The translations under genes and the position numbers were made by a program. From assembly GCF_964213995.1 (NCBI RefSeq), contig NC_135801.1, positions 106,764,001-106,828,000 on the forward strand: a stretch of DNA of 64,000 bases. The letters run 5' to 3'. The notes beneath the pieces are model-generated. The model was not told the origin of the DNA and made no database searches. It worked only from the letters and a program-made list of their open reading frames with translations. The DNA is from Mustelus asterias (lineage: Eukaryota). Positions 1 through 64,000 of this stretch are shown piece after piece; positions within the stretch are counted from its first letter, which is position 1, and each line of letters begins with the position of its first letter.

Positions 1-1150
1 TTAGACCTACTTTTCTCCCTTCAAATTGGATGTAAAATTCAAGCATATTGTGGTTGCTGCTACCTAGGGCTGCCTTTACTCTGAGGTCATTAATTAATCC
101 TGTCGCAATACATAGTACCAAGTCTAATATAGCCTGCTCTCTGGTTGTTTCCAGAACATGCTGCACTAAGAAACTATATCAAAAGCATTCTATAAACTCC
201 TAATCCAGGTTACTACTGCCAATCTGATTTTTCTAATTTATATGTAGATTAAAATTACCCATGATTATTACCATCCCTTTATCCCAAGCCCCAAATATTT
301 CTTCTTGTATACTTTGTCCTACATTGTGGTTATTATTAGGAGCTCTGAGCACCACTCTCACAAGTGACTTCTTTCCCCTAGTATTCCACATCCACAAACT
401 GATTCTACATCCTGATCTTCTGAACCAAAGCCATCTCTAACTATTGCACCAATGCCATTTTTGATTAGCTGTGCTAACCCTTCACATTTACTCGCTTCCT
501 GTTCTTCTTGAATGTCGTCATAACCCTGAACATTCAGGACCCAACTCTCATCATCCTGCAGCCATGTCTCCATAATGGCCATTAAATCATATTGATTTAC
601 TTCAACATGTGCTCTCAATTTGTTTATTTTGTTATGAATGCTACGCAAATCCAGGTACAGAGCCTTTAGTTTTGTCTTTTTGTTATATTTCAAATATAAC
701 AATTTTTTGCAAAGTCTGAGGTACCTCTACTACTGTCTGCTCACTCTTTACCAGCCTCACTCACTGTCACATCACCCTGTCCCTCACTGCTGACCAAAGT
801 AGGCGATCCTATTCTAAGAGGTGTCTTCTGGAACAACGTATCCAGGTATTTCTCTCCCTCCCTTAGCATAGTGTCTGCAGTTCGGTTTCTATATCAATAA
901 TCTTGATCCGGAATTCCTCTAGCTACTTACACTTTCTCCAGGTGTGTTTGTCCTGGATTGCCTTGGTGTCCAGAAGCTCCTACATTCCACAGCTGCAACA
1001 TAACTTCTGTCCTGTTATTTTTACTTATGTCATTAAGTTAACGTAATTTAATTATTTTCTTAATTAACTAAGAATAATTCTTAAGTTACCACACTGTTTT
1101 ACCCTATGCACCGAATTCCCATGTCAACCTAATTCGTTACTCACTCGGTT
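1..1150 (-). mobile_element. Degraded CR1 LINE, 5' part (ORF1 remnant and ORF2 apurinic-type endonuclease)
   Basis: ORF 358..702(-) LYLDLRSIHNKINKLRAHVEVNQYDLMAIMETWLQ resembles the CR1 endonuclease N-terminus. Similar sequence occurs at 9500-9750 and 41700-41830. Confidence 0.8.
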
Positions 1151-1159
1151 TCCATCTCA

Positions 1160-2720
1160 CTCGGGTATCTCTTGTTTCCTTGCGCACCTCTTGCTTATCA
1201 ATCTAATTTGAGCTCGGTAGATGGACACACCTCGTTGAAAGATGGATGGAAAAAGCCCATTACGTATGCCTGCAGGACCATTTCGAATGTGGAGCAAAGG
1301 TATTCTCAAATTGAAAAGGAAGGGTTGGCAGTCGTATTTGGTGTGAAGAAATTCCATCAGCACATCTACAATCTATGGTGACTCTGAACATTTTGGAGAC
1401 CTTGCCAGTGTTAGCAAGGCAGATTAAAGCCTGGACCCACAAAGATCTAACCTTATCCGAAATGAGGCACACGATCCTAAATAGTAGATTCCAAGGACAA
1501 CCTTCCAAAGAAATGAAACCCTACCTCATTAAGAAGGCTGAACTTTGTGTTCAGGACGGCATCCAATGTTAATGGAACCAAGTAATGGCCACCCAGGAGT
1601 ATCAGAAATGAAGATGCTGAAGTTATGTCTGGTGGCCCAGTCTTGATTCTGACTGACATCACAGACTTGGTGAAGCGATGTGATCTGTACCAGGAAAATC
1701 AAAAACTCCCAACTTCAGCCTCTCTACATCATTGGAAGTGCCCTGGTGGGTCAGGAGTGCATGTGCATGTAAATTTTGTGGGCCCCTTTGTAGGTTCCAT
1801 CTTTTTAATCATGGTGGAGGCACACTCCAAGTGGTTGGAGGGGCACCGGATTGGCACCATGACTTCTCAAACTACAAGCAAGAAATTACGACAAAGCTTC
1901 AGTGTACATGGATTACTGGAAGTTCTGGTTTCTGATAACAGCACAGCCTTTAATATCAGTGAATTCCAGAAATTCGTGCTCTCCAATAATATCTGACATG
2001 TCTGAACTGCACCTTATCACCAGTTGTCAAATGGACTGGCAGAAGGGGCAGTTCAAACCTTCAAAAATGGTATGAAAAACAAGCAGCATCCGTGGAGACT
2101 AAACTGGCACGATTTTTGTTCGATACAGGACCTCACCATACAAACAACAGGTGTTGCTCCAGTGGACGAGCACTTTGTACCATATTAAGTCTGCTATTCC
2201 CAAACTTGGCGGAGAGCGTGGAGTCCCACCAGGAAAACCCAAAAATAAATTGTGATTCTTCAAGGACAGAAAGAACTTTTACAACGAGTGATCTGGTTCA
2301 TGTAAAGAACTACGGGGATGATCCCTGAAATTATTATGGAGAAAACAAGACCAGTATCTTACAAGGTCAAAGTTCAGGGTGAAACACTAAAGAAGCACTT
2401 GTCCAAGCAGCCCCTGCTCCTGGACATGAAGATAGCTGCTGCCAGTGCCAGCCCTCAGCTCAAAGCAGAGTCCGCGTTGATCGTTTTGGATAGTGAAGGT
2501 ACGGGACTCGGAGGTGGAGGCTGTGGAAGTGGGTCTCTGGGCTGAAGTGGAACCTGAGGAGGAAGCCGCATTGGGAACCCTGTAATGCTCCGTCCAAAAG
2601 AAAAGGTCCCCTGTTTGGTTAACACTACCTGACTCAACCCCATCTTTAACGGATGTCCAACAGAGCAGCAAGCAATGGAAAGGACCTCCTCACAGTAGGG
2701 GTGCTGGGGGAGATGCGGAC
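1160..2720 (+). mobile_element. Gypsy-type LTR retrotransposon pol remnant (RNase H and integrase), frameshifted
   Basis: KPITYACRTISNVEQRYSQIEKEGLAVVFGVKKFHQH (RNase H). VHVNFVGPFVGSIFLIMVEAHSKWLE...FSVHGLLEVLVSDNSTAF (rve integrase core). Multiple stops. Confidence 0.85.
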
Positions 2721-2899
2721 CTAAGGCAGGATGGATGTTATGATGGCCACCAAGGCCACAGGGGATCATCAAAACATTTCCCTGTGAGCTTCGTGGAGGC
2801 TCACCCAATGGGAAGCAGTCAGCTGGGCCTTTTAAGTCTGTAACTTACCCGCACCACTGTTATAGGTCCTTAGGTGAAGCTACCAGACTGTGAGCTGCA

Positions 2900-3710
2900 A
2901 GCACGGCCCTTTCCTTTGGTGCACATGTCATCTTCCGTGTCATCTTCCCGAAGTTCTGGTAAAGAGAAACCTAGGCCCCAGCAGGTGGCGAAGACCTGTC
3001 ATGTCCAACCACCGATGAACACCAAGGACAAGACAACTTAAGACCAATGGTCAGAGTCTTTGACCGACCCAGGCGTCGAAGACTGGATACAATGTGCTTC
3101 ATTGAACTCCCTTCAAATCAAGATTGTGAAAGCATGGCAGCCGGTTCTCAAAGGGAATTCATCCCTAAGTCCCCTCGGGAGACCGGGCACACGGATACTT
3201 CTCCTGCGCATCCCCCCGAATCAACCAGGATGTTCAACATACCATTCAGCTGGATTTTTCAGAACTGAAGGTGAGACTCCAATGAGGAAACCGTTCTCTC
3301 GACTGATGGGATTCTGCTTCTCTGCTTCTTTCATTCTCTTTAGGATGTCTCGCAGTTCATCAATGTGATCCCCAAGTCTGTGCAGGGGAGCTGAGACCAT
3401 CGTCCACAACTTCACTTTCAATGGCAGCCATCACCTCAATGCTTACGACACTGCCAAAGTGTCGGCATCGCCACCAGCAATACCATCACTGTGAACTAGG
3501 CTCCATCCCAGCTGTCTCCGACCATTTCAATCAAATGAGGCTGTCCTTGACTTAACTCAGTTCCCGTCACCAAAACGTACCCAGGATCTTCCAGGAAAGA
3601 GATTATACACATTGGGATCAAATAATTATGGGTTGTGCATCAGGATAAAAAACAGGATTCAATGATGAGTAGCGCCAGAGCTTGCGAAAATGCAGCCGTT
3701 CCTGTGCTTA
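2900..3710 (-). mobile_element. Possible L1/Tx1-clade LINE 5' end / ORF1 remnant
   Basis: Fragment IDELRDILKRMKEAEKQNPISRENGFLIG... loosely resembles the L1-type ORF1 coiled-coil/RRM junction. Heavily decayed. Confidence 0.35.
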
Positions 3711-4601
3711 TATTATGTGACCCCCTTGCTTTTCATTTTGATAGCAACAGAGAAGGTGGTGGAAGACCCATCACCTGGAGCTCAAGTGAGTGACCAACTG
3801 AATGGCCAATTAAGGGCTACCTCCAGCCTGTGCTGCATTTTACTAGCACAGTGGGACCCTCTGCTGCTGTTGACAAGGTGTGGCCTGGATCCTGCTGTCC
3901 GCGCAAAGGGATTGCCCTCTGCCTTCAGCCCCATGGTGGAATCCCTGCAACAACACTAAATTCTGGTCAACCTGAGCTCTCAAGCCTCATCAGAGTCTTG
4001 TATGTTTAATTGAGATAATCTTTTATTCTTTTGGAGAGTAGTGATCCAATGGGAGGCCCATTAGCTTGGGCCTCTAGGTTATTAGCACAGCGACAGTATT
4101 ACTACGTCACTGTCTCCCCTCAGTGTGAGTTTTGCATGCTGATGTTTTGGACTTTACCAATATGATGGGTGGCATACTTTGAGCTTATAATGAATGTACA
4201 TTTGGTATCTGCTATATTAAACCCCTACAAAGTCATTTAGCTCTCAATAAATGGACTTGTCATGACTGAACAGCACAAGATAACATGAGACATTCCACTT
4301 CCGGAGCAGGATCACAGCAGTAGAAACTGGGCACAGTGCATATCTTATTTTTGAAGAAAATGTAAACATTCCCTCTCAGTTGAGTTGCACTACAGCTATA
4401 TCCTTGGTTAAGAATGGATGCTTAATTCAGGTATTAGATTTTTTCCAGCACATATTGCCCATCTTCAGTTGCTGTTGAGAAGATGGTGGTGAGCTGCCTT
4501 CTTGTACTGATGCAGGCCACATGGTGTAGATATGTCCACAGTTCAGTTCAGGAGGGTATTCCATAATTTTGACCCAGTGACTGTGAAGGAATGGACATAT
4601 A

Positions 4602-4727
4602 GGGTGGGACTCTATGGCCTCACTTGTCCCGAAACTGTAAAATCCCGCCCAAGGTCAACGGAGCTTCCCATTGTCCGCCCCTTGCCCGCTCCGATTCCCG
4701 TGGTGGACGGGGCGTAAAATTCTGGCC
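4602..4727. mobile_element. MITE, PIF/Harbinger-like, inserted in a LINE 3' fragment
   Basis: Imperfect TIRs (GGGTGGGACTCTA...TAAAATTCTGGCC) and a 3-bp TSD ATA (4599-4601 / 4728-4730). A related copy at ~59214-59340 shares AAAATCCCGCCC.AGGTCAACGGA. Confidence 0.6.
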
Positions 4728-4823
4728 ATAGTTTCAAGTCAGGAAGGTGTGTAGCTTGGAGGGGAACTTGCAGGAATATTCCATTACACTTTTGACATAT
4801 CCCTTATACGAACATACAAACAT

Positions 4824-6040
4824 TGTGACTTTAGTGTACCTTTAAGAAAGGTTTTTTTCAAAACAATCCTGTTCTCTGGAGTTATAAGCAGATCTTTTTC
4901 AGTTTGCTTTCATTGCTGCCAAGTTGTCTACAAGGGATTCTTTATTGCTACTTCAAAAACTCAAATGGGGTCTGTTTATTTTAACTCTGGATTGTTTTAC
5001 GATCCTGCATTGTTAGGAGGACGGTCATGTGTTTCTGGACAGTTTTTTATCCCTTTCCAGTGAGTTTAAGGTTTCATTTTCTGTTTGGCTGCAGTTAGAA
5101 TGGAGTTTTAGAAGGGGCAGCAAGCTGAAAAGAAGTCTCGCTCTCTCCCTGGTTTTGGAAATTCTACTGGTTAGGTGAAAGCTAGGTCTTGCCTTTCTGA
5201 AGAGGGGAATCGGCTGTTGGGGCTTGCCTAGAGGATCCCTGGTGTTTTGGGAAGCTGTTCTGACTTCAAACTGTTCTGAGTCTATCCAGAGAACTGCGGA
5301 CTACATCCAAATGACTCAATCCCAGTACCATGTGAGCATTACTCTTCACTGTATTAAACCTCTGAAAAGGGTCTTTTGTCTACGGGATTGGTTTGATTGG
5401 AACACAGTAGATATATCTGTTAAGGGTTATACATTATAGTGGTTGTTTTATTTCATGTTTGTAATTGATAAAAGTTCTTGTTAATTTTCTTACTATACAT
5501 GTTAACAAAATCTTTAAAAGTCTCTGTTTGATAAAAGCTCCCTAGTGAAATGGTTTGAGTTATAAGGAGAGGCTGGATAGATTGGGACTTTTTTCCCTGC
5601 AGCGCAGGAGGCTTGTCGATCTTATAGAGGTCTATAAAATAATGAGGGGCACAGATAAAGTAGATAGTCAACATCTTTTCCCAAAGGTAGGGGAGTCGGA
5701 AACTAGCTTTAAGGTGAGAGGGGAGAGTTACATAAGGGTCCAGAGGGGCACTTTTTTCACTCAGAGGGTGGTGAGTCTGGAATGAGCTGCCAGATGTAGT
5801 AGTAGAGGCGGGTACAATTTTGTCTTTTAAAAAGCATTTAGACAGTTACATGGGTAAGATGAGTATAGAGGGATATGGGCCAAATGTGGGCAATTGGGAC
5901 TAGCTTAGTGGTAAAAACTAGACGGCATGGACAAGTTGGGCCGAAAGGCTCAATGCTGTAAACCTCTATGACTCTAGTGAATCATTTGAATCACACCTGA
6001 AGTGAAACATATCATGCTTATCCTAACCAAATTCAAGATG
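4824..6040 (+). mobile_element. LTR-like repeat interrupted by a CR1 3' fragment
   Basis: Starts TGTGA..GTGTACCTTTAAGAAA, like the element starting at ~63041 (TGTGA..CTGTGCCTTTAAGAAA). Sequence resumes after the CR1 insert at the repeated TAGTGAA. Confidence 0.4.
5551..5975 (+). mobile_element. 5'-truncated CR1 3' end
   Basis: SYKERLDRLGLFSLQRRRL..DLIEVYKIMRG is the CR1 ORF2 C-terminus. Tail CTCTATGACTC. Flanking repeat TAGTGAA. Same subfamily as 40752-41289. Confidence 0.9.
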
Positions 6041-6047
6041 CAAAACT

Positions 6048-7127
6048 TACAGAAAGCAAAGAGTGGGGGTAAATGGGTGTTTTTCTGGTTGGCGATCAGT
6101 GACTAGTGGTGTGCCTCAGGGATCAGTATTGGGACCGCAATTGTTTACGATTTACATAGATGATTTGGAGTTGGGGACCAAGTGTAGTGTGTCAAAATTT
6201 GCAGATGACACTAAGATGGGTGGCAGAGCAAATTGTGCAGAGGACACTGAAAGTCTGCAAAGGGATATAGATAGTCTAAGTGAGTGGGTGAGGGTCTGGC
6301 AGATGGAGTACAATGTTGGTAAATGTGAGGTCATCCATTTTGGTAGGAATAACAGCAGAATGGACTATTGTTTAAATGGTAAAAAATTACAGCATGCTGC
6401 TGTGCAGAGGGACCTCGGTGTCCTTGTGCAGGAATCTCAAGGAGTTGGTTTGCAGGTGCAGCAGGTAATTAAGAAGGCAAATGGTATTTTGTCCTTCATT
6501 GCTAGAGGGATGGAGTTTAAAAACAGCGAGGTTATGTTGCAGCTGTATAAGGTGCTGGTGAAGCCACACCTGGAGTACTGTGTACAGTTTTGGTCTCCTT
6601 ACTTGAGAAAGGATATACTGGCACTGGAGGGGGTGCAGAGGAGATTCAGTAGGTTAATTCCAGAGTTGAGAGGGTTGGCTTATGAGGAGAGACTGAGTAG
6701 ACTGGGGCTATACTCATTGGAATTCAGAAGAATGAGAGATCTTACAGAAACATACAAGATTATGAAGGGAATAGATAAGATAGAAGCAGGGAAGTTGTTT
6801 CCACTGGCGGGTGAAACTAGAACTAGGGGGCATAGCCTCAAAATAAGGGGAAGCAGATTTAGGACTGAGTTGAGGAGGAACATCTTCACACAAAGGGTTG
6901 TGAATCTGTGGAATTCCCTGCCCAGTGAAGCAGTTGAGGATATCTCATTGAATGATTTAAGGCAAGGATAGATACATTTTTGAACAGTAAAGGAATTAAG
7001 GGTTATGGTGAGCGGGCGGGTAAGTGGAGCTGAGTCCATGAAAAGATCAGTCATGATCTTATTGAATGGCGGAACAGGCTCGAGGGGCCAGATGGCCTAC
7101 TCCTGCTCCTAGTTCTTATGTTCTTAT
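6048..7127 (+). mobile_element. Young 5'-truncated CR1 with open RT C-terminal frame (6063-6971)
   Basis: VTSGVPQGSVLGPQLFTIYIDDL...SKFADDTKMGG RT motifs, 302 aa uninterrupted, CR1 3' hairpin and TTCTTATGTTCTTAT tail. Confidence 0.95.
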
Positions 7128-7183
7128 CTAGGCGGGCTTCATAAAACACTTTGAAGTTTCTGACCTGAACTATAACAATAACC

Positions 7184-7706
7184 CTTGTCAGACCCCACTT
7201 GGAGTACTGTGCTCAGTTCTGGTCGCCTCATTACAGGAAGGATGTGGAAAAGATTGAAAGGGTGCAGAGGCGATTTACAAGGATGTTGCCTGGATTGAGT
7301 GGCATGCCTTATGAGGATAGGCTGAGGGAGCTCGGTCTTTTCTCCTTGGAGCGACGTAGGATGAGAGGAGACCTAATAGAGGTATATAAGATGTTGAGAG
7401 GCATAGATTGGGTGGACTCTCAGAGGCTTTTTCCCAGGGTGGAAATGGCTGCTACGAGAGGACACAGGTTTAAGGTGCTGGGATGTAGGTACAGGGGAAA
7501 TGTTAGGGGGAAGTGGGCGAGTGGAATCGGCTGCCGTCAGTGGTGGTGGAGGCAAACTCAATAGGGTCTTTTAAGAGACCCCTGGATGAGTACATGGGAC
7601 TTAATAGGATGGAGGGTTATAGGTCGGCCTAAAAGGTAGGGATATGTTCGGCACAACTTGTGGGGCCGAAGGGCCTGTTTTGTGCTGTAGTTTTCTATGT
7701 TTCTAT
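7184..7706 (+). mobile_element. CR1 3' fragment (different subfamily)
   Basis: EYCAQFWSPHYRKDVEKIERVQRRFTRMLPGL; tail TTTTCTATGTTTCTAT. Confidence 0.9.
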
Positions 7707-10700
7707 TACAAAGTAAGAGCAGCGTCGGCCACTCAGCCCCTCGATCCTGCTCTGTCATTCAATAAGATCATGGCTGATCTGATTGTAACTTCAACCCTGT
7801 ATTCCTGACTGCCCTTTCGAGTCCCTTGTTAATCAAGAATTTATCTGATTCTGCCTTAAAAATATTCAAAGACTCTGCTTCCACCATCTTTTGAGGAAGA
7901 GAGTTCCAAACACACACAACTCTTTGAGAGAAAAAAGTTCTCCTCATCTCTGTGTTAAATGACCAATACCACATTTTTAAACAGTGACTCTTAACTCTTG
8001 ATTCTCTGACAAGAGGAAACACTCTCTCCATATCCACCCTGTCAAGACCCCTCAGGATCTTATATATTTCGATCAAATCACCTTCTGAACTCAAGCAGAT
8101 ACCCAAGTCTAATCTATCCAAACTTTCCTGGTGTTAGTCTAGTAAAGCTCCTGAACTACTTCTAACACATTTACATCTTTCCTTAAATAAGGAGACTGAT
8201 ACTGTATACAGTATTTCAGATGTGACCTCACCAGTGCCCTGTACAACTGAAGCAGAACCTCCCTACCTTTGTAATCAATTTGTCTCATCATAAACAATAA
8301 CATTCTAGTAGCTTTCCTAATTACTTAAGTACTTGCATGCTAGTCTTTTGTGATTGATGCACCAGTATACCTATGAATCTCAGAGGTCTGCAATCTCTCA
8401 CCATTTAGTCAATTAGTTTATTTTTTATTCTTTCTGCCAAAATAGACCCATTTCACATTTTCCCACATTATGCCCCATTTGCCAGATCTTTATTCACTTA
8501 CTTAACCTATCTATGTTCCTTTGTGGTCTCCTTGTGTTCTCTTCACAACTTACTTTCCTATCTATCTTTGTCTCATCAGCAAATTTCGCAACCATACCTT
8601 TGCTCCCTTAATCCTTTTCCTCTTAAATAAATGACTTAAATTTACTACTTGTTGACCTAATGAAACCTTTCTCAAATATAAGGAAGTTTGAAAAATTGAA
8701 ACCAACGCATCAACTATCTCACTAGCCACTTCTTTCAAGACCCTAAGATGAAGTCCATTAGAAGCCAGGGATTAGTCAGCCCCAACAGTTTGCTCAATAC
8801 CAATTTTCAGTGATTGTAATTTTCCTGAGTTCCTCTCTCCGTTCCATTTCCTGATTTACAGTTATTTCTAGGATGTTACTTGTATCCTCTATAGTGAATA
8901 CTGATGCAAAATACCTGTCCAATTCATCTACTATCTTCCTACTTTACATTGTTAATTGTCCAGACACACTTTCTATAGGACCAATACTCACTCTTACTAT
9001 CCATCTTTATATTTCTAGCCCATCTGATTTTCCTAGTGTTTATGTAAATTAAATTCCCCATGATACCACCGTACCTTTCTGCCAGGCTCCCATTATCTCT
9101 TTTATGCTCTGTCCTATTATGTAGTTATAATTAAGGGGCCTATTCACCACTTCCACAAGTGACTATTTCTCTCCATGTCTGCGTGGGTTTCATCCGGATG
9201 CTCCAATTTCCTCCCATAGTCCAAGGATGTTCAGGTTAGGTGATTGGCCATGCTAAATTACCCCTTTAATGTCCAAGGCTTTGTAGGTTAGGTGGATTAG
9301 CCATGGTAAATGCACAGGATTATGGGGATAAGGTGGGGGTGGGCCTGGATCAGATGCTCTTTGGGAGAGACGGCGCAAACTCGATGGGCCAAATGGCTTC
9401 CTTCTGCACTGTAAGGATTCTATGATTCTATTTGCTTTTTTCATTTCTCATCTCAACCTAAACCGCTTCTACATCCTGGTTTCCAGAATATGGGTCACCC
9501 TCTCTAATGTGCTAATAAAACCATTAATTAATAGAGCCACTCTGCATCTTTTCCTAACTTCCTGTCTTTCGTAAATGTCAAATACCTTCGATATTCAGAT
9601 TCCAATCTATGTTATCCTGTAGCCGTGACTCTGCAATGGCTCAGATTGTACTTACTAATTTCTATTTGCTCTATCAGTTCATCTTTTTTTTCAAATGCTA
9701 AACGCATTTAGGTACAGAGCCTTTAGTTTTGTTATTATTTAATCATAGCCTTATCCATTGATTTAATCTTTGATTTGCACTCTCTGTCCCTTCCAGTCAT
9801 GGTCTGCTTATAATTTCCCACAACAGTACCTTTCACTCTTGCCTTGTCTCCATCCTTTGGTTTACCACATCTTCCCAAATTTCATCCCTTGCCCTCACTA
9901 ATTAGGTTAAAATCCTCAACTTCCCTAGATACGCAGCTTGCTAGAACATCAGCCCCAGCACGGTGCAGGTGTAGACCATACCAGCTTTACAGATCCCATT
10001 TCCCCAATACTGGTGCCAGTACTGCACAAACTGGAACCCACTTCTCCAACTCCTGTCTTTGAGTGATGCATTCATTTCTCTAATCTTATTTGTCCTATGC
10101 CAATTTGCATGTGGCCCAGAGAATAATCTAGAAATGAATACCACTGAGGTTCTGCTTCTTAATTTGGAGCCAAGTTCCTCATACTGACTATGCAGAATCT
10201 CCTTCCTCATTCTGGCTATCTCGTTGGTACCTACATGTACACAACCACTGGATCCTCCCTCTTCCACTGCACATTCCTCTTCAACCTTGGCATTGGACAG
10301 GCATCTGCAGACTCGCTCTTTGCTGCAGTGAACAGTGTCAATCCCCCATACTATACTGTCACCTACTACCACGATATTACTTTATGCTTCCTCCATTTGA
10401 ATAATGGGTATATTCACCCCTCCCCCAACATCTCCATTTTAGCTTCTCTACCGTTTGGCCATTCACACCCAAACTTGTTGGATAATCTGGAAGCTGACAA
10501 TCCTGCAGTCTGCCTTCTCAGTCCCCTTAGCTGCCTTAACTGCAGTCACCTCCAGCTGCTCCTGACCACCTTCCAAATCAGAAGATTCTATTCTAAGAGG
10601 TGTGGCTGCTGACTGGTACAAAGAACAACAAAGAACAAAACAGCACAGGAACAGGCCCTTCGGCCCTCCAAGCCCGCGCTGCTTCCTGGTCCAAACTAGA

Positions 10701-11030
10701 CCATTCTTTTGTATCCCTCCATTCCCACTCCGTTCATGTAGCTATCTAGATAAGTCTTAAACGTTCCCAGTGTGTCCGCCTCCACCACCTTGCCCGGCAG
10801 CGCATTCCAGGCCCCCAGTATCCAGGTAACTCTCAACCTCCCTGCTATGTCACAGTGTCTGCAGCTCCGCTCCCAGCTAAATGACGCTGAGCCAAGTTCC
10901 TCAAGCTGTAGGCACTTATTGAAGATGTGTTTGCCTTGGATCACACTGGAATCTGGCAGCTCCTACATGCTGCAGCCATGACACATCACCTGTCCTTCTA
11001 TATTTATGTGCTTTAATTAATTACTTAATT
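7707..11030 (-). mobile_element. Decayed, internally deleted long CR1 (ORF1 zinc finger and SGNH esterase, ORF2 pieces) with nested inserts
   Basis: ORF 9941..10372(-) VVGDSIVWGID...VHVGTNEI (GDS esterase of CR1 ORF1). KHIFNKCLQLEEL at ~10900. ORF2 C-terminus 7768..8121(-). A nested CR1 tail lies at ~10620-10816. Confidence 0.8.
9172..9428 (+). mobile_element. 5'-truncated HE1-type SINE
   Basis: CATGTCTGCGTGGGTTTCATCCGGATGCTCC...TCCCATAGTCCAAGGATG core and CTTCTGCACTGTAAGGATTCTATGA CR1-type tail. Confidence 0.8.
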
Positions 11031-12104
11031 AGTTAGCTGTTTGACAGCCTTTCAGGAGTCAGGAGGTGAGTTACTTGCCACAGAATTCTCAGTAGCCAGA
11101 GTATTTATATGGCTGGTCCAGTTCAGTTTTTGATCGGTGATTACTTACAGGATGTTGATGGTGGGGGATTCAGTAATGGTAGTGCCATTGAATGTCAAGG
11201 CTGAAAGTTAGATTCTCTCTTGCTAGAGATAGTCATTATTTGGCAATTGTGCTGTGTAGATTTTACAGCCCAAACCTGAAAGCTGTCTAGGTCTTCCTAC
11301 TTGCAAACAGGGACTCTTTCAGTATCTGTATTAAAATGTAACCAACGTTAACATTGGATCTGTTGTGTGATCAATGGTAACATGGTAGACTATGAAACCA
11401 ATGACAAAATGATGTGGTGGTCAGATGACTAGCTGACTCTGTAAATAAGCAGCAGTTGGGAATTATGGAGAGCTTGGATGGCCCAGGGTGTGGCTTCAAG
11501 TGTTGGAGTAATGAATTTTTAAAATTAAACCTTTTTCTTTGATTTACTTATTGGAGTAAGTTTTTGTTTTACTTTTTCTTCTGCTGGATGAACATCTGGG
11601 GAATGTGAATGGTATTGAACACCTTGGAATAATGAGCAAACACCTCCACCTGTGACCTTATGATGGAGAGGTGGCCAATGATGAAGCAGCTAAAGAGGGT
11701 TGGTGCTTAACAATCTATGTATCACTCTACTAAATCTATGCTGCAGTCCCTTCAAGGCCAATATACTATCATAAGGTGTGATCCTAGGTTTGCTCACAGT
11801 ATGCCAAGTGTGATCGGAGCAGGGCTTTGTACAGCTGAATCATGATTTCTGTTCCGCTGGATATAAAGGCCAGCATTTTCTTTGATTATTTTGCGTTTCT
11901 GTTCCTGACATTTGAATGATCTATATACCTAGACCTCCCCCCCCCCCAGTGTTTCTAACTTTCCACCATTTGTTTCTCTTTCCTTCTGCATGAATTCCAC
12001 AACTTAAATGACATATTGGCATATGCAACCAAATCATAGTTCAGTAAACTTTTATAAAAAGTATTGATGAAAGTATTGCCCTTTAGTTCAATAGCTATGA
12101 TATA

Positions 12105-13570
12105 GGAACATAGGACGTAGGAGGAGGAATAGATCATTTGGCCCTTCAAGCCTGCTCTGCCATTCGATAAGATCATGGCCGATCATAAGGTGAACCTTCT
12201 TTGAAGTACATCTACAACATTATATGCTTTTTCAAATAAGAAGACCCAGACTGTTCACAGTACTCCTGATGTAGACTCACCAAGGCGCACAAGCAACAAA
12301 TCTTCCCTACTTTTCTATTCCATTCTCTTTACAATAAATGGCAGCATTCCATTTGCCTTCCTAATCACTTACAGTATCTGGGTGCTAATATTTTGTGATT
12401 CATGTACCAGGATGCCCAGATCTCTCTGTACCTAAGAGTTTTGTGATCTAGCTCAATTTAAATAGTATACTGCTTTCCTATTCTTCCTGCATAAATGGAC
12501 ATATTCACATTTTCTCATCTTATACACCACCTGCCAATGTTTTGCCCACTCACTTAACCTATCTATATCCTTTTGTAGACTTCTCCTCTTGACTACTCCA
12601 TTTCCTACCTGTCAACAAAGACCCATTTAGCCCCACTATCATCTTCTTGTTAGTTAACTAGTCCATTATCTATGCTAATGTGTTAAGCCCTACACAAGGA
12701 GCTCTTATTATGTGCAGTAACCCTCAATGTGGCACCTTATCAAATGTATTTTGGAAATCCAAGTACACCACATATACAGGTTCTCCTTTATCCACGTTGC
12801 TTGTTATTGCCTCAAAGAATTCTAATAAATTAGTTAAATACAATTTCCCTTTCACAAATTTACATTGACTCTGCCTGATCCCATTATGATTTTCTAAGCA
12901 TGCTTCTATAATCTCCTTAATAATGGATTCTAACGATTTCCCTAGGGCAGATTTTAGATTAACTGGCCTCGAGTTTCCTGCTTTCTGTTTCCCTCCTTTC
13001 TTGAATAAAGGTGTAACATTTGCTATTTTCCAATCTATTGGGACTGTTTCAGAATGTTAGAACATAGAACGGTAGAGAAAAGGAACATGCCCTTGGGCCC
13101 ATGATGTTATGCTGAACATGATGCCAAATTTAGCTAATCCCTGCCCTTGCTCCATATCCCTCTATTCCTTGCATAGTCATGTGCTTACTTAAAAGCCCCT
13201 TAAATGCCTGCACCACCACCCCGACAGTATGTTTCAGATACCTACCACTCTGTGTAAAAAAAACTTGCCCCTCACATCTCTTTTGAACTTTCCCCCTCTC
13301 ACCTAAAGTGCATGCCCCGAAGTATTAGATATTTCAACTCTGGGGAAAAAAAAAATCTGACTGTCAACCCTATCTATGCCCCTCAATTTTATAGACTTCT
13401 GTCAGATCTCCCCTCAGCCTCCGCTGTTCCAGAGAAAATAACCCTAGTTTATCCAGCCTCACCTTATAGTTTATACCCTCTAATCCAGGCAGCATCCTGA
13501 TAAACCTCTTTTACATGCTCTCCACATCCTCCTTGTAATGTGGTGACCAAAATTGAATGCAATACTCTAG
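12105..13570 (-). mobile_element. Cluster of CR1 ORF2 and 3' fragments
   Basis: Reverse-complement CR1 tails (ATAGGAACATAGG at ~12102, AGAACATAGAAC at ~13059) and RT segments. Confidence 0.75.
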
Positions 13571-14239
13571 GTGAGGACTAGGCTCACGCTCTACATGATC
13601 AACACCCACTTTATTCTTTTCCTTTTTAAGTACTTGCAGAAACTCTTAAGCCTGGATTTTTTTCTATGATGGAGAATCTCTCCATTTGTGCAAAAACGGC
13701 AGAGGAGTCAGAAATCTACAAGTCCCACCCCTGAACACAGCATTTACTATTTTCATTAGTGCGTGAATAAGGGCGGGTCTGGATTTGCACATGCGCATCT
13801 TGTGGAGACAGCTGCCCATATAAAACAGCAGTTGCCTCCAGCCATGTCTAATTTTTGTTAGCCAGGAGTGGGGAACACTATTGGTGCAGATTGGAGCTTG
13901 TAGGAACAGGCCTAAACTTTGTGGAGTCCTTTGCAGAGGTGGGGTACCCTTTTGGAGAAGTGGGGTGGTACATTCTACTACACCTTTGGGGGAGGTCAAG
14001 TGTCATTGGGAGAGATGAGGTGCGCTTTGGGATTGTTGAAGGTGGACATGATGATGCATGAAAACTAATTGGAACTGTCAAGAGAGTTGTCAAATGCAAC
14101 GATCAATCTGTCAATATAAAAGCAAAATACTGCGGATGCTGAAATCTGAAACAAAACCAGAAATAGCTGGAAAATCCCAACAAGTCTAACAGCCTCTGTG
14201 GAGAGAGAATAGAGCCAAAGTTTCGAGTCAGGATGAAGG

Positions 14240-16340
14240 GTTCCAGTGGATTGGAGAAATATCCAATGTACCAGCTTTATTCAAGAAAGGAGGGAGACAG
14301 AAAGCTGGAAACTACAAACTAGTTAACCTAACATCTGTCGATGAGAAATTGCTAGAATCCATCATTAAAGTTTATTGATTTATTAGGCTTATATTAACAC
14401 TGCAATGAAGTTACTGTGAAAATCCCCTGGTTGCCACACTCCGGTGCCTGTTTGGGTACACTGAGGGAGAATTTGGCATGGCCAATGCACCTAACCAGCA
14501 CATCTTTGGAGTGTGGGAAGAAACCGGAGCACCCGGAGGAAACCCACAGGGAGAATGTGCAAACTCCACACGGACAGTGACCCAAGCCAGGAATCGAACC
14601 CGAGTCCCTGGCACTGTGAGGTAACAGTACTAACCACTGTGCCATCGTGCCACCCAATGGAGGTTATATCAGGGTACTTAGAAAAGCATAATGGGATCTG
14701 GCAGAGTTAACATGGGTTTGTGAAACGGATATCATGTTTAACTAATTTATTCAAGTTTTTTGAGCAAGTAACAAGCAAGGTGGTTAAAGTGGAACCTATA
14801 AATGTGTTGTGCCGTGATTTCCAGAAGGCATTTTATAAAGTGCCACATCAAAGGTCACAACACAAGGTAAGATTACATGGTGTGGGATGGTGGGGTGGGG
14901 GGGGTAACATAATGGAATGAATAAAGGATTCGTTAGCTAACAGAATGCACGGAGTATGAATAAATGGGTCTTTTTTGGGTTGGCAAGCTCTAGCCAGTAA
15001 ATGCTACAGGGTTCTGTCCTGGAGCCTCAACTTATTCACAATCTACACCAATGATTTGGATGAAGGGACCGAATGTATGATAGCTAAATTTACCAATGAG
15101 AACAAGACAGGGAGGAAAGTAAGTTGTCACCAGGAGGAGCATCTGCAAAGGGATATAGATAGGTTAGGTGAGTGGGCAAAAATTTGGCAGGTGGAGTATA
15201 GTGTGGGAAAATGTGAATTTGTCCACTTTGGGAGGAAGAGCAGAAAATCAATATACAGTTTAAATGGAGGGAGATTGCAGAGTTCAGTGGTACAGAGGGA
15301 TCTGGTACTTGAATCAGAAAAATTAGTATGCAAGAACAGCAAGTGATTAGAAGGCAAACAGAATGTTGGCATTTATTGCAAGGGAAATGGAATATATAAG
15401 TACAGAAATTTTACTGCAGCTGTACAGGGCATTGGTGAGACCATATCTGGAATACTGTATACAGTTTTAGTCTCCTTATTTGAAAAATGATATAGGCCTG
15501 ATTTTGCAGGTGAATTGGGCGCAAAGTCTCACCAGCAAAAGCTCTCAATGCAATTGGCCCCACCCCCCCACCATTGACGTCCTTGCTGGTTCGTCTTCTG
15601 CCAGCCTTAAAGTACAGCACGTCTGCCTCTCATCCACCCCAACCATGATTCTGGTGAGTGTTGCTTCAGAAAACCTCAAGGCAGCCATCCTCTTGATTGG
15701 ACATGGAACAAGTGCTGGGGAGGTGTTTAAATGGAGCGTCAGCCTGATTGAAGTGCTCAAGTGATACCAGGGCAGATAAACCAGAGGCAGCCTGCCACAG
15801 ATGTGGCATGAAAGTGGTGCCTAAAAACGCAATTCAAAAATTGCTGACACTGCTATTCTCACCCAAAAAAACACTTACCAAAATAATGGAAACTTCTGTC
15901 CAAAATTGTGTTATAAGCAGTTCAGCAAAGGTTCCCTTGACTCATTCCTGGGATGAAGGCATTATCTTACGAAGAAAGGTCGAACAGATCCTGAGGGGAT
16001 TTGAAAGAGTGAATACAAGGAAGGATGTTTCCACTTGTGGGAGAAATTAGAACCAGAGGACATAGTTTAAGAACAAGAGGTCTACTGTTAAGACAGAGAT
16101 GAGACATTTTTTCTCTTGATTGTTGGTATGTGAAACTCTCTCCGGAAAGCAGAGGAGGCTGGGTCCTTTAATTTACTTAAGGCAGAGTTGGACAGGTTTT
16201 TGATAGACAAGGGATTCAGAGATTATGGGGAGGCAAATGACAAGTGGAGATGAGACTACAATCAGATTAGCCATGATCATAATGAATGGGGGTGCAGGTT
16301 CAAAGGACTGAATGGCCTACTCCTGCTCCCAAGTCCTATG
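14240..16340 (+). mobile_element. Decayed CR1 ORF2 with nested SINE and MITE-like insert (~15494-15900)
   Basis: KRISCLTNLFKFFEQVT...DFQKAFYKVPH; LFTIYTNDLDEGTECMIAKF; CR1 tail near 16330. Confidence 0.85.
14369..14655 (-). mobile_element. HE1-type tRNA-derived SINE, alternative 3' tail
   Basis: Head GGGTGGCACGATGGCACAGTGGTTAG (A box) and GGTTCGATTCC (B box), core domain, tail GGGATTTTCACAGTAACTTCATTGCAGTGTTAAT. Confidence 0.85.
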
Positions 16341-16967
16341 TCAGCAATGGAGTAATTGTAATGGAGGTATCAAAGGGTGGTAAGGAGAAAGGTGATATTA
16401 CAGAGGTGGTCATAGGCAGTATTTGAAAGACTAAAGATTGGCAGGTCACCTTGGGGTTAAGTAGGACACTGAAGTTGAGTAATTTAGGTCAGTGCAGTTG
16501 ATAGTTAAAGATAATTAAAGAGAGGAGTGGAAGCTTTCACTAGGGAACGGGTTTTGTTACCGGAACAAAGACTATGCCTTTATTTCTTACCAATATTTAT
16601 TTGGAGAAAATTTCTGTTCATGCAGTATGAGATGTTGAACAAGCAGCATGACAAACTAGAGATGTTGGAGCTGAGGTGGGCCTGGGTATTTTTCTGACAA
16701 TTTGACCAGTTACAGTTAAGATATTTTTCATAGTTCATTTGATCTTTTTAAACTTATGTAATCATATCCTGAAAAAGCAACCAACTTAATTAGGTGGTAA
16801 CACCTAATGTGTGGGTCGCATTCGAAACCCCTTGCTTTGCTGATGGGTAGACAATAAGTGCGAATGTTTGAATGCAGTATGCTTTTTACGCCTGTAGAGG
16901 GTGCAGTAATAGAGGTTTCCAGTATAATTATGTCTTGCTTTGGAATTAAATTTATATAACAATCTAA

Positions 16968-17232
16968 TTCTTCATATCCTTCCTCCCAACCCTTCCTTTC
17001 TCTTCATTCCCTTGCACTCCTTTCCAATCAACAGCCCCCTTCTGCCCTCCATTCCTTTCCTGTCCCCTTCAACCTTCTCCTCCCCATAACCTTCATTTCT
17101 TTATCCCTATTTGATTCTCTATTCCCCACCCTCCCTCTTTCTCCCTCTTTCCCTTCTCCCTCCCCTTTCCTCTTCCTCCTCTTCTTTCCCATCTCATCCT
17201 TCATTTTTCACTTCTTTTTCTTCCTTTCCCCT
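16968..17232 (+). repeat. Polypyrimidine low-complexity tract
   Basis: About 260 bp dominated by C and T on the + strand. Confidence 0.85.
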
Positions 17233-20200
17233 GCCATGTTTTGTATGATACTCTTCCCTTCCACACTTTCACCCTGTTTGACCTGAAAACTGCATTTGGT
17301 CTTGACTCACTATGTAGAACCTCATAGAAGAGTGATTAACAATATATATTGAGCCAAATGTTACCATTAGTTTGACTTGCCCTTGCATATTTATGTTTTT
17401 AATTTTTTTTGTAATGAGCTGCTGCAAGTATACACTGGTGACGGCACAGAGAGAGAAACTGGGCATCTGGAACCTCAATGAATTATAGAGCTAGTTGTTT
17501 ATTTCCTTAGCCAACAAGATTAAAGCTTTGGGAAATAAACAGAAGGACTGAGAAGGGGAGGATGAATTAAAATAGTGAAATTAATGTCAAATCAGGCACA
17601 GAAAGAGAAGTAATGATAGAAAGAAAGATTGGTTTAAGAGAGCAAAAAGAAACAAAGTAAAAATAAAAAAGCAAAATTTTACTTTTTAAATCTCCAGCAA
17701 GTAAGACTTGACGGACTGAGATGCCACACATCAAATTGCTAATTTTCAGTGACAGAGGTCGAATAGCCATAATTAAAACATTACATGTTGTTAAAAGGTA
17801 CTTTGACTTGAAACGATTTAGCTTCAATTAATTTAGTTTGTGTCAATGTGCTCGATTCATTGTATTTCAAAGCTGGGACAGTCAGTGGGATGCTGTTTTC
17901 ACAAAGCTTGAACAGCTACTTTTGGATATTAAAATATAACTCCCTGTCTGTCCTTTGCTTAAAATGTTGAACTGGCGGTGCAAACATAACAATGAACAGC
18001 ATTATTTGCACTGTTACTTTGCCATCAAAATCTGGTTTAATATGGTTCTGACTTGTCGCACTTCATAGTGTCAAAATATTTAAAAATAGAAGAGAAAGGT
18101 AGAAATTTGCTTGCACTCTTCAGTTTGCAAAAATCTCTCACCAGCAGCTATATTTGACCTCAGGATGTTTAGAGCAATGAGACTTTAATCACCTTAAATG
18201 AGAAGCCAGATAAACATGGATTCAATTGATCAACAAAGCAGCAGAATAATTGTGCCATTGTGCATTAAATGGTAGAACATAGTAAAAGTGTTTTGTCTAA
18301 TGCTGGATGAGTAATGCCACAGGAAATCAGGAATATCACTAGAAATTTCTCAATCATAGGTCCTTTATGTGAGAATTGGATACTGATTCTAATCACAGTA
18401 TGTGTAGGTCTGTCTTCCCAGGGTAAGTGCCTAACTTGTGATGGAGTTGCTGAATGAGACCCTGTGTCACAAGGATTTTAATACACACTGTTCACTGAGG
18501 TTTTCATTTGCCATCTCGTGTTTCCTTTTAGTAGAACTTCAATGTCTTTGGCAATGACACAATATAATTTGAAGAAATTCCTGATAATTTCTGTATTGAA
18601 ATTAGAAAACCACAAGAAATTCTTCAGGTTTAACATTGGCAGAACCCAGCAAATGGTCAAAGTTGTGCCATGTAGCTTATTTTGAGCTACAGTGTTTGTT
18701 GTTTGACACTAATTCTGATGTAGCAGACTGTCCACTATATATTGATTCTAAATAGCTAGTCAGCAGGGCATGCTCCAAAATACCAATGGGTTCTAGTAAT
18801 GATGGAATATCTGATGCTTGTTATCAAAAACCCAAGTCGTGTAAGCGGTTCTACATTCCAAGTGAAAGTCCTGCCTTGCAATCGCCGGCTTTTAGCATTA
18901 TCTGGGGCAGAAACCTTAAGGCAGTTGTGCTTTCAAATCAGTGGGGAAAGGCACTGTGGTGCCTTTGCAGCTTGCTCACAAGAACAAATAAATTTTATTG
19001 AAGCCTGAGGTTTCATGTAGACCTATTCAAATGAACACAAAGCACCATAATGTGCTTTTATCCTTCAGTGCCCATTTGAAATGGAAGCAGGGAAACTTCC
19101 CCAGTTACAGGCTTCAAATTGTAAAACCTTAGGGGATCATTTTAACCTAAGCTTCTCAGTGGGATACTATCATCAGATTAACTGCCAGTCAATGGGCAAT
19201 CTCTACAGTTTACTTGGCTTTGCTGGGATGCAAGAGAGGCAGTGGATCTAATTATATCATATTCCAGCAGCATATTCTAGCTAGGCTAAAGTTATTTCCT
19301 TTCTTTTTTTGAATGTTTATATTTTTGGTGCACTGTTCCTATTATATAAAATTTTCCCATATTTTTGATATTTCAATGTTTAAAGTTTATTTCAGACAAA
19401 TGTGACAGTACAACTTTTTTTAATGCTACATTCTAAAAAATAAGTTTGGAAATGTTTTAAAGTCACTGAAATTATGCTTGTGAAATATTATACTCGGGTC
19501 TAGCAGAGTAAGTACACAGAGAAACAGAGCTAAAAGGCTGCATTTCCAATGTGCGGTGGGGATGGTAATAGAGGCAAATTGGCCAGCAATTTGACTTCAC
19601 AACACGCTACCAATTTGCAGTGATTTGGGAACTGAGGTGGGACCTAGCAACTTACACAATTATTATGGATGACGAATTGTTCATGTAAATGAGCTCATTA
19701 TAGGCCAGTTGCAATTTTTGATAGGAGGCACAGGAACCACACCCATATGGAGGAAGTGCAATGTAGTTGTGGCTGAGGGAGATAATCATAAGTCAGCATA
19801 AAAGGAGAAGGGTCTGAGAGGTCCTCGTGCATTGACACTGTGTTGCCATCACATCAGCAGAGCTCCCTGTGCATCGTTTGGCCTGCAAACACCAGGACAT
19901 GTGTGGGATGTTGGTGGGGAGTTGTGAGCCTGCGGGATCAGGGGAGTGAAAGGGCAGGGTCCAGGAGGTCTTCTCAGTTCAGCTGATAGCAAACAAGGTC
20001 AGTTCTGGCATGGAATAAGCCACTCCAAAAATAAGGACAAGTAGTAATGAGGAGCACCATCTGCAGCAACAGAGAACCACAGGGGGTAGGACGGCAATGA
20101 AGGTGATACCCTCAGCATAGAGTGTACGATCAAAGTATAAGATACTTAGATATCAGTGCAACCCAGACAAATGGTTTCTGACATCTATTCTTTTTTGGGA

Positions 20201-20379
20201 CCATCCCGGGCCTCTCGGATCCCATGGGCATACCCTGCCAGTAGCTGTAAAAATCAAAATGGCTTTGACCTTTTTCACCCCAGATTGTACAAAGAACTTG
20301 GTGGCATTTCTCAGGTAGGTAATTGTAAGCAAGTCATAGATATGCTGTTCAAAAGGACAGGGAAATATACTCCAAACAA

Positions 20380-20690
20380 CTAAGCAGATTTGCCTCCATT
20401 GCTGGATTCTTTCAGGTGAAAGGTATCATTGATTGCACCCATGTGGCCATCAAGGCACCAAGTGAGCAGACAGAGAGATATATCACTCCATTAACAAAAT
20501 ATAAATGTTCTGCTGGTCTGTGACCACAACAAGTGATTTATGTAGATGATAATATTGGCAGCTACCATGGTGCTTTCATCCACCGACTGTCACAATTGCA
20601 ACAGTTTTTCATGGTATCAACAAGCATCTGTGGAGGCTGCTAGGGGATAAGGGATAACCTTTGCAGTGACTTCTGACATCTTTGCATAAG
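20380..20690 (+). pseudogene. PIF/Harbinger DDE transposase remnant (element probably spans ~19600-21700)
   Basis: Read by eye: FASIAGFFQVKGIIDCTHVAIKAP, NVLLVCDH, GSYHGAFI, LLGDKG*PL. These are HARBI1/Harbinger motifs with stops and frameshifts. Confidence 0.8.
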
Positions 20691-22683
20691 CCTGCAATGG
20701 AGGCACAGGCATTCCAGAGAGGTGTGGATCCTGAAGCAGGAGAAGTGCTGAAATGACAGTTACTCAGAGGACAAGGAAGAAGATGCAGTGAAAAATGAAG
20801 ATTGTGCTTTGCGGGGAGTCCCCTGGGCCACCTAAAGAATGAAGGCATTGTCAGGATGGCAGGGACATGAGGGCTACTCTGATGCAGGCACATTTTATCT
20901 AAGCTCTATTCATCTAATTGGCTGTGTGACCCCTCCTCTGAGTGAGAGAATGCATCCATAATACACACAACTTTAAATACTTCCATTGTTACCCATTAGT
21001 CTCCACCAGCTATACTGCCCCGGATATAGACCTTTGCATTGCTTCTTGACTTCTCTCTTGTACCTCATTTCCATTAAAGAATGGAAACATCACATCAAGC
21101 AACATGTTAATTGTACTGACTCATGTAACACAGCCACAAAACATATCACCCAGTGAACCACAAGTGCAATGGATAATTCAGCGCCCCACACTTGTGTCTC
21201 CTTCTGCAGAGCATTGTCCCTGTGGCGACTGATGAGGTGGAGGCAGCCCACTTACTTTTGTCTGCATGCTGCTGAGATGCACATGGCGATCATCCTTGCA
21301 TGGAGGTGCAACTCTACTGACATCAGTGCAGCAGCAGGCTTTTCCCACAGGGTCTTGCTGTATAGATGGTTCCTCATTCAGAGGGGACAAGGAGGCGGAT
21401 GAAGATGATGCTGCCCTCTGAGAGGTTGCCCCTTGTTATTATCTGTGACTGCCTCAGCTCCGTCATGGCACACTTGATTCAAACTGTGTTTTGGCAGATT
21501 TAAATGCTGAGCTGTCACTGAAATTATCTTATACACTTCCTCACCCTTTCAGGCAAAGTCAACTTCAGCTTGTTTGCCAAATCCAAAAGCTTTGTTTTAA
21601 CCATCTTTTGTAAAGCACTCAGAGTGACCTCTTCCACACCCAGGAAATCTTTAGCTACTGAATGAGCCAATGTTCCACAAGGCACTCCCTATTTAAACTA
21701 ACAGAATGCAACACCTGAAAAAAAGTTCCTCAACACCCACTGTCTTTGAGTTCAATAATCCTAAACCAAACAAGGAATTACAGTTTTGAATCCCAGCAAG
21801 AGTCCCCAATTTTTGTTGGGGTGCCAGATCTGAACCCCAAAGTATATTATGAAACCAGACTAGACCCCAACAATTTTCTATTTTGCCATAAATATGAGGA
21901 TAGGATGTTTCACTCCAGATGTGATTCTCCTGACAAACTAGGGAGCATTTATCAAAACTGACTTCATTTAACCAGACAGTTTAACAATAACAAATGGATT
22001 AGCTTAACCTTTAACAGTTGGACAATACTTAAAATGAAAGGAAACTTTCTAACTAAGTTCTAACTAATCATTATATCAGTTTCAATCAAGCAATATTTTT
22101 CTTAAAAACGTAACACACACTTTAAGCATAGTTAGCAAAACTGGGGCATACTTGCTTTAACTTTTGTTAATAATCTTGGAGTCTTGAGAAAACTTCTGGA
22201 GGGAGGGAGTGAGAGAGAGAGCACCTTTTTTTATTAAACCATGCAGCAACTGCTCTTTATTGTAAAATGAAAATGTAACTTTTTTTCTCTCCAAGCCTAG
22301 CCCCTCCCATTTCTAGTATCACATGACTCTGTCCTTGTACATCTAACTCACCTTATTACTTTAATTAAAAAAGCGCCCCATTCAGCCTTCTGCAAAATAA
22401 ACACTTGCGTGGCTAAAATGAGTAATTATCCTGCTTTGTCAGCATCTGCTGCATTTCTATCAGACAAACCGATTGCTTGTAACAAAGCAGTACCTCTTAA
22501 AGCAATTCCCCCTTAAACATAGAACATATTAATGCACAGTGTTATCGCATTACTGAGCCTTGAGGAGTCCATTCGTTCATTTTTCCATGTACTTTTTCCT
22601 GTCCAAAGTGAACTTTAAACCTTAAATTGTTCAACAGTGTTCCAATGCTTTTAGTCACCCGGGGGGGGGGGGGGGGGGGGGGG

Positions 22684-24446
22684 CTCGTAACAGCTTCAGG
22701 AAGAGGCTGTGTTGCAGGTGGCTGAGAGGTCGAGGAATACAGCACCTATCTTCAATTTTTCTGAAAGCTGTTTTCAATGTAGGTGGTAAGGGCCAGTACC
22801 TGTTCCCCTGTGCTGCAGTCCTTGCAGAAACCAGTTTGCTCGATGCGAAGGACCTCTTTGATGGGGATATGCACTGAAGAATGAGGCGTTCAAAGATTTT
22901 ATATAGGATTAACAAGAGAGATTGTACTGTAGCTAACTGCATATATGGGCTCTTTTCTGGGTTTTGGTATGGTAATGACTTTTGCTCTCTGCCATTTCTT
23001 TGGAATGGTATTGGAATTTATGACTATCATGTGAAACCAAGTCTCGGGGCCCATAAATTCTGGCACAATGTTGTCATGTCCTGTTGCCTTGCCACAGTTC
23101 AAGCCCTGTAGGACCTTCTTAAGTTCTGCAACCTCAAAGGGGGTGGGATGATGTCTTCTCGGTGTTGCTGATGGTGTTGCTTTAATTTACCCCAGATATT
23201 TCTTTTGGTGTTTTTGTCTGTGGGTGCCTTAGCTATAGCAAGCTGGAGACATGGTTGAGAGTAACTGAACGGAGGTTTTGAGTGAATGGCTTTTGGGCTG
23301 CTCCAAGGCGATGGATTAGGCTCCAGCACTTCCTGCTGGAGTGTGAAGTTTAGCCCTGTAATGGTTTTCTCCCACTTGGTGCAGTGTGCAGCATTGAGTG
23401 ACTCAATCAGATGATCTCCTACCTCTGGGTCCCCTGATGCCTTGAGGAGGGCAGCACTCTCTTCATCTAAGCATGTCAATAGATTGATAGCCTCGAGGAA
23501 TTGCCATGCAGCCTACACTGTAGATGGCACGACAAAGGTGGTTTTATGCTTCATCGAGAGTGATGTTTTGTAGTGGAATTGTTGAGATACTGCATTCCAA
23601 GGTTTCACTGTATTTTGTCAAGCTGGTTTCCAGAAATTCTATTGCATCTTTTTGGGGCTGTTGACTACTGAAGACATGTAGGTCTACGTGAATGAGTAGA
23701 GGATGGTGTTGGCTGTGTGGGAAGTCATCCAAGACAACACTTTGTGCAGGGTGGGGAGTCCCATTAAAAGAACTGACCCAGCACAGGTTGGGGGAATAAT
23801 GCCTACACCATCTGGCTGAATGGGATGTTCCTCACTGTTTGGGGTTGTGTCAGATAATTGCTGGAAGTCTATTCTGCAAGTGCTGCACCGTTACTGTCCA
23901 GTATTTGGTATCCCTGTCTGAATTACGATTCTTGAAATTTCTCATATTGATGGCTGGGTAGGGGTAGGTGGGCAAGACCTGCTGCTCCCACCTGGTGCTA
24001 GGGGTTTGTAGACATTGGCTATGTGGTGTCAGAGAAAGTGGTCGTGGGAGATGATTTGCTTGAACAATGTCGGTTTGGACATAGGTGGCATGGCCATATT
24101 TGGCATGAGGGCAGTAGCACAGGAGGTAATAGCCTTTGATGGAATATTGGCCTACTTCTTCTGTTCCGATGTGGGTTTTTTGCTTCTTGCAGGTAAATGA
24201 TATCAGTGGAGTGTTGAGCAGCAAAGCCTCGCTTGGCTGCTGAAAGGCCCTGAATGTTGATACAGAGGATTCAGGGAATGGGCCCTACTGCAATGTAATC
24301 TTGGGCGGTTTTTCATTATTCCTTTTGGCTTTGGGACTTTGACTAGGATTTGGAATTTAGTTTTCTGGTAGAATCATTAGCTTCCCTAGGCAAGCCTGGG
24401 TACTGGCGGGGGCTGCAGCATGAACGCTGATCCATTGCTCCCCCCT
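22684..24446 (-). mobile_element. Non-LTR retrotransposon, Vingi/Ingi-like (endonuclease and N-terminal RT), decayed and 3'-truncated
   Basis: PHAKYGHATYVQTD (endonuclease), DDFPHSQHHPLLI, KATGHDNIVPEF...KKWQRAKVITIPKPRK, LYKIFERLILQCISP. The 5' end begins with a G-run (GGGGGAGCAATGG). The LINE call is solid; the clade is inferred. Confidence 0.65.
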
Positions 24447-25187
24447 TGGATATTGATCGTGGAGGATTCAGCAATAGTGATGCTGTTGAATGTTATGGGG
24501 AAATAGTTAAACTTGCTCTGTTATTGAAGGTGGTTTATGCCTGGCACTTGTATGGTGTGAATGTTATTTGCTACTTATCAGCACGAGCCTGAATGTTGTC
24601 CCAATCTTGCTGCACACGGACTGCTTCAGCATCTAAAGAGTCATGAACGGTACTGAACACTCGATGATCATCAGTGAACATCTCCACTTCTGATCTTGTG
24701 ATGGAGGGAAGCTATTGATGAAGCAACTGAAGATGGTTGAACCTAGGAAATTACCCTGAGAAACTCCTACAACGATGTCCTGAAGCTAAGATGATTGGCC
24801 TCCAACAACCACAACGATCTTTCTTTGTGCTAGGTATGACTCTAATCAGCGGAGATTCGAACAAACTTGGGATATAATTGACTATGGCAGGCCAAATTTA
24901 TTGTTCGTTTCAAATCACTGTAAGGCAACTGTGGATCTTCTCCTTAAACCACTCCGCAGTGTTTATCCCAATGATGCTCCTACCATGTTGATAGGTGGAA
25001 ATTCCAGATTGTTGACCCAATGACAGAGAAAGAACAGTGATTATATGTCCAAATAATTTAGATATCCTAAATGCTTATTTGCTGTGCTTTTGGAAAAGCA
25101 TCCAGACCATTGTGTTTGTTTATGAAAATTGCCAGCAACTAATTTTTTCAGTCGGATTCTGACCTATGTAATTTTCTTAATTTAAAG

Positions 25188-25823
25188 CGAGATCCATCAG
25201 GAGCAGTATCTGTAAAGGATGTTTTGGCTCGAGCTGCAGCAAAGGGACTACTAGAAGGAGTTGAGACACCTAGGATTCGAAAAAAGGAAGAAAAGCGAAA
25301 GAAAAGCAAAGTCTTTACACCAAAAATGGGGTCATTCAGTGGAGCCCAGTCAAGGATCACTGAATATTTAAATGAACAGAAAACAGCTACAGTTAATGGA
25401 ACCTCCACAGCCTCCCAGCAATTATCCAGAAGTGAAGCTAGTACAACTGGGTTGAGTATCAAATTACCTCAACGTGTGCCTATTCCTACCTTACCCAATA
25501 AAGTAAAGAGAAATACTAGCAATGTTTCTTCAGTGGGAAAGATTGCTAGTAGGAAAGGAAGTTCAACTGGAACAAAACAAGAGATGAAGTTGGTTTTAAA
25601 GCCCGTAGAGATGTTGCTTCCTCCAGTTACAATACGATACCTCAATTCAACTGGGGCTCAAAACCATGGTTATAGTCAACCCTACCTCTTCCAGTATCAC
25701 GGATTAACTAGTCAACCAGCATTCCCCTATTCACGTAATGCATTTGTGACTTCACTTGGTGTGAAAAAACAGAGAGATACAGGTATGTCTATTCCGCGCA
25801 AGCAACCACGTCCTTGGCTCTAA
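25188..25823 (+). CDS. NSUN7: Last coding exon of NSUN7 (NOP2/Sun RNA methyltransferase family member 7)
   Basis: Acceptor ttttcttaatttaaag|CGA. Translation RDPSGAVSVKDVLARAAAKGLLEGVE...KKEEKRKKSK...LKPVEMLLPPV...PRPWL* resembles the vertebrate NSUN7 C-terminus as recalled. It is convergent with APBB2, as in human. Confidence 0.88.
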   Translation, partial: RDPSGAVSVKDVLARAAAKGLLEGVETPRIRKKEEKRKKSKVFTPKMGSFSGAQSRITEYLNEQKTATVNGTSTASQQLSRSEASTTGLSIKLPQRVPIPTLPNKVKRNTSNVSSVGKIASRKGSSTGTKQEMKLVLKPVEMLLPPVTIRYLNSTGAQNHGYSQPYLFQYHGLTSQPAFPYSRNAFVTSLGVKKQRDTGMSIPRKQPRPWL

Positions 25824-28800
25824 AGGTAAAAGCTGAACTGCAGAAAATACTTTGAAATTTGAATTACATCTTTAATGCACACTGCTTTGATGTTTTATAT
25901 CATTGTTTTAAAAAATATTTCAGTATATATGTTTGAAGTATATGTGTGTGATTTCATTGCTGGACAAGTAAAAATCAGAACATAACATATTGCCAGTAAA
26001 ATTTAAGCATACACACTTAATCATTTACACGACACGTATTGTAACAGCAAAGTATTGCCAAGGAAATGAAGGCCAGAAATATTGTCACTGCTGTCACTCG
26101 CCAAAATATAGTTAAATCAAATCCCAGAAAGAACCTTTTGGAAAGGTAATTTCGGCAGCACCTTTCTCTTTTCAGCTGTTTTCCTCCTTGAAATGAAGCA
26201 ATATTCTGTATCTTATGGGTAGATAGCCAAGCTAGTCCAAAATATCATAGCGACTCTGTTCGATCAAACTAATTTAAGTCAAAATCACACTACATTCCTT
26301 TCTAGATCATTCTAGGCCATTTAAAAAAATTTTAACTACTGAAGATCCAAACATAGGGGAAATAGATAACCCTAATGATCTTTAACCTTTGATAAGAAGG
26401 GTGAAAAGAACCAGTTCGAGAGCCATGTGAAATGTACAAAACAGAAATGCTTAAGAAAGAAAAACTCTTACCTTCCTATCTTGAAGAGGTGTTCATTCCC
26501 TCCAACCGTCCTCTGAAAACAAAACACAGAATTAGCCGCTCTTATGAGGAAAGTTTTTAACTCAGAAGAGAGGGGATGTGGAATATGCCTGTATTAAGTA
26601 AATGTTCACCACCAGACCAAAATTGGCGTGATTAACTTACCTTAATTTTTTTTGATCCATGCAGTAGAGCCTCAAAGATTAAAACATCCCATAACATCCT
26701 ATAGATGACTGCTCTACATAGATTTAGGAATATAAAAGAGCATGTTTCCAAATTAGGTTTTTGTAGTATATCTATCTAACCTCTGATATTGAGTAGTTTT
26801 GGCTTTTATTTTGCAGCCTACACTAGTTGAATAAAGTTTGAATTCCCTACAGTAGCAGCACCATATTGTCAATAGATCAGCTGCTTTCTGTCCCTTCTCT
26901 CTTAATCCCTTGTTGATTTAAGTCTGGGAAAGGGTGGTAGGAACAAGAGGGAAAGGTAGACTTTGTTGCAATATCAGATGTTCAAAAGGGAAGTGTCTGA
27001 ATGGACACTTTGTATTAATTTGAGGGTTTCCTCCTACTTGGCAAACTTAGACAGTAAGACATGCACTTTCATATTCTACAATATAGTACATGAGAAACCC
27101 TTAGTTGCAGTTGTTTACGTCAAATCCTTTATACTGTGATTAATATCAAATGTAATTCTTTCAACATTAGTATTATCACGTGATCGAGTAATGTCTTTTT
27201 CTTTTTGTATTCTCCATATGACAGCCATTTGAGGGCTGCCTCTGGCCACCACACATTTAACATCTGTCACCCAACCCAGCATATTTGCTGAGAAATATCC
27301 TTTACCATTCTATCTTGTAAGTATATTGTAATAACAATCTTCTTTTTGCTTGGCTTGAATCCTGTATCAAATGGATCTGCAGTGAGTGGGGAGGGGCAGT
27401 TACAGAATCCTCCATAACCACGTAAAACTAATACTGATTGGTCTTCTATCTCCATTTTCAGCTTCACTAGTTGAGTCTTTTTGCTGAGTTTGTTGTTTTA
27501 TGGCTGATGGGCCTAAATATTTCAACATCTGCATGAATCACACTTGGTATATGTTCTGTTTAATTTCCTTCCCAGTTGATAGACCAATTGTCTTCCAGTT
27601 TGTCTCTCGAGTCAACCCTCCAATGTCTATTTACAAGAAAAAATGAAGTTAAACTATGTAATACTGGTACTGAAGCTGAATGAAGTATCAATTACAGTGG
27701 TATTTAATCTTTTTAGTCTAAGGTTAAAAACCAGCAATACTTTATCATTTTTAAAATAAATTACAACTTTAACTTAACATTGTGCTGGATAAATGATTAA
27801 ATCAAAATGTGGTTGGAAGAGGAAAAGCCTTTAGTGGATGCCCAGGAGATTGGGTCTTTATTTTGTGTGGTTCTGACCTGAATTTGTTTAAGAGGACTCA
27901 CATGCATGATTTTGTTTTTTGGGCTGGCTGATATACAATGGTATTTGGAGCATAGCTAATCAAGAATATTGCACGCTTGTTGTTCAGATTCTCTACAATT
28001 TATGCAGATAACTTCAAATTAATGGAGTTTAACATGCACCAACTATTGCTGACACATTTATGACTGCTATTAGAAGATTTAATAATGGTAAATCTTACAT
28101 TTAACTGAAAAACGACCAGTCAAATTATTGTACAAATAAAATGGGGTGAAAATAGTTTAAGCAATGTTACTTCTTTCCTGAATAAGTGCATTATTGTTCA
28201 ATGTGGAACTTCTGTGTACAAGAAAATACATAGAGAAAAGATACATTGCCGTTACTGTCCATAATAAATATTCAAAAACTGCAGAAGACAAAATTGCCAT
28301 ATCTACTTTTCAAATGGAATTTGCCAATCTAAATGGCACGTGAGATGTCAATAAAATTAAATTGTTCTGTTGATGCAAATATCAATCTTCATCAAATTAT
28401 ATTCAGTAACATAAATATTTTATATTTAACATTTTATATCTAAACTTAATGAGTACATTTCCATAATACTGTAACGGGGAGCAATCTTATGGAACTTTTA
28501 AATCAGTTTGAGTGGTTGAAATATCTTCTATTCAAATGTTCTGATTTATTAAAACTTGTCAAATTTTCTATACACTTTGATAGTATGTACCATGACAGAG
28601 CTATTTTACCATGAGTGAAAGGCAGAATTCTATTTTGTTTTCAATAGCTGTGTTTTTAGCACTCAAATTTTGATCTTGTATTAGTTTGTTAGCTGCTCTA
28701 GTTTGAAAGCATTGTGCGCATGCATAAATTGGCATTTACATGCACTTCTGCCCTTACTTCATTATTTAAATGAGTATCCAAAGAGGATGGCAAGCTATTT

Positions 28801-30959
28801 CATCCCCAAAATGTAAATGTGACTTCTAAAATGTTTAATTTTATTAAAATTTAGATATGGCCCCTGTCCCACCGAGAACAAATGTACTTTTGTGGCCATT
28901 GTTTCTTCTAATAAATGAAGAATTTATTAGAGGGTGGTATATCCAGTCAGTCAGTGTCTCCAAGGCATTGCCTGTGCCTTCTCAATTTTAATCTTTTCAA
29001 CTCACTTCGATGTTGTACTAATATAGTGTTGTAATGATGATTCAATGCTGTTGCCAGTGATTTGAGGAATAAACTTATTCTTTTCAATGCAAAGAAAAGT
29101 ATGAGCCACATATTGTGCCATTATGTAGCACGCAGAATTAATAGAATTCTGCCCACAATCTCTCCAATAGTTTAGTGTTGTTGCACATTCTTTGTCAGCC
29201 TTGTAGTTTGAATACGTTTGCAATTATTTATGTATTCTTTGTACAATGTTCCAATTACAATTAAATTATAACAAATGTACTCTTCCTTTGTAGTTTTTAT
29301 TTCTATAAAGGTTTTAGCAAAACAGGATCCTGCAATAAAATGAGATGCCACAAATGGATTCTGAAACACAATACAACACATTATTCACTGTTTGATAGAG
29401 CTTTTCAACTCGGAATTGAATAAATGAAATTTATAACTTATAGGTATCAAAGCTGTTCCTGGAAACACAAAGCGGCCAGACATGAAGCCAGGATGTACTG
29501 TATGCGCATCAAAAAGGACTTGAAGGCAGGATGTTCTCTGTGCTCATTAAAAGATTTGAAGCCAGGATTTTCTGTGTGTATCAAATACTTACAATCACTA
29601 AGCATGTAGACTTGTTAATAGAGAATGAAAGTAGATTTTAGTCGAACATTACCTACATTTCAATAGTGAAATTAAGAGCGATCTACCAGTTTTTTTTATA
29701 TAAAGCTCTAAATGAATGTATTGGAGTTGGAAAGAGCGGAGTATCTTTAACACAGGAATAGCAGAACTGAGAGTTAGGAGAACTTCAAACTAACAACTAA
29801 ATTAGGCTCAGTATCAGAACATTCTTCACACACAGTTTAGTTCCATGCCCTCTCATCTCCAGTGGTGAGTGGTAGTTGGAGAGAACAAAGAAAATTTACA
29901 CTTCCATGATTTTCTGCCCATTAGTTTATTGATTGGAAAATTACAAGCTATGCATCTATGATTCTTTTCAATAAACACCTTGCAAGTGCTGCTTCCTGCT
30001 GGGTGCAGATGGTTTTCAACACATCAAATGGATCTTACCAGAGCCAAAAATCATTTCCTTTAAAGCCACTAGACGTCTTGATGGGAGCATAGCAGATTTC
30101 TCTGGCTGGATGAGTCAGGAGGTGTCATTGACTTTATTCATCATATCTAGCGTGTGAATTGCTCCAGCTCCAGTTGACAATTCCAAAAGGTGATGTTTAA
30201 TGTCAGATGCTTACACAGGTTTTCCTATATTTATAATCCCAGCACTGTCAGTTGGAATTGTGAATATTTAAACAGTTTAAAGCCAGAAATGAACCTTCTA
30301 AATTTTAATGATTTATTTTGCATCATTTATAAAAAAAAACACAGTATGAAAATTACAGGATCTTAAAACAAATATCAACCCCCAGTTTGATCCATCAACG
30401 GCACCCATCCTAAATCCCATGGAGTGAGTCTTGGGGGCAGGCGCCTGCACTGGCGCGACATGAGTCTGAATCTCTGGCATGGACCTTGGAGCTGCACTGA
30501 AACTCAGAGAAGGTAAGCCAGCAGCTGAAGAAAAGTCAGCTTAATTATTAAAAATCTTTTCCCAGGATTGATAGGGCCAAATTGGATTTGATTACCATTG
30601 GGTTGCTTATAGTTTTAGTTATTAGACAATGATGTGTAATGGGCTAAAGGCTTCTGGTAGACTGGAGGAACTCAGTAAAAGCCCCAGACTTGCTTCCAAA
30701 ATGCTACAAACTTACAACAGTTACTGCTTCACTGGAGCACAACAATAGCTTCTTCTGGTGTCACTGCATTTGTGCATCAGGAATTCCCTGAATCTTCCCT
30801 TAACCCTTCTCACCCATTCCAGCCCCTCCTCTTGCTCATTTCCATGCTGCTTCTCATCACCCTCAACAAAGGAATGGTATCAGATTTCCAAAGAAAATTA
30901 ACATCCAACTCCACCTGTCAATCATCTTTCTTGACTCCTTCACTGCATGTGTTGGCAGA

Positions 30960-31830
30960 CTGCTTTCTGATAGTCAATCCTGTATGAGCTGCAAATTCTT
31001 CTGATTAAAAAACTGAAAACCATATTTTTAAGTTCCTTTCACATACTTGGTATACCCTTGCCACTGGTACCATTCCACTCAGTGAACCAGGCTCTTTGCA
31101 ACATCAGCATCAATTCTGAGCTGTCTCTCCAACCCCCATATCCTGTCCATTACAAAAATCACCTACTTCCTTTTCAATATTATCTATCGCTGACCTCATC
31201 TCAGCTGCTGCTGAAACTCTCTTCTATGCTTTTGTTTACTCAAGACTTGAATATTCCTATGCTCTGTTGGCTGGCCTCACATTTTTTACCCTCCATAAAC
31301 TTGAGTATTCTACTGCACGTAACCTATTCTACAATAGACCCCAGTCACTGAGGGGGATTTCCGCCATAATAGTGGGAAGGGGGAAGACTTTGCAGAGATC
31401 TGTTGATCTTGTGCGTGATTTTCCGGCTGTGCTCACCTCAAAACTGAAAATCCCGCTCACTGTTCCCCAGTTTTCCAATGCTATGATTTAAAATCCTCAT
31501 CCTTGTGTTCAGATCCCTTCAGTGCCTCGTCCCCTCCCTATCTCTAACATTCTTTAAACCTCCAAGAACATTGCATTCTTTCAACTCTGGCTTCCTGCAT
31601 TCTGAAATCCTGTTGCCCCACAATTGTTGGCTGTATACCTTCAATCATCTCGACCCTAAGATTAGGAATTCTTTCCCTGCACATCTCCCATCTTTTTCTC
31701 CTTTGCCTACTTAAGACCAAATTTTCTCTTTCATAACTTAATATTTCCTTTTTTGATTTAATAATGCTTCTGTGAAAAGCCTTGGACTTCCTCCTATATT
31801 AAAAACATTATACGAGTGCTAATTGTTGGT
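30960..31830 (+). mobile_element. Old L2-type LINE 3' fragment with a MITE-like insert (~31350-31458)
   Basis: L2-type C-terminal text (GCTGAAACTCTC...CTTGAATATTCC..GCTCTGTTGGCTGGCCTC; TTTAAAATCCTCATCCTTGTGTTCAGATCCCT) and tail TAATTGTTGGTGTTG. Confidence 0.65.
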
Positions 31831-31927
31831 GTTGTGTAAAAGAACTCAACAGTGACATAATGACACTAAACAAATCCAAGTCCTGCTTCAAAGCACTTTG
31901 ACTCACCTATACGAATTATCACAGAAA

Positions 31928-32463
31928 TGTGCTTCCAGGATTGTTCCCATCCTGTCAGGGAACACTTCAGCAGTCAAGGGCATTCAGCCTCTGATCTTCG
32001 GGTAAGAGATCTCCAAAGTGGCCTTCATGACACATGACAATGCAGAGTCGCCCAGCGGAAACTGATAGCCAAGTTCCGCACACGAGGACGACCTCAACTG
32101 GGATCTTGGGTTCATGTCACACTACCTGTAACCCCCACAACTTGCCTGGGCTTGCAAAATCTTACTAACTGTCCTGGCTTGAGACAATTCACACCTCTTT
32201 AACCTGTGCTTAACCCTCCACTTGCATTGTCTGCATCTGTAAAGTCTTGATTACCTGTTAAGACTCACATTCCATCCGATGTCTTGTAATTGAGTCTGTG
32301 TCTATATATGCTTGTTTGTGAACACAACTCTCCACTCACCTGATGAAGGGGCAGCGCTCCAAAAGCTCATGCTACCAAATAAACCTGTTGGACTTTAACC
32401 TGGTGTTGTGAGACTTCTTACTGTGCCTACCCCAATCCAACGCTGGCATCTCCACACCATGAC
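31928..32463 (+). mobile_element. Penelope-like element 3' fragment (GIY-YIG C-terminus and pLTR with mutated hammerhead)
   Basis: Colinear with 56290-56689. CTGATGA-AGGGGCAGCGCTCC-AAAA at ~32340 has GAAA changed to AAAA. Confidence 0.8.
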
Positions 32464-32779
32464 CACAGAAGTAAAGGGGGAGTGATGTTATATATTTGAG
32501 TGGTTGCAGATTGTTTCAAGATCTAATTACATGTTTTGATGATGATGGCATTAGAGTGTTGGAGGGTCTGTTAAGTTACTTTCAGTTTGTACAGGCATGA
32601 CCTCCTAGAATAAATGTGTTGTTGCTAGTTTGAATCCAAGTGTGCAAACCACAACTTTTCCTTTTGGTTAAAACCCACAACTTCTAACATAGTAAGGTCA
32701 TTAGAGATGAACAGGGCAGTTCCTGCATGATGCAGTGGAATTCTTGACTTGCCCCTAGTTACTCCACAGTACTGTTTGC

Positions 32780-33210
32780 AAACATGGAAGTTAGTGGGGT
32801 TAAAGGGACAGTGGCTGTGTGGATAAAAAATTGGCTAAGGGACAGAAAACTGAGACTGGTAGTGAAAATTTGTATTTCAGACTGAGGAGTACGAAGTGTG
32901 TAGGGATGTTTCCCAGAGACCAATGTTGGGACCACTATTTTAGATGCATATCAACAATCTGGACTTGAATATACAGGACATAATTTCAAAGTTTGTAGGC
33001 ATCATAAAACTAGGAAATGCAGTAAACATTGAGCAGGATATTAAACAGACTTCAGGAGAAAATAGACTGATGAAATGATCAGACACATGGGAGAAGAAAT
33101 TCAATGAAGAGAAAAGTGTGAAGTTATTCATTTTGGTAGGAAGAAGAAGGAGGAAATATAAAACCTAAATGATACAATTTTAAAGGGGATGCAATAAGAG
33201 AGACCTGGGA
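32780..33210 (+). mobile_element. Old CR1 RT fragment
   Basis: GGCTAAGGGACAGAAAACTGAGA...TGTTGGGACCACTATTT matches the CR1 RT segments elsewhere in the window. Confidence 0.7.
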
Positions 33211-36200
33211 ATGACACCAGATATAGGTTGCAGTTTGTGTTACAGTCTATGAGCAGAAATACATGACTCCTGAAAGTCATATCAAAAGTCATATCAATAA
33301 CAAAAAGTGCCATTGACTGTCAATATATGGAGCATTTCTTTGCTGTGTGATTAGTGTATGAAGACTGACAAGGCAGCTCCAAGGTAGAATTCTGTCCCAG
33401 TAATCTATAATGTCAATTGGCCACTGTGTAAAATGGTAGAGTAGGAGTAACTTTGAGTAACTTTAGATCCGGCTGAACAATTAAAAATCTTTAAAAAAAC
33501 AAAGGCCCTTGTCCAAGCAGTAGCCAATGGCTTTGCAATGGACTTTAGTCAGTGCCACTTCTCCCACTTTTACTACAGCATACCCATGTCATGTTCATGT
33601 AATTATTCAGCACAGGGACAGATATTTTCTTCCTTCTTGCCACACTTAGCACTATCCATTACAATGGGTGATATAGCCTTGTACAAATTATTGTTCTGAA
33701 AGCAGCTAATAAAGTTGCACAAGGACAGACTGAAATAACAATGGAAATTCTGTCTCCAGCTCAGTGTGCAGCCCCTGCATACTACTTCATGACTGAATAT
33801 AGATAATTGAGGATGCACCATTCCCTTCACTGTGGCGCAGCACTTATAAATAATTCAGTATTATATCATGATGGCCCTTAATAAAGTTAGTAGATAAGAC
33901 TTGACCAGTTCTTTTTCAATCAATTATACTGGATGAACTGTGAGCTTAATGCAACATCCACGGTCCAAAATTGATTTCAGCAGAAATGAAAATAGCAGGC
34001 AGCTAATTCACAACATTAGCTTTAACTCAGGCAGAGAGTTAAAAATGTAACCCTGATAAGAAAATTCACAACATCCAAACTTACTTTTCAGTGCATCACC
34101 TCCCAGACTCACTCATATTAATCTTCAAACATCACTACATTTTTGTTGATGCTGAAATATACAAAATTCTTTAAGACTGTCAGTTCTGGAATAGACTATA
34201 CTTTATATTTTTGATGCAAGTATACAACTTTCAAAGAAGTAAACACAATGGGATATAGTTCTTTGAAATGAATAATGTATAAACTGGTAAACATTGGTGA
34301 AATTTATTTTTCCATAAATTATGTTTGACTCCAGCCGGTGCAGGTTGCAGACCATGACTCCTGAAAGTCATACTAATAACAAAAAATGCAGTTGACTCTC
34401 AATATGTGGATGTTTCTTTCTTGTGTGATCAGTTGCAAGATGAGAGGCAGAGTTAAATATAATGTTTATGCAGTTTATTCTCACAATGGATTACATTTAC
34501 AGGTGTAAAATCAGTGGGAAGCAGAAGAGAACAGCTATTTTGCTGTAAAACAGCTGCTTAACAGCCCACTTTACAACTCTAACATAGATCGTTTTCCATA
34601 GCAATAAGTGTACATAGTTATAAGGATTAAAATAAAAGATAAAATATTAGAGGCCTCACTGGCTGCTGAGCTGCACTGCTCAGACTTTAAATGTAACACA
34701 GTTTAAGATGATGAAACAGGTTGGAGGGCTGTTTGATATCAAAGTCAAATCTGCAGTTTCAACAGAAGTCATATCAACCAAGTAATAACTGTTGGAATGT
34801 AGAATGCCAGTCACTTTAACAAGGAGTTCCAAATAGAGAGAAGGAAAAACATATGTTACACTTGCTCTGTACTCGTACAGTGCACTGACACTGCATTATA
34901 CACAGGACTTGGGAACCAAGTCAATTAAACGGGTTCTCACTGCACTTTGAGTTTGTAAAAGCAGGCTATCTAATGATCTGCAATAGTTAGGACATCCCGT
35001 CCTACCAATGAAATGCACTTATTCATTATGGCAACACCATCAGAGCTTCTTTTAGGTGCAGAAAGCAAGAACTCCAAGCAGTTATGGTTCAAATTGTGTC
35101 TCTGCTTGTATGTACAGCGAGTGTCTGCTCTAAGAATATCGGATTTGGGTAGGATAGCAACCTCTATAATTTTAAGACGCTTGCTGCTACTGACCACAAT
35201 GTAATTGCAAGAAGGATACAATGAACTCTGTGGCCCAAGACTGCTCATCACTAATGGACTTTGGTAAGTGTCCAATTACACCTAGAAGTGACATATATTA
35301 AGCAAAGTATCAAAGATGTATTTCAAATCAGTTTGCAATTTAAGAATGTCTTGTTTTTTTTCCAATAATATCTTTGGAACATAAGGACTGAATCTGCCAT
35401 CCTGCATTCTCAATCAACAACAGCAAAATATCCTGCTAGGAAAACAAGGCTGGACACAACAATCAAAGTGTGTTGATTCTTTGCCCCACACGCGCTGAAA
35501 TACAATGCTTCTGGTTAAAAGTGAGGGATAACTGAATCAGCCTTATATTTTTTATATTCATTTACCTCTTATGAGCAAGGTATTGAAAGTTGGATGAAAA
35601 GAAGCTGTTACCTCCTACAAGATCTTAAAAAGGGATATCCACAAAATTCATGACTACATTCCACATTATTTACCTGGTTTCAATGAGAAAGTTTACATGT
35701 GGTGTAACAGGCACAAATACCAGAATAGTGAACATCAGTTATTGTACACATGGATAGCTGAAATTATTTTTGAAGCTACAGGGCTCCTGCATAATAATAC
35801 CCCAAAGCAACAGACTTTAGCCAGTTGATAATTTCTACAGATATTTAGACCAACAGGTAAAAGGGGTATTGTTGGGAAGTTCAAAAGGATGCATGAATGG
35901 CAGCCTAACTGGTAGACTCCTGATACTGACTTCAATACCTACAATTATCATAAACAAAATCTGCTTTAAACTAGCTTTGTTCCTGTGTCACAACAGTACT
36001 TTGGCTCATTGTAATGAAAGAATAAGAAAAATTTAAAAATTAACTTACGTCAGTCTATAGTATTTAAAGATTAATTAATGATAGCTACAATGTGAAAACT
36101 GACAGTTGAACATAATACAACTTAATTAGGAGAAATATTTCAATATAAAATACAATAAATAAAATAAAAAATATTTTCATTAATATGTTTTTGTTTTAAA

Positions 36201-37599
36201 AGTTCATTTGCTGTCTTGCTTAAAGTAGCTATATGGCATGCAAAGCAGTGACACAGCAATTTGTCAAGAAAGCCACTGCTCGTAATGGATGCATAGATAA
36301 TGTTTGTAATCTAGTTACAACCAGCTGGCCTACTTGTTAAAAAAATAAAAAGAACTGATATTCTTCTACAAGTCTTGTATTTATCATAGCAAAAAGAAAA
36401 ATAACTGGCTTAGGTAATAGCCGTTTTACCAAATGACAAAAGAAAATCCTCCAAAGACATACCATTTGGTCAAATCTAACCTGCATTTTTTTAAAAAACA
36501 CAAACCTGGCTTTGCTGCAGTGTTCATCACTTTTTAATATTTCGGCAAAGCATTGCACAAATTTTCATGGCCTCTGACACAACTTTCCTCTATTTGCTAA
36601 TAACCTGCAGCTTCTCTTAATATATCTGCAGCTTGCAAACCGCTTAATTAATGCAATTATAACTGTACCAGTGACAACTCCTTCCTCCCATCAATAAAAT
36701 GCAAGTAGAATTTTAATGTTAAATTTGATGTTTCTCTTTACTACTCCTGGAAATCAGTGAAATATTTAAGTTGTGTTCAGATGCATCATGAAATTAGAGA
36801 AAGCAAACATTAGGGTTAACTGATTTTGAAGTCAGGCAAAACCTTTTGTGCACATTTAAAACAGGAAGTAAGACAGATTTTTGAAACAGCATTGCTACAG
36901 ATAGGGTATCATTACCTGTTGCCATTCTGAGAGGTAAATAATTGTAAAGTAAAATCTGTAATATTAGCATTTTGGGTTTGTTCACCCTGTCACTTACTAA
37001 TTGTGTTCGTGTTCACAAGCCCCACTTATAAGAAATCTTCATCCCCCACTGTTGCTGCTGCCACTGATCTCCACGTAATCTCCATAATGTGGGTACAATA
37101 TTGCTAGCGGTTTTGTCAGCTGAGCTCTATCTGCTCTGATTCATCTCACATACCTCCAGTTCATTAGATGAATTATGGTAGAAATTTATCACTTTCCTCT
37201 TCCTTGGTTTTAACTTGTAATTTTCTTACTCAATTAGCTTCAATTTTCAACCCAGATCCATCTCCTACATCTGAAGCAAAGAATGGAAAGAGAAATTTAA
37301 CTCTATTTACTTTTGTAAACAACAAAAAAGCACCCCTCAAATGTTTATGTTGAACTTTTAAAAAATCTAGCGATTTTGTTAAGTTGCTCATTAGAGCAAT
37401 TGAAATGTGGGCATTCCAACTTCCCTTGTTCTGTGAGCTGAATGCTTTAAAAAAGGCATTAATTCATAACCCCATTAAGGTATCCTGTACATGGTCTCTT
37501 CTCTTACCCCTACCCCTTCACATTCCCTCTGTGTCAAAGCATGAGAAAACTACTGGCATCTTGATTATACAGTGCAGCTAGGCAAAAATCAACCATGGT

Positions 37600-37808
37600 G
37601 GATGAGATTCTCTGGCCTCCCCTCAGCATTTTTCTTGGTGGCGGGAGGCAGTGTGCCATTCGCTGGCAGTGAGATCCTCTGGTCCCACCGCTGTCAATAG
37701 GAATTGCCGGTGAAGCCACCCCTTGCTGCTAGGAACCCCACAGCACAGGATGCGCCACTGGCGGGACCAGAGAATCCCGCTGGCGTGAATGACCAGAGAA
37801 TTCCAACC
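37600..37808. mobile_element. MITE-like insert downstream of the APBB2 stop (probable 3' UTR)
   Basis: GC-rich island with inverted ends GATTCTCTGGCC...GACCAGAGAATT and internal inverted CTCTGGTCCCACC / GGCGGGACCAGAG. Confidence 0.6.
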
Positions 37809-38755
37809 AGTATTTAACACAAATAGCTAACAGTTCACTGCACAATGGGATGAAGTACTCCCAGGTATTCTTGGCATTTTTCCAAATGATACTGCAACAA
37901 GCAACAATGCAGATTTCACCAATGAATGGTCCAAGCAGCAAAGAATACATACTACACACAATTTCTGACTGTTAAAAATGTAAAGCTTTAAATGATGAAA
38001 AATAACTAAAGATTAAACTTTTTGTTTTGTTTTCTAAAAAAATATTAATAGGACTTAATAAATTTATGGCTTTATGGCTACTTATTGTTCTATGTTACAG
38101 GGAAAATGTACATCTTGTGGCTAGGACAATGATTATGAAATGAGCTTATGAAAGCTGACAAAACTGGTGAGCTGCATGACTCTATGTTTCAACATTAGTT
38201 TAAGTTTTAATTAGTACTTCCTTCACAGATAGCAAACAGCAGAGCAACAGGGAATCACTCTTGATCACCTTATAAGTCGGGTACACATGATCACACAACT
38301 GCAATGGCCAAAAGGATACTACTGACTGAAAGGAAACAGTTCTATTATAGTCTAAACACCACTATGTTACACCAGTGTTAGTGACAGAATAAGTGCACTA
38401 GTAAATACTTCTGGTGTAAGGTTGATTGTGAGAATTCCAGCCCGAATGGACAGTGTGACAAGCTGCTTGGGAACCATTTAGTCCAGGGCTTATATAAATT
38501 CCAGATACTTTCCATCGGTTAGTGAATTCAAACGTTGATCGTTGATAGCAGAAAGTTATTCATGCGCCTCCCAACATGTCATGATGAAGAATGAGACAAC
38601 ATGCTCGTCTTACATTAAATTCGACAATAAACAATATATGTTGAAGACAAGAGGATCAGCATATATAACTTGAAGGCTCAACATTTGTATGGATCTTGTT
38701 GTTTTATCTCTGTTATTCCTAGACTAGTGTCTAAAGGGATCTTTCCAGATCCTCT

Positions 38756-38923
38756 TCATGGTGATTCAGATACTGGTCGCTTCTGTTTCAAAGTGTCAAT
38801 GAGAGACAAAACTCCACGTTTTACACTGGTTGTGACACGCCTTGTCACAGAGTCTGTTGGAGGACCAGAAGAGCACATCCTTGGAGGAGGAGGTCTGGCA
38901 ACTAAACACTTCTGATACCGAAG
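38756..38923 (-). CDS. APBB2: APBB2 terminal coding exon
   Basis: tttttctgtgcag|LRYQKCLVARPPPPRMCSSGPPTDSVTRRVTTSVKRGVLSLIDTLKQKRPVSESP* (TGA at 38756-38758). Matches the Fe65L1 C-terminus. Confidence 0.95.
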   Translation of the reverse strand, partial: LRYQKCLVARPPPPRMCSSGPPTDSVTRRVTTSVKRGVLSLIDTLKQKRPVSESP

Positions 38924-39748
38924 CTGCACAGAAAAAAGACATTAAATGAAATTAATCTCAAGATAATTAGCCAGAAAAGATGGAGGCTTCAGTGTAAACA
39001 GTTTACAACCATTAAATAATTTCTTTGAAAAATTAAATGTGCCTTGTTAAACTTTTCAATTTTAATCAGTTAGGAAACAGCATGGCTGAATCTACTCCAG
39101 AAATCTCAAGATGTCATGGACTAAGAGTTCTTGTCTCGCATGGAAATATTGCAGAAAATTGTCTCAGATACATACTTTTCAATGTTACGATCTTGCTAAT
39201 TACATTCAAACATATGAATTTAGAACAGGAGTAGGCCAATGCACTAAATACCGTTTGAGGCACAGAATGTCAAGCTGGGATTTTGGTGAATGAGAGATTT
39301 TAATGGTTAATGCTTCTCTAAAGTCAAATTTTTATTTACATTTAGCAATTAATTAAAATCACTGTTTAAAATTGTTAAAGTTAATAGGTAAGCTAAGTTT
39401 CTTTTAGGTTTAAACAGCGATATACAAACTCTCAGAGCAGCTGCAGCTAGTTAATTTGGGAGCTAGCTTAAACTGGTTTCTGAGCTTTAGCAGAGCTTGA
39501 CTCGTCCTTGCTTCTCAGCAAGGGATATCTGAGCATTGCTGGATCTACTGCATGTTGCTTGAGGCACTGTTTGTCAAGCTGAGCGTTTGGTGAGTGAGGG
39601 AGTTCAGTGAAAAGAGAAGAATAATTTTTTTTAAAAAAATGAACACAATAAAGATGGAACAGATGACTTGTCATGGCTGCAGCATGTGGGAGCTCCTGGA
39701 TGCTACTGCAATCCATTGCAACCACATCTGTAGCAAATGTCCGTGGCT

Positions 39749-40067
39749 CCGGCCTTTTGGCTAAGATCAAGTGTAGTATGGATCGCCTGCACTTGGTTGA
39801 GGTCATTAGGTTACACTGAAGCTTCATATGTTTCATATGAAGCAATTTTTAAAAGCGGCATCTCGGCCTTTTGGCTAAGATGCAAATGAGCCCAAGTCTT
39901 GGAGGAGGAACGTCCCCCTTCTCCAATCAGCTTGGCTCATGTAGATCAGGCCCAGGACAGGGTGGTTTGGTTACTTGCCCTGTCTTGTCAGCCTGGATCT
40001 GAAATGTCTCAACTTGTTGAGACTCTGAATTGGATTTGATTTGATTGAATTGGAAAAGTATTAAAAA
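39749..40067 (+). mobile_element. Retroposed insert with two U2 snRNA 5' segments, hairpins and an A-tail (candidate U2-derived SINE)
   Basis: 39750-39779 is identical to U2 nt 10-39 (CGGCCTTTTGGCTAAGATCAAGTGTAGTAT). 39861-39881 is identical to U2 nt 7-27. A-tail present. 14-bp TSD AAATGTC(C/T)GTGGCT at 39735-39748 and 40068-40081. Confidence 0.8.
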
Positions 40068-40751
40068 AAATGTCTGTGGCTTGAAGAGCTTTGGCTCAAT
40101 CAAGCTTCAGATATTGTAAAGGATCAGGGAGGGGCAAGTTACCTATGCACCTTGTTTCAGAAGGAAGTCACATCCCCTTAGGTTAGTGTTGTCTGCTTTG
40201 GTCAGTGGTCAGGGACAGGAGGGTGTATCTGTGAGACAGGCAGGTAAGGTGATTCAAAAGGTAGGTATGGAGGTGATTCAGAAGGTAGGTATGAAGGAGA
40301 TTCAGCCCTTTCAGTTGAGCAACAATTTCAAGGTTCTTGCAGCTTGTACGGACAACAGTGAGGGCTGTAGTGTGGATGAACATGGCACCATAGTACAGGA
40401 ATCCATCTGAGTGGGGGGCGTTAAAAAGAATGTCGTGGTAGTAGGGGACAGTATAGTCAAGAGGGTGGATACAGTTCTCCACAGCTGAGAGCAAGAATCC
40501 AGAAGGCTGTGTTGTATTCAAAGGTTGGGGACATCTGCTGAGGGGTGGAGGGGAACTTGCAGTGGGAAGGGAAGGATCTAGTTGTCATGATCCATGTAGA
40601 TACCACAACATCGGTCAGACTAGGAAAGAGGTCCTCCATAGGGAATATGAGGAGCTAGGCACTAAATGAACAAGCAGAATCTTAAAGATAGCAACCTTTT
40701 AGATTATTACCTGAGCCACGTGTAAATTGACATAGGGTAAAAGTGATTAGA

Positions 40752-41289
40752 GTCATAGAGGTGTACAGCATGGAAACAAGCCCTTCGGCCCAACTTGTCC
40801 ATGCTGTCCTTTTTTTTTAAACCCCTAAGCTAATCCCAATTGCCCGCATTTGGCCCATATCCCTCTATACCCATCTTACCCATGTATCTGTCTAAACGCT
40901 TTTTAAAAGACACAATTGTACCCGCCTCTACTACTACCTCTGGCAGCTTGTTCCAGACAATCACCACCCTGTGTGTGAAAAAATTGTCCCTCTGGACCCT
41001 TTTGTATCTCTCCCCTCTCACCTTAAATCTATGCCCTCTAGTTTTAGACTCCCCTACATTTGGGAAAATATATTGACTGTCTAGCTGATCTGTGCCCCTC
41101 ATTATTCTATAGACCTCTATAAGATCACCCCTCAGCCTTCTATGCTCCAGAGAAAAAAGTCCCAATCTATCCAGCCTCTCCTTATAACTCAAACCATCAA
41201 GTCCCGGTAGCATCCTAGTAAATCTTTTCTGCACTCTTTCTAGTTTAATAATATCCTTTCTATAATAGGGTGACCAGAACTGTACACAG
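40752..41289 (-). mobile_element. Young CR1 3' fragment nested in the older CR1
   Basis: CVQFWSPYYRKDIIKLERVQKRFTRMLPGL... is open to the natural stop. Same subfamily as 5551-5975. Confidence 0.92.
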
Positions 41290-44200
41290 TTAGAGATGAA
41301 TGAGATTAGAGAGATGAATGCGTGACTCAAAGATTGGTGTGGCAGAAATGGGTTCCAATTAGTGAGGCAATGGCACAGTACTGGGGAAAGTGGGAGCTGT
41401 ACCACTGTGATGGACTACACCTGAACCATGCTAGAATCAGTGTTCTTGTGAGTTGTATAATTAGCTAAGTAGAGGGCTTAAAACTAAATAGTTCGGGGGT
41501 CGGGGGGGGGGGGGGGGGGGGGGCGGTTGCGTGGAGGGATCATGTAGGGGCAGATTGAGTAAATGAAATTGAATAACAAGGAAGATCAAGGTAACAATTA
41601 AAATAATGATAATCTGAGTTTGACAGGAAGGGACTTGGATTGTAAACTGAAGAGTATGGCAGCTGATAGGGTCAGAGTTTACAAAAAAAACTAAATTAAG
41701 AGCTTTGTATCTAAATGCCCGCAGCATTCATAATAAAACAGATGAGTTCAAAGCTCAAATTGAAATTCATACATGTGAACTGATAGCCATTAGATCGCTA
41801 CAAGAAAAACAAAGCTGGGACCTCCATATCGAAGGAAGTTGAGACTTTAGGGAAGGACAGGAAGCTGGGGTAGTTCTGTTTGGCTGGAACTAAGTAACAG
41901 CAAAGAACAGAAAACATTGGCCAGAGTTGTTTATATACCAATAAACAGCAGTGGTAATGTAAATTACATTATAAATCATTAAATTAGAGGTGTGTATAAC
42001 AAGAGCAATACAGTAATCATGGGGCTTTCAATCTTCATATAAATTGGGTAAACATTATTGGTATTAATTTTGTGGAGGACACATTCTTGGAACGGATGTA
42101 AGATGGCTTTCTAGAACAGTACACATCGAGGAAGGGAATAGGGAATGGGTTATTCTAGATCTAGTATTGTGCACCGAGAAACACAATTATCTTATTGTAA
42201 AGGTACCTTTAGGAAAGGGTGACCATAATATGATAGAATTGAGAAACTAGGTCCTAAGTTTAAACAAACAAAACTATGAAGATTTGAGGGGCAAACTGGC
42301 TATGGTGGAATGAGAAACTACATTAAATGGGGCTCAAGTACTGATCCTTGGGCACCCCCACTAGTCACAGCCTGCCAACCTGAAAATAAGCCATTTATTC
42401 CTACTTTCTGTTTTTTCTCCGTTATCCAGTTCTCATTCTTTGTCATTATGATGGTGGACAGGAATGATTAACATTTAATAAACTAATACATCGTTTGCAA
42501 CAAAAATACATTCCTTTAATGCACAAAAGCCCAGAAAGTAGTGTTCCAAATGTGGTTAATGAAAGAAATCAAGGACTGTATAGGACCAAAGGAAGAGGGA
42601 ATTAAAGGAAGAGGGGCCCAAGAAAAGGTAAGCCTGAGAATTTGAAGCAAATGCTGCAAACAATGACAAAGAAAATATTAATAAAGGGAAAATAGAATAT
42701 GAGAGTAAACTAGCGACACACAAAAACAAAATGCAAAAGCTGCAAGTATGTAAAAAGGAAGAGATTAGCAAAACTAATTACAAAAAATTACAGAGTCAAG
42801 AGAATTTATAATAGGGAATTAGGAAACGGCAGAGAAACTACACAAATAGTTTTTGTCTGTCTTCACAGCGGAAAATACTAAAAACCTCCCAAAAAGCTGG
42901 AGAATCAAGAGAATAGCCTAAACAAGGAACTGCAAAATTACTATCAGTAAAAAATTGTACTAGAGAAATTAATGCGACTTAAAGTAGATAAAGCCACTGG
43001 ACCTGATGATCTACATCTCAGAGTGTTGAAAGAGATGGCTGCAGTGCGCTAGTGGTCATCATTCAAAATTCGCTAAACTCTGGAACAGAATAGCTCCTGC
43101 AGACTTGAAAATGGCAAATATGATCCCCCTAAATTTAAGGATATAGTGAAAAAACAGGGAACTACAGATCTGTTAGCCTGACATCAATAGTAGGGAAACT
43201 GCTCGAATCTATTATAAAGGATGCGATAAATGGACACTTAGACAATCATGGTCTGATTAGGCATAGACAGCATGGATTTATAAAAGGGAAATCATGTTTA
43301 ACAAATCTGTTGGGAGTTTTTAAGGATGTAACTAGCAGAATAGATAAGGGAGAACTGATGGATGTGGTATATTTAGATTTTCAGAATGCTTTTGAATAAG
43401 ATCCCAGATAAGGTTGGTAAGTAAAATTAGAGCATGTGGGATTGGGGGAAATATACTGGAAAAGAGTGAGAATTGATTAACGAACAGAAAACAGAAAGTA
43501 GGAATAAATGGTTCATTTTCAGGTTGGCAGGCTGTAACTAGTGAGAGGCTAAGTCAATGGGCAAAAATTTGGCAAATAGATTACAATGTGGAGAAATGTG
43601 AGGTTAGCCACTTTGGTTGGAAAAACAGAGATACAGAATTTTTCTTAAACGGTGAAAGGTTGGGAAGTGTTGAATGTCAAAGAGACATGGATGTTCTTAT
43701 TCATGAGTCACTGAAAGTTACCTTGCAGATACAGCAAGCAATTAAGACAAAGGTACGTTGGCCTTTATTACATGAGGAGTTGAGTATAAGAGTAAAGATG
43801 TCTTACTGCAACTATATAGAGCCTTGGTGAGACCACACTTTTTGTGAAGTTTTGGTCTCCTTACCCAATGAAATATATAATTGCCATAGAGGGAATGCGA
43901 CTAAGGTTCACCAAACTAATTCCTGGGATGGAGGAATTGTCCTATGAAGAAAGACTAAATAGACTGGACCTTTTCTTTCTGGGCTTTGGAAGAATGAGAG
44001 GACATCTTATTCAAACATACAAAATTCAAATAAGGCTTGACAAGCTAGATGCAGGAAGAATGACATTTTCTCTTGTTGGAGGTTCTAGAACCAGGGGGTG
44101 GAATCTCAGAATAAGGGGTAGGCCTTTTGGACTGAGATGAGAAGGAATTTCTTCACTCAGGGAGGATGGTGAATCTTTGAAATTCTGTGCCCATTGAGCA

Positions 44201-44623
44201 TGTTTAAGCTGAGATTGATGGATAGTGCAGGAAAATGGTGTTGAGGTAGAAGATCAACCATTAAGTCATTGAATGGTGGAGTGGGCTCAAAGGCCTATTC
44301 CTACTCTTATTTCTTTTGTCCTTACTCGACCTTTCGAGCCTTCTCTGCCATTCCATGGCTGATTGGAGTGTGGCTTAAACTCCACATTCTGCCTACCCCC
44401 AATAGCCTTTGGCTCCCTTGTTAGTCAAGAATCTATCTACATGTGCCTTACTGAGCCTGCTTCCACCATCAAAGGTTCACACTCAGAGAAAAGAAATGTC
44501 TTCTCATCTGTGTCATAAATGGGAGACCCCTTATTCTTAAACTGTGATTTAGAGGACATTGCAGCTTTTAAATATAGTTTAACAAGGTGCCCAATTATAG
44601 AATTCTCTTCAGACGATACGCAC

Positions 44624-44803
44624 CATGCATGCAGCCTGCACAGCCTCAGATACATTTCCTGCATTCGGTTCACACCAGAAGACGTGACACTCAAAACGTT
44701 GATTTCCTGTGTCCATAATAAAGGCAAAGGTATGGATATCTTTCCCCACTCCTATAAACGATAGGAAACGAACACGGCACTCCAACAAAACCTCATCTTC
44801 ATC
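44624..44803 (-). CDS. APBB2: APBB2 coding exon (PTB2 C-terminal half), 180 nt
   Basis: cag|[60 protein letters not shown]|gtgcgt; phase 0/0. Confidence 0.96.
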
Positions 44804-45209
44804 CTGCTCCAGGTGGGTGTAGAAAAATAAGAGCAACTGTTGTCATACAGATGACTGTAATGGGTTCATTTTTCTTAATTAATTTTAGACAAATGGAAAC
44901 ATTTTAGTAATGCATGAAATTAAAATTTGGACAATACAGATTTTAATCACCAACTAAAAGGTATGAGACACCAATTTAAAATTATTAACCACTCCAAAAG
45001 CCAGCGATCAGAGAATACCTTCAAATGTTGGTGGGAAAGTCTCTCCTTTGATGGCAGCATGGTATCTTTGTCCTCTTTGATATATCTTTTAAATTATTAT
45101 ATGCTATTTAAAATTTATTTCAACTATATAAAAAACTGACCAAATATTCCAAGGATGTTGCCGGAGAGAAAAGGAGGAATTCATTGACACAGAATCTTCC
45201 ATTACTCAC

Positions 45210-45325
45210 CTTCTGCCTTATCACGGTAACAGTGGCATCAGCAACATTCATAATAACAGATATCCAGTCTTCCTTGTTAGTCGTGGTCAGTAAGCTCTCA
45301 ATTGCTCCATTCAGTATTTCTATAC
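45210..45325 (-). CDS. APBB2: APBB2 coding exon (PTB2), 116 nt
   Basis: tag|(G)IEILNGAIESLLTTTNKEDWISVIMNVADATVTVIRQK|gtgagt; phase 1/0. Confidence 0.95.
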
Positions 45326-46301
45326 CTACCAATCACAGCAGAGAAGTGAAAGATTTATTAGTCAACATTCTTCCAATAAAAGGGGCTTATATTGGAACTT
45401 GGAGCTGAAAAACGAAGCAGAGTCGGGGTGGGGGTGAGGATTTTCAGACAGGAAATCTGGAAGTAAGGGTTTCTTCCATGCCCTGTTGTATGCACCACAG
45501 AACAGCTTATAAAAATTGTCAACAGATTTCCTGCCCAACAGTCAGCCTGTCTGACGGAGTGGATAGCTGTCAGACTAGAAAACCAAGAAACAGAAGTTCG
45601 CTTCACTCAAGGGTAGTCACTGAATGTATTCAAAAAAGGAGTAGTTTTAAAAAAGATTTTAATGGCATCAAGGGGTAGAGGGAGAAAGTATAAATATGGC
45701 ATTAAGACAGAGGATCAGCCATGATCATATTGAATGGCAGAGCAGACTCGAAGGGCCAAATAGCCTACTCTTGCTCCCAGTTTCTACATGCCAGGTAAGT
45801 GTAACATTGAGGGCAGAGTTGGGACAATATAGACATTGTGGAGAATTCTGGTTCCATGTATTAAAAGTAGAAAATGGAATAAAATGGAAGTGTGCAAGCC
45901 TCCTTTAAAAAAATTCCTGAGTTCGGATTGGTTCCCCATCCCCTTACCCACCTCAGTTTAAGCATGAAATTAGTAGTTTAGGTTGAGTTGAGAACTTCAA
46001 CATTTTTACTCATCTGCCCATCTCCAACACACCCATTGTTGGGGGTTAAATGCACCTAATGTAAGTACATCTTTCATTACTTTTGTCTCGTTTTTAAAAA
46101 GAGGTATTTCAGTTACTTTACACTTTGTAATTATTTGGAAATAACACATCAAATGGATATTAGAATGATTCTTATCCTTTAAAATTGTACAACAAATTAG
46201 TGGAATATTGCGTTGAAGAAATATATCTAACATTTTGGCCTATTTTTATCCAGAACAAAAACAATACGATGTTCAAATATTTTTAATCCACTATAATTTA
46301 C

Positions 46302-46385
46302 CTAATGGTTTGGCCACAGGCAACACACCGAGGTACTGAACATGAAACTTCTGTACCAATTCCATCTTTGGTGTTGGGAAATCTA
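46302..46385 (-). CDS. APBB2: APBB2 coding exon (start of PTB2), 84 or 81 nt
   Basis: ctgtag|tag|ATTTCC...: (V)DFPTPKMELVQKFHVQYLGVLPVAKPL|gtaaat; phase 1/1. Confidence 0.95.
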
Positions 46386-47280
46386 CTACAGAGCAGAAAC
46401 AAATTTAGGCATGTCAAATTACATTTTCTCTTACTGCATGCATTAGGTAGTAATATCCATTTTATTACATTGATACAACTTATAGGCACCAACCAGAGTT
46501 CTTTGCTTGCATGCTCACCAACCCAAGATTCCTCCCCATTAATTAAGATGGGCAGGAAATTCACAGGCAGTGGCAAACTCCAGACTACAAACTCAAAATA
46601 GTACATGAAAATCTAAATTCTTAAAGGCAACATACTATTGGACCATTGTGATTGTAATAATTTTTCATGGCGTTAATATAAAAATTGCAATAATGTATTA
46701 TAAAGCTCTCACAATACTGAATTGCCTCCATTTATGGAGGTATATTAATTTGCAAAAAATATAGTTGCACCACCAATATTGTGACTGCATTACAAATAAT
46801 GATTCAATGCATCATAATGTTATGATGATAGGAGATTTGGTTATTGTATGTTCACAGATGGATTATTTTCTTAAATCCATTAATGGTCTAATTATATTCT
46901 CAGTAAATCAGAATTACAGTTTATGTTAAAATGTTTTGAACTTTAATTTGTTCTATTCATTTGCAGGGTCAGCTCTTTGTTATTTTCTTGTTTATGTGAC
47001 CAACACAATTAAGGTACATGAATAGGATGATATAAAGATGAAAATAAAGTTAAGAGTCCAGTATTTATTTAACCTCTCATGACCTCAGTATATTCCAAAG
47101 TGTTTTAGAACCAATGAAATACTTCTGAAGTACAGTGTTACAAATGTGGCACCCAATCAGCACACAGTCATAAACTGCAACAACATAAATGACCAGATAA
47201 TTTGTTATGGTCATGTTTGTTGACTGAGGGATAAATATTTTCCCAAGAGACCAGGGAGAACACGTCTTTTTATTCAAGTT

Positions 47281-47952
47281 CGGGGGACATGGGTGATGCC
47301 TGCTGGTCAGTATTTATTGCCCATCCCTAGTTGCCAGAGGGCAGTTGAGAGTCAACCACATTGCTGAGACTCTGGAGTCACATGTAGGCCAGATCAGGTA
47401 AGGATGGCAGATTTCCTTCCCTAAAGGACATTAGTGAACCAGATGGGGTTTTAAAAATCGACAATGGTTTCGTGGTCATCAGTGGATCCTTAATTCCAGA
47501 TCATTTTTAAAATTCAAATTTCACCATCTGCTGTGGCGTGATTCAAACCCGGGTCCCCAGAACATCAGCTGAGTTTCTGGATTAATAGTCTAGCGATAGG
47601 GGCGGCACGGTGGCGAAGTGGTTAACACTGCTGCCTCATAGCTCCAGGGACCTGGATTTGATTCCTGGCTTGAGTCACTGTGTGGAGTTTGCACATTCTC
47701 CCTGTGTCTGCGTGGATTTCCTTCCGGTGCTCCGGTTTCCTCCCACAGTCCAAAGATGTGCAGGTTAGGTGCATTGGCCATGCTAAATTGCCCCTTAATG
47801 TCCCGGGGTGTGTAGGTTAGAGGGATTAGCGGGGTAAATATATAGGGTTATGGGGATAGGGCCTAGGTGGGATTGTTGCCAGTGCAGACTTGATGGGCCG
47901 AATGGCCCCCTTCTGCACTGTAGGGTTTGTATAATATGATAATACCACTAGG
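47281..47952 (-). mobile_element. Second SINE family (tRNA-like head, LINE-type tail), split by an HE1 copy
   Basis: Core GGCAGATTTCCTTCCCTAAAGGACATTAGTGAACCAGATGGG recurs at ~52140, ~53230 and ~57120. The tail TTTATTGCCCATCCCTAGTTGCC is shared with the LINE fragment at ~4453. Confidence 0.7.
47599..47937 (+). mobile_element. Full-length HE1-type SINE
   Basis: GGGGCGGCACGGTGGCGAAGTGGTTAAC head, core domain, CTTCTGCACTGTAGGG tail. Confidence 0.9.
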
Positions 47953-48246
47953 TTTCCACTTCCCTTTGCTCTTCTTTCAAATAGTGTTGTGGAATCTTTT
48001 GCAACCACTTGAGAAGGACAGGTAGGGCCTTTGTTTAACATATTTTATAGTACATTCAGCAGAATAGCACTCCCATGAGTACCGCAATGGACAGCCAGTC
48101 TAGATTAGCCATTCAAATCTTTGTAGTGAACCCATAACTTTCTGATTCAGAGACCACAGGGCCACCACTGAACCATGGCTATTTTCTTTTTAAAAAGCCA
48201 CAATCTAATGAAATGGGCTAGTTCTGTTTGGTCAGAAAAATGTTAC

Positions 48247-48334
48247 CTTGTAGAGGAACATCAAGGTTCACATTGACTCGATCCTGAGAAATGCTGCAAG
48301 CCACAGCTTTGGCATTCCTACGTTCCGCCATAAT
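48247..48334 (-). CDS. APBB2: APBB2 coding exon (PTB1-PTB2 linker), 88 nt
   Basis: ctacag|IMAERRNAKAVACSISQDRVNVNLDVPLQ+G|gtaaca; phase 0/1. Confidence 0.95.
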
Positions 48335-48429
48335 CTGTAGAAAAGATGAACAGGTTATCATTCTAAATTGATGAAATACACTTCACGCACTGGCTCATAC
48401 AGTATTAGTCGCTAGTATAACAGTATACA

Positions 48430-48800
48430 GTTAATCACCACTGGTGTTCCCCAAGGATCTATCTTTGGTCCCATTCTATTTCTCATCTACATGTTCCCCT
48501 TTGCCAACATTAGCTGAAATCACAGCATCAGTTTTCACATTCGTAGTGATGACACCAGCTTTATTCCATCACTACTTCCCTTGACCCCTTTGCTGACTCT
48601 AAATTATCAGACTTATGTGATGAATAGAAATTTCCCCCAATTAGATACTGAGAAGACAAAGGAACCCGCCACAAACTCCAGGCCCTAGTCACTAACCCTG
48701 TCCCTTTACCAGGCAGCTGCCCGAAACTGAACCAGACTGTTAGCAAACTCAAACTCGACTCCTGGATGAGCTTTCAACCACATTTCTGTACAATCACTTC
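48430..48800 (+). mobile_element. L2-type RT fragment
   Basis: GGTGTTCCCCAAGGATCT..CTTTGGTCCCATTCTATTTCTCATCTACATG (GVPQGS..GPILFLIYM) followed by GATGACACCAG. Confidence 0.7.
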
Positions 48801-49457
48801 TTTTCTGTTTTCTGCAGACTCCTGGTTTCCTCCCTCCCTCATTTATTCCTGCTTTCACTAAAATTTATTTGTTCATGGGATGGGGGTGTCACTGACTAGG
48901 CCTATCGTCAATTGACCTAGATGGTGGTGAGCTGCCTTGAACTGCTGCAGTCCATGTGCTGTAGGTACACCCAGTGCTGTTAGGGTGGGAGTTCTGGAAT
49001 TTTGATTCAATGACAGTGAAGGAATGACGATATAGTTCCAAGTCAGGATGGTGTGGGGTTTGGAGGGGAACTTGCAGGTGGTGGTGTTTTCTTGCATTTG
49101 CTGTCCTTGTCCTTCGAGGTAGCAGTGATTGTGGGTTCAGAAGGTGCAATTAAAGGAGATATGGCGAGTTGCTGCTGTGCATCTTGTAGATGGTACACAC
49201 TATTATTGAGAGTTTATCTCGAGCTTATTTGGCTTCTCACTCCAGACAAAATCTTACTGAAGGCAATGGGCTCTTGTTCCTAAACATTTATGTACATGCT
49301 AACTATTTACAAAGATTAAATAAAACCAAGACAGAGCTGGAGCTACTCTGAGATGCTTCACACTTGTCTCCTCTCTGAGTGACACCACGGTGATGCAGCT
49401 CCTAATGCACAGATTCAGTAGCTATCCTTGGATTTAAACCTTTACCCACAGTGCTAC

Positions 49458-49774
49458 CATAGAAACCCTACAGTGCAGAATGAGGCCATTTGGCCCATTG
49501 AGTCTGCATTGACCACAATCCCACCCAGGCCCTACCCCCATATCCCTACATATTTACCCGCTAATCCCTCTAATCTATGCAACTCAGGACACTAAGGGGC
49601 AATTTTAGCATGGCCAATCAACCTTTGGACTGTGGGAGGAAACCGGAGCACCCGGAGGAAACCCACGCAGACATGAAGAGAATGTGCAAACTCCACACAG
49701 ACAGTGACCCAAGCCGGGAATCGAACCCAGGTCCCTGGAGCTGTGAAGCAGCAGTGCTAACCACTGTGCCGCCC
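49458..49774 (-). mobile_element. HE1-type SINE
   Basis: Reverse complement of the HE1 head, core and CR1-type tail. Confidence 0.9.
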
Positions 49775-51344
49775 GTGTGGCACACACGGTGCTCCACACC
49801 AGTGTGGAAATAGTGAGTGTTTAATGGGGTGGCAATCAAGCAGACTTCTGCATGCTAGATGGTGTCAAGCATCGTTAGTGTCGTTGGGACTGCTTATCCA
49901 GGCAACCAGAGCGTATCAGGAAAACGTCAGCAGGGCAATGCCACCTGAGCTTTTAAATAAAAAGCCTCAAGCTTTTACAAAATTGACGAGTTCACCACCA
50001 TCAGCATCTTTGGGAGTCACTACCAACTAGAAGTTGAAATAGATCAACAGCAAGTGACAAATGGCTCATCATTTGATCCTTCAAAGCATCTCTCCCATCT
50101 ACAAGAGCTAAAGTGTGATTCTTTCAACATTTACCTAGATGGGTGCAGTCACAAAAGCAAAAAGCTCAACATCATCCAAAGTCACATTGATCCATTGCGC
50201 TGCTGGTGGACTCCCATTTCCTTCATCTGAATATATTCTAGTCAAGAGATCCTCAACATTTGAGGCACAGCATTTACAGGAATGCACATCTATCTAAATA
50301 ACAACTAGTCTCCCGTACGTTTAATCACCAATGACTGGCCTGCATGTGTGGAGAATAATCACACGAAATTTTAAATTATTGAAAATGGCACAAAATACAT
50401 ATTTTGCAAAATATATTTTAAAAAATTAAAATTTAGATAGATTGGGATACAATAGAAGTTTCACAGAAAAAGAAAAAGTTAATTCAAAACTTTTGAAAAT
50501 GTATTTATTAGTGTCCTGGCTACTAAACGTTTCAGCTTAATTTTTGGAGCATCCCTGAATACAAATGAGAGCAATGGATGGAAACTCCCGGGCATGATTA
50601 ATGCACCCTGGGCATATGGACAGTTTTGTGGGCAGGACAGGCTTCTAGTGCAATATTCTTACAACCAATGCAAAGGATTGTGAAATGTGATTGGCACGGA
50701 ATGCAATTTGTACTTGGAATTCCTCAATCCTTTGGATCGGATACACCAACATCAGGTAAATGCATAAATAAACTACTCGGTCAAGTGGAAAATCCAGGTC
50801 ACTATCTTGGACTTGCATGAGTACATGGTATCAAGTTCGCCTTACAGACATGTTTAAATTCAGATGAAAGTAATGTCTAATTTCAGAAAAGGTAGATTAA
50901 CAATCTACAATATATAAACCATATCCAAAACATCCACATGGGAAACTGTTAATCCCAAATGTGAACAGTATTGTAATATTCATATCTGTCAAACAAAAGC
51001 AAGAACACTGAACAGACCATATCACTCAACATTCACATTGACAACTTGTTCTAACCACTACAGTCAATTGCCTCCAAAAACCCTATTTAGTGACTGGAAA
51101 AACAACAAATGTTTCATGATTTCATTTAGTGGCAAAATCAACATATTCTGACAAACTGCAGTGTAAGTCCATTAAATTTTTGCCATATTCAAATTACTTT
51201 GTTGGTTTAAACGTTTAATCACTCTTAAAAATATTACAAGTTAATAGCAAAAATTAAAGCACAAATGTAGCAAGAAACTAAATTGTCTTAAAACATAAAT
51301 CACACCAACACATTTATTGTACCAATTTACATGCTGACAGTTTA

Positions 51345-63508: not shown

Positions 63509-64000
63509 GATTAGGTTGATTGATAAGAGACAATCATGTGCTAATTGGAGGAGCTATGCTTGCAGGGAAGATGCACAGTTTCTCTTTTGTTTTCAGTTGT
63601 CAGTTTTCTGCCTGGTCCTGAAAGAAGCAAGAGGAATCTCTATCTCTCTCTCGCTATGGAAGCTGTTGTTTGGCTGCTGTCAAAAGACAATACAAATTGC
63701 GGAAATCTGACAGCAAATTGTAATCTATTTGCACGTTCTGTCACAGGGTGATAAGTGCTGTAGATTATATTTTACTGAGGAGTTTTCTCTCCTTTATGTT
63801 ATCTATTGTGGAAAAATAGAAGAATATGGTGCCCGAGAAACAGCACTTCTTTAAATACATCTCCCAACCTTTGCAAATAGAATCAAAACACATCCTTTGA
63901 AAAATACCACAAGTACAATAGCAGGCTAGCTGTCAGACAATACTTTGCTTAATCCATTAATCTTCTAACTGAATGACAGTGCAAATGCCAGCAGGATAAC

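Follow-up and report, generated by a model that had tools for sequence, protein, structure and literature searches.

The SINEU retroposons of crocodilians (SINEU-1, -2 and -3; Kojima 2015, PMC4494074) are the closest described counterparts of the locus studied here. Double U2/U1 heads, derived from small nuclear RNAs (snRNAs), have been described for SINEU, and U2 or U1 heads are also present on some Tx1 LINEs of crocodilians. No internal promoter has been reported for snRNA genes, and the accessible text of the SINEU paper states the transcription of snRNA-headed retroposons as an open question (PMC4494074). The U2 sequence also harbors the insertion site of two LINEs, Keno of the Tx1 clade and Utopia, both of which encode a reverse transcriptase (RT) and an endonuclease. 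Their 3′ junction lies at U2 nucleotide (nt) 39, where the downstream U2 flank starts, so that the upstream piece would be nt 1-38 (PMC4640811; Keno via PMC6136364). Utopia generates either no target site duplication (TSD) or one of 20 bp, and no fish appears for it in Table 1 of PMC4640811.

Here we describe a 319-bp insert (39749-40067) in a 64-kb window, the window being the whole stretch of DNA that was analyzed. The insert resembles SINEU in its U2-derived head, its repeated heads, a length of less than 500 bp, its A-tail and its TSD; like SINEU it contains internal oligo-T, has no internal Pol III promoter and is presumed to be mobilized by Tx1 (PMC4494074). As presented in the accessible text of PMC4494074, SINEU is confined to crocodilians and prefers Mariner-N4 as its target, whereas the insert lies in a shark, within a LINE ORF1. 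Furthermore, both heads of the insert are predicted to pair in cis, as parts of a fold with a strong strand bias, a feature on which that text is silent. With head, tail, TSD and probable Tx1 dependence shared, but neither a crocodilian host nor a Mariner target, we do not file the insert as a member of SINEU.

Similarly, head 1 of the insert stops no more than one base from the Keno/Utopia site (PMC4640811; Keno via PMC6136364), but the insert contains neither an ORF nor an RT, its 3′ flank is the host LINE rather than U2, and it combines a 14-bp TSD with an A-tail, unlike Utopia. The upstream flank also aligns to LINE ORF1 copies. Compared with U2 snRNA (Rfam RF00004), the insert shares the exact sequence of nt 7-39 and an Sm-like site at nearly the same spacing. 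In contrast to U2, it is about 320 nt rather than about 190 nt long, has a second stem-loop I, has a branch-site region that is predicted to be paired in cis, shows no recognizable stem-loops III and IV, and reaches 28.6 bits (E 0.0017) against a gathering score of 46. No Rfam family exceeded its cut-off anywhere in the window. The insert is neither Keno nor Utopia, given the absent ORF and the wrong 3′ junction, nor is it a U2 gene.

The locus arose by one target-primed retroposition event and is a young retrocopy whose source was a short non-coding RNA assembled from U2 fragments. The original prediction had described an insert of about 319 bp bounded by a 14-bp TSD, and its extent, its coordinates and the 13/14 identity were borne out. 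The two TSD copies differ by a single C/T change and form the longest near-identical pair bracketing the insert; an identity of at least 13/14 was found in just 7 of the 12,791,037 position pairs spaced 250-450 bp apart in the window, the TSD of the insert among them. The A-run proposed for the insert end is present with 8 nt (40063-40070), but three of these lie inside the TSD, and the tail proper is correspondingly shorter (Table 1). A TSD starting with AAA is expected when an A-ended RNA primes on a T-rich nick, the mode of L1 and Tx1.

Removal of the insert and one TSD copy in silico yields an open frame, and the emptied flanks align across the junction to two other LINE ORF1 copies in the window, at 11004-10888 (75% over 119 nt, 2 gaps in total) and at 993-915 (71% over 79 nt, 0 gaps). 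At the protein level, the emptied flanks match the paralogous LINE at 20/33 residues without a gap. The two copies thus serve as paralogous empty sites, and taken with the TSD, the two U2 pieces and the A-run they establish one real insertion, as had been proposed for a single retroposition of a U2-headed non-coding RNA. The further proposal that excision restores a CR1 ORF1 frame holds for the open frame and the paralogous alignment. We provisionally assign the host LINE to the CR1 group; in Pfam, the one paralogous LINE frame that was searched gave no match.

Table 1. Features of the insert and its host site in window coordinates.
Feature	Position	Strand	Remarks
Left TSD	39735..39748	+	14 bp; chance rate counted across the window
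U2 head 1	39750..39779	+	U2 nt 10-39; spans the greater part of stem-loop I, the region that pairs with U6 and the bases that recognize the branch site (39773-39778)
Complementary arm	39787..39812	+	Predicted to pair with U2 nt 11-36 in cis: 15 Watson-Crick, 7 G-U, 0 A-C, 4 unpaired in two 2x2 loops
Perfect 10-bp hairpin	39821..39843	+	Predicted fold
Sm-like site, single-stranded (predicted)	39844..39851	+	AA, five U, then A where the consensus has G; corresponds to roughly nt 104-111 of U2
U2 head 2 region	39858..39883	+	Stem-loop I lengthened by three extra base pairs; 21/21 core at 39861-39881
Long hairpin D4	39886..39940	+	Predicted fold
Long hairpin D5	39942..40001	+	Predicted fold; weakly similar to D4
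Hairpin D6	40006..40023	+	18 nt; predicted fold
U/G/A-rich 3′ segment	40024..40062	+	Weak hairpin; relaxed Sm-like motif at 40033-40039
A-tail proper	40063..40067	+	5 nt; 8 nt counting the first three TSD bases
Right TSD	40068..40081	+	14 bp
Host decayed LINE ORF1 fragment	39647..40752	+	Matches copies at 11004-10078 and 993-748
APBB2 last intron	38924..44623	-	PID domain E 4.6e-7; APBB2 in PDB E 3.5e-36; GT and AG read directly

Head 1 is identical to human U2 nt 10-39 (30/30) and head 2 to human U2 nt 7-27 (21/21), compared by eye with the 5′ sequence of human U2 as given in S1 Fig of PMC4640811. Both exact matches had been noticed before, as had a spacing of about 110 bp; head 2 begins 111 bp after the start of head 1, and over the two heads 51/51 U2 bases are unchanged. 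The functional regions listed for head 1 in Table 1 are established for U2. U2 nt 1-9 are absent ahead of head 1, and U2 retro-fragments often end near nt 33-39 in any case. The suggested link to Keno and Utopia is compatible with the position at which head 1 stops, within one base of their site, but the head ends at nt 39 and not at nt 38 (PMC4640811).

On the plus strand, which is the U2-sense strand, the insert is predicted to fold at -134.9 kcal/mol, versus -100.5 kcal/mol on the minus strand. The plus-strand fold has a z value of -7.8, with 0/100 shuffles as stable, and separate shuffling with 40 sequences per strand gave z values of -11.3 on the plus and -6.3 on the minus strand; the two plus-strand values differ because of differing spread estimates. 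About 66% of the bases of the insert are paired in the predicted fold, which consists of six to seven hairpins, and of 203 tiles, each of 314 nt, a single one reaches a lower folding energy than the insert, namely a 350-bp DNA inverted repeat. In six stems, G-U pairs outnumber A-C mismatches by 12 to 2 (binomial p 0.013). U2 stem-loop I natively contributes one of each to this count, which is also somewhat biased, since the stem arms were delimited from the predicted fold and this favors G-U at helix ends. Two DNA inverted repeats of the window, used as a control, gave 6 G-U and 10 A-C. As far as the predicted stems go, such an excess of G-U suggests that selection has acted on the U2-sense RNA strand, and it speaks against the decay of DNA palindromes.

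The hairpin formed by head 1 and its complementary arm is predicted at -28.7 kcal/mol on the plus strand, to which it is confined, versus -11.4 kcal/mol on the minus strand. The arm departs from a perfect complement of head 1 at 11/26 positions, 7 of which are wobble-compatible, while the U2 side is unchanged (30/30). Among the branch-site-pairing bases of head 1, 4/6 are paired at a predicted probability of at least 0.95. Retaining U2 stem-loop I in place of the outer head-1 hairpin would cost just 5.8 kcal/mol and leave the 12-bp inner helix standing, so that masking can be predicted with less certainty for nt 11-22 than for nt 25-36. Since the U2 side is unchanged and the copy looks young (51/51 U2 bases, 13/14 TSD bases) while the arm has diverged, the arm must predate the insertion and have arisen in a source RNA to which a U2 head was already attached, or with which one was always transcribed. 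We thus consider it very probable that the insert was retrocopied from a U2-derived RNA whose structure had evolved beforehand. The original prediction was right about the single U2-headed retroposition, but missed the strand-specific structure that pairs both heads, the Sm-like site and the intronic position.

Several further parts of the insert invite comparison with U2. The Rfam alignment places the Sm-like site on the U2 Sm site, and the site is predicted to be unpaired and lies near the spacing found in U2; it lacks the 3′ G, and a motif of this kind occurs about once per kb by chance in the window. A 10/12 motif at the base of the 3′ arm recurs in hairpins D4 and D5, whose 5′ sides differ from each other yet keep pairing. 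The likeness between the two hairpins is marginal, its score being reached by 136/5000 and 102/5000 shuffles (p about 0.02-0.03), and they are possibly an old internal duplication. The 3′ arm of D5 and the next bases (39980-40008) match U2 nt 40-70 in 22/31 columns by eye, a likeness that is not significant, as its plus-strand score was reached by 888/5000 (EMBOSS-type scores) and 347/5000 (HOXD70) composition-matched shuffles; Rfam detected no U2 in a sub-window covering this segment. The hairpin and the relaxed Sm motif that follow the segment sit where U2 has its own, and D6 would take the position of U2 stem-loop IIb if the likeness were real. The insert contains three T-runs of 4 or more, and a scan of it for the U2B″/U1A-type loop motif came back empty. 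No plus-strand frame of at least 120 aa was found in the insert, and its two minus-strand frames had no Pfam match.

The reading that we prefer, at a probability of about 0.5, is that the insert is an off-target copy of a non-autonomous, Tx1-mobilized element whose master copies lie behind a U2 polymerase II promoter, probably inserted, most simply inside U2 genes, at the Keno/Utopia site. Each transcript would thereby begin with U2 nt 1-38. The element would have evolved a complementary arm that pairs with its obligatory U2 head, and an older second head would be locked as well. RNA masked in this way would be unable to pair with branch sites or U6 and would leave splicing undisturbed, and the Sm-like site may route it through snRNP maturation, into the cytoplasm and back. 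A Tx1-clade (Keno-like) ORF2 protein would then have used the short A-end for priming at a T-rich nick and thereby made a slightly 5′-truncated copy at an off-target site. Such a copy would lack an upstream promoter and would probably be inert except for antisense read-through within the APBB2 pre-mRNA.

Residence at the Keno/Utopia site would explain the invariant head that ends there, the arm that covers it and the repeated heads. Additionally, with internal promoters unreported for snRNA genes, a copy could act as a master only where an external promoter lies in front of it. Mobilization in trans by an L1/Tx1-type enzyme had been put forward originally, and of these the Tx1 type is the most plausible, since Tx1 is reported in the whale shark and in Callorhinchus, and no full L1 in the whale shark, in the accessible part of PMC8455134. 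Several observations count against the preferred reading: the copy does not lie in a U2 gene, the window holds no second copy, neither a master nor a partner LINE was seen, head 1 runs one base beyond the Keno/Utopia site in a range where U2 retro-fragments often end, the Sm-like site is of a kind common by chance and lacks its 3′ G, and the 3′ end resembles no LINE of the window. The likeness of the target to the Keno site is confined to a 5-mer located 5 nt inside the TSD and not at the nick (PMC4640811, accessible part).

If masters reside in U2 genes at the Keno site, the target gene would supply both promoter and head, which is a directly testable answer to the transcription question raised for SINEU, and the shark element would be a second independent origin of snRNA-headed elements, outside crocodilians. 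The heads are predicted to be masked by the RNA itself, which hints at how a transcript with splicing-active sequence could be tolerated. If a host gene is the source instead, vertebrates would have a new kind of U2-derived snRNA.

The alternative that survives best, which we regard as possible but on the unlikely side, takes the locus as a processed pseudogene of such a host gene, a cellular long U2-like snRNA of the Sm class that has its own PSE, gives an RNA of about 325 nt and is occasionally retroposed. Holding the U2 5′ domain in a long stem would make this RNA a regulated U2 variant or a double-stranded protein scaffold. The degree and strand bias of the predicted structure, the two heads unchanged from U2 and the single copy in the window are all consistent with it. 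Module 1, from head 1 to the Sm-like site, follows the order of U2, with head, stem, hairpin and an Sm-like site near the U2 spacing, but neither Sm-like motif is canonical and the U2B″/U1A-type loop motif is absent. Module 2, from head 2 onward, holds a possible colinear relic of U2 nt 40-105, but the shuffles and the Rfam search described above do not support its nt 40-70 portion. A double head, moreover, is a trait of retroposons in the accessible text of PMC4494074. Tailless snRNA retrocopies were reported only in therians and a lizard among the vertebrates examined in PMC5322556, whose accessible text does not list sharks, and this restriction suggests that casual snRNA retroposition may be rare outside these groups.

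In its fuller form, the snRNA reading would have cartilaginous fishes express an undescribed, abundant Sm-class snRNA of about 325 nt and two U2 modules, of which the locus is a processed pseudogene; we regard this as unlikely. The branch-site- and U6-pairing sequences of this snRNA would be identical to those of U2 but shut by a built-in antisense arm, as in a switchable or decoy U2, and it would possibly be a domesticated U2-resident retroelement.

An ordinary dispersed SINEU-like family of independent shark origin, with heads acquired by template switching, chance upstream promoters and no residence in U2 genes, seems improbable. The layout agrees with that of SINEU-1 subfamilies with sequential U2 additions, including A-tail, TSD and internal T-runs (PMC4494074), and the copy sits at a non-U2 site, but such a family by itself leaves the end of head 1 at the Keno site (PMC4640811) unexplained and gives no account of how a complementary arm would be selected against an invariant U2 head in promoterless dispersed copies. 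No comparable structure is mentioned in the accessible text of the SINEU paper (PMC4494074).

The original prediction had allowed for a one-off template switch, an escape that the RNA structure weakens while opening the third reading of a cellular U2-like snRNA. A one-off chimera, in which RT would have switched templates among U2 fragments and a further RNA and made the arm by folding back during insertion, is highly improbable: the window holds a single copy and U2-headed chimeric retrocopies are known in mammals (PMC4494074, accessible text), but a fold-back arm would be a near-perfect complement whereas here 11/26 positions differ and favor G-U over A-C, the heads and the TSD are near-unchanged in contrast to the arm, and the non-U2 body itself is all hairpins.

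Other candidates were tried and rejected. For scaRNA, snoRNA and miRNA readings all Rfam scores fell far below the cut-offs; the H/ACA scaRNA SCARNA21 reached 17.7 bits versus 60 (E 0.06), in an alignment without ACA at the box position. A tRNA-type SINE was dismissed as a scan of the insert found no A or B box and ARAGORN found no tRNA. A ribozyme leader was dismissed likewise, as our own HDV-like/hammerhead descriptor gave 0 matches on either strand and Rfam gave none. Utopia was rejected as the mobilizer on the TSD geometry, the A-tail and the absence of fish among the Utopia hosts in the accessible part of PMC4640811. Short AT-rich words at 40040-40065 are shared by eye with the low-complexity 3′ ends of Utopia from sea turtle and bat star (S1 Fig of PMC4640811).

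No second copy of the insert was found in the remaining 63.7 kb of the window by blastn, by nhmmer with seven sub-queries (best E 1.8) or by Rfam, and the other short repeats of the window occur in 3-5 copies. Phage and plasmid collections gave no match either, nor did bacterial and archaeal genomes for one 23-nt pattern, but such collections contain no shark DNA and these negatives are uninformative. With 64 kb of sequence, no family can be excluded unless it is very abundant; the insert is a candidate member of a SINE family. The 3′ end of the insert shows no likeness to any LINE in the window. Among the matches listed in a search of the open literature, with subscription papers, Repbase and Dfam outside its scope, there was no shark U2-headed element and no long U2-like snRNA. 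The accessible parts of PMC11979771, PMC10787021, PMC5381603, PMC5786205, bioRxiv 858944 and bioRxiv 2020.01.24.917260 contain nothing on a shark U2-headed element. With both U2 pieces folded into hairpins, the insert suggests a mobile element or small RNA of U2 origin that is as yet undescribed. An account of vertebrate U2-like snRNAs of greater length, with an extended stem, may exist, but none appeared among the matches listed, and no conclusion here depends on one.

The host site lies in the last intron of APBB2, a gene on the minus strand; of its last two coding exons, which flank the intron, one ends at 44624 and the other begins at 38923, leaving an intron of 5.7 kb. The insert is antisense to APBB2, about 810 nt from the 3′ splice site, and is nested in the decayed LINE. 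The protein of the last coding exon of NSUN7 (25143-25823, plus strand) is 99% identical to that of Mustelus asterias and 83-90% identical to those of the other sharks listed, which identifies the host as a shark. NSUN7 and the last two coding exons of APBB2 (38759-44842, minus strand) face each other tail to tail.

In antisense, as part of the APBB2 pre-mRNA, the insert presents 30 nt (39750-39779, minus strand) that are perfectly complementary to the 5′ end of U2; the last 3′ splice site lies about 830 nt further downstream. Judged from the sequence, this complement could bind U2 snRNP; no pyrimidine tract follows it by eye, and a cryptic splice site therefore seems unlikely. The target region (39726-39748) resembles U2 around the Keno/Utopia site in a 6-mer (39726-39731) and in a 5-mer inside the right TSD, neither of which is at the nick. 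Inside the host LINE ORF1, a 24-bp unit is repeated 2.5 times (40246-40305).

Elsewhere in the window there are two head-to-head, near-perfect DNA inverted repeats, one consisting of 55924-56273 and 56278-56627 (350 bp, 94%) and the other of 57635-57736 and 57738-57839 (102 bp, 96%), and related copies lie at 31936-32421 and 55754-55851. By their appearance they may be inverted Penelope-type termini. Weak Rfam matches to mir-2066 and to a group II intron fall on these repeats and are probably due to chance. A weak match to the integrase core (Pfam rve, E 7e-5, below the cut-off) at 1586-1996 on the plus strand likely marks a decayed LTR element, and LINE RT fragments (RVT_1, E 7e-11) lie at 6027-6971 on the plus strand and at several other sites.
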